DNA of 39,037 nt from a virus. Lineage: Duplodnaviria; Heunggongvirae; Uroviricota; Caudoviricetes. The DNA is taken from positions 1 to 39,037 of IMG/VR virus record IMGVR_UViG_2778261428_000004; one strand, written 5' to 3'. Positions 1 through 39,037 of this stretch are shown here, one piece after another. The translations under genes and the position numbers were made by a program. The notes under the pieces were generated by a model, which was not told where the DNA came from, made no database searches, and saw nothing but the letters and a program-made list of their open reading frames with translations. How positions within the stretch are numbered: position 1 is the first letter of the stretch; the number at the start of each line of letters is the position of its first letter.

Positions 1-39
1 AAAGAAAGCCTTTTATCTTCTACTGATTTAACAACAGCT

Positions 40-1059
40 TTGTTGGCGGCTTTTACTAAAATAACGACTGTAGTTAATGAGATTAACCATTTTTGCCCAT
101 TAGATGTGTCAGTTGTTATCCCTGTTCATAATCGTGAAAAACTTATTCTTAAATGCATTAACTCACTTAATAACCAAACAATTAATAAGGATCGCTTTGA
201 GGTTATTTTTGTCGATGATTGTTCAAGTGACAAAAGCATTGCTGCTATAGAATATAATATAGCACCGGATATTAACTACAGAATTATTCGCCGAGAAATT
301 GGTTCAGGTAACGCTTCAACCCCGCGAAATGAGGGGATAAAAGCAGCAAAAGGGCGTTATATTTTCTTCATGGATTCCGATGACTATATTGACGAAACTC
401 TTCTTGAGAGAGGGGTTCATATTGCTGATAAAAATAATAGTGATATTGTTTACTTCAAAATTGCATCAGATGGTAATCGCGAGGTGCCTATCCGTCCATA
501 CAAGGTGAAAATTGTAGATAAGGCAGATATAACCAAGCATCACCTCTTGCGGTCGTTAACTATTTTCAAATTCTTCCGAAGAAATATGCTTAAAGAGCAT
601 AACATTCTCTTCAACCCAGCTATCACCGTAGCTGAAGATAAAATATTTATGGTTCAATCTCTATCTGTAGCAAACAATATATCTATTCTTGCTGACAAAG
701 ATTATTATCATTTAACATTCCATGGTAATGGTCATTTATCAAGGCAAAAATTTCCTCTTGAAGATAGACACTTCATTCTTAACTCGGTTATTAACACGAT
801 TTACTTTTGCGGAAAAACTAACGAAGAAAAGGCCAAGCTTTACAATGCGTGGCTGGTGATATGCCTTGAAATGATGGAAAAGGTATGTGGTAAAGCAGGT
901 GGCAACGAGCAAAAGAAAAGGATGTTCTTTAACATGCTCTCAACCACTTTCAACATCCGCTCAGATTTAGTAAATCAGGATATGATTTATACCCCTCAGC
1001 GTAAGTTCATCAAACCTTTTTTACAAAATAATTATGAAGGTTTTATAGCTGAAATTTAA
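40..1059 (+). CDS. Family 2 glycosyltransferase (GT-A fold); start uncertain (TTG at 40/43 or GTG at 106)
   Basis: N-terminal VSVVIPVHN...FEVIFVDDCSSD and downstream MDSDDY motifs are typical of GT2 enzymes. The gene is markedly AT-rich. Its stop lies 46 bp from the tailspike stop. Confidence 0.7.
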   Translation: MLAAFTKITTVVNEINHFCPLDVSVVIPVHNREKLILKCINSLNNQTINKDRFEVIFVDDCSSDKSIAAIEYNIAPDINYRIIRREIGSGNASTPRNEGIKAAKGRYIFFMDSDDYIDETLLERGVHIADKNNSDIVYFKIASDGNREVPIRPYKVKIVDKADITKHHLLRSLTIFKFFRRNMLKEHNILFNPAITVAEDKIFMVQSLSVANNISILADKDYYHLTFHGNGHLSRQKFPLEDRHFILNSVINTIYFCGKTNEEKAKLYNAWLVICLEMMEKVCGKAGGNEQKKRMFFNMLSTTFNIRSDLVNQDMIYTPQRKFIKPFLQNNYEGFIAEI

Positions 1060-1064
1060 AACAT

Positions 1065-1085
1065 TGCCCAGCATGTAGCTGGGCA
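1065..1085. terminator. Bidirectional stem-loop between converging glycosyltransferase and tailspike genes
   Basis: Perfect 8-bp stem TGCCCAGC / GCTGGGCA with 5-nt loop in the 46-bp gap between two convergent stop codons. Confidence 0.5.
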
Positions 1086-1105
1086 TACATTAAAAGTACC
1101 ACATA

Positions 1106-3751
1106 TCAACCATTTAGTGTTAACTTTAATAATTTTTCCAGATTATTAATCTTTGATGTGATATTGGCAATATCCTGCTCATGGTGATGATATAATGCGC
1201 TCATTGCCAGAAACATTAACTCGTCATAGCGCACTGATAATTTTCTTCCTGATTCCACAATTAACCTTACTTCACCAGTTTCATACTCTTCTTCCTCTGT
1301 GATTTCATCATACTGACCAGACTCTTCATCAATTAAAATTTTTCTGGTCACATTTCTTGTTGCATAGACTTTCTCATACTCATCATCCCACTCTTCATAG
1401 CAAAGAACCCCATAAGAAAATGCATCAAGCCCCTCAGATTCAAAGATGGATTGTATATCTTGCGCAATTACACCGATATGCTCACGCGCTGACAAGCCTT
1501 TTTCTTTTACAGCATCCTTCATTCTGAATTTTTTTATCAGCGGGTAAATAGCCATTCCAACCCGTAGTTCTGCATCAGATAATGAAGCTTCATCCTGCTT
1601 GTAATTTCTGTCGCTGGTTACAATGGGGCTATTATTTATATACAGGTTTCTGACAGTATTCGACTGTGTACCAATATCATAAAGATTTGAACCTGATGGT
1701 CGAAAATGACCTAATTCTGTTAATACCCATCTGTCACGCAAGCCGTCAATCTCTCCCATGGTTCCAAAGTAGAAAGCAACCGGGATATTGTCTCCGGAAG
1801 GATTACCTCTTGTGACGCATTTAATGTGTGCGCATTGCACAGCCTTACTACCTGTATCACCGGCCCATACATGAGTACCCAATACATCCCCTGTCTGCAG
1901 AGCTCCAAAATTATCAGTTGATACAACACCAGAGCGAGACTTATACATTATTGCTCTTGGTCCTTCTGCGGTGTCTGACTGATGCCGGGAAACCCATGAG
2001 TTGCTCATCCCTTCCGTGCCGTTTGAAGCTAACTGCATTCCACCAGTAATTCCGCCATCAAGAAACAATATAGGGTTATCCCGGTTAGTTTGAATACCCT
2101 TTCTTGTTGGCCAAACTGTCCAGTGAAAAGTATCATTGTATTCCCTTACTCCATATTTGAACTCCGGGGAGCCAGAACTATGAAGACCAGTATTACTGGA
2201 TACAGAACGGCTTGCTTTGCTTTGCACTACCGAACCAGACCTGCCTATATCAAACAGATATACATTTTTCCCGTTCTCAGCAACTCCTTTATATGTGCAT
2301 ATTCCCAGCGTTAAAACATACCCACTCTCCGTTCTAATTACTGTTAGGGACTCAGGCTCTTTATAAACAGGAGTTCCTGTACTGTCAGATTTTGCTTCAT
2401 CATCACCAACAGTTGAAATATCTACTCGCTCAATAAACCTGCCTGTTAAGTCAAATACGTAAATATAATTAGTCATGCCAACATACGTATGTGACTCAAG
2501 TATGTAAATGTATGCCCCATCGCAAGCAATTGATTGGGTAAATGCTTCTTGTGATGGTTTTTGATAGCTAAACTCAACTAAATAATCATCACTATAATCA
2601 GTTTTATGAGATCTGTTATTCCACATGCTGACTATGTCGAAAACACGAACCGTGCAGGTAATTCCATCCGATGAAATTTTCTTGGCAAGTAGATAGTTTT
2701 CACAACTTGATACAGTTGGAGTAGAGCTTGCGCTCATTCCATCATAGGGGAACAACTTCCAGGTGATAAAACCTTCAGATACCCCGTTGGTTGTCCCTGT
2801 GTAACTCAATATATTTTCCATCGAAATACATTGATTGGCGGCATCGGTTCCATAAGGCTTCGATGTCCACAGCACGACAGTACCATCAGGATTATGATGC
2901 AATCCAAGCCCCTGATGCCCAAGTTCAGTAGAACGGGTTCTGTCGTATCTTCCTAGTTCACCAGAATTCGTCACGTCAAAGGCATTAATGCAATAACCGT
3001 ATGCTGTGGTAGATGATAAAGTAAAAATCTTGTCGTTAATTTCATCATAACAACACCCCTGAATGACCGCATATAAACCACCCGCACCTTCAGTTCTGCG
3101 CAACGTGTGTCTGGTGTTATATACTTTTGGCATTCCGGAAAATATCAATGGCTCTCTTTTATCTCTTAATTTAAGATCACCAATCGCAATTCGTTTACTG
3201 CCATCACGAATAAAAGAACCATTTATATAGCTATTTTCAATAAAACTTTTAGTAACAAAAAATGCTCTTCCACTTAAATCAATAACCCTATTTTTTATAT
3301 CCATTTCCAACGCGACAAATGCTTCAGTATCATCGCTAATCCCATCCCCCTTAGCTCCAAAATAAAGAGGAGACATATTTAGCATATCATTTGATAATAC
3401 TTTTTGTTTAAACTGATCCGGGTCGTACTTCAACACATTCGGAAAATAAAACTGCTGCGAACCATACGCATCATATACAGCCATAGAATGGCCTTGCACA
3501 GTTACGAATTTGGCAATCTGTCCGTTATATACCGGATACCCGCCAGCGTTAATGATGATTGGCTGTGCAACAGGAACGTGAGAACCGTCTTCATTCTCTA
3601 CATAAACCTGAATCTGGTTTTCAGGATTTACCGGGTCAGTGTCAATTTTTCCGATATAAATTTTGCCATTGGCAACCGCTTTAAAAGAACGCGCCATAGT
3701 GAAGAGTTGCGAAGGCATGCTTACCACAACATTTGCGGTGATATCTGACAT
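1106..3751 (-). CDS. Tailspike: P22-type N-terminal head-binding domain, divergent central receptor-binding/depolymerase-like domain, C-terminal intramolecular chaperone (peptidase S74-like) domain
   Basis: Start taken at internal ATG 3751 ([11 protein letters not shown]...) with GGAG 7 nt upstream. The first ~115 aa closely match P22 gp9 as recalled. The C-terminal ~130 aa resemble the autocleaving chaperone domain of endosialidase/T5 L-shaped fibre proteins. [14 protein letters not shown] is a beta-helix-type motif. Confidence 0.85.
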
Positions 3752-3872
3752 TTCATTGCTCCAGACGAATGATATGATGCAACCATGATGTGATTGCATA
3801 CCGAAATGGTACTATTGAGTATTTATCCAGTAGGTTACGATGCCATTCCACCCAACTGGTGAGGCATCAAGG
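3752..3872. promoter_or_regulatory. Divergent intergenic region between tailspike and mnt starts; candidate Pmnt / remnant Pant-operator region
   Basis: 121-bp gap between divergent start codons. By analogy with P22 immI this would hold the mnt promoter and Mnt operator, but I could not identify the operator with certainty. Confidence 0.3.
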
Positions 3873-4139
3873 ATGTACAGCAAATACGATGAGGCGCAGT
3901 TTCACTTGAGACTTCCGCATGAACTCCACGCGAAAATTAAGCAGCGTGCGAAGATGAATAACAGATCGCTGAACTCAGAGATAATTGCAGCGATTGAAGA
4001 ATCGTTGGCTAAACAAAGCTCTGCATCCGTTTACATTGATGATGCAGAGCGTATGGCAGAACAACAATCTGATATGGTTAAGAAAATGGTATTTGAAACG
4101 CTTAAGACCATGTATAGCAATAATAAAAAGGAAACATAG
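3873..4139 (+). CDS. mnt: Mnt-family ribbon-helix-helix repressor (P22 immI Mnt homolog)
   Basis: Sequence RLPHELHAKIKQRAKMNNRSLNSEII...DDAERMAEQQSDMVKKMVFETLK aligns with P22 Mnt as recalled. Start taken at internal ATG 3873 with AAGG upstream. Confidence 0.8.
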   Translation: MYSKYDEAQFHLRLPHELHAKIKQRAKMNNRSLNSEIIAAIEESLAKQSSASVYIDDAERMAEQQSDMVKKMVFETLKTMYSNNKKET

Positions 4140-4209
4140 AAATCTAGTTTCCGGCTAAAATGGCATTGCCTTCATGCTATCCTGTGAAAAACTAAGGAGA
4201 GTTAACCAT

Positions 4210-4695
4210 ATGAAAAAATCACTGTTAATTATCCCGCTTCTGCTGGTTGGATGCGCAAAAGTAAGTGACTATCAAGCAAGTTGCGAACAACGCTATCCAA
4301 AGCTTAGCGATATGGCTAATTGTCTTGATGCCAGTGTGAAGAACGACTCACGCATGGCATCAGCACCAACACCTAAGCTGTATGTCCTTGCTGCAAAGAT
4401 GCTCGGGCAAGGTGTCGATGAAGGCAAGATAAGTGACGCACAGGCAAGACTTGAGCTTCAGAATCTTTATGTTCAATTACAAAGCCAAGAACAAGCCCAA
4501 CAAATAGCACAAAGCCAAGCATTCCAGCAGGCTTTATTGAATTATCAGGCTGTAAACACAATGCAAGCGATCGAGCAAAAAGCGCGCCAGCCTGTTATAA
4601 CTCAACCTTACCCAACACGCGTTGACACATATACAAACTGCAATTCAGGATTTGGAAACACGGTAACATGCAACAGTAGCAGTAACATCAGATAA
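4210..4695 (+). CDS. Putative lipoprotein of unknown function (signal peptide plus lipobox LVGC), Gln-rich
   Basis: Start at ATG 4210 with AAGGAG 6 nt upstream. MKKSLLIIPLLLVGCAK is a classic SPII signal/lipobox. It occupies the sieA/immI position between gp16 and the tailspike. Confidence 0.65.
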   Translation: MKKSLLIIPLLLVGCAKVSDYQASCEQRYPKLSDMANCLDASVKNDSRMASAPTPKLYVLAAKMLGQGVDEGKISDAQARLELQNLYVQLQSQEQAQQIAQSQAFQQALLNYQAVNTMQAIEQKARQPVITQPYPTRVDTYTNCNSGFGNTVTCNSSSNIR

Positions 4696-4785
4696 CAATC
4701 AGCAAAGGTATCGCCTATGCAGATGGATACGATAAACCTCGCGTTCTACATATTTGGTTTTTGCACGTTCCTGGTGTTTGAAAGG

Positions 4786-6783
4786 CTATTCTGACAATGC
4801 ATCAGACTTAGCCCCCTGCGTCATGGCGTTAATGGCCTTTTGTGCCTGCTGCATGGCTTTCTCGAACGCTGTTGATCCGCGTGGGGTGTTTGCCATTCGG
4901 AGCATTGCATTTCTGAATGGCTCGCTCTCATAGGCGCGAGTAAGAAGTCCGTAGCTTACCGCTGCGCCAGTTGTCGCAGGGTTCATTGCTGTCCCATATC
5001 CGATAATGAACGGGATGGTTTGCTGCCCTGTTGGTGTTGTTACTGCCGCTTTTGCAGCCTGCTGCGTGGATTGCAGGTAGTTTTTCAATCCTTTCAGATA
5101 AGCGGCTTCCTGACCTTTAAATGTGATGCCAGTCTGGTTTTGCAGGATGTTAAGCTGCCGAAGGAACTGGTCAGGGGAACCACCTGATTTCTCCATCGCC
5201 TTTCCAATGATGCCATTGCGCATTTGCGCCCTGCCAACACGACCAACTGAGTTATACAGAGTCTTAATTTCCGATTTGTTCTTGCTGAATAGCATGTTGT
5301 TGACAACTTCCGGCGTCAGGTCGCCTTTCATGAGAACATTCTTCAGCCTGGTATTCTTTAGTTTCGCCGCTTCGTCAGCGTAGACGGCATTGGCCTGCTG
5401 ATATTTACGAAGAGTATCGTTGCCAAGATTCTGACCAATGGCACCATTGATATCGTCGGTCATCGCCTTGTAAACACGTTGAATGGCGGCATCGGAACGG
5501 TTTGGTAACACTGGTCGCTCCCCCTTCACGTCCATTCTGAACTGGCTGCGCAGATCGCTTAATTGCTTCAAATCCAGATTAACCGGACCATCAGGGCCAG
5601 CATTGCGAACAAGCTCATCACGATATGACTGAAGTTTTGAAATTGTCTCGTTATCAGCTACCTTACCAAGCTTCTGCAGATTAGATATTTCTGTATCAAT
5701 CTGCTGAATTGCTCGCGCAGGCTGAATGTTTACTCCAGCCATAGCATTCTGAACCTGCTCCAGTCGATTACCGGCGGCACGACGAATTCCTGATGTTTTC
5801 GCTTTAAGGCTGTCAATAACAACCGCTGGATCATACTCACCGAATTTATCGGCAAATCTCTGCACCAACTGGCTTCTCGCTTCCTGTTGCGTTGCTCTCA
5901 TTCCGCTTGTGCCAGCCAGAGGGATATTTTCTGCTGTAGTCTGCGCCATTTTTCCGACGCGGGAAGTGGGTTGTAACAGGTCTGTGGTGTGCAGAGGAAC
6001 TCCTTCACGCTCTGCAAATCTGATAGCCTGCTGCGCTTCTGGCGCAATAGCACCACGAACGCCACGATAAGCAGCACCTAATCCACGCCCGGCAGCGTTA
6101 ATAGCAGCGCCAGCAAGTACACCAACGCCTAAATCGGTGGCGAGTGCTTCCGCATCATCTTTCGCACTATTTGCAGCAAGTGATCCAACTGCGTTTTCTG
6201 CTAGAAGGCGAGTTGCCCCCTGAGCAATTCGACCAGCAAGTGTTGGTGCCTGTACCGCCGCTCTCTCAACGCCAGCAGGAGTGAGGTAAGGCAATGCTTC
6301 AGCAAATACCTTTCCCTCTGTCGTTTGTGGAGTCAGCGCACCTTGCTGAAGGCCAAAGTCCTGCTCTAATCCCTGCGTTGTTACTCGTGGTGCTGGTTGA
6401 TATGTACCATCGCCAATACCGAGTTTACCGCCAGCCCAAGCCGCCGCGCTTGTTACAGCATCGGCAACTGATGCAGGTATGTTTGCCACGTTCACGCCAG
6501 CCTGCACCATTCCGCGACCAGTCTCTTTTACTGCTTCGCCAAGATCAGACATAAATCCACTTTGCTGTGGTTGTTGCTGTGCTACTGGTTGCTGTGTCTC
6601 CACTGACTGCACAAATGGCAATGGATAGGCAGCATAGAAAGCTTGCTTAGCCTGCTCTGCATTTTCTCCGGCTTGCGGGGCCACGACTTCATTGAAGTAT
6701 TGCTCCTGAGCCTGCGCTTTTTGTTCTGGTGCTAACGCCTGATACTGTGGAGAGGCGATAACATCTTTCCATGCTTTAGCCAT
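4786..6783 (-). CDS. Ejection (internal virion) protein, P22 gp16-like
   Basis: Position last in the 7-20-16 ejection protein series; long Ala/Gly/Gln-rich protein. Assigned by synteny with P22. Confidence 0.7.
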   Translation of the reverse strand: MAKAWKDVIASPQYQALAPEQKAQAQEQYFNEVVAPQAGENAEQAKQAFYAAYPLPFVQSVETQQPVAQQQPQQSGFMSDLGEAVKETGRGMVQAGVNVANIPASVADAVTSAAAWAGGKLGIGDGTYQPAPRVTTQGLEQDFGLQQGALTPQTTEGKVFAEALPYLTPAGVERAAVQAPTLAGRIAQGATRLLAENAVGSLAANSAKDDAEALATDLGVGVLAGAAINAAGRGLGAAYRGVRGAIAPEAQQAIRFAEREGVPLHTTDLLQPTSRVGKMAQTTAENIPLAGTSGMRATQQEARSQLVQRFADKFGEYDPAVVIDSLKAKTSGIRRAAGNRLEQVQNAMAGVNIQPARAIQQIDTEISNLQKLGKVADNETISKLQSYRDELVRNAGPDGPVNLDLKQLSDLRSQFRMDVKGERPVLPNRSDAAIQRVYKAMTDDINGAIGQNLGNDTLRKYQQANAVYADEAAKLKNTRLKNVLMKGDLTPEVVNNMLFSKNKSEIKTLYNSVGRVGRAQMRNGIIGKAMEKSGGSPDQFLRQLNILQNQTGITFKGQEAAYLKGLKNYLQSTQQAAKAAVTTPTGQQTIPFIIGYGTAMNPATTGAAVSYGLLTRAYESEPFRNAMLRMANTPRGSTAFEKAMQQAQKAINAMTQGAKSDALSE

Positions 6784-8180
6784 TAATCACCCCATAGTGA
6801 AGAAAAGTTACTGCTGGCTGCTGGCTGTGATACCTGTGCAGGTTGAGATTGCTGCCGCTGAGATTTACCAACATTAACGTTATATTGTTGGTTGTAATTG
6901 TTGGTGTATTCCTGAATCTCACGAATCGACTGCTGCATAGCCTCCGGGCTTGAATAGTCAACCTGCGGCATCCCCTGAAAATACATCTTCGCTTCTGCAA
7001 CGGTGTTAATACCACTGGCACCCATGTCCCTTGCTGCCGCCACACCCTGATTCTGCATTCTGCCCTGAATACGTTGTGCTGAGTTATATAACTGGCGCTG
7101 CTCTTTTCCCGTTAATCGGCTGCGAACATCAGCACCAATTGCTGGATTACCTGCACCGCCTGTCATTCCTGTCATGAAATCGAGAGCAGAAGCGTCTGCA
7201 TTTGCGATCGCGTCGATATCCTTCTTCATGGCATAGTTTTGTGCTGATGCAGACGATGTTGCCGGCGCAGCGATTGAACTGGCAGGAACGCGAACCATAT
7301 TCCCCTCGTTGTCGATGCCTTCGTAGAACGCATTAGCCCCAGCGCCGTGAAGCTTCCCGCCTACCGTTACAGTTCTGCCATCTGATAACTGAACTGTACG
7401 CTCATCATTCCCAGCAGTTCCTCTTGTTGACGATCGCTGCATTGCCAAATCCTGACCGCGTCGTGCAGTAGAAGCAGATAAATCCTGACCGCGCATCGTG
7501 ATGTTCTGACCACGCGCTGTTAGTGCTTCTCCAGCCTGATTGCTGCGGATTGTCTCTGCCAGTCTGCCTCGGTCAATTTCACGACCAGCCATCTTGTCCT
7601 GAACAGCAAACGCCTTTTCTGGCCCAAGTGCACCGAGAGACATAGTAGTCAGCATGTGTGATAGCTGCTCTGGATTCTGGATACCTGTCTGAATCATCCA
7701 GTCAGCATTCGCCCCCACGCGATTTAACCTGTCCTTGTTGTCAGTAATGAATTTACTGTAGGCTTCCGGTCCCTGAGAAAGAGCGACGTTAGCCCTCATG
7801 GCTAAATCGCCCATATCGTTGCGTTGCTGCTCATTAAGACCGGAAAACGCCTGTTGTGCCTGCGCAACAAACGCTGGATTTTCCTGGGCAAACTTAAATA
7901 GTCCCGATGGATCACCAGAAGCCCATGCATCAGCGTGAACCTTATTGAACGCACTAATAGCTTTCTGTTGCTGTTCCTGATTGTAAATATCAGCAACTCC
8001 AGCCAGACCACGTAACGCGGTCAGACCAACGTTATTTGCACCTGAGCGAGCCAGTTCATTGTTTTCGCGGATCAGACCAAGCGTTGCGTTAATGTCGCTT
8101 GCCTTTGGCGCATTCTCATTTTGCGTACCGATGCCAGCCAGAAAACCACCAGAATTAATACCCTGTTGCCACGTAGCCAT
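6783..8180 (-). CDS. Ejection protein, P22 gp20-like
   Basis: 465 aa against 471 aa for P22 gp20; synteny between gp7 and gp16. Confidence 0.7.
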
Positions 8181-8189
8181 GATTACCCC

Positions 8190-8885
8190 TTAAAACAACG
8201 AGCCAAGCAGACCAAGACCGCCACCAACAGCGGCACCAATACCAGTACCAATACCAGGAACAATGCTGCCAAGTTGTGCTCCAGCAATTGCTCCAGAGGC
8301 AGCCCCGCCTATTGCAGATTGAAGGCCGGAAGGTCTATTAGCGTTTGCCGCCGCCAGTGCCGCGCTTTGCTGTGAAATCTGGCTCATGTTGTTGGCATAT
8401 GTTTGCCCGGCGTTTGCCTGTCCCTGAAGAGCGCCAAGACCAATATTTGCCAGATTCTGGTAGTTGTTCATTTGTCCAGATAGCCATTGCTGGCCAAGAG
8501 TTGGTGCGATTGTTGCTAACTGATTACTGGTTGCGGTGGAACCTAATCCACCTGTTGCTTCCGCTGCCGCCAGACTCTGATAGCGCGCCTGACCAGCAAG
8601 GTCTTTGTACTGCTGAGAGTTGTAATACTGGTTAAGCGCCTGACCTTGCCCCTCCAGAGACGATAAGTTCTCGAGGCTGCCGACATACTTCTCAGCCAGA
8701 GGAGTAAACGGTTTCAGGTTGTTCATGATGGTGTTGAACTGCTGATTTTGCAGGTCTGCGGCATACTTCTGAGCTTCTGCTGCATACTTTGCGCTTTTAT
8801 CAGAGCTGCCACCTTTCCCGCCTTTTTCAGGGCAATAAGGTTCCTCGCCGCGCAGTTTTCTGCCCAGCTTAAATGCATATAACAT
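8190..8885 (-). CDS. Ejection protein, P22 gp7-like
   Basis: 231 aa; N-terminus MLYAFKLGRKLRGEEP and Gly/Ala-rich C-terminus as in P22 gp7 as recalled; synteny. Confidence 0.75.
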   Translation of the reverse strand: MLYAFKLGRKLRGEEPYCPEKGGKGGSSDKSAKYAAEAQKYAADLQNQQFNTIMNNLKPFTPLAEKYVGSLENLSSLEGQGQALNQYYNSQQYKDLAGQARYQSLAAAEATGGLGSTATSNQLATIAPTLGQQWLSGQMNNYQNLANIGLGALQGQANAGQTYANNMSQISQQSAALAAANANRPSGLQSAIGGAASGAIAGAQLGSIVPGIGTGIGAAVGGGLGLLGSLF

Positions 8886-8887
8886 GG

Positions 8888-9343
8888 CTATCTCCCGTGA
8901 TTCAGGAAGTCGATTAGTTCTTCGCGTGTGGCGCTGTAAAACGTCACGTCATCCACGCCTTTGAAGTATTTCTTGATGGTTCCTACTCGCTTAAGGCCAA
9001 TCATTGCGCAGTACATCTGACCGTGGCGGAATTTGCGCGCAGCGAACGATGTGACGCACTGAACGGTGGTGTTAGTCAGAATGTATCGCCAGAACGCCAG
9101 CCCGATTTCCTTGCTGAATCCACGAACCTCTGGCAGGTACATGGCGTGGCAATCAAAGGTCAAAGGCTGAATCTCCTGATAGTAAACAATGCCGCCGAAC
9201 TGCCCGTGCACGTTCACCTCAAAGTAACGGCATTCAGGCTTGTAGTCGTATCCATCACCGTTGTTGCTCCCGGCAATAATGTCAGGGTGATTTCCGACAG
9301 CTTCGATCAGGTCGATGTTTCGCGTTGGTTTGAATGTAATCAT
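8888..9343 (-). CDS. Virion assembly protein, P22 gp14-like (by synteny)
   Basis: Located between tail needle gp26 and gp7 exactly as P22 gene 14; the sequence was not independently recognised. Confidence 0.55.
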   Translation of the reverse strand: MITFKPTRNIDLIEAVGNHPDIIAGSNNGDGYDYKPECRYFEVNVHGQFGGIVYYQEIQPLTFDCHAMYLPEVRGFSKEIGLAFWRYILTNTTVQCVTSFAARKFRHGQMYCAMIGLKRVGTIKKYFKGVDDVTFYSATREELIDFLNHGR

Positions 9344-10044
9344 CAGTCAATCAGCCCATGTAATCTAAGTGCCGTTTCAAGCGCCAGAATACGCTGCCGC
9401 GCCTGCTGCAAACCTGTAGCGAGAGCCGCGACTTCGGATTGTGTGTACGTAGTGCCGACCGTGTATGACTGGTTAGCGTTGAATGAGCCAAGAAGTGGCG
9501 TACCTGTGGCTGCAGTCCATCCGGTATTTCTTGCTCCAACAACCTGAATTCCATCAACTGAATATGATGTTTTTACATCCAGCGGTGATGCAAGAGACTG
9601 CGATTCGGTTACGGTTTTCGATACGTAATCACTCTTAATGTCAGATACATCGCTTTCTACGCCATCCAGTCTTTGGTCAACAGTGACCAGATGCCCCTGA
9701 ATATCGATAACCTCATCCAGCAAGTAATCAACATCGCTACGCAGTACGACTATCTTCCCTTCGGCAGTTGTTAACCTGACCTCAAGGAGATTTATCGCTT
9801 TTGTGTTTGCGGTGATTCTTGCATCGTGGTCAGCCAGTTCGACGTCCTGTTCATCGTTTTTTACCTGGGCATCGTAAGCGCCCTGACCAGCCTGATTTGC
9901 CTTCCCGGCAATTGCGCCGACATCAGCCCCCTGATTAATGACATACAGCAGGTAAGACTGGCTGAAGATATTGCGTGGAAGGATTGATGTATCGAGCCGC
10001 GTCGCCTGAACAATAACCGGTGTGTTGAGATTCGAATCAGCCAT
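9343..10044 (-). CDS. Tail needle protein, P22 gp26-like
   Basis: Start at internal ATG 10044 ([18 protein letters not shown]...), overlapping the gp10 stop. Strong match to P22 gp26 including C-terminal ...[12 protein letters not shown]. Confidence 0.85.
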
Positions 10045-11462
10045 TACTCGATCCTTATCTGGCAGCCAGACAGAGTGACAGGTGACTTCGTGATAACGCG
10101 CAATTTGAAGCCGACATTTTTCCTGATGCGCCCGACTCGCTTCCACAAAACACGCTTGTCGTAAACGAACGGTTCATTCTGCTCAATCATCTGCTCACGC
10201 CCGTAATTGATGCCGTCAGTGGTTGCAGAGAGGAACAGGCGGTCGGCGTACTGAGCTACGCCAGTTGAAGATTCAACCTCAAAGTCGAAAACTCTGGCGT
10301 TATCCGCTTTGAACAACGGAGTAAACAGCAGGTGTTCCTGTTGCTTGTCGTACTGGCTGCTGATGTCGAATTGCAATTTCCCGGTCACGGACTCCAGCTT
10401 ATCGCCGCACGTTATCTGATTGCCTTCGTAAATGAAGTCGATAGCGCGGTACACATCGTCATACAAGCCTGTTTTCAGCACACACCATTGCGGACCATTG
10501 GCGCTTGAAGATGCGTCGTAAACAAGAACATGGCGCGGCAGGTGAATAATCAGCAACTCATGAGCATCAAACCGCAACGATTCCATCACGCCATCAGCCA
10601 GTTCATCAGCCGTGTAGGAGCGTAGTATTTTCTCAATGCTCGCGCTGGCGATTGGTGATACCTGACCGGAGCCGATGATGTATACAGACGGCGCACCTGT
10701 TGCCGGATTGCTGATGAACGCATACGAATCAGCAAACGGCGTTTTGCAGTAAGTTCCGGCAATACCTTTCTGCACCATCAGCGATGGCTGTGCGACATAC
10801 AAAGCGGCACCAATGGTGGTTGCACCAGTCAGGGAGAAATATTCAATCGTCGATGAACCAAAGCAGACGATGAAGTCTCGCCATGTTCCGATGCCGAGGA
10901 TACCGTCCGGCTGCGATTCTGCGCGATATTGTGCGCTGTAACGGTCAGGATGCGATTCGTCTTCAAGGTCAGTGATAAACCATGAATCAGAGCCGTCTTT
11001 TGACCACGCATAACGCCCACGTAAGCGCGTAATGTCACGAACAGAACCTAACTCATACTGAGTGAATCCGCTGTCTGTAGGCCAGTTTGAGACGGTTTTA
11101 ACCGTGCCATCATAGCGATACTCAACCAGTTGACCATTAACGCCTACAGCCTGAGATGTTCGACCATGCGCCATTGATACGCGACCACTTCCGGCAACAT
11201 CACCGACTTCACTTTCTCCTTTGTACAGCTTGCCGCCACACACGCGATAAACAACATTCTGCGCCATGTTGTACTCGACGCCTCGCGATACTCCGTTCAC
11301 ATCAGAACGTTTGGCAATGCCCGGGAATGAGCGAAGATATCCGCTGCTGTTCAGGATTTCTTTGGGTGTAGCCAGCATATTCACTGGCAGATAGTCGATA
11401 TAGTCGGCATTTCGGAAGTCTTTGCCGACACCTTTCATGAGCGGAAGTTGCTGAATCGGCAT
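10044..11462 (-). CDS. Tail hub / tail accessory protein, P22 gp10-like
   Basis: 472 aa, the same length as P22 gp10; synteny between gp4 and gp26. Confidence 0.8.
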
Positions 11463-11939
11463 TATTCGCTCCCGTTATCGCAAGGTTCCTTTCGGTGGAA
11501 GTAATTCCAACCGTTCCACTTCGCCAACTGGTTACCGCTACCAACAGGCATACGGTTTGGATAACCGGACTTACATTTAGCGGCTTTTGCTCTGTCCATT
11601 GCAGACAGTTTGACGAGTCGCTCTTTCCCGTATCTGGCAGTGGTTATAAGTTTTGCTGACGCTTCCAGCGCATAATCCGGAGCAATGCGGCAGGCAAGGT
11701 TGAAAATGACGGCATTGATAGCGTTATTTGATAAACCGTGCTCATCTCCCGGATCTGGAGCGACATCTGCATCAGCGAAAATGTAGCCAACGTTGATACC
11801 TGGTGACACATCACCGCCAAGCCATTCAGCCATCATCATTTCAAGGTCGTTGACGCCGTCTTCCATAGACTGCGGTTCGACATCGGTTAACGTGGCATTT
11901 GATGCCACACCGAGCTTACGTAATGCCGCAAGAACTAAA

Positions 11940-11962
<23 letters not shown>
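11462..11962 (-). CDS. Head completion / tail adaptor protein, P22 gp4-like
   Basis: From ATG 11962 ([33 protein letters not shown]...) it matches P22 gp4 as recalled. The upstream QSQSQS extension of the ORF is not taken as coding for this gene. Confidence 0.8.
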
Positions 11963-12194
<232 letters not shown>

Positions 12195-12205
12195 GCTTGT
12201 CTCCA

Positions 12206-12230
12206 TATAAAAAAGGGAGCCGAAGCTCCC
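12206..12230 (-). terminator. Rho-independent terminator immediately downstream of coat gene
   Basis: Minus strand GGGAGC-TTCG-GCTCCC followed by TTTTTTAT, 9 nt after the coat stop codon. Confidence 0.6.
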
Positions 12231-12238
12231 TCTGGTTA

Positions 12239-13534
12239 TCACGCAGTCTGGTTAGGCAGACCAACACCAATTGCCTCTGGTCGTACAGCACATGCTGAAT
12301 ACCACACAGCAATACGGCACTTACCAGACAGAGTGTTGATATCACCCTGCGTTGCGAAGATGCCGTTAACACCAATGCCTGGAATGCTGAAGGAAGACGT
12401 TTTCATACCAGCAAACAGTTCATGGGTTACCGGGATCGGCTGAGACAGAAGGCGGATTGAGTCATCAGCCCAGAACACGTTAGCGGTGGTTGTTGCCACG
12501 TTCAGAACGTTTACCGGAGTGGTATCAGCAAGAGAGGTGTTTACGTTAGCGTAAGCCTTCTCTTCTTTTGTCAGTGACGCGTCATCCAGTGCAATCGGTT
12601 TCGGCGTGATTTCGATGTGAGTACCATCGATCACACGGGTGATTGAGAAAGTCGCATCATCAGTCAGCACATTCTTCGCCATCTGAGACAGGAATTTCAC
12701 ACCAGTGAAGCTGATTTTGTCGCCGCGCTTAAATCCGGTGGTGGAGGATACGGTCACCGTTGCAACACGGTTGTCGACGTTCTCTTTGTTACCATCGGTA
12801 TCAAGGGTGTATGCCTGCGGCTTAAACTTCTGCGCACCAGAAACAGTTACACCAGTAGCGGTTGACTTGGTAACAGCCGGAAGTTTCGGTGAGCGAAGAA
12901 TTTCATCAAAGCCAGCAATCTGACGCTGAATGGTACCGTTGCGATACGCTTCTTCAGGAACGCGCCCGAAGATGTCACCATCTACCAGGTTGCGGCCTGC
13001 TTTGCGGTAATCGTCAGGGTTCAGGAAGTAACTGATGCCCATATCGCGGTTGAGTTCGCGGGAGAACATCAGGCGCTCTGCATCAGACACAAAATCCCAG
13101 CCAGACAGGCCAGTAGATGGACCAATTGCGCGGGTATCGTGAACAACAAGCGAGCCCATTTCAGTTGCCTGTTTGGCAATCGCTGACTCAATGTTATTCG
13201 CCAGTTTTTTGGCGGATGCCTGGATGCGGCGACGGTAAGAACGCTCATCACGCAGGTCATCTGCACGAAGCTCGAAGAAATCGTTATCCGGATCGCCCAT
13301 GTTGCACTTCACGGAGAGTTCCAGAATCCCGGTTGCGTTGCCAGTTAAATCCCAGCCAGTCTGGGTTGGCGCTTCCTGCTCAACAGGCATCCACACGGTG
13401 TTGCTTGAACGCTGCATGGATTCTGCCGGAGGGGTGTATTTTGTCACTTTGGACGCCATTGGCGTCAGGTTCTGGACGGTTTCGATGATTTCATCCAGAG
13501 CATACGTGACCAGTTGACCTTCATTTAATGCCAT
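12239..13534 (-). CDS. Major capsid (coat) protein, P22 gp5-like
   Basis: 431 aa against 430 aa for P22 gp5; position after scaffold; abuts the scaffold gene stop. Confidence 0.85.
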
Positions 13535-14445
13535 TATCGAATTCCTTTATTCAGTTGCGCCTTGAGCTTGCGGTACGTCTCTACATCCCCTTTGTTTGCT
13601 GCCGCTTCCATCTGCTTTTCAATCGCAGAGATATTTGCAGCAACAGCGTGGCCCTGAATAGGTTCATCAGGTAACGGGGCTTCTGAAACAGGCTTAGCTC
13701 GAGGCTTGAGAGTTAAACGTTCTGACAGTCGAGTGAGTTCAATCAGCGCGGATTGCCCGTCCATCGCCAGCAACTGGCGTGTTTTCTCAGGATTAGCACC
13801 AAGGTGATACATGAGAGCAGCGGATTTCTCCGGGAAGAGACGCATGATATCGGCACCGACTGCTGGCGGCACCAGTTGCATGAATGCATCCTCTTTCTCC
13901 TGATAGTCAGGGATGTTGAGCTTTTCCGCTGCGTCGTAGTGCTTACGGGCTGCCTCGACGTATTGCGCTGATTGCTGGGTGAACTCCTGAGTTTTGCGAC
14001 CCTGCTCGGCGACAGCCTGGCTTCGTGCGTCCATAGCCTTGATCTGCCATTCACTGTTTGCCTGCTGGAAGGCAGCCAGTGCGCGGCTCTGGTCATAGTC
14101 GTACTTAGCCAGTGCGTCTTCGGAAAGATAATCGTTAGGGTCTGGTTGTTTTGGTAACTCAGGGTTCACCCGCAGGTGCTCCGGCAACTCTCCCCGCTTA
14201 ACCGCTTCCATCTGTTGCTCAAGCTCACGCTGGCGTTTGCGTTCGATGCGGCGACGGGCAAATTCAGCATTAGTTGCCGGGTCTTGTTTTGGTTTCTCAT
14301 CGTCTTTCAGGACAATCTCGAAGCCTTCTTCCTGACCTGCGTTGTCGTTGGCATTATCGACAACTAAGCCATCAGCAGATGCCGCTGCATGATTGCCGGG
14401 CAGGGTTAATTCTTCAGAAGCCTGAATGTCGGTGGTTTGGTCCAT
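13534..14445 (-). CDS. Scaffolding protein, P22 gp8-like
   Basis: 303 aa, the length of P22 gp8; highly charged helical composition; synteny portal-scaffold-coat. Confidence 0.85.
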
Positions 14446-14458
14446 GATTAACTCTCTC

Positions 14459-16624
14459 TTATTGAGGTGTCTCGGCTACTCCGCCGGAGGGGATTTGAAC
14501 TTGACGCATAAGATTCGCGAAATCCATGCGTTGTGAATGAGTCTGGTCTGCATCTTTAAGAAGCAGCTCAGCGTTAGCACGAGCATCTTTGCTGCGCTGT
14601 TGCTGGAATTGACCTACGAGCTTGAGGTACTCACGCAGTTCTGCCTGCTTGTCGAGGTCCATATTGTTGAAGATTTCTGCAATCTTCGCGGCGTTGAGTT
14701 GGTTTTGGGCTTCAACCTTGGCGGCTTCAACCTGAATCTGCGCCTGTTGGTTCTCTGCCTTGAGCAATTCAGCCTGACCTTGCAGAAGGATACCCTGAGC
14801 CTGAATTTGCTCTGCTGATGGCTGCTGCGGCTGTTGTTGTGCCTGCTGCACCATCTCCATCTCTTCAGGTGTTTCTGGTTTCTTCAGCCCCATCATCACC
14901 AGTTGCTTGTTCGCGTACTCTCGCATCATCTCGACGCCTTTACCGTCAAGCAACGTGAAGTATTGCAGCATCAGCATCTGGAACTCTGGAGTACCTTGCG
15001 GAACCTTGGTTAGCAACTCCTGAATCTCTGCGCGATTCTGTTCCTTCATGCTCTGGAAGGATGGCCCAACGTCTGTATAGCACTCATAGCGACCGCGAAT
15101 GTCGTTGAGTGTGACCACATTGCCGGACTGGTAATCGACAACTTGCGCGTAGAGTTGAACGTCTTTCTCGCTACCATCTTCAAGTGTCAGCGTTACATGG
15201 CGAGGAACGTCATAAATATCGTTGACCATTGAGGCATAAATCTCGCCATCACGTCGCATTGCGGTAGCCAGGTTATCCTGAAACACGTATGTCTCAAGGT
15301 CTGCCCGCATGTTCAGTTGATTGACGGTATCGAAAGCGACCTGAGAGTTTGCCGCCTGCGCATCCACGCCAAGACTAGCCACCTCTTTCACTGCGTTGGT
15401 GGCAGCCTCAAGCATGTAAGCGTTGGCTTGCGGCACTTCAGGGTTTTCCATGTAGGAGATTGGACCAATCGGCAGGTCGTTACCGTTTTCATCGGTCCTG
15501 TTCTGCAGATAGTACGGATAGTCATCATTTCCACCGTACATGTATTCGTAGCCTTCGATTTGCTCAGGGAAGAAGGTCGGTTTCTTCTTCGGTGAACGAG
15601 CAACAATATCGGCGTTGAACGACATGATCATGTTACGAAGGCGTTGACCGTCTTTCGTCAGCCTTACCACTCCCTCGTAGCACTCCTTGTCACCAGCAAA
15701 TGACCATTCTCCATACACTGGAACGATTGGGATATGCTCTCCGGCTATCTTCTCGCGATCTTTCAGTATCTGCGTGCAGGTGATGATCGACTTATACACA
15801 CGCCGACGCTTCACCTTGCGCTCTGCTACCTTAATGAATCCACGATTAGCCAGGTCGTCGATAACGTCTTTAATATCCTGCTGGTAATAGCTGACCGGCT
15901 CACCTGTCAGCGGGTCGCGGTAGATGAAGACTTTCTCCTTCTTCTCTTCTACCTCGTAATACTCGGCGACGTAGACGACATCATTCGATACCCACGGAAA
16001 CAGCCATGTGTCGTTCGGATTCTGGAAAGATGGCAGGGTGTCAGGATCAATACCGTAATCCTCTGCGAACTCTTTCCAGCCATTGCGTGACAAAGCGTTA
16101 ATCACCGTGCAGTGCTTAGCGTCGCTCTTATCCATCTGCTTGCTGTTGGCGTCCCATATGACGTGTGAGCAGGCTTCATGGATTGGAAGGCGTCGGATTA
16201 CCTGATTGTTGCTTGTTGGGTCGTTGTCTTCGTACTGCGTGACCAGACGCCATGCACCAACGCCGGACTCTATCTGCTCACGAACGCCAACGTTAACAGC
16301 AATCTTTGCCGTGTTATGGCGCATATCAGTACGATACATCCCCATCAACACATCGGCAGCATCAGGATTAGCGCCGTCTTTTGGTCTGAAGAGAACGTCG
16401 ATAGGGTTACGGCGCATCTCTGCGACCAGTTTCCTGACCACCGGGCGAACAACATCGAATTGTCCGCGATATTGCAGGGTCGTGTAGTTTGATAGCCAGT
16501 CATCCCATTGCGACACTCGGCTAAAATACAGGTCATTTGTCGCCTCGGTTCTGGCTTCATCGCTCGCCATCCAGTCTGCGTCAAACTTACACAGAATGGA
16601 ATTGAGTCTGTTTTCGTCGGCCAT
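14459..16624 (-). CDS. Portal protein, P22 gp1-like
   Basis: 721 aa; directly downstream of the large terminase; Gln-rich C-terminal barrel-like tail as in P22 portal. Confidence 0.85.
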
Positions 16625-18124
16625 TTAAGTTCTCCGTGCGATGGGCCTGATTGGGGCTGGTATCTTTTTCTCTTTTGGTTTTTTGATGTCGCGCATCATT
16701 TTTGCGAAGCGGCGCATCATGTATGCATAGCGAACGGCGGATAGCACGTCGTCGTTAAGCTTGACGATTTTCCCGTTTTCATCACGGTGATAGAGGCGGA
16801 ACTCCTCAAAGAATGGCTCACAGGTGTTGAATACTTTGAAGCGACCATCGAGCATCATGTCGCGCAATTCAGTGATGCCAGGCTCCACAGCATTACCGCC
16901 ATCAGGCCATGTCGCATGCTCCTGCAACATCATAAAACCAGCATCTGCATACTGCCCTTTGAGCTGCTCACCGCCGCCCTTCTCGTGCTGGTTTCCGTCA
17001 TGAGGCCATGCGGTTGGCACTTTATGCGCCCATGATTTAACAGCTCCCCATGCCTGAACGGCTGTTTTTTCTTTCGCCTTCCACACGCGTGAAACGTAGA
17101 TTGTGTCTGCGTCCTTATCCCACCAAAGCTGAACCTGCGCCTGCGGGTGATCCCATCCAAAATCCATCCCGCCAATTACGTAGAAGTGATCAGGACACTC
17201 GAACGGCTGACACTTAATCGTCTCTTCCGGTATCTGGAAGATTCGACCACTACCCATCGTAGGAATACCGCGAGCACGCGCCTCTCTCTCATGCTCAGGA
17301 TAGGATGCGATGATTTGCTCTTTCTGCTCGTCGGTGTAGTGCTCAGCGTCATAGATGGTCATGTTGACCACTTTCTGCGACTTGCTGGGATTCTTCAGGA
17401 ACTTGGTAACAACGTCAGACATCCCCATCAGCGGGGTAAACGTCAGAATTGAGAATTGCCCGTATTTGTTGGTACGGGTAAGACCTTCGCCATAAATGCT
17501 GTATGGTGGCTCTTCGTCAAACCACACGCCGTGGATTGTGTCACCCTGCCAGCGAGCGCGGCCTTGCGAGTATGGCTTGAAGTAGCAGATTGAAATGCCA
17601 TCTTCAACGCCATCAGCCGTGTGATGCTTAACCAGAAGATGATCAACAAGGTTCGGAAAGAAAGGAGACTTCTTCCAGCTAATGATGTCTTCTTTCGGTA
17701 TGGAACCGTAGCCAGGCTCATCATTCTCTTCGATACGACCGCACAGGATGCGTTGAGTCGTTTTGGTTACAGTCTCGTTTGTCTCGCCACCAATCCAAAA
17801 GACAACAGGCTCATAGAAACGCTTACCTTTCCACTCACCGCCATATTTACCATCAGCAGGATAGCCTTTTGTGCCCGGATAACGCCCTGTAAGGTGAAAC
17901 GCGACTTCAGCAGCACCAGTAAATGACTTACCAAGCTGGTTACCAGCCATAAAACATCGCTCTGGATAGTCATGTCCGGCGTCGATGAACTCACGCTGTT
18001 TGCTGTATGGCGTAAATTCATATAGCAGGTGTGTGTTCCGGTAGTTCTCTTCTTCTTCGAGTAGTTCGAGCAATTCTATTTGCTCTTCGTCGCTCAGGTT
18101 ATCAAGAATCGCGTCCAGTTCCAC
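16625..18124 (-). CDS. Terminase large subunit, P22 gp2-like
   Basis: 499 aa; N-terminus [30 protein letters not shown] as in P22 gp2 as recalled. Confidence 0.9.
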
Positions 18125-18590
18125 GGTTGAATAGCTCCTTGATACGAGAGCGCCGCTTATCGCGATCTCCCTTATCAGGTGTCACGTCTTCAACTTGCGA
18201 CTGCTCTTTGAGGCCCAAATCACGGGCGATTATGTTAGCGTTGAGAAGGTCAGCGGCTGCGCCAGAGAATTTCTGGTCGTAGATGACCTGCTCTGCTCGC
18301 GTAACGACTTCAGATAAATCTTCTCGCAGGCGATATGTGCGCCATGTTTCAAGCGTCACATCAATGAACAGAGTGAGGCCGGTAATAGTCATCGCTCGCA
18401 TCTTGGCGATAGGCTCTTGTATCACTTCACCCTGATACGAGAATGCCTTCATCTCCCATAGCGGGTTAGCTTCCACCCACTCGAAGTATTCACAACAAGC
18501 AGCCCACAGCTCCTCAGGCGATTCGAATTTAGGATTTCGCCCATGACTACTGCGGGCCTCCCAAAATCGGTTGCCCTTTGGTGCTGCCAT
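18102..18590 (-). CDS. Terminase small subunit, P22 gp3-like
   Basis: 162 aa; [29 protein letters not shown]... matches P22 gp3 as recalled; overlaps the terL start by 23 nt. Confidence 0.9.
18296..18323 (-). other. P22-type pac site inside small terminase gene
   Basis: Minus strand reads GAAGATTTATCTGAAGTCGTTACGCGAG, matching the P22 pac consensus as I recall it. Confidence 0.55.
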
Positions 18591-18669
18591 ATTGATTATT
18601 TCCCTTCTGCTTGCTTATCCCATTCATCGCGGAATTTGGATGGGTTGTCGAAACCTTGAGTTGCCATGT

Positions 18670-18912
18670 TTATGCTCCTGTAGTGAACAGGTCTAACGCT
18701 TCCTTCGATTTACGCACCGCTTCGATAGTGCGGGTCGTGATATCTGAATTAGCGCCGCCTGACTGGAAGTGAATTTTGAATAGCTCAAGCTTCAGTTCGT
18801 CAGTGCCGATGAATTGAAATGCTTCTTCTGCGGCTGCGTTCTGGTTCATGACCAGCTTGTAAATCTCTAACTGGAATTTCTGTTCTTCAGTCATGGGAAT
18901 AATCTCTGCCAT
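18670..18912 (-). CDS. Hypothetical protein, 80 aa (P22 orf80-like by position)
   Basis: 80-aa ORF immediately upstream of terS; a gene of the same size occupies this position in P22 as recalled. Confidence 0.5.
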   Translation of the reverse strand: MAEIIPMTEEQKFQLEIYKLVMNQNAAAEEAFQFIGTDELKLELFKIHFQSGGANSDITTRTIEAVRKSKEALDLFTTGA

Positions 18913-19016
18913 TGTTGGCTCCGTTTATCCGTTAAAAGGGATATCAGTTAAGTTATCCCGTGTAGGGTATAAGCCATTATCAAAGCCACTCTGTAGGGAA
19001 TGGCTTTTGTGATGGC

Positions 19017-19041
19017 AATAAAAAAGGCCGCCTGAGCGACC
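19017..19041 (-). terminator. Rho-independent terminator downstream of DUF551 gene
   Basis: Minus strand GGTCGC-TCAG-GCGGCC (one G-U pair) followed by TTTTTTATT. Confidence 0.5.
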
Positions 19042-19059
19042 TTTCATTTTTCATCCGTT

Positions 19060-19275
19060 TTAATTATCTGGGTAATTAAGCGGCATCCAGTGTGTAACCT
19101 TGCTTGCTCCTGAATCGATGAATGCCTTGGTTCTCTGCCAGTAAGAGCCCATACATGATAGTTTGAACACGTCACCAGTATCAGTAAGAGCTATAACCTC
19201 TTTAGACCACATCCCTTCTTTGCTTTCTGGTAGCCGGTGTTCAACATTGATCCATTGGTTTCCGTTATCATCCAT
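19060..19275 (-). CDS. DUF551 domain protein
   Basis: WINVEHRLPE...THWMPLNYP pattern resembles the C-terminal domain of the 257-aa protein at 36360-37133. ATG at 19275; a GTG lies one codon upstream. Confidence 0.55.
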   Translation of the reverse strand: MDDNGNQWINVEHRLPESKEGMWSKEVIALTDTGDVFKLSCMGSYWQRTKAFIDSGASKVTHWMPLNYPDN

Positions 19276-19714
19276 CACAACCTCGTCTAGTTGTTCGCCA
19301 TAGATTCAGTGGCAGGCGGTGACGATTCCGCTTTTCGGGAGCTACCCTAGCCACTGCTTTATTCTATCCGATGTCTTTCCATCAGTCCGCCACCACAAAG
19401 AATCTTTTTTGCCATAAGGCAGGAGGTTCATCTTTCAGTGGCTGCCAGTGTTATTTCCCCACTTTCTGGCTTGGGTTGTTTCGCTGTACTGCCGTAACTG
19501 GTTACCCAGAATAAATTTTGGTTTCATTATCAAGCCCATCCGTAGATAGGCTTTGTAATGAACTGGCTCTTATCTCAACGCAGCCCATTACTGCGCGCCT
19601 GATGCTCAACTTCAAGCATCAGCAATGAGATGTTTAATCTGGATTCACTCCAGAAGTGATCACCACCCTGTCTACAGAGCCAGATGTGAAGGATGATGAG
19701 TAAAATTATCGCTA

Positions 19715-20173
19715 TCATCGAAGGCATTGCGTCCTGATGTATTCCTGCAGGTAGTTAACCTGCGCGGTTATCTTGTCTATTCCACTTCGGAGACGGTAAT
19801 AATTGAGTTCAGCATCTGCTGTAAGTCCTGGGCTTTCTCCATCGCCCATGCTGCTGGCTCCGGTCGTTGACTTTGCACAGGTGGCGGCGACTTGCAGGCG
19901 CTTACGCCCAGCAGAAACATCAGCACGGAGACTTTCGATAGTCGCGTTAGCATCAGCAAGCTCCTTTGTGTATCTGGCGTCGAGTTCTGCTACATCACGT
20001 TGACGCTTCTGCATGTCAGCGATGGTGGCGTTCGCCTTCTCCAGTTCACTGGCCTTGTTATCGCGCTGCTCTTTGTAGGCGATTGCGTTATCACGGTAAT
20101 GATTAACCGCCCATGACAGACAGACGATGATGCAGATAACCAGAGCAGAGATAATCGCGGTTACTCTACTCAT
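19715..20173 (-). CDS. Rz: i-spanin (Rz-like)
   Basis: N-terminus [31 protein letters not shown] is lambda Rz-like; the C-terminal half diverges. Confidence 0.85.
19777..19959 (-). CDS. Rz1: o-spanin (Rz1-like lipoprotein) embedded in Rz in +1 frame
   Basis: 60 aa, lipobox LGVSAC, Pro-rich; nested within Rz as in lambda. Confidence 0.75.
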
Positions 20174-20646
20174 ACTTCAATCTCTCTGACCGTTCCGCCT
20201 GCTTCTTTGAATTTTGCAATCAGGCTATCAGCCTTATGCTCAAACTGACCATAACCAGCACCCGGCAGTGAAGCCCAGATATTGCTGCAACGGTCGATTG
20301 CCTGACGGATATCACCGCGATCAATCATCGGCAAAGCGCCACGCTCTTTAATCTGTTGCAGTGCCACAGCGTCCTGGCTTTTCGGAGAGAAGTCTTTCAG
20401 GCCAAGCTGCTTACGATAGGCATCCCACCAACGGGAAAGAAGCTGATAGCGCCCGGCTGCTGTTGATTTGAGTTTTGGGTTTAGCGTGACAAGTTTGCGA
20501 GGGTGATCTGAGTAATCAGTGAATAGCTCTCCTCCTACAATGACGTCATAACCATGATTTCTGGTTTTCTGACGTCCGTTATCAGTTCCCTCTGACCACG
20601 CCAGCATATCGAGGAACGCCTTACGTTGATTATTGATTTCCACCAT
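20170..20646 (-). CDS. R: Endolysin, lambda R-type lytic transglycosylase
   Basis: 158 aa, near-identical to lambda R as recalled ([39 protein letters not shown]...). Confidence 0.95.
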
Positions 20647-20953
20647 CTTCTACTCCGGCTTTTTTAGCAGCGAAGCGTTTGATAAGCGAACCAATCGAGT
20701 CAGTACCGATGTAGCCGATAAACACGCTCGTTATATAAGCGAGATTGCTACTTAGTCCGGCGAAGTCGAGAAGGTCACGAATGAACCAGGCGATAATGGC
20801 GCACATCGTTGCGTCGATTACTGTTTTTGTAAACGCACCGCCATTATATCTGCCGCGAAGGTACGCCATTGCAAACGCAAGGATTGCCCCGATGCCTTGT
20901 TCCTTTGCCGCGAGAATGGCGGCTAACAGGTCATGTTTTTCTGGCATCTTCAT
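20630..20953 (-). CDS. S: Holin/antiholin, lambda S-type (S107/S105 dual start)
   Basis: [39 protein letters not shown]... is near-identical to lambda S as recalled. Confidence 0.95.
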
Positions 20954-21246
20954 GTCTTACCCCCAATAAGGGGATTTGCTCTATTTAATTAGGAATAAGG
21001 TCGATTACTGATAGAACAAATCCAGGCTACTGTGTTTAGTAATCAGATTTGTTCGTGACCGATATGCACGGGCAAAACGGCAGGAGGTTGTTAGCGCAGC
21101 CTCTTGCCACCCGCTTTCACGAAGCCAGCCATTGCGCTGGTTTTCTTTTATGCAAAGCACACCGCACCGTAGCCACAGCGGATAAGGTGATTATTTTTGT
21201 CTGTCTGGTATTTGGTTTGATGTGCTTTCAGAAAGGTCGTGATTAA

Positions 21247-21280
21247 AACGCAAAAAGCCCCGAGCTATTAACTCAGGGCT
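21247..21280 (-). terminator. tR'-like terminator downstream of late promoter
   Basis: Minus strand GCCCTGAG-loop-CTCGGGGC (one G-U pair) followed by TTTTTGCGTTTT, about 40 nt downstream of the -10. Confidence 0.55.
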
Positions 21281-21315
21281 TTATTTAACGAGTGCATTTA
21301 TCCATCGTTGGGTCA

Positions 21316-21344
21316 AATTTACCCAACTTTATTCAAAAAGTCAA
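21316..21344 (-). promoter_or_regulatory. Late promoter pR' (-35 TTGACT, 17-bp spacer, -10 TAAATT)
   Basis: Minus strand TTGACTTTTTGAATAAAGTTGGGTAAATTTGAC closely resembles lambda pR' as recalled; immediately downstream of Q. Confidence 0.65.
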
Positions 21345-21386
21345 TATCATGCCGTAAAGATGTTGCCATCCGTGGCAATCATGCCG

Positions 21387-22010
21387 CTAACGTGTGACCG
21401 CATTCAAAATATTGTCTGCGATTGACTCTTCCTTGTGGCATTGCACCACCAGAGCGTCATACAGCGGCTTAACAGTGCGTGACCAGGTGGGTTGAGTAAG
21501 GTTTGGGATTAGCATCGTTACAGCGCGATATGCGGCGCTTGCTGGCATCCTGGAATAGCCGACGCCTTTGCATCTTCCGCACTCTTTCTCAACAACTCTC
21601 CCCCACTGCTCTGTTTTTGCTATATCAACCGCACGGCCTGTACCGTGGCAATCTCTGCATCTTGCGCCCGGCGTCGCGGCACTACGGCAATAATCCGCAT
21701 AAGCGAATGTTGCGAGCACTTGCAGCACCTTTGCCTTAGTATTTCCTTCGAGCTTTGCCACACCACGGTATTTCCCCGATACCTTGTGAGCAAATTGCAT
21801 CAGATAGTTGATAGCCTTTTGTTTGTCGTTCTGGCTGAGTTCGTGCTTACCGCAGAATGCAGCCATTCCGAATCCGGCTTGTGATTGCGCCATCCCCATA
21901 GCAGCCATCACATCAGTACCGGAAAGAGAGTCAGAAGCCGTAGCCCGTGGTGAGTCGCTCATCATCGGGCTTTTTGGCGAATGAAATTTAGCTACGCTTT
22001 CGAGTCTCAT
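21387..22010 (-). CDS. Q: Late gene antiterminator Q (lambda Q-like)
   Basis: 207 aa; MRLESVAKFHSPKSPMMSDSPRATASDSLSGTDVMAAMGMAQSQAGFGMAAF... matches lambda Q as recalled. Confidence 0.95.
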   Translation of the reverse strand: MRLESVAKFHSPKSPMMSDSPRATASDSLSGTDVMAAMGMAQSQAGFGMAAFCGKHELSQNDKQKAINYLMQFAHKVSGKYRGVAKLEGNTKAKVLQVLATFAYADYCRSAATPGARCRDCHGTGRAVDIAKTEQWGRVVEKECGRCKGVGYSRMPASAAYRAVTMLIPNLTQPTWSRTVKPLYDALVVQCHKEESIADNILNAVTR

Positions 22011-22195
22011 GGCCTTCCCCTTTTGCCCTGTTTGACCATCAGGACGCCGTTAACTATTATGTGACGCTCACCTTTGCTGTCTCGGTTGTACTTGAGCACT
22101 GTTCCTCTTGCGCAGGAAAGCATCCTCGCCACTTCGGTCTGATTGCCTCGTGTCTGGATAAGAAGCTCTGGTATCGTTTGAATTGTGGCTTTCAT
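22007..22195 (-). CDS. ninH: NinH-like protein
   Basis: TIPELLIQTRGNQTEVARMLSCARGTVLKY resembles lambda NinH; position immediately upstream of Q. Confidence 0.7.
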   Translation of the reverse strand: MKATIQTIPELLIQTRGNQTEVARMLSCARGTVLKYNRDSKGERHIIVNGVLMVKQGKRGRP

Positions 22196-22554
22196 ACGTT
22201 CTCCAGTTCGGTGATTTTTATTCCAAGCCGTCCGCCTGGTACTTTCACACCACGAATTACGCGAATGTCATCGAATTGCTCGTCGTCTTCCGCAAATCCG
22301 GCGTGGATAAGGGAGTCGAGTAAACCTTTCAGGATGTTGTCGAGGTCGCGGCGGCGGGAGTCTGGAACGTCTGCGATGACTTTGATACGGAGTCGTGATT
22401 TGGTGAAAATATCTAACTTGAGTTGGCGGATGATTTGCTGAACGTCTTTTCGGTATTTCTGGCCTTTATCGCTGATGTAGTATTGACTTCCCCGTCTTCG
22501 CCAGTAGGTATTCACCGACGGCGGGTATGGAAGCACAAACTGATATTCGTTCAT
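22192..22554 (-). CDS. rusA: Holliday junction resolvase RusA-like
   Basis: 120 aa; LPYPPSVNTYWRRRG and DVPDSRRRDLDNILKGLLDSL match RusA motifs. Confidence 0.85.
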   Translation of the reverse strand: MNEYQFVLPYPPSVNTYWRRRGSQYYISDKGQKYRKDVQQIIRQLKLDIFTKSRLRIKVIADVPDSRRRDLDNILKGLLDSLIHAGFAEDDEQFDDIRVIRGVKVPGGRLGIKITELENV

Positions 22555-22841
22555 GACTTAATCTTCCCCTCCTTCAGCAGTATCGCCTGCGTCCTGATCA
22601 CGCCTTCGAGGTGGTAAAGTCTGGCGTCTTTGTTGTCGAGGTTATGGGTGCGTCGGTCGATCTCCGCGTGGCAGTCACTACAAGCCCATGCGCCGATCAG
22701 GTCGTCAGGCTTCATTCCCGTTCCGCAAATTCCAGCCATCCGGTAATGTGCCAGAACTGTAGTTTCAGGGTTGCCATTGCATACGCCGTAAATACGTACC
22801 TGGCATTCTCTGCCGCGCGCTTCTTTGCGTAGGTTAGCCAT
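22551..22841 (-). CDS. DUF1364 family protein (YbcO-like, Cys-rich putative nuclease)
   Basis: 96 aa with CxxxxxxC...CSDCH pattern; nin-region position upstream of rusA as in DLP12-type prophages. Confidence 0.55.
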   Translation of the reverse strand: MANLRKEARGRECQVRIYGVCNGNPETTVLAHYRMAGICGTGMKPDDLIGAWACSDCHAEIDRRTHNLDNKDARLYHLEGVIRTQAILLKEGKIKS

Positions 22842-23563
22842 TAAGCAGCCTCCCCTGTTACTTTCAGCATTCCGTTATCGAGCAGCTTTCTGGTCAGCCA
22901 CTGTTGACCACGCCCGGTGATTTTTGTGGTGAACGATATCTGTATTCCGTGATTTGTGTTGACCGCTGTTTCTTTCACTGTGAAATAGCCGCGATCCATA
23001 TATTCCTGCATTGGCACATTTCGCCGGGAACCTGAAGCAATAAGGATTTTGTGATCGCGCATCCACGCAAACAGTTTGTTTGGACCAATACCGACAACCT
23101 TTGCAAAGTTTCCAATCAAAATTCCGCTGGCCTCGCCAACGCGATCGGCAAACTCAACTTTAGGTGCGGCAATTGCGAGCTGGTTTTCCAGTTGCATTTT
23201 CTGCTCAGCAAGGTCAGCAGCAAGGCGCAACGCTTCTGGTAGCGTTTTTGGGATATTAACCGCAGCTTCTTCAAGCTCTCGCCAACGGTCAACAAGACGA
23301 GCGGTGAATTCCGGCGACAACTGGGCAACGACAATAATGCTGTCGCGCTTACCTTGTTCGCCTTCGAAGACGTAAGCCTCGACACTACGGCGCAGTCCTA
23401 AGTTATTGATTTTTTCGAAAACCTGCAATGCAGGAAGTTGAATAACTCCAGATTTAGCCAGGCGCTCTATTGATATTTTTACGTTATCTGGACGACTTCC
23501 CACCAACTCAGCGATTTCAATGCTTGTCATTTTGATGGCATTGCCATTTATTAACTCATTCAT
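22841..23563 (-). CDS. Rha-family regulatory protein with C-terminal KilA-C / antirepressor (Ant-like) domain
   Basis: N-terminal NGNAIKMTSIEIAELVGSRPDNV (Rha-type) and a C-terminal region resembling AntA/KilAC domains; domain assignment is from memory. Confidence 0.6.
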   Translation of the reverse strand: MNELINGNAIKMTSIEIAELVGSRPDNVKISIERLAKSGVIQLPALQVFEKINNLGLRRSVEAYVFEGEQGKRDSIIVVAQLSPEFTARLVDRWRELEEAAVNIPKTLPEALRLAADLAEQKMQLENQLAIAAPKVEFADRVGEASGILIGNFAKVVGIGPNKLFAWMRDHKILIASGSRRNVPMQEYMDRGYFTVKETAVNTNHGIQISFTTKITGRGQQWLTRKLLDNGMLKVTGEAA

Positions 23564-23726
23564 CGTCTTCTTCCTCGTACATTGAGCTATTCGGATCGCT
23601 CATCAGTTCTGCGCAGCAGTGCTCACACACATGAACTTCCAGCACATGCAGCTTCTGACCGCAGTTAGCGCACGTTAAAGCCCGCTCGACGCTTTCTTGT
23701 TCGTAACTTCGATTTGGGTCAATCAC
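23556..23726 (-). CDS. ninF: NinF-like zinc-ribbon protein
   Basis: Not in the ORF track (56 aa). GTG start with GAGGA upstream; [39 protein letters not shown] matches lambda NinF as recalled. Confidence 0.75.
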
Positions 23727-23905
23727 CTTGTTTTCCTCGCACGTTCTCTAAGCCACCGGATATCCCACAGGTGAGCCGTGTAGTTGAAGGTTTTTACGTC
23801 AGATTCTTTTGGGATTGGCTTGCGTTTATTTCTGGAGCGCTTCGTTGGAAGGTATTTGCAGTTTTCGCAGATGATGTCGGTGATACTTCGTCGCTGTCGT
23901 CTCAT
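23723..23905 (-). CDS. ninE: NinE-like protein
   Basis: From internal ATG 23905: [52 protein letters not shown] matches lambda NinE as recalled. Confidence 0.8.
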
Positions 23906-24429
23906 GCCGCCATCCTGACGCCCTGCCCGATCGCCATCAATGCCGCTTTTGATACGGTAGTAAACATCCGTCGAGGACTGATGAACGGTCGCCAAATCAG
24001 CAGCATGGAGCCTTTGCTGTTTCCCTTCTTCTCCAGCCCTGTCGATGGTTCGATAAAATTAATCCGTCCATCAGTGATAATGCGAACTTCGTCGACACTC
24101 TCCAGAGCCTTGCTGAACCATCCGACTGACATATCCTCTGGCACAAGCATAACTACCGTCTGTCGCTGTTGTATGCACTGCTCAGCGGCTTTTTCCACCC
24201 ACGGCCTGATATTGCTGTACGGTGGGTTATTCCAGATTGCACCGTGGCTTACCCACTCAGAATTTAGCGCGTCGTCGGCCTCAGTTAGCCAGTGAGCGCA
24301 CAGAGCATTTTTGTCGCTCGCTGCCGAATCCAGCCAGAATCCAAACTCAATATCCAGTGCATCAAAAAGCCAAAGCGGCGTTTGCCAGCAGTCCTTATCG
24401 TGTGCTGGCGTATTTGATTTGATAGTCAT
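23902..24429 (-). CDS. Phage DNA N6-adenine methyltransferase (Dam-like orphan MTase)
   Basis: NPPYS catalytic motif and [13 protein letters not shown]; start taken at internal ATG 24429, overlapping the ninB stop. Confidence 0.75.
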
Positions 24430-24866
24430 GCAGCCCGATCTCCCCATCTTGCTTTCCACTCCAGAGCCAGTCGCGCTTCGTCTGACCACTTAACGCCACG
24501 CTCTGTACCGAATGCCTGTATAAGCTCTAGTAGCTCCGCAAATTCGCTTACACGCATCCTGCTGGTTGACTGGCCTATTACCACAAAGCCATTCCCGGCA
24601 AGGTTAGGAACAACGTCCTGCTGCTTTAATGCTGCGGTAAACACACACTTCCAGCTTTCTGCATCCAGCCAGCGACCATGCCATTCAACCTGACGAGAGA
24701 CGTCACCTAAGCAGGCCCATAGCTTCCTGTTTTGGTCTAAGCTGCGGTTGCGTTCCTGAATGGTTACTACGATTGGTTTGGTTGGGTCTGGAAGGATTTG
24801 CTGTACTGCGTGAATAGCGTTTTGCTGATGTGCTGGAGATCGAATTTCAAAGGTTAGCTTTTTCAT
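24426..24866 (-). CDS. ninB: Recombination protein NinB
   Basis: From ATG 24866 (GGGAGAGGG upstream): MKKLTFEIRSPAHQQNAIHAVQQILPDPTKPIVVTIQERNRSLDQNRKLWACLGDVS is essentially lambda NinB as recalled. Confidence 0.9.
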   Translation of the reverse strand: MKKLTFEIRSPAHQQNAIHAVQQILPDPTKPIVVTIQERNRSLDQNRKLWACLGDVSRQVEWHGRWLDAESWKCVFTAALKQQDVVPNLAGNGFVVIGQSTSRMRVSEFAELLELIQAFGTERGVKWSDEARLALEWKARWGDRAA

Positions 24867-24877
24867 GACTTCCCTCT

Positions 24878-24914
24878 CCCCCAAATAAAAAGGCCTGCGA
24901 TTACCAGCAGGCCT
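24878..24914 (-). terminator. Rho-independent terminator between replication and nin genes (tR2-like)
   Basis: Minus strand AGGCCTGC-loop-GCAGGCCT followed by TTTTATTTGGGGG. Confidence 0.6.
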
Positions 24915-24943
24915 GTTATTAGCTCAGTGATGTAGATGGTCAT

Positions 24944-26824
24944 TTAATACTCCGTCACGTTTTCCTGTCGCCACGCCTCGTCATATTCCGATTTCGGCAT
25001 ATTGGCGATGTAGCTATATGGCGATCCTGATTCAAGTTGCAGGAACTGGTGCGATTGCTCGTCAAGGAACAACGGGACACCACCCTCCCAACCTTCGCCG
25101 TTACGTTGTTTTTCAAGCATCAAAACAGATGCCGGAGATGCCAGTAGCTGTTCGTCCTTCTCTGACATCTTTTCACCACTCTGAACTCTCTGTAACGCTC
25201 TCTCGCGAGCCTTGTTACGCCAGATGATGAAAAGGTTGTCTGTCAGGTCTGTTATCGCTCCAGAGCCTTTTACGTCCATTTTCCCGGTTGGTTTTTCTTC
25301 GCTGTCTCCTTTTCGCGAGTGAGTAACGAGAATGACGTGGGAGTTTGTTTTGTTTTTGAAGTCGCAAATCGAGTCAACAAACGCCTTCTGCCCGTTATAG
25401 TCATCGTCGCCTATGCCACATTTCATCAGGCTGTCGATGATGAATAACTGGATACCGTATCGGCGGCGAGCGTAGTCGAATATTTCGATCAGCCTGTCGG
25501 CTTTCGCCGTTCCGGTCAGGCCAAACACCCAAAGTCTTTCGTCATAAAATTTAAATGCAGAGTCAATTTCCAGCACTGGCGGCATCTTGCAGCACGTTGC
25601 CTGACGGGTAAGTCGCTTAAGGAGAATGCCTGGCTTCAGCTCAAGTGACGCGATGCACGTCTTCACACCCTGACGCATTGCCTCAAGTGCCATATGCCCG
25701 ACAACCTCCGTTTTTCCGTGACCGTTCACACCATTGACCAGCGTCAACTCTGCCTCACGGAACTGGAATTTATCTGCCAGAGATTCCCACGGTGGATTAA
25801 ACAGATACTGCTGCTTGCCGTAGAAAGCGTTGATAGTGTCCTGGTAAAACTCTCGCGCACTGTAGAGTTCTTCAGGATCGAAGTAGGATGCCGTGCCGAT
25901 GTACTGCCAGATTTCATCCTCGGTAACACCGTTCATCAGGCATTCGTTGATGTCTTTGTACGGCAGAGTAACAAGACGGCAACGATGTTCACCGAGTCGG
26001 CTTGCGATTTCCCTTGCGGCTTCACGACCAACATCATCAACGTCCATCGAGATGAATATCTCCTCAAACCTGTCGAGGTTGTGATACTCAAACTCAATCC
26101 ACTGTTGCTTAGCACCTTTCCCGCCACCAAACGGCACGGATAACGCCGAGATGCCGTATTGCGCATAGCTCATACAATCAATTTCGCCTTCGCAAAGCAC
26201 AACCGCCCTCACGCCAGCGTCCAGAGCCTGCCATCCGAACAGACAAGGTTCGCAATCACCTTCTGCCATAATGACTTTCTTCCCGTCCGGGCGCTCAGTG
26301 CTGATTCGCTTGACCTGCAACAACTCACCATCGCGTTTGTACGGAAGCACCAGAGCATCCAGTTCTTGTTCTCCATTCCACACCTTGCCGCTGACAACCT
26401 CGTAGCGCTTTACGACTTCTGGCGATATGCCACGCGATTGCAGGTACTCAAGATGGGATTCTGTTCTGGTAACGTAGCGGGCGATTTTCTTGCGATCAGG
26501 TCTGGAGAATTTCTTCTCACGTTTGGCATCGAAATGGTGATCGTCATCCTTGATACCGAGAAATGCTTTCGCTTCCTGCATAGCCTGATGCAGGTTAATT
26601 CCTCGACATGCCATCCACAAATCAAGCATGTCACCGCCGTCTCCCTCAGCGAAATCAGCCCATTTTTTCTTGCCGCTAAGGTTGACCTTAAGGCTGTTTC
26701 CCTTGTCACCGTTGACGTTACCGGCAACCCACTCATGCCCCTCTTTCTTGCCGTTCGGCAACAGGTGCGGAGCCACCCTGTCAACCTGCGCCCAAAGCAG
26801 GTCGCTAAGTTCACTTGGCGTCAT
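24944..26824 (-). CDS. Bifunctional primase-helicase (Toprim primase domain fused to DnaB/RecA-like helicase domain)
   Basis: Toprim-like VVLCEGEIDCMS; Walker A GVNGHGKT; Walker B-like LFIIDSL; 626 aa. Confidence 0.75.
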   Translation of the reverse strand: MTPSELSDLLWAQVDRVAPHLLPNGKKEGHEWVAGNVNGDKGNSLKVNLSGKKKWADFAEGDGGDMLDLWMACRGINLHQAMQEAKAFLGIKDDDHHFDAKREKKFSRPDRKKIARYVTRTESHLEYLQSRGISPEVVKRYEVVSGKVWNGEQELDALVLPYKRDGELLQVKRISTERPDGKKVIMAEGDCEPCLFGWQALDAGVRAVVLCEGEIDCMSYAQYGISALSVPFGGGKGAKQQWIEFEYHNLDRFEEIFISMDVDDVGREAAREIASRLGEHRCRLVTLPYKDINECLMNGVTEDEIWQYIGTASYFDPEELYSAREFYQDTINAFYGKQQYLFNPPWESLADKFQFREAELTLVNGVNGHGKTEVVGHMALEAMRQGVKTCIASLELKPGILLKRLTRQATCCKMPPVLEIDSAFKFYDERLWVFGLTGTAKADRLIEIFDYARRRYGIQLFIIDSLMKCGIGDDDYNGQKAFVDSICDFKNKTNSHVILVTHSRKGDSEEKPTGKMDVKGSGAITDLTDNLFIIWRNKARERALQRVQSGEKMSEKDEQLLASPASVLMLEKQRNGEGWEGGVPLFLDEQSHQFLQLESGSPYSYIANMPKSEYDEAWRQENVTEY

Positions 26825-26931
26825 GATTCCCTCAGATTGAGATTTTTAAACCAGAAATCGACAAACGAAATACTTAACCAGCCGTGGTTATAACCAGCGA
26901 CCAGTAGCGATTTGATTTTTGATTTCATGGT

Positions 26932-27792
26932 TCACCTGTCGAAAAACACGTAGCCAGTTTTCGATACGGTGATTGCGGATGATGGTTTAGATTGTGGTTG
27001 AATGGTTTCTGGCTTTTCGTCGTTCCAGCGCTGACCGTTCAGGTAGCTCGATGGTAACAACCTGTCGAATCCGAACTGCTTACCATTCCTGCATGCGATG
27101 TCTTCTGCCAGCATCGTGGCAAACTCGCTTGCCGTACCCTTGGTAGTTTTACGCCATTCCCTGAACTGTGTTCTGAATGCCGTAGCTGCGTTTTTCTTCC
27201 CGGCTTTCCGCATGCCTGCACACCAGAATATTTCCTCGAATGCCTTGTCGGTTTCTTCGTGACGGTCAGGTGATTTTTCACACTCCGTCCGAACACTTTC
27301 GGACATAGTGTTTTTATTATTTCTTTTTTCTTTTGTAATAGTTTCTTTTGTGTGTCCCTGTTTTGGTGACAGCGCTGTCACCGTTTTGGTGACACTTTTT
27401 GTCACCAATGCAGTGACATTATCACCAGAGTAGTGACACCCTTCGATTTTCCATTCTTCGATGTTCTTGTTAGGCCCGATTTGCTGGCCTTCGCGAAGGA
27501 TAACCTTCATCGCGATAAGCTCATTCTTGGCCTTGTTTACCTTCTGTCTTGGCAGCCTGGTAATTTGAGCTAACTGACTATCAGAGATGCGATCCATCTT
27601 TTTACCGTAGCCGTATGTTTTACGGCATATGGCGTGGGCAACCTTGCTCTGATTTTTCGTTAAATCTGCGCCGATAAGCTCTTCATACAGGGCATTTGCA
27701 AGACGGGTATAACCATCTTCAACTTCTGCCACACGACGCTCCACAGGCCGTTGTGAAGGCCTTAAATGTGTTACGGTTGCAAGATTACTCAT
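26932..27792 (-). CDS. Replication initiator, lambda O-like (N-terminal origin-binding domain family)
   Basis: Position after cII/orf48; internal iterons and AT-rich tract in the linker-coding region, as in lambda O/ori. No close sequence recall for the C-terminal domain. Confidence 0.65.
27305..27440. other. Candidate origin of replication: about 7 GGTGACA/TGTCACC iterons at roughly 11-12 bp spacing, followed in gene orientation by an AT-rich tract
   Basis: Seen directly: TTTTGGTGACAGCGCTGTCACCGTTTTGGTGACACTTTTTGTCACCAATGCAGTGACATTATCACCAGAGTAGTGACAC, then the AT-rich 27305-27355. Lies inside the O-like gene. Confidence 0.6.
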
Positions 27793-27931
27793 GACCTTTC
27801 TCCTTCTGCATCAGCTTCACTTTTTCCAACTCAGCCCGGAATCGACCAGGCTGCTTGAAGCTGGACAGGAAGCGATCACGTAGTATGTGTTTGTGAATTT
27901 TGTCCTGGTAAGAACTGAGTTGTTTTGTCAT
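27785..27931 (-). CDS. Small hypothetical protein (48 aa) between cII and O-like genes
   Basis: ATG 27931 with AGGAG upstream; stop overlaps the O-like start. P22 has a 48-codon ORF at this position as recalled. Confidence 0.45.
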
Positions 27932-27965
27932 AATTACTCCTGTGGATTGATCCAGTCTTTCTACA

Positions 27966-28244
27966 TCAGGCCTCGAAGAATTCGCCGTTCTTCGGGGCTT
28001 TTTCTTTTGTCAGCATTCTGGCTACTTTCTTAGCCAGTTCCGCCAACTCCTCGTCTTCAACACCCCATTCAAGAACAGCCAGAAGCATTCCCATTTTTGG
28101 GATGAAGCTGTCTTTCCATCGTGAAATTTGCGATTCATTAATCCCTAACGCGTCGGCCACCTTTCGCTGACCACGTACAGCAATTCGATTCAGGATGTTG
28201 CTTGTAATTGCATTCGCTTTCTTGCGAGTACTTGTAAGTTGCAT
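27966..28244 (-). CDS. cII: Transcriptional activator cII-like
   Basis: [29 protein letters not shown] matches the lambda CII core as recalled. Confidence 0.85.
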
Positions 28245-28261
28245 ATGTAAGTATTTCCTTA

Positions 28262-28295
28262 ACTAATAAGAAGTTATGCGCATCAACTTATGCGC
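28262..28295 (-). terminator. Possible tR1-like hairpin between nutR and cII
   Basis: Inverted repeat GCGCAT-N6-ATGCGC followed on the minus strand by a T-rich stretch; weak. Confidence 0.3.
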
Positions 28296-28302
28296 GTTGT
28301 AT

Positions 28303-28346
28303 TCCCGCATTTCGGCGGGAATGAGGACCATGACTGTTAAAGAGCG
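28303..28346 (-). promoter_or_regulatory. nutR (boxA GCTCTTTAACA plus boxB hairpin)
   Basis: Minus strand CGCTCTTTAACA ... TCCCGCCGAAATGCGGGAA; the same boxB is present upstream of N. Confidence 0.65.
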
Positions 28347-28352
28347 GTGTTA

Positions 28353-28553
28353 CTATTTGTTTTTCTTGTTGCTTGGGAAAGGACGAACTTCCTCTCCAAT
28401 CACACTGCCATCAGGCTTTACCGTAACCATAATGTTACGGCCTGCCAGAATGGCCTTGCTGATAGCGCACTGGATTACACCAAAGTCACTGGCTGCTTTA
28501 GCCTGTCCATGGATTTTGGCGTAATCGGCAAGTGTCATTCGAATCATATGCAC
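28353..28553 (-). CDS. cro: Cro repressor
   Basis: 66 aa; ...[20 protein letters not shown]...[15 protein letters not shown] parallels lambda Cro. Confidence 0.9.
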
Positions 28554-28653
28554 TCTCCGTTATTAACCATGAACAAAGAATACTACAGGTATTCAAAGCA
28601 ATCAATACTCAGGGTATTTTTAGTTTAAGTACCTTAGCTATTAGAATTAAGCT
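28554..28653. promoter_or_regulatory. Right operator/promoter region OR with pR (minus strand) and pRM (plus strand)
   Basis: Two palindromic operators, GAATACTACAGGTATTC (28578-28594) and AATACTCAGGGTATT (28604-28619). pR is -35 TTGATT / -10 TATTCT on the minus strand, with SD GGAGAG before cro. Confidence 0.6.
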
Positions 28654-29370
28654 ATGGAAAATAAAAAATCACTGACGACAGAACAGCTGGAAGACGCTAA
28701 GCGGCTTAAGGCTTTGTATGAGTCAAAAAAGAAAGAATTGGGAATAACCCAATACTCAATCGCTGATGAACTGGGTATCACCCAAGGAGCGGTAGGGCAT
28801 TATCTTAATGGCAGAAATGCGCTAAACGTTGAGGTTGCATCTGGTTTTGCACGATTGTTGCAAGTCTCAATTGCTGATTTTAGCCAGTCAATTGCTGCCA
28901 AGGTTGCAGAACAGGCAGAAAGCCTTAAGAGCGATGCCAACGTAAGGTATGCAGGGGAATACAGAGCAGGAAAGAGGTATCCGGTGTTAAGCAGTATCCA
29001 GGCTGGCTCGTGGTGTGAAGCATGCGAACCATACACCATTAAAGACATAGATGTTTGGCTTGAGTCTGACGCGCATATTCAAGGTAATGCGTTCTGGCTT
29101 AAAGTGGAAGGTGATTCAATGACGGCACCGGTTGGGTTAAGCATTCCAGAGGGAACATTCGTTCTTTTCGATACCGGAAGGGAGGCGATCAACGGCAGCT
29201 TGGTCATAGCAAAACTTTCTGACTCTAACGAAGCAACATTCAAGAAGCTGATAATCGACGGCGGAAATAAATACCTCAAGGGACTTAATCCTGCATGGCC
29301 TCTCGTGCCAATCAATGGAAACTGCAAGATTATAGGCGTTGCAATTGAGACAAAACTCAGACTGGTTTGA
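28654..29370 (+). CDS. cI: CI prophage repressor (HTH N-terminal domain, S24 LexA-like autocleavage C-terminal domain)
   Basis: N-terminus parallels lambda CI (LTTEQLEDAKRLKALYESKKKELGITQ). C-terminal domain carries AG cleavage-site context and FWLKVEGDSMTAP...FKKL. Divergent from cro. Confidence 0.9.
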   Translation: MENKKSLTTEQLEDAKRLKALYESKKKELGITQYSIADELGITQGAVGHYLNGRNALNVEVASGFARLLQVSIADFSQSIAAKVAEQAESLKSDANVRYAGEYRAGKRYPVLSSIQAGSWCEACEPYTIKDIDVWLESDAHIQGNAFWLKVEGDSMTAPVGLSIPEGTFVLFDTGREAINGSLVIAKLSDSNEATFKKLIIDGGNKYLKGLNPAWPLVPINGNCKIIGVAIETKLRLV

Positions 29371-29388
29371 TCACGCAAGGGGGCGCTT

Positions 29389-29757
29389 ATGGTTGGAACC
29401 GCTATAGCAAGCTTTTTTGGGATGTTGGCAATCTCGACAATTTACGGCTTAGCGCATGCTTTTATTGCGAAATCTCTATCAGAAAAAATAAGCCAGGCTT
29501 GGGCGCATAGATCAGCTCGTTTCATGATTCTGGTGATCATAGCAATACAAGGGATATCTGCATTTATCCTCTATGGATCAAGCTTATACCTATTGTATCA
29601 AGGCGCGACATTTACGCCTTACACCAGTGATTACGGAACTCTATACGATGGTAGTGAAGACATCACTGTGGCTTGGATCGTCTTTGGTTTATCTATGGCC
29701 GTGTCTGTTGTAGCAGACATCATTAAGGTAATTCTCGTCTTAACCTTCGCTGACTAA
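29389..29757 (+). CDS. Small integral membrane protein (about 3 TM helices) co-oriented with and 18 bp downstream of cI
   Basis: AAGGGGG SD before ATG 29389; three hydrophobic segments. Occupies the lambda rexA/rexB position between cI and OL/pL; no sequence recognised. Confidence 0.6.
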   Translation: MVGTAIASFFGMLAISTIYGLAHAFIAKSLSEKISQAWAHRSARFMILVIIAIQGISAFILYGSSLYLLYQGATFTPYTSDYGTLYDGSEDITVAWIVFGLSMAVSVVADIIKVILVLTFAD

Positions 29758-29886
29758 CCTATAATCCCGGCAGCAATAGCTATCGGGATCCACTTCACAT
29801 ATCCCGCATAAAAAGCACTGAACAAGCAGACACCGAAAAAATAAATATCCTTTGTATTCATTTGCTTATCATTATTTCATCAAAAA

Positions 29887-29935
29887 TAAATACCTTGGGT
29901 ATTTACACAATAAAATACCTACAGTATTCTTTAGC
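29887..29935 (+). promoter_or_regulatory. Left operator/promoter region OL/pL
   Basis: Operators AAATACCTTGGGTATTT and AATACCTACAGTATTC share half-sites with OR; -35 TTTACA and -10 TATTCT are embedded. Confidence 0.6.
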
Positions 29936-29976
29936 CATCAGCAGGACGCTGGAAGCCAAACGGAACAGATTGGCAG

Positions 29977-30017
29977 GCTCTTTAACATTGATGGGATTGT
30001 CCCGCCGAAATGCGGGA
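29977..30017 (+). promoter_or_regulatory. nutL (boxA GCTCTTTAACA plus boxB hairpin CCCGC-CGAAAT-GCGGG)
   Basis: Same boxA/boxB sequences as nutR, about 110 nt upstream of N. Confidence 0.65.
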
Positions 30018-30124
30018 ACCAAAGAGTAGTTGGCTTTGGGGTGACGTGAAGTGCAGCTGCACGACGGCAACCGGAAGATAAGCACCCGGCGCGTCACCGC
30101 CAAAGTCAATCATCGGAGGTCAAC

Positions 30125-30430
30125 ATGACAGTAGTCATTACATATCTGGCTGACGATAACGCCAGAAATCGCCGCAGAGCACGCAGACAGGCTCAACGTG
30201 AACAGGCAATGCAAGAACAGCGACTGGCGCGAAAGATTGCGCTAAAGCTCTCTGGTTGCGTCAGAGCAGACAAAGCAGCATCACTCGGAAGCCTTCGCTG
30301 CAAGAAGGCAGAAGAAGTCGAGCGTAAACAGAACCGTATTTACTACCGCAAGCCACGCAGTGAAATGGGTGTTACTTGTGTTGGTCGCCAGAAAATGAAA
30401 TTAGGCAGCAAACCACTGTATGAGGGGTGA
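30125..30430 (+). CDS. N: Antitermination protein N-like (arginine-rich motif)
   Basis: N-terminal ARM DDNARNRRRARRQAQREQ; position between pL/nutL and the early-left genes. Confidence 0.8.
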   Translation: MTVVITYLADDNARNRRRARRQAQREQAMQEQRLARKIALKLSGCVRADKAASLGSLRCKKAEEVERKQNRIYYRKPRSEMGVTCVGRQKMKLGSKPLYEG

Positions 30431-30433
30431 TCT

Positions 30434-30685
30434 ATGGAATTTCATGAAAGTGCGATTTATGATTTCCGCGCTAACGCAAATTCAGTAAAACCACAGCCAA
30501 TTGCAGTTCTTTTTAAAACAATGGGAGCGTGGGCTGTTTTATGCTTCGCCGCTGATGACACTGACGCAAGAATGGCAATAGGCCAAGAGATGGAGATGGA
30601 CCCGACAAACGATGAATTCATAATTTATGGCGCTCCATCTAATTACTTACTTGATACCTGCAACATTTACAACAAGGCTGCCTGA
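30434..30685 (+). CDS. Hypothetical early-left protein (83 aa)
   Basis: ATG with GAGGGG SD; directly follows N. Confidence 0.5.
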   Translation: MEFHESAIYDFRANANSVKPQPIAVLFKTMGAWAVLCFAADDTDARMAIGQEMEMDPTNDEFIIYGAPSNYLLDTCNIYNKAA

Positions 30686-30724
30686 TGGTGGCCTTTATTT
30701 TTGGCACTAACAACAGAGGCTAAC

Positions 30725-31021
30725 ATGGAATTTAAAGGTACTGAAGGTAAGTGGGAAATAATGATGGATGGCGATGAGATTAAAATCATCCAGGCAGACT
30801 CACTTGAAAATGGCGCAGGCTGGCGTTCGTATATTGCAATCTGTGAGGAAGTTCAATGTATTGAAGATGCCAATCTAATAGCGGCAGCACCTGAACTTCT
30901 CGAAGCACTTCAGTTATTACTTAAGCAATCCAAAAATAGAACAACGACAACATATCCAGAATGGTATGGAGCTGTTAATAAAGGTCTTGCAGCAATCAGA
31001 AAAGCTCTTGGGGATAAGTAA
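30725..31021 (+). CDS. Hypothetical early-left protein (98 aa from ATG 30725)
   Basis: AGAGG SD before ATG 30725; stop overlaps the next start (TAATG). Confidence 0.5.
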   Translation: MEFKGTEGKWEIMMDGDEIKIIQADSLENGAGWRSYIAICEEVQCIEDANLIAAAPELLEALQLLLKQSKNRTTTTYPEWYGAVNKGLAAIRKALGDK

Positions 31022-31209
31022 TGAAAGTAAAAATAACTGCTTCTAATACCAGTTTTGTTAGTGTTGGTGATATTACAGAAGTAATAACAAACCATGATGG
31101 AACCAAAGTTATGTGGTCTGATTTTTGTAAAAGATATGAGCGAGTTAGTTGGTGTAAACTCGTATGGGGAGTCGAATACGAAGAATTACCTGAAATGCAT
31201 GACGAATAA
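31021..31209 (+). CDS. Hypothetical early-left protein (62 aa)
   Basis: Translationally coupled to the upstream gene. Confidence 0.45.
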   Translation: MKVKITASNTSFVSVGDITEVITNHDGTKVMWSDFCKRYERVSWCKLVWGVEYEELPEMHDE

Positions 31210-31214
31210 GCACT

Positions 31215-31242
31215 GTGTATTCATTCCAACGAGTGAATACAC
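31215..31242 (+). repeat. 12-bp-stem inverted repeat (GTGTATTCATTC / GAGTGAATACAC)
   Basis: Seen directly, immediately after the 62-aa ORF stop; no T-tract follows. Confidence 0.5.
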
Positions 31243-31304
31243 GGAGCAATGTCGCTCGTAACTAAACAGGAGCCGACTTGTTCTGATTATTGGAAATCTT
31301 CTTT

Positions 31305-31330
31305 GCCCTCCAGTGTGAGGGCGATTTTTT
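31305..31330 (+). terminator. Rho-independent terminator within early-left operon (tL-like)
   Basis: GCCCTC-CAGTGT-GAGGGC followed by GATTTTTTAT. Confidence 0.6.
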
Positions 31331-31350
31331 ATCTATGAGGATATGAATAG

Positions 31351-31719
31351 ATGTCAAACATCAAAAAATACATCATTGATTACGACTGGAAAGCGTCAAT
31401 AGAAATTGAAATCGACCATGACGTAATGACAGAGGAAAAACTTCACCAGATTAATAATTTCTGGTCAGACTCTGAATACCGACTCAATAAACACGGCGCT
31501 GTATTAAATGCTGTATTAATCATGCTGGCGCAACATGCTCTGCTTATAGCAATTTCGAAAGACTTAAATGCATATGGTGTTGTTTGTGAGTTCGACTGGG
31601 ATGATGGAAATGGTCAGGAAGGATGGCCTCCAATGGATGGTAGTGAAGGAATAAGAATTACCGATATCGATACATCAGGAATATTTGATTCAGATGATAT
31701 GACTATCAAAGCCGCCTGA
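31351..31719 (+). CDS. Hypothetical strongly acidic protein (122 aa)
   Basis: GAGGA SD; many Asp/Glu, especially in the C-terminal third (DWDDGNGQEGWPPMDGSEG...DSDDMT). Confidence 0.55.
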   Translation: MSNIKKYIIDYDWKASIEIEIDHDVMTEEKLHQINNFWSDSEYRLNKHGAVLNAVLIMLAQHALLIAISKDLNAYGVVCEFDWDDGNGQEGWPPMDGSEGIRITDIDTSGIFDSDDMTIKAA

Positions 31720-31794
31720 GCGCGGCTTTACCGCATACCAATAATGCTTCACGAGAGGCATTTTCGTTATGCAATCAAATATAAGGAGTTACCC

Positions 31795-31929
31795 ATGATG
31801 CACTTTCAGCTCGCGGGTAGCGGCGTCATGTCCGCTTTCTACCCGCACGAATCTGAATTATCACGCCGAGTTAAACAATTAATCAGAGCAGCAAAGAAAC
31901 AACTGGAGGCGTTATGCGCAATGAAATAG
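31795..31929 (+). CDS. cIII: CIII-like protein (putative FtsH inhibitor)
   Basis: From ATG 31795 (AAGGAG SD): MMHFQLAGSG...ESELSRRVKQLIRAAKKQ resembles the conserved amphipathic core of lambda/P22 CIII. Confidence 0.5.
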   Translation: MMHFQLAGSGVMSAFYPHESELSRRVKQLIRAAKKQLEALCAMK

Positions 31930-32066
31930 CCATTAATCACCAGATGCTTCGTGCTGCACAGAACAAAGCAGTAATAGCCAGATTTATTGGTGATTCCAAA
32001 ATGTGGCTTGAAGCAAATAAAGCGATGAAATCAGCTATCAACCTTCCGTGGTATCGCAGGAAATGA
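31914..32066 (+). CDS. kil: Kil-like protein (putative host division inhibitor)
   Basis: 50-aa ORF not in the track; contains FIGDSKMW, reminiscent of lambda Kil as recalled; position right after cIII. Confidence 0.4.
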   Translation: MRNEIAINHQMLRAAQNKAVIARFIGDSKMWLEANKAMKSAINLPWYRRK

Positions 32067-32233
32067 GTTTTACAGATAACTGGTCAGACGAAGGATTCAT
32101 TCGTCAGATGAAAGAATTAATCGGTAACGAAGGAGATATTCATGTCACTTGCAACCACAGTGAAGGAGAGCAAGTTACAGAGGCGCATGTACACGCAGCA
32201 GGCGTTAATGTATCGCCAAAAGGGAGATCGTGA
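32063..32233 (+). CDS. Hypothetical protein (56 aa from ATG 32063)
   Basis: Start overlaps the upstream stop (ATGA). Confidence 0.4.
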   Translation: MSFTDNWSDEGFIRQMKELIGNEGDIHVTCNHSEGEQVTEAHVHAAGVNVSPKGRS

Positions 32234-32320
32234 AGGTGTTCGCGTCTTTTTAAATGCGGCAAAGACCGAAGTATTAAATCAGCGTTATTTCCTTGGTCCA
32301 TGTCCATTCTGAGGTGAATT

Positions 32321-33028
32321 ATGGATTTGAATAAATTCGATGAGCCATTCAGCCCTGAAGATATTGAATGGCGAATACAGCAAAGTGGTAAAACACGCGA
32401 TGGCAAAGTGTGGGCTATGGTGCTGGCTTATGTCACGAACAGGGCAATCATGAAACGCCTGGACGATGTTTGTGGCAAAGCAGGATGGCGTAATGAATAC
32501 CGCGATATTCCCAACAACGGCGGCGTTGAATGCGGCATATCAATAAAGATTGATTCCGAATGGGTAACCAAATGGGATGCTGCTGAAAACACGCAGGTAG
32601 AAGCCGTCAAAGGTGGTCGTTCCGGTGCAATGAAGCGTGCTGCCGTTCAGTGGGGAATCGGTCGGTATCTGTATAACCTTGAGGAAGGTTTCGCACAAAC
32701 ATCTCTCGATAAAAAGCAGGGATGGCACAGGGCAAAACTGAAAGATGGGACAGGATTTTACTGGCTCCCTCCATCGCTGCCGGGATGGGCAATACCAGCA
32801 TCAGATAACAAACCATCACCAGAAAATACCAACCAGAAATCTCCATCGGTTGACTGCGAACAAATCCTGAAAGACTTCAGCGATTATGCGTCAACAGAAA
32901 CTGACAAGAAAAAACTCATCGAGCGTTATCAGCATGACTGGCAATTAATGGCTGGCAATGAGGATGCGCAGGCTAAATGCGTTCAGGTAATGAACATCAG
33001 AGTTAACGAACTAAAACAGGCGGCATAA
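32321..33028 (+). CDS. Rad52/Sak-family single-strand annealing protein
   Basis: KRAAVQWGIGRYLY motif characteristic of the Rad52/Sak family; GAGGTG SD. Confidence 0.7.
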   Translation: MDLNKFDEPFSPEDIEWRIQQSGKTRDGKVWAMVLAYVTNRAIMKRLDDVCGKAGWRNEYRDIPNNGGVECGISIKIDSEWVTKWDAAENTQVEAVKGGRSGAMKRAAVQWGIGRYLYNLEEGFAQTSLDKKQGWHRAKLKDGTGFYWLPPSLPGWAIPASDNKPSPENTNQKSPSVDCEQILKDFSDYASTETDKKKLIERYQHDWQLMAGNEDAQAKCVQVMNIRVNELKQAA

Positions 33029-33544
33029 ATGGCAAGCAGAGGCGTAAATAAGGTGATCATTATTGGTCGCCTTGGGCATGATCCAGAAATCAGATATTCA
33101 CCATCAGGAACGGCATTTGCAAACCTTACAGTTGCTACGTCAGAACAATGGCGTGATAAGCAAACTGGAGAGCAAAAGGAGCAGACGGAGTGGCACCGTG
33201 TGGTAATGAGCGGGAAACTGGCAGAAATTGCCAGCGAATATCTGCGAAAAGGCTCTGAGGTTTATCTTGAAGGCAAATTGCGGACAAGAAAATGGCAGGA
33301 TCAAAGCGGACAGGATCGGTTCACTACCGAAGTCATAGTGGGCGTTGGTGGAACCATGCAAATGCTTGGTGGCAAGCAAGGAGGCAATGAACAGTCTTCA
33401 CCTCAGCGAAATGACGGTCAGCAACAAAGACAACAACATCAGCAGCAAGGGAATCACAGCGAACCACCTATGGATTTTGACGACGATATCCCCTTTGCAC
33501 CAGTAACTCTCCCTTTCCCTCGTCACGCTATTCACGCAATTTAA
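33029..33544 (+). CDS. ssb: Single-stranded DNA-binding protein SSB with 15-aa extension beyond the canonical DDDIPF tail
   Basis: [23 protein letters not shown]...TEWHRVV...[12 protein letters not shown] closely parallels E. coli SSB; the ORF continues [15 protein letters not shown]. Confidence 0.9.
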
Positions 33545-33552
33545 GGACTTAC

Positions 33553-34101
33553 ATGAATCACTTGATGGTTGACCTTGAAACAATGGGCAACGGGCCATAC
33601 GCGCCAGTTATTTCTATTGGGGCGGTATTCTTTGACCCGAATACCGGAGAAACAGGAGAAGAGTTCTCGGTAAATATCTCGCTTGAGTCATCAATGCGAT
33701 ATCGAGCGCGTCCTGACGCTTCAACGATTTTATGGTGGATGGAACAGAGTGAAGAAGCCAGAAAATCGCTAACCAGCAACACTCAGGAGCTTTCAACGGC
33801 TCTTTCATGGTTATCTGAATTCATCATAAAGAACGCCAACCACAAACTCGTTCAGGTTTGGGGGAATGGAGCATCATTTGACTGCGTTATTCTCCGCAAC
33901 AGTTATTCGCTGACAGGGCAGCCAGTTCCGTGGCAGTGGTGGAATGACCGCGACGTAAGAACAATCGTCGAACTTGGGAAGATAATAGGATTCGACCCTA
34001 AGCGAGATATGCCATTCAAAGGAATTCGCCACAACGCGCTTGATGATGCCATTCACCAAGCCAAATACGTTTCAGCGATCTGGAAAAAGTTAGCTAAATA
34101 A
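33553..34101 (+). CDS. DEDD-type 3'-5' exonuclease (DnaQ-like fold)
   Basis: MVDLETMG (Exo I motif), later FDCVIL and HNALDDA (Exo III-like) motifs. Confidence 0.65.
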   Translation: MNHLMVDLETMGNGPYAPVISIGAVFFDPNTGETGEEFSVNISLESSMRYRARPDASTILWWMEQSEEARKSLTSNTQELSTALSWLSEFIIKNANHKLVQVWGNGASFDCVILRNSYSLTGQPVPWQWWNDRDVRTIVELGKIIGFDPKRDMPFKGIRHNALDDAIHQAKYVSAIWKKLAK

Positions 34102-34117
34102 TCAACAGGAGAAAACC

Positions 34118-34411
34118 ATGCCAGCGCCTCTGTATGGTGCGGATGACCCGCGCCGCTGTTCCGGCAATTCCGTATCGGAGGTGCTGGATAAATTCAGAAA
34201 AAACTACGACCTGATAATGTCGCTACCGCAGGAAACGAAAGAGGAAAAGGAATTTCGCCATTGTATATGGCTTGCAGAGAAAGAAGAACGCGAGCGAATT
34301 TACCAGACATCAATCCGACCATTCCGCAAAGCCACATATACCCACTTCCCTGAAATTGACCCGCGCCTGCGTAATTACCGCTCACGCTATGGCGCTATCA
34401 GTAATGACTGA
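34118..34411 (+). CDS. Hypothetical protein (97 aa)
   Basis: AGGAG SD before ATG. Confidence 0.5.
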   Translation: MPAPLYGADDPRRCSGNSVSEVLDKFRKNYDLIMSLPQETKEEKEFRHCIWLAEKEERERIYQTSIRPFRKATYTHFPEIDPRLRNYRSRYGAISND

Positions 34412-34421
34412 GGAATTAACA

Positions 34422-34712
34422 ATGAAAACAATGAAGCTAAACATCGACCTCGGCAAATACGTTATTACCGGGACCAAACACGACCTGATTCTTAGCGAAA
34501 GAGGAATTATCAAAGAAGGCGAGAATGCAGGGAAAGAAACACTAAGTCGTATCGGTTATTACAGCAAGTTTGAGCATCTGGTTAAAGAGTTATGCAACCG
34601 TGAAATTCTGTTATCTCAAGCGCGGACGCTACAGGATATTCAGCAGCATATCGAGACTTTAGGTGTGTCACTTAGCATGGCTGTTGACCAGTTCGTGGAG
34701 AGTAAATCATGA
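34422..34712 (+). CDS. Hypothetical protein (96 aa from ATG 34422)
   Basis: GAGG SD; internal start within a longer ORF. Confidence 0.5.
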
Positions 34713-34876
34713 GAGGACTTGCATACAATCCCGGCATTCTTCCGGCAGAAATGATTATTCGCCAACGCGTAAAGCCAATGCCACCGAGAGAGGAATTGCT
34801 TAAGAGAAATTCTTTTCCTTCAGTGAATCAAAACAAATATCTGAATGCGATGTGGCGTAAAGGAGGCAACCAGTGA
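34709..34876 (+). CDS. Hypothetical protein (55 aa)
   Basis: Not in the ORF track; start overlaps the upstream stop and stop overlaps the next start. Confidence 0.35.
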
Positions 34877-35226
34877 GCGAAATTAATTACCAGGCACTGC
34901 GTGAAAAAGCAGAGAAAGCAACGTGTGGTGTGTGGTCGCTCGAATATGGAGAGGGCCGATTTGATGGTGATGATGCACTAATTCATCGCGAGGCTGCTGG
35001 ATATATTCCCATTTGCAGAATTGAAGGAGCGCATCCAGAAAGCGGTTTCGATGAAGATTTCCAAATGGAACAGCAGGCCAATGCTGAATTCATCGCCGCA
35101 GCCAATCCGGCTACTGTGCTGGCACTACTGGATGAAAACGAAAGACTGTGTCGCGAGCTGATAGCTCGTAATGGTGAGATTGAAGGGCTTCGGAAGTGGG
35201 CAGAAGAACGGGAGATGCAACCATGA
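34873..35226 (+). CDS. Ea22/Ead-like protein (short paralog)
   Basis: GTG start with AGGAGG SD; motif [23 protein letters not shown] is shared with the next gene. Confidence 0.55.
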
Positions 35227-36152
35227 TGACTTTTACCAGCGAACAATTAGCTACCTTACGTAAGATAGCGCAACAGGCAACACAGGGCGAATGGCGTGCA
35301 TTCATCTCGCCGGACACTGGTACATATGCGGTGCATACGCCGGGGGATGAACGTTGCGGAGACATTATCAAATGGCCTGGCTTTGACGACCAGAAAAATG
35401 CAGAGAACAACGCAGAATTTATCGCAGCTTTCAACCCTAAATTAGTGCAGACACTGCTGGATGAACGGGAAAGAAACCAGCAATACATCAAATCACGCGA
35501 CCAGGAGAACGAGGATATTGCGCTAACGGTAGGGAAGCTGCGCGTTGAGCTTGAGGAGGTGAGAGCAAAACTCAATGAACAACGCGAGTATTACGAGGGA
35601 GTAATCGCGGATGGAAGTAAGCACATAGCAGAACTGGAAAAACAATGCGCCGAATGGGAGCGAAAAGCATTAAGCAACTTTGAAGAGTGTGCTGCGATGG
35701 CTGAACGTATCGAAGAGATGCAGACAAAATCTGCACCAGATTCGTTTGGCATCATCGGTGAAAATATTCGAACACAGGATAATCGAATAACGTCAGATCC
35801 TATGTTTTGTGTGTATCAAAAGCGCGAAATCGTTGTTGATGCTGATTATGACTATGACCGGATTGTCTGGGTTGATGAAGATGGCAATGAAGCCAATAAA
35901 CTCCAAAGTCGTCGTCTCGAACTACTTCATGAAAACTTTCGGGAGCCACCAGAAAAATGGCGGCGCGTTGCTGTGAAAGATATTGATGAATTCGTTACCT
36001 GCTGTTTCACCGAACAGGGTTGTAAAGACTACCTGGCAGCCAATGGTCACAATCTTCGCTTGCCATTTATATATGTAAAAAGCGGTTTCAGGAACGCTGA
36101 ATATATCGGCATAAGAAACTGGCTTGCTGGTATTCGCATCAAAGGAGACTGA
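35223..36152 (+). CDS. Ea22/Ead-like protein (long paralog)
   Basis: From ATG 35223: NAEFIAAFNPKLVQTLLDERERN repeats the motif of the upstream gene; coiled-coil-rich centre. Confidence 0.55.
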   Translation: MMTFTSEQLATLRKIAQQATQGEWRAFISPDTGTYAVHTPGDERCGDIIKWPGFDDQKNAENNAEFIAAFNPKLVQTLLDERERNQQYIKSRDQENEDIALTVGKLRVELEEVRAKLNEQREYYEGVIADGSKHIAELEKQCAEWERKALSNFEECAAMAERIEEMQTKSAPDSFGIIGENIRTQDNRITSDPMFCVYQKREIVVDADYDYDRIVWVDEDGNEANKLQSRRLELLHENFREPPEKWRRVAVKDIDEFVTCCFTEQGCKDYLAANGHNLRLPFIYVKSGFRNAEYIGIRNWLAGIRIKGD

Positions 36153-36153
36153 T

Positions 36154-36363
36154 ATGGCTATTGCCGCAAGTTACACCATGCATCTCTATTGTGATTGTCG
36201 CCAGTGTACGGAAGGTGTATATCCAGTGCCAGACTTCGGTGAGTATATCGGTACGTCATGGTCTGGTTGTGCAAAAGAGGCCCGTAAAGACGGGTGGCGA
36301 ATAAGCAAAGACAAAACACGTACTTTTGCGCCCGGGCATAAAGTTTTGAGGATTAACACATGA
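36154..36363 (+). CDS. Hypothetical Cys-rich small protein (69 aa)
   Basis: AAAGGAG SD before ATG 36154; CDCRQC...C pattern. Confidence 0.45.
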   Translation: MAIAASYTMHLYCDCRQCTEGVYPVPDFGEYIGTSWSGCAKEARKDGWRISKDKTRTFAPGHKVLRINT

Positions 36364-37133
36364 CCACTATTACCAAAGAACGTATTGAATTGTTCATTAA
36401 AAATCCGCTTGAAAACGGGCTTACTCGTGGCGAACAAATGGAACTGGCACGAATTGCACTGGCATCACTGGAACGCGAACTGATTCGCCACGAGCATGCC
36501 AAATGGTCTGACTCCACATTTGGCTGCGTTGGCCCCATTGGTCCACTGAAACACCTCTCAAAAGAGGCTCTGGAAGCCGCAGCCGAACCAGACGATCTCA
36601 GCGAGTGGGCTGATATGCATTTCCTGTTGTGGGATGCACAGCGCCGTGCTGGCATCAGCGATGCTGAAATTACCGCTGCTATGGAAGATAAATTGAAGAT
36701 CAACATGGAGCGCCAGTGGCCTGAACCAAAAGATGGTGAGCCTCGCTTGCACATTAAAGAACCCGGCAACTCTCCGGTAATTCCGGATGGTTTATCCACG
36801 GTATGCGCTGAGGCTTATCAGGTTGTAGGAGTTATGGCAGATGCGCTTGGTGTATTCGGTGATGCAGCAGTACAGAAAGTTCTGGATAACCTGTCACAGC
36901 AAAAACTTGTTCACAGAGATGTGCTGCCGTTCTCGCTTCCGGTAACTCCGGATGGTTGGATAAGCTGTAGTGATCGAATGCCGAACGACGCGCAGTGGTG
37001 CGTAGTGAACACAGAATACGGGTATTACGTGCAATGCTGGTCTGAAGGTCAAGGGTGGCTTGGTGATGATATCAGCATCCCTAAATGCGATGTAATCAAT
37101 TGGATGCCTCTACCAGAACCGCCGCAGGGGTGA
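36360..37133 (+). CDS. DUF550 (MazG-like NTP pyrophosphohydrolase-like) plus DUF551 two-domain protein
   Basis: The C-terminal WISCSDRMPND...INWMPLPEPP resembles the standalone DUF551 gene at 19060-19275. Confidence 0.55.
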   Translation: MTTITKERIELFIKNPLENGLTRGEQMELARIALASLERELIRHEHAKWSDSTFGCVGPIGPLKHLSKEALEAAAEPDDLSEWADMHFLLWDAQRRAGISDAEITAAMEDKLKINMERQWPEPKDGEPRLHIKEPGNSPVIPDGLSTVCAEAYQVVGVMADALGVFGDAAVQKVLDNLSQQKLVHRDVLPFSLPVTPDGWISCSDRMPNDAQWCVVNTEYGYYVQCWSEGQGWLGDDISIPKCDVINWMPLPEPPQG

Positions 37134-37199
37134 AATGATGCTTGGCCTGAAGTATTTTATGTAATTGGTATTGCTATATTTTTATCTGGGGATAAACGA

Positions 37200-37442
37200 A
37201 TGTTCTCTCTGATTCAACGTGGTCAGATATACACCGATAGCGCTGGCTATCCAGTAAAAATCATTCGTAGTACTGATCACTCAGTATTCTTCAAGAGGAT
37301 GGATGGCTATCCTGGAAGAGTGTGCATCAGAAAATTCAATAATTTATTCGAACACATTGATCACAGAGAATATCACCAGATCCTGGCTGAAACAGAACAG
37401 GAGAACCATCTGAAAAAATTACGTGCTATGCAAAGGAGATAA
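37200..37442 (+). CDS. Hypothetical protein (80 aa)
   Basis: GGGGA SD. Confidence 0.45.
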   Translation: MFSLIQRGQIYTDSAGYPVKIIRSTDHSVFFKRMDGYPGRVCIRKFNNLFEHIDHREYHQILAETEQENHLKKLRAMQRR

Positions 37443-37522
37443 ACCGGTAAAGGTGTTCGCGATAAAGGTGAATATCGGCAATGAATAACAATCCTCGAAC
37501 TCGCGGGGATTTCTTTTATCTG

Positions 37523-37547
37523 AACTCGCTACGGCGAGTTTTGTTTT
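37523..37547 (+). terminator. Rho-independent terminator
   Basis: AACTCGC-TACG-GCGAGTT followed by TTGTTTT. Confidence 0.55.
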
Positions 37548-37560
37548 ATGGAGATGATAA

Positions 37561-37728
37561 ATGCACTTCCGAGTCACAGGTGAATGGAATGGAGAGCCAT
37601 TCGACAGGGTTATCGAAGCAGAGGACATCAACGACTGCTATAACCACTGGATGATATGGGCGCAGATAGCGCATGCAGACGTAACCAATATTCGAATTGA
37701 AGAACTGAAAGAACACCAAGCCGCCTGA
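37561..37728 (+). CDS. Hypothetical protein (55 aa)
   Basis: Not in the ORF track; GGAG SD; lies between two terminator hairpins. Confidence 0.35.
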   Translation: MHFRVTGEWNGEPFDRVIEAEDINDCYNHWMIWAQIAHADVTNIRIEELKEHQAA

Positions 37729-37742
37729 TGGCGGTTTTTTCT
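37719..37742 (+). terminator. Rho-independent terminator upstream of xis
   Basis: AAGCCGCC-TGAT-GGCGGTTTTTTCTT. Confidence 0.6.
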
Positions 37743-37767
37743 TGCGTGTAATTGCGGAGACTTTGCG

Positions 37768-37986
37768 ATGTACTTAACACTTCAGGAGTGGAACGCACGC
37801 CAGCGGCGCCCAAGAAGCCTTGAAACAGTTCGTCGATGGGTACGCGAGTGCAGGATATTCCCTCCTCCGGTTAAGGATGGAAGAGAGTATCTGTTCCACG
37901 AATCAGCGGTAAAGGTTGACTTAAATCGACCAGTAACAGGTAGCCTTTTGAAGAGGATCAGAAATGGGAAGAAGGCGAAGTCATGA
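37768..37986 (+). CDS. xis: Excisionase
   Basis: 72 aa, MYLTLQEWNARQRRPRSLETVRRWVRECRIFPPPVKDGREYLF..., essentially lambda Xis as recalled. Confidence 0.95.
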   Translation: MYLTLQEWNARQRRPRSLETVRRWVRECRIFPPPVKDGREYLFHESAVKVDLNRPVTGSLLKRIRNGKKAKS

Positions 37987-39037
37987 GCGCCGGGATTTAC
38001 CTCCTAACCTTTATATAAGAAACAATGGATATTACTGCTACAGGGACCCAAGGACGGGTAAAGAGTTTGGATTAGGCCGAGACAGGAGGATAGCAATCAC
38101 TGAAGCTATACAGGCCAACATTGAGTTACTCTCAGACAGCGGACGCAAATCACTGATAGACAGAATTAAAGGCGGTGACGCAATCACTCTTCATGTGTGG
38201 CTTGACCGATATGAAAGAATCCTCACCGAAAGGGGGATCAGGCCGAAAACTCTACTCGACTACGCCAGCAAAATCAGGGCAATCCGAAGAAAATTGCCGG
38301 ACAAACCGCTCACTGACATATCAACGAAAGAAGTGGCAGCAATGCTAAACACCTACGTAGCAGAAGGTAAAGCAGCTTCCGCAAAATTAATCAGGTCAAC
38401 CCTTGTTGACGTTTTTCGTGAAGCAATAGCCGAGGGGCATGTGGCAACGAATCCGGTAACAGCAACCCGTACAGCAAAGTCAGAAGTAAGGCGCTCAAGG
38501 CTGACAGCTAATGAGTATGTCGAGATTTACCATGCAGCCGAACCTCTCCCTATCTGGCTAAGGCTGGCGATGGATTTGGCCGTCGTTACAGGGCAGAGAG
38601 TCGGCGATTTGTGCAGAATGAAATGGTCAGACATAAACGACAACCATCTTCACATTGAACAGAGTAAAACAGGGGCTAAACTCGCCATTCCGCTAATGCT
38701 AACGATTGACGCGCTCAATATCTCATTGGCTGATACACTACAGAAATGCAGGGATGCCAGCAGCAGTGAAACTATAATCGCATCAAAGCATCACGATCCG
38801 CTTTCCCCGAAAACAGTATCAAAGTATTTTACAAAGGCGAGAAATGCATCTGGACTCTCATTTGATGGAAACCCGCCAACATTCCATGAACTGCGTAGCC
38901 TGTCAGCGAGGCTATACCGGAACCAGATTGGCGATAAGTTTGCTCAACGTCTTCTCGGGCATAAATCAGATTCAATGGCGGCGCGGTATAGGGACAGCCG
39001 TGGACGGGAATGGGACAAAATTGAAATCGACAAATGA
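37964..39037 (+). CDS. int: Tyrosine integrase, lambda Int-like
   Basis: 357 aa; MGRRRSHERRDLPPNLYIRNNGYYCYRDPRTGKEFGLGRDRRIAITEAIQAN... and C-terminal ...HELRSLSARLY...LLGHKSD...EWDKIEI match lambda Int as recalled; overlaps the xis end. Confidence 0.95.
   Translation: MGRRRSHERRDLPPNLYIRNNGYYCYRDPRTGKEFGLGRDRRIAITEAIQANIELLSDSGRKSLIDRIKGGDAITLHVWLDRYERILTERGIRPKTLLDYASKIRAIRRKLPDKPLTDISTKEVAAMLNTYVAEGKAASAKLIRSTLVDVFREAIAEGHVATNPVTATRTAKSEVRRSRLTANEYVEIYHAAEPLPIWLRLAMDLAVVTGQRVGDLCRMKWSDINDNHLHIEQSKTGAKLAIPLMLTIDALNISLADTLQKCRDASSSETIIASKHHDPLSPKTVSKYFTKARNASGLSFDGNPPTFHELRSLSARLYRNQIGDKFAQRLLGHKSDSMAARYRDSRGREWDKIEIDK

What the first reader, a model, noticed from the sequence alone, without database searches (positions are those of the whole stretch)
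31351..31719. Highly acidic 122-aa early protein: candidate DNA-mimic or anti-defence factor
This early-left protein is strongly enriched in Asp/Glu with an acidic C-terminal patch. Early phage proteins with this composition are often DNA mimics that inhibit restriction or other DNA-binding defence proteins (the Ocr/ArdA logic). It sits immediately upstream of the cIII-like and Kil-like host-interference genes.
Basis: inference. Interest (0 to 1): 0.45.

Follow-up and report, generated by a model that had tools for sequence, protein, structure and literature searches.

The report
Phage lambda Ea10 protein, function unknown
This gene is a near-identical copy of the long-known but still uncharacterised phage lambda early gene ea10; the protein is acidic as reported, but nothing found here shows that it imitates DNA or blocks a bacterial defence, so that idea remains an untested guess.

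Summary
The ORF at 31351-31719 (+) is real. It encodes 122 aa with pI 4.3, 23 Asp/Glu against 9 Lys/Arg (net -14), and is the most acidic ORF in the window. It is not new: it is phage lambda Ea10 with 3 substitutions, Pfam DUF2528 (E=4e-46), in lambda's order N ... tL2a/LPR1 - ea10 - cIII - kil. Papers describe Ea10 as abundant, non-essential and of unknown role; the database label "ssDNA-binding protein" is unverified.

New here:
- The family has at least 573 clusters at 50% identity. Members lie in early regions of lambdoid and Mu-like phages and in two contigs that look like lytic phages.
- Net negative charge is conserved across the family (-12.7 +/- 3.2; 98% have pI below 5), although few individual acidic positions are.
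- The best-conserved element is a non-acidic loop, E-G-W-P-x-M-D-G-S-x-G-I.
- A confident AlphaFold model (pLDDT 95) matches no solved structure, including Ocr, ArdA and OB-fold SSBs.

Ea10 carries half the charge density of Ocr. From general knowledge, lambda with ea10 is still restricted by EcoKI and many other systems. My best guess (about 0.35) is a stoichiometric acidic decoy or inhibitor of a host or phage nucleic-acid-binding protein. A strict Ocr/ArdA-type mimic is unlikely. Already known; low to moderate interest.

The parts
31351..31719 (+). ea10 coding sequence: 122 aa plus stop. It is the lambda Ea10 orthologue and a DUF2528 family member.
   Evidence: Pfam PF10800 scores E=4.1e-46 and 156 bits against a cut-off of 22. 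PHROG 646 matches at E=8e-70. It is 97.6% nt identical to lambda ea10 and 99.7% to mEpX2 ea10. It has 3 aa differences from lambda Ea10: S50A, S70K, N84D.
31337..31341 (+). Shine-Dalgarno sequence GAGGA, 9 nt upstream of the ATG.
   Evidence: Read directly from the sequence. It is conserved in lambda, phage 21 and mEpX2.
31210..31335 (+). Conserved leader upstream of ea10. It is homologous to the lambda ral-ea10 spacer that encodes the LPR1 (PreS) small RNA and ends in the tL2a terminator (stem-loop 31303-31324 followed by a T-run). Read-through into ea10 is therefore expected to depend on N antitermination.
   Evidence: The alignment with lambda, phage 21 and mEpX2 is almost invariant from window position 31210 onwards. 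The scan finds a terminator-like hairpin at 31303-31324 followed by TTTTTTAT. The identity with LPR1/tL2a comes from bioRxiv 10.1101/2024.10.31.621285. N-dependence is an inference.
31708..31729 (+). Perfect 8-bp hairpin (AAAGCCGC / GCGGCTTT) with the ea10 stop codon TGA in its loop. A similar stop-codon hairpin ends the 83-aa ORF at 30674-30695 and ends ral in lambda.
   Evidence: Read directly from the sequence. Its role as a terminator, RNA-processing site or recombination joint is an inference and was not tested.
31795..31929 (+). cIII (inhibitor of the FtsH protease), the immediate downstream neighbour.
   Evidence: Pfam PF08134 E=2e-30; PHROG 550.
31914..32066 (+). kil (cell-division inhibitor), the second downstream neighbour.
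   Evidence: Pfam PF06301 E=1.7e-20; PHROG 2055 E=1e-35.

Best explanation
Identity (near certain). This is the ea10 gene of a lambdoid phage close to mEpX2/HZ41. The protein is lambda Ea10 with three substitutions, a member of Pfam DUF2528. It is transcribed from pL after N-dependent read-through of the tL2a/LPR1 terminator, as part of the non-essential delayed-early block ea10-cIII-kil.

Mechanism (inferred, about 0.35). Ea10 is a small, abundant, soluble, single-domain protein. It most likely acts stoichiometrically as an acidic decoy or inhibitor. I propose that it binds a basic, nucleic-acid-binding host protein (a nuclease, repair, nucleoid or defence protein), or possibly a phage one, and neutralises or redirects it. 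This resembles barstar, colicin immunity proteins, Ugi or Gam rather than the rigid B-DNA imitation of Ocr. I assign specificity to the invariant E90-G-W-P-x-M-D96-G-S98-x-G-I loop together with D22 and R44, and long-range attraction to the family-wide negative charge.

Shown: identity, synteny, the acidity and its conservation, purifying selection, a fold without known relatives, and distribution in early regions of lambdoid, Mu-like and some lytic-looking phages.

Inferred: that it binds a protein target, which target, and that the effect is inhibitory.
For: Identity.

Expression and dispensability:
- Abundant early protein once mistaken for Kil (PMC3961180).
- Non-essential in a CRISPRi screen (PMC10695390).
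- IS10 insertions and (sieB-ea10)<>cat replacements are viable (PMC2327257).
- Its role is described as 'not fully understood' in 2024.

Conserved acidity:
- 51 homologues carry net -8 to -20, with pI 4.05-4.79.
- 128 members down to 24% identity carry net -12.7 +/- 3.2, and 98% have pI below 5. Only D22, E90 and D96 are individually conserved acidic positions. This suggests selection on bulk charge plus one specific site.

Family size and architecture: 573 clusters at 50% identity, almost all stand-alone proteins of 110-140 aa, with no informative fusions.

Context:
- Early operons of Mu-like prophages, after MuA/MuB and near Mu Gam, GemA and Mor.
- Directly after N in a lambdoid prophage.
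- Next to DNA polymerase, FEN exonuclease and ligase in a lytic-looking contig.

Fold: pLDDT 95.2, a compact alpha/beta domain.

Selection: pN/pS 0.20.
Against: There is no direct evidence for any binding partner.

The two-hybrid papers I could open only say that Ea10 had a single interaction, without naming it in the text held.

Several conserved polar residues (D22, R44, E90, D96, S98) would fit an enzyme or small-ligand site equally well.

No homologues appear in plasmid leading-region anti-defence islands.

From general knowledge, lambda carrying ea10 is still efficiently restricted by type I and type II restriction-modification, BREX and many cloned defence systems. Any target must therefore be narrower than Ocr's.

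Close alleles show purifying rather than diversifying selection, which is unlike many arms-race proteins.
Confidence: 0.35

Rival explanations
1. Strict Ocr/ArdA-type DNA mimic. In this reading Ea10 imitates the phosphate backbone of B-DNA and blocks type I restriction-modification, BREX or similar DNA-binding defences.
For: pI is 4.3 and net charge -14, and the acidity is conserved across the family. The gene is early and the protein abundant. In lambda it lies one gene away from ral, which alleviates restriction, and three genes from gam.
Confidence: 0.07
2. Accessory factor of phage DNA replication, recombination or transposition. In this reading Ea10 binds and modulates a DNA-metabolism protein such as a polymerase, annealase, SSB partner or transposition component, rather than countering a defence system.
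For: Family members lie in DNA-metabolism neighbourhoods: directly after a family-A DNA polymerase and near FEN exonuclease and ligase; after MuA/MuB and beside an HU-like protein and GemA in BcepMu; and upstream of recombination modules in lambdoid phages. The adjacent LPR1 small RNA manipulates host DnaN.
Against: ea10 is dispensable for lambda growth. Prophages with (sieB-ea10)<>cat are used as working strains. General knowledge: recombineering plasmids that lack ea10 work fully. Co-location in early operons is weak evidence, because these regions mix many functions.
Confidence: 0.2
3. Small enzyme or small-molecule binder (sponge). In this reading the conserved D22, R44, E90, D96, S98 cluster and the Gly-rich loop form a catalytic or ligand-binding site, for example for a nucleotide-derived signal.
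For: The strongest conservation falls on specific polar residues and glycines, not on the acidic surface. The protein is a small stand-alone domain of 110-140 aa, similar in size to known phage sponges. The fold has no characterised relatives, so nothing excludes this.
Against: No similarity to any known enzyme or sponge fold. The Acb4 hit at E=3 with TM 0.15 is noise. No recognisable catalytic motif. Conserved bulk negative charge is not explained and would disfavour binding of anionic nucleotides.
Confidence: 0.15
4. Single-stranded-DNA-binding protein, the historical 'ssb' label still found in many database records.
For: [quoted passage not shown] All trace back to the lambda label.
Against: There is no Pfam SSB hit. 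The model has three strands and four helices, not an OB barrel. It has no structural match to SSBs. Net charge is -14 and only K5, R44 and K/R102 are conserved basic residues. This phage already encodes a canonical SSB at 33029-33544. RefSeq now calls the lambda protein 'hypothetical' or 'DUF2528'.
Confidence: 0.04
5. Modulator of the lysis-lysogeny decision acting with cIII on the FtsH/HflKC system.
Confidence: 0.04

Closest known systems
Bacteriophage lambda Ea10 (UniProt P68658; Pfam PF10800 DUF2528; PHROG 646)
   Same: The sequence is essentially the same, 119 of 122 residues. The upstream LPR1/tL2a leader, the ribosome-binding site and the downstream cIII-kil neighbours are also the same.
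   Different: In this phage ral is absent. An unrelated 83-aa acidic ORF follows N, and a two-ORF insertion (30701-31209) separates the ral-type terminator from LPR1. The recombination module downstream is Rad52-like/SSB/exonuclease rather than gam-bet-exo.
T7 Ocr (gp0.3) and ArdA, the archetypal DNA-mimic anti-restriction proteins
   Same: All are small, acidic, early-expressed, abundant phage or mobile-element proteins, and acidity is conserved.
   Different: There is no sequence, profile or fold similarity. Charge density is half that of Ocr. Ea10 has a strongly conserved non-acidic loop. General knowledge: lambda with ea10 is not protected from EcoKI.
Protein inhibitors of nucleic-acid enzymes that are only loosely DNA- or RNA-like: lambda and Mu Gam, Ugi, barstar, colicin immunity proteins
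   Same: Small acidic single-domain proteins that combine general negative charge with one specific interface. Gam genes are neighbours of DUF2528 genes in both lambda and Mu-like phages.
   Different: No homology or fold match was found to any solved structure. No target is known. This is an analogy, not a membership claim.
Bacterial and phage OB-fold SSB (PF00436)
   Same: They share only the database label. There is also a short, non-significant local resemblance between EGWPPMDGSEGI in Ea10 and the SSB C-terminal [12 protein letters not shown] (hhalign probability 1%).
   Different: Ea10 has no OB fold, no basic surface and no Pfam hit.

Membership tests
Lambda Ea10 / DUF2528 (PF10800) | Matches the Pfam DUF2528 model above the gathering threshold over its full length. 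| tested here: met
   156.2 bits against a cut-off of 22, E=4.1e-46, profile positions 1-104 of 104. PHROG 646 matches at E=8e-70 over the full length.
Lambda Ea10 / DUF2528 (PF10800) | Orthology to lambda ea10: near-identical sequence in the same operon position (N ... tL2a - ea10 - cIII - kil). | tested here: met
   97.6% nt identity to lambda V00638 ea10. Three aa differences. The upstream spacer is almost invariant. cIII and kil lie downstream and an N-like gene upstream.
Lambda Ea10 / DUF2528 (PF10800) | Family signature residues: EIDH(D) strand, FW in helix 1, R44, EGWPxMDGSxGI loop. | tested here: met
   All are present in the window protein and conserved in 51 and in 128 homologues.
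Ocr-type DNA mimic (T7 gp0.3, PF08684) | Sequence or profile similarity to Ocr. | tested here: not met
   No Pfam hit at E up to 1. hhalign probability is 0.2%.
Ocr-type DNA mimic (T7 gp0.3, PF08684) | Ocr-like fold: an elongated all-helical dimer shaped like bent B-DNA. | tested here: not met
Ocr-type DNA mimic (T7 gp0.3, PF08684) | Extreme negative charge: about 29% Asp/Glu, about -0.24 per residue. | tested here: not met
   Ea10 has 18.9% Asp/Glu and -0.115 per residue. Ocr has 29.1% and -0.239.
Ocr-type DNA mimic (T7 gp0.3, PF08684) | Binds and inhibits type I restriction-modification or BREX enzymes. | not testable with these tools
   This needs binding and plating assays. General knowledge: lambda carrying ea10 is restricted by EcoKI.
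ArdA anti-restriction (PF07275) | Sequence or fold similarity to ArdA. | tested here: not met
   No Pfam hit and no structural match. No homologues in conjugative-plasmid leading regions; all 19 plasmid-database hits are at least 95% identical to lambda Ea10 and 17 of them are on non-mobilizable records.
Functional class 'DNA-mimic protein' (no common ancestry required) | Acidic protein whose negative charge is conserved. | tested here: met
   pI 4.31. Across the family net charge is -12.7 +/- 3.2 and 98% have pI below 5.
Functional class 'DNA-mimic protein' (no common ancestry required) | Surface carboxylates arranged with the spacing of DNA phosphates. | not testable with these tools
   Model coordinates are not exposed to scripts; only pLDDT and secondary structure are returned.
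Functional class 'DNA-mimic protein' (no common ancestry required) | Competes with DNA for a DNA-binding protein. | not testable with these tools
   This needs biochemistry.
OB-fold SSB (PF00436) | OB-fold beta-barrel and a Pfam SSB match. | tested here: not met
   No SSB hit. The model has 3 strands and 4 helices. hhalign against the phage's own SSB gives probability 1%.
OB-fold SSB (PF00436) | Binds single-stranded DNA. | not testable with these tools
   Net charge of -14 and few conserved basic residues argue against it, but this needs an assay.

The most novel reading that the evidence does not exclude
DUF2528/Ea10 may be a previously unrecognised, structurally novel class of acidic decoy protein. 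It is shared by lambdoid, Mu-like and some lytic phages of Gamma-, Beta- and Deltaproteobacteria. In this reading it neutralises one conserved host DNA- or RNA-binding protein (a nuclease, repair factor or defence sensor) through its invariant EGWPxMDGSxGI loop. That would give one of lambda's last abundant orphan early proteins a function.
Probability: 0.25. Interest if true: 0.6.

Novelty: already known. Interest (0 to 1): 0.25.

Why it matters
Ea10 is one of the few abundant early proteins of the best-studied phage that still has no function, and its database label (ssDNA-binding protein) is probably wrong. If the acidic-decoy idea were confirmed, it would explain a gene carried by more than 200 sequenced E. 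coli phage records, including dozens of Shiga-toxin-converting phages, and by Mu-like phages across Proteobacteria. It would also add a new fold to the list of phage counter-host proteins. As it stands, this window adds only another near-identical copy of a known gene.

Tried and rejected
1. Solved-structure sequence searches with the protein and with a 51-sequence profile found nothing at E up to 10.

3. PADLOC and NCBIfam gave no hits.

4. I looked for domain fusions as functional clues. The longer family members (152-217 aa) carry only DUF2528, and their extensions match nothing.

5. I tested for a transmembrane helix. Residues 50-68 reach Kyte-Doolittle 2.19 in the lambda subfamily, but the family median is 1.16 and only 12% exceed 1.6. 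I rejected a membrane helix in favour of a buried core helix.

6. I considered mimicry of the SSB C-terminal tip. PPMD is shared between the Ea10 loop and the SSB tail, but hhalign probability is 1%. The Ea10 C-terminal segment shows a hydrophobic/acidic alternation typical of packed structure. General knowledge: SSB-tip recognition needs the free C-terminal Phe. Rejected as unsupported.

7. I looked for homologues in plasmid leading-region anti-defence islands. All 19 plasmid-database hits are at least 95% identical to lambda Ea10; most sit on non-mobilizable records, several of them phage-genome-sized.

8. Rfam found nothing in 29500-33000 at E up to 0.1.

9. Literature searches for ea10 combined with defence, ral or ssDNA, and for DUF2528, found no functional study. 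The lambda-host two-hybrid paper and the Casjens and Hendrix review are not held.

10. The first viral-contig scan returned only loci 98-100% identical, which were useless for context. I replaced it with look-ups of distant members.

Full report
**Observation**

The window contains an ATG-to-TGA ORF at exactly 31351-31719 on the + strand. A GAGGA ribosome-binding site lies 9 nt upstream. The 122-aa product has 15 Asp and 8 Glu (18.9%), 9 Lys/Arg, net charge -14 and pI 4.31. The charge is polarised. The N-terminal beta-hairpin region and the last third (residues about 66-120) are strongly negative, and the helical middle is neutral. It has the most negative charge per residue of all 65 ORFs of at least 80 aa on either strand of the window. 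One caveat: T7 Ocr, fetched for comparison, has 29% Asp/Glu and net -28 over 117 aa, twice the charge density.

**Identity**

The protein is not an orphan.
- It matches Pfam DUF2528 over the whole model (E=4e-46) and PHROG 646, 'unknown function'.
- The gene is 97.6% identical in DNA to lambda ea10 and 99.7% to mEpX2 ea10. At least 202 phage records carry it at 95% identity or more.
- The protein differs from lambda Ea10 at three positions: S50A, S70K, N84D.
- The 140 nt upstream (31210-31350) are almost invariant between this window, lambda, phage 21 and mEpX2. In lambda this spacer encodes the Hfq-bound small RNA LPR1/PreS, whose 3' end is the tL2a terminator (bioRxiv 10.1101/2024.10.31.621285). 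The corresponding hairpin plus T-run is at 31303-31331 here.
- Downstream lie cIII, kil, a 56-aa ORF, a Rad52-like annealase, SSB and an exonuclease. Upstream on the same strand is an N-like antiterminator.

**What is known about Ea10**

In the papers I could read:
- Ea10 is an abundantly made early protein that was once mistaken for the Kil product (PMC3961180).
- It is non-essential in a genome-wide CRISPRi screen, where it is listed as 'DUF2528 family protein' (PMC10695390).
- It tolerates IS10 insertion and replacement by cassettes (PMC2327257).
- It had a single two-hybrid interaction, not named in the text held (PMC3224144).
- In 2024 its role was 'not fully understood'.
- Six literature searches found no functional study and no link to defence.

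The label 'putative ssDNA-binding protein' persists in many records. To my knowledge it goes back to the old 'ssb' map name. I could not trace primary evidence for it.

**Family analysis**

A first search gave 117 homologues, all DUF2528 and mostly from Enterobacterales. A profile of 51 full-length members, searched against 1.84 billion representatives, found 573 clusters at 50% identity with E of 1e-3 or better. Almost all are stand-alone proteins of 110-140 aa. The few longer ones have extensions that match nothing.

Two properties are conserved.
- Bulk negative charge. It is -8 to -20 in the 51 sequences. It is -12.7 +/- 3.2, with 98% below pI 5, in 128 members whose identity to the query ranges from 24 to 70%, median 37%. 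Only D22, E90 and D96 are individually conserved acidic positions.
- A set of specific residues: Y7, D22, F37, W38, R44, F81 and the loop E90-G-W-P-x-M-D96-G-S98-x-G100-I.

Close alleles show pN/pS = 0.20.

**Structure**

AlphaFold2 with the 51-sequence alignment gives a confident model: mean pLDDT 95.2, pTM 0.87. It has a beta-hairpin (4-22), four helices (28-79), the conserved loop (80-100), a third strand (101-107) and a short C-terminal segment.
- Foldseek against the PDB gives nothing better than E=1.7.
- BFVD returns one unnamed viral protein (E=1e-5, 23% identity), probably a distant family member.
- afdb50 was unavailable.
- hhalign against Ocr gives probability 0.2%, and against the phage's own SSB 1%.

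The fold has no detectable solved relative. It is not an OB fold and not Ocr- or ArdA-like.

The hydrophobic helix 50-68 looks membrane-like only in the lambda subfamily and not across the family, so I read it as the buried core.

**Genomic context of distant members**

Look-ups of diverged homologues show the gene in several settings.
- In Mu-like prophages it sits in the early operon after MuA/MuB and near Mu Gam, GemA and Mor. Examples come from Salmonella, Oceanobacter, Serratia and a metagenome.
- In the isolated phages BcepMu (gp03, between an HU-like protein and GemA) and phiE255.
- In a Rosenbergiella lambdoid prophage it follows N directly.
- In one metagenomic contig it overlaps the end of a family-A DNA polymerase gene, near a FEN exonuclease and an ATP ligase.
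- In another contig it sits among many small ORFs, next to a CCA-adding enzyme.

A one-genome-per-species scan added Pantoea, Buttiauxella, Yersinia, Rheinheimera, Pseudoalteromonas, Gallionella, Desulfuromonas and a Calditrichota MAG. A Pfam census of 120 neighbouring ORFs from 16 of these loci is dominated by MuB-like AAA_22 (6), GemA (5), Mor (4), rve (4), Mu Gam (3), DUF3164 (3) and S24 repressors (3).

No homologue was found in conjugative-plasmid leading regions. All 19 plasmid-database hits are at least 95% identical to lambda Ea10.

The family is thus a widespread early accessory gene of temperate phages and of at least two contigs that look lytic. It often shares an operon with Gam-type nuclease inhibitors.

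**Interpretation**

The identity is certain. The function is not known, and nothing I could run establishes it.

The combination of stoichiometric-level expression, conserved bulk negative charge with floating positions, one sharply conserved surface-loop motif, dispensability in the laboratory host, and residence in early host-takeover regions fits best with an acidic decoy or inhibitor of a basic nucleic-acid-binding protein. It is closer to barstar, immunity proteins, Ugi or Gam than to Ocr. I put this at about 0.35.

A strict Ocr/ArdA-type mimic of B-DNA that blocks type I restriction-modification or BREX is unlikely (about 0.07). The reasons are half the charge density, no fold or profile similarity, and, from general knowledge, the fact that lambda carrying ea10 is the textbook substrate of EcoKI restriction and is sensitive to BREX and many cloned systems.

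Other readings remain open:
- An accessory role in DNA replication, recombination or transposition (about 0.2).
- A small enzyme or ligand binder using the conserved polar cluster (about 0.15).
- The 'ssb' label (about 0.04), which the fold, the charge and the presence of a canonical SSB in the same phage contradict.

**Verdict**

The interpretation cannot be decided with these tools. The feature itself is already known: lambda ea10, DUF2528. Interest is low to moderate. The useful additions are the real breadth of the family, the conserved acidity and loop motif, a confident model with no structural relatives, and grounds for dropping the 'ssDNA-binding' label.

Noticed in passing
window 31210-31335 (+): A near-invariant copy of the lambda ral-ea10 spacer. 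In lambda this spacer encodes the Hfq-dependent small RNA LPR1/PreS, which up-regulates host dnaN, and ends in terminator tL2a (hairpin 31303-31324 plus T-run). The small RNA is conserved here even though ral is absent.
   Followed up: partly
window 30701-31209 (+): Two ORFs of unknown function (98/106 aa, PHROG 1273; 62 aa, PHROG 10407) are inserted exactly between a ral-type 3' end/terminator (30669-30717, 90% identical to lambda) and LPR1. These two segments are 9 nt apart in lambda and about 490 nt apart here, which looks like a moron-type insertion at a mosaic joint.
   Followed up: partly
window 30434-30685 (+): An 83-aa ORF directly after N occupies the position ral has in lambda. It is also acidic (pI 4.24, net -7), belongs to PHROG 2471 (unknown function) and has no Pfam hit. 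Its last codons and stop-codon hairpin resemble the 3' end of lambda ral. It could be another early host-interference candidate.
   Followed up: no
window 33029-33544 (+): The phage SSB carries a 15-aa extension ([15 protein letters not shown]) after the canonical C-terminal tip DFDDDIPF. The mEpX2 SSB has the same extension, and the HZ41 SSB aligns over the full 171 aa at 98.8%. The other listed phage SSBs that reach the C-terminus align only up to residue 156. General knowledge says the tip normally has to be the free C-terminus to recruit partner proteins, so this is odd.
   Followed up: partly
loci L094-L107, L111, L114, L117 (genome contigs): Lambda ea10 at about 98% identity turns up in assemblies of unrelated organisms, including Pseudoxanthomonas, Enterococcus, Bradyrhizobium, Paenibacillus, Kitasatospora, Shewanella and Neobacillus. 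The contigs have about 1x coverage and are often about 48.5 kb long. This is almost certainly lambda control-DNA contamination of those assemblies and not real distribution. Plasmid-database entries of 48.5 kb in Stenotrophomonas and Paenibacillus look like the same artefact.
   Followed up: no
window 31708-31729, 30674-30695: The genes in this block end with similar hairpins that enclose the stop codon (AAAGC[C/T]GCC-TGA-...GGC...TTT), and the encoded C-termini all read ...KAA. The same is seen at ral in lambda. These may be shared terminator or RNA-processing elements that double as recombination joints between mosaic modules.
   Followed up: no
window 31618-31653 (Ea10 residues 90-101) versus 33455-33496 (SSB residues 143-156): The invariant Ea10 loop EGWPPMDGSEGI shares PPMD and the spacing to Ile with the SSB C-terminal [12 protein letters not shown]. 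hhalign probability is only 1%, so this is probably chance. It is curious, though, given that Ea10 was historically called 'ssb'.
   Followed up: partly
window 29389-29757 (+): A 122-aa, very hydrophobic ORF lies between the cI-like repressor and the pL/N region, where lambda has rexA/rexB. It may be a prophage-expressed membrane exclusion protein. mEpX2 annotates the equivalent ORF as hypothetical.
   Followed up: no

Follow-up and report, generated by a model that had tools for sequence, protein, structure and literature searches.

An SSB subfamily of enterobacterial prophages carries a conserved 15-residue tail beyond its acidic tip, at the insertion site of a putative homing endonuclease cassette

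A binding protein for single-stranded DNA (SSB) encoded in a 39,037-nucleotide stretch of viral DNA (Caudoviricetes; IMG/VR record IMGVR_UViG_2778261428_000004, positions 1 to 39,037; hereafter the window) continues for 15 codons past an acidic tip of the kind that terminates bacterial SSBs, and comparison across genomes identifies this tail as a native part of a large SSB subfamily carried by hundreds of prophages in the Enterobacteriaceae. Comparison of alleles further places the insertion site of an apparently mobile cassette, in which an HNH-like endonuclease ORF follows a recoded tip and a stop codon, at the boundary between the phenylalanine of the tip and the first alanine of the tail. 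On balance we consider it probable that the tail is a selected, disordered cap that masks the SSB tip, with the Phe|Ala boundary doubling as the cassette site.

The ssb gene (33029-33544; this and all further window coordinates are on the plus strand) runs from an ATG start through 171 codons to a TAA stop at 33542-33544 and matches Pfam SSB and phrog_44 (6.7e-70). It encodes an OB-fold ssDNA-binding domain (residues 6-105, 33044-33343; PF00436, E=2.1e-38), followed by a Gln/Gly/Pro-rich linker (residues 106-148, 33344-33472) that is disordered judging from its composition and pLDDT of 31-43 and is the least conserved stretch of the tailed-SSB alignment. The linker leads into an acidic SSB-Ct tip, DFDDDIPF (D149-F156, 33473-33496; GAT TTT GAC GAC GAT ATC CCC TTT), the same as the C-terminus of E. 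coli SSB. The OB fold, the disordered linker with D-D-D-I-P-F and the identical tip are shared with the SSBs of E. coli and of other bacteria and plasmids (PF00436); whereas in bacterial SSBs the Phe is C-terminal, here 15 conserved residues follow Phe156 (A157-I171, 33497-33541) and there is no free alpha-carboxylate on the Phe. The protein therefore has the features of a bacterial-type SSB save the terminal Phe, the one that defines the SSB-Ct hub. The initial annotation had placed this ORF and its 15 extra codons exactly, and had described the protein as collinear with E. coli SSB through DDDIPF, as the Pfam match and the identical tip bear out.

In a single-chain AlphaFold model of the SSB with low overall confidence (mean pLDDT 54.8), the beta-barrel and helix 63-73 were recovered at pLDDT of about 65-76, and the linker, tip and tail lay at 30-44. 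On SSB the tail is thus predicted to be a disordered linear peptide, and since the confidence of the model is low, the absence of predicted intramolecular docking of the tail counts as weak evidence. Directly upstream, the stop codon of a gene for a Rad52/Erf-like single-strand annealing protein (32321-33028; Pfam Rad52_Rad22 5.1e-26, phrog_1097 4.6e-130) abuts the ssb start codon, and downstream lie genes for an Rv2179c-like 3'-5' exonuclease (33553-34101; PF16473 1e-72, phrog_255) and the anti-RecBCD protein Abc2 (34118-34411; phrog_656 4.1e-55). On these matches, the four genes are the recombination segment of the early-left operon of a P22-like/lambdoid prophage.

Over all 516 nt the window gene is identical to the one annotated as ssb in E. 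coli MS 198-1; some 200 further complete E. coli genomes carry counterparts at 95-99% identity. The SSBs of HK75, mEp235, mEpX2, epsilon34 and g341c have bodies with only about 74% DNA identity to the window and a tail whose amino acids are identical and whose DNA, taken alone, is 97-98.6% identical; when the window was aligned with an SSB gene of this ~74%-identity class, synonymous differences were found throughout the body and almost none in the last ~75 nt. Because the extension is shared by independent assemblies and by diverged SSB bodies, it is real, reproducible and beyond chance. A codon-degenerate scan for the tail, which detects synonymous variants only and was left out of the selection estimates, returned 125 loci in viral or genome contigs, comprising 98 SSB-tail fusions, 25 endonuclease-tail ORFs and two rearranged sequences, with the fusions spanning at least five clearly different SSB backbones.

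A full-length protein search extended the comparison to related prophage SSB genes that had been called for initially: 116 of the closest 120 protein clusters (90% identity), from Klebsiella, Citrobacter, Salmonella and Escherichia, are tailed, always with 15 residues, and the tail follows the consensus [AS]P[VI]TLPFPRH[ATV][IVM][HY][AV][IL]. A protein database search with a 44-aa C-terminal query gave only six fragments and was uninformative. At the DNA level the tail was found in 399 of 5,426 complete E. coli genomes. All untailed relatives that were examined carry an inserted endonuclease or what is left of one. The tail pattern also occurs in an Actinomycetes MAG (L130) and in a Chryseobacterium sp. 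assembly (L132), where the upstream ORF is a tailed SSB; these matches in non-enterobacterial assemblies are most likely contaminating enterobacterial or phage contigs.

For the selection estimates, a further scan required nothing beyond D-I-P-F-A-P-V with a non-majority Pro codon; about half of its matches were chance occurrences in unrelated ORFs and were removed by their upstream context. Exactly 15 tail codons are kept in 36 of the 37 unique SSB genes recovered, and amino-acid variation in the tail is restricted to T/G, F/Y, A/T/S, A/S and I/V/L. As pairwise sums over related sequences, without a phylogenetic tree, Nei-Gojobori pN/pS is 0.18 for tail codons 4-15 (pS 0.44, pN 0.077), 0.02-0.03 for the acidic tip and, within these same genes, about 0.42 for the OB domain. 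The value for the tail indicates that the peptide is selected, and the still stronger selection on the internal tip suggests that something continues to read it. Invariant positions in the alignment are P158, L161, F163, R165 and H166 in the tail and F150, D152, P155 and F156 in the tip, and the tail closes without exception on I, L or V, with A, S or V as the penultimate residue. Synonymous diversity is lower in the tail than in the remainder of the gene; a search for RNA structure, promoter, terminator or Rfam match as the cause found none (RNA folding z=0.35), and the simplest inference is that recombination has homogenised the sequence near a mosaic junction and homing site.

The insertion maps to one exact position, the TTT|GCA codon junction (33494-33499 in the window, located by comparison with occupied alleles). 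In Sf6, Bas106, Huey, IME10 and N7, 435-447 nt (447 in Sf6) separate the Phe codon from the tail codons CCA GTA ACT, where the window, HK75 and epsilon34 have GCA; the window carries the empty site. The SSB match in Sf6, IME10, N7 and Bas106 is accordingly split by about 447 nt, and SSB stops after ...DSDIPF. The Sf6 gp26 ORF, annotated "endonuclease", starts nine bases past the SSB stop and ends in the tail peptide: the cassette gives SSB its stop codon, and the endonuclease ORF, having none of its own, reads into the tail codons. Judging from these reading frames, SSB regains a free ...IPF end through the cassette, and the tail passes to the endonuclease. The junction had not been recognised as a homing-endonuclease insertion site in the initial annotation.

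Two further properties of a homing-endonuclease target were found, altered flanks and occupancy on different backbones. All occupied alleles have a recoded tip (ATG AAC TTC GAC GAT... in place of ATG GAT TTT GAC GAC... in empty ones) and unchanged tail DNA, the same cassette lies behind both A-type and B-type SSBs and upstream of either exo or abc2, and in Huey an HK75-type SSB is followed by a version of the insert at 43% identity. Decay was also seen: phiKp_30 retains a remnant made of the first 11 and last ~20 endonuclease codons, the last in another frame, and E. coli N1454 has a deletion scar reaching into a truncated exonuclease gene. The cassette thus behaves as a mobile homing element, with cleavage and homing as putative activities. 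The Sf6-type insert occurs in 99 E. coli genomes at 106 places, against 427 places for the tail, which puts fusions of the window's kind at roughly three quarters of tail loci.

More than one nuclease family uses the site, as S135 and ES18 have an unrelated HNH_3 endonuclease (Pfam 1.1e-13) after the same Phe codon; the Sf6-gp26 type is HNH-like, with a weak assignment to the HNH fold. Close members of the gp26 family that lack the tail lie 8-10 nt behind ssb genes ending in free ...DIPF, the annealase of the module being of the ERF, Sak4-like or Rad52-like type; the sequence coding for the SSB tip thus appears to be the target of the family. Further HNH_3-type genes are wedged between the annealase gene and ssb (seven loci of the L029 type, two of the L134 type, and L248 at 2077-2544), which makes both ends of ssb homing-endonuclease hotspots in these phages. 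Chimeric ORFs were encountered that join an SSB N-terminus to an endonuclease C-terminus, or endonuclease to exonuclease (P0013, P0026, P0034), and in L073 and L099 rearranged sequence runs into the tail; these look like products of decay or illegitimate recombination at the insertion site. The Sf6-gp26-type gene (444 nt, at least 95% identity) had no annotated feature in any of the 10 RefSeq matches listed, so a gene between ssb and abc2 or exo appears to be systematically missed.

Free-standing homing endonuclease genes of phages are known to split or abut conserved genes, as with the T4-type seg and mob genes and the mobE-split nrdA of Aeh1. The SSB cassette resembles them in its presence/absence polymorphism at one position, recoded flanks, occurrence on several backbones and decayed remnants. 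Unlike in those examples, all that the host gene loses to the insert is a 15-residue tail; the insert lends that gene a stop codon and takes the tail codons as its own 3' end.

Canonical bacterial SSBs stop directly past IPF. Host partners of SSB (chi, ExoI, RecQ, PriA and similar) would be expected to clamp the ring and the alpha-carboxylate of that terminal Phe. In complexes with the SSB tail generally, the ring and carboxylate of Phe177 are the key contacts (PMC6393309), and for chi the terminal carboxylate forms a salt bridge with K124 and an added residue clashes with R128, such that one Gly added after Phe177 of E. coli SSB makes chi binding undetectable and impairs growth (PMC3045619). 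Since partners need the terminal carboxylate, an internal Phe should stop the phage SSB from engaging host pockets; the effect is extrapolated from a one-residue extension and a single partner, chi, and by the same analogy the initial expectation that the extension would disturb partner binding gains support. Capped tips have a single experimental model, this engineered protein (SSB+Gly; Naue et al. 2011, PMC3045619). Like the prophage SSB, it extends past the terminal Phe, although it adds one artificial residue to an essential host protein, whereas the phage adds a natural, conserved 15-residue peptide to an accessory protein.

A capped SSB would not recruit, or titrate, host enzymes that depend on the SSB-Ct to phage recombination intermediates. 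The benefit, a sensible one in an operon whose products include the anti-RecBCD protein Abc2, would be that nucleases and helicases recruited by host SSB are kept off phage intermediates, or that they are not titrated. The acidic tip might be retained for roles independent of the carboxylate, and the tail, in which P, L, F, R and H are invariant, may in turn serve some partner as a docking peptide. One observation sits awkwardly with masking: selection on the tip (pN/pS 0.02-0.03) exceeds that on the tail, which is odd if the tip is silenced. Moreover, Sf6, ES18 and S135, in which the endonuclease is inserted and SSB is untailed, are viable phages, so the tail is not essential.

It is possible, though not likely, that the tail is instead a docking motif that recruits the adjacent Rad52/Erf-like annealase to SSB-coated ssDNA. 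A Rad52-like annealase lies upstream of the tailed SSB in 130 of the 144 loci surveyed, an adjacency that does not discriminate, because the sampled phage group nearly always has this annealase. There is precedent for such contacts: Red-beta binds the SSB C-tail (PMC6393309), and in HK620 the C-terminal residues of SSB mediate stimulation of the annealase Sak4, which requires the last six residues of its cognate SSB (PMC5928155). The HK620 pair, the nearest biological counterpart, is likewise a phage SSB beside an annealase, placed at the corresponding point of the operon in its P22-like phage, but its SSB ends in a free NDYPPF with no cap, in contrast to the capped prophage SSB (PMC5928155). 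Against the docking motif, a Sak4-like ATPase adjoins some tailed SSBs, the same annealase family accompanies the untailed SSBs of Sf6, ES18 and S135, and the exonuclease is missing from 96 of 163 loci. These points bear equally on the earlier suggestion that the SSB could be a specialist for the phage's own Rad52-type recombinase and exonuclease, which is only weakly borne out; the exonuclease in particular comes after the tail at no more than 67 of 163 loci.

The gene neighbourhood offered no constant neighbour that would point to a partner of the tail, among 144 upstream and 163 downstream loci. Downstream of the tail are Abc2 (84 loci), the exonuclease (67 loci) and a third gene (12 loci). 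The third gene (L200-type) encodes a 106-aa protein, MLSPEQILAALRRDSRNHITAF..., and replaces exo or abc2.

A broader version, which we regard as fairly unlikely, would make the tail a portable interaction or stability peptide: on SSB it would create a phage-private hub that excludes host nucleases and helicases and recruits a factor such as the sliding clamp, ClpX or the annealase, on the endonuclease it would target or tame the nuclease, and ...DIPF-APV tails in environmental phages (below) would reflect a general capped-tip strategy. A narrower one, that the hydrophobic/basic C-terminus ...RHAIHAI-COOH is a degron limiting the amount of phage SSB and of any endonuclease that inherits the tail, is unlikely. 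The tail is disordered and C-terminal on both proteins, its final residue is always I, L or V after A, S or V, and it presumably resembles the C-terminal ClpX signal of MuA; a degron nonetheless leaves the invariant P..L.F.RH core unexplained, and degrons usually allow more sequence variation.

A different kind of alternative concerns where the tail came from. If bacterial SSBs ancestrally end at IPF, a deletion could have fused an ancestral SSB with its stop, followed by an endonuclease gene, to the last 14-15 endonuclease codons, leaving a neutral remnant spread by recombination. The identical peptide does terminate the Sf6 and Huey endonucleases, endonuclease decay and deletions are seen at the ssb locus, and synonymous diversity in the tail is below that of the remaining gene. 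Three comparisons point the other way. Across 79 endonuclease homologues, the usual end is 0-15 variable residues past ...WHKHNKPIY, and the tail is found only in copies at the ssb Phe|Ala site. In the AlphaFold model of the endonuclease (pLDDT 93), residues 1-143 score about 98 and the last 15 fall from 71 to 48, outside the confidently folded nuclease. Finally, the tail DNA variant tracks the SSB backbone and the downstream gene, not the endonuclease subtype. Because the wider family has no tail, the tail is unfolded on the nuclease and its variants follow lineage, it belongs to the SSB locus. With pN/pS of 0.18 and strict tail length on highly diverged backbones added, a neutral deletion scar is quite unlikely. 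Derivation of the tail from the 3' end of the endonuclease gene was itself considered and is ruled out by the tail-less wider family and the unfolded tail in the model.

That the tail is a propeptide, cleaved after Phe156 in vivo to unmask the canonical tip at the right time, is highly improbable. It would account for the extreme purifying selection on the internal tip, but tail conservation reaches well past any cleavage site and no protease is encoded nearby; moreover, we know of no protease for, and no precedent of, removal of an SSB tail. Lastly, canonical bacterial SSBs and the close relatives Sf6, S135 and ES18 do stop after IPF, yet a sequencing error or private mutation that destroyed such a stop and left 15 codons of meaningless read-through, a worry raised in the initial annotation, is ruled out by the comparative data, since the same tail recurs in hundreds of independent assemblies from several genera and in 116 of 120 related clusters, its codons show synonymous and few non-synonymous changes indicative of purifying selection, and the untailed relatives examined all bear the endonuclease or its remnant.

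The reading we favour, a selected cap over the tip, concerns the enterobacterial family, and other capped ends were seen beyond it. About 20 environmental phage contigs (among them L194, L241, L154, L175, L219, L186, L139, L143, L136, L208, L188, L165, L150 and L153) encode SSB-like proteins in which ...D-I-P-F is followed by A-P-V and other short tails, including APVAYLAGT, APVPYLAGA, APVHHLAGA, APVMLI, APVRLI, APVDWI, APVL and APVGGRKVYAF, and capped tips may therefore be wider among phages than the enterobacterial family; as the search pattern forced APV, their environmental frequency cannot be judged from this number. On a Pantoea ananatis contig (L249, 2257-2958), a 233-aa protein ends ...WDDDIPFN*, its tip capped by a single residue. 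This protein has no Pfam match on record and its linker (...GWGQPQQP...) resembles that of a host-type SSB; 42 nt downstream of its gene lies a distant member of the Sf6-gp26 endonuclease family.

A literature search, which did not take in the Sf6 genome paper, found no paper describing the tail peptide or a capped prophage SSB. Databases label the tailed genes plain ssb, and the GenBank record of Sf6 goes no further than a note that 14 residues of gp26 are shared with "E. coli SSB". Judging from the matches listed, about 100 complete E. coli genomes in RefSeq hold an Sf6-type endonuclease gene that lacks an annotation.

The C-terminal tip of SSB is a textbook carboxylate-dependent hub motif and a drug target. 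It also underlies the current rules on how portable recombineering systems are, in which annealases are matched to the seven terminal SSB residues (PMC13490951), and the tailed genes call for caution in pipelines that take "the last 7 residues" from SSB annotations. With the endonuclease polymorphism, nature offers isogenic pairs of tailed and untailed SSBs ready-made. A tailed SSB subfamily would provide a natural separation-of-function allele for the carboxylate-dependent roles of SSB, and a buried tip would give these phages a possible means of insulating their recombination intermediates from host enzymes.
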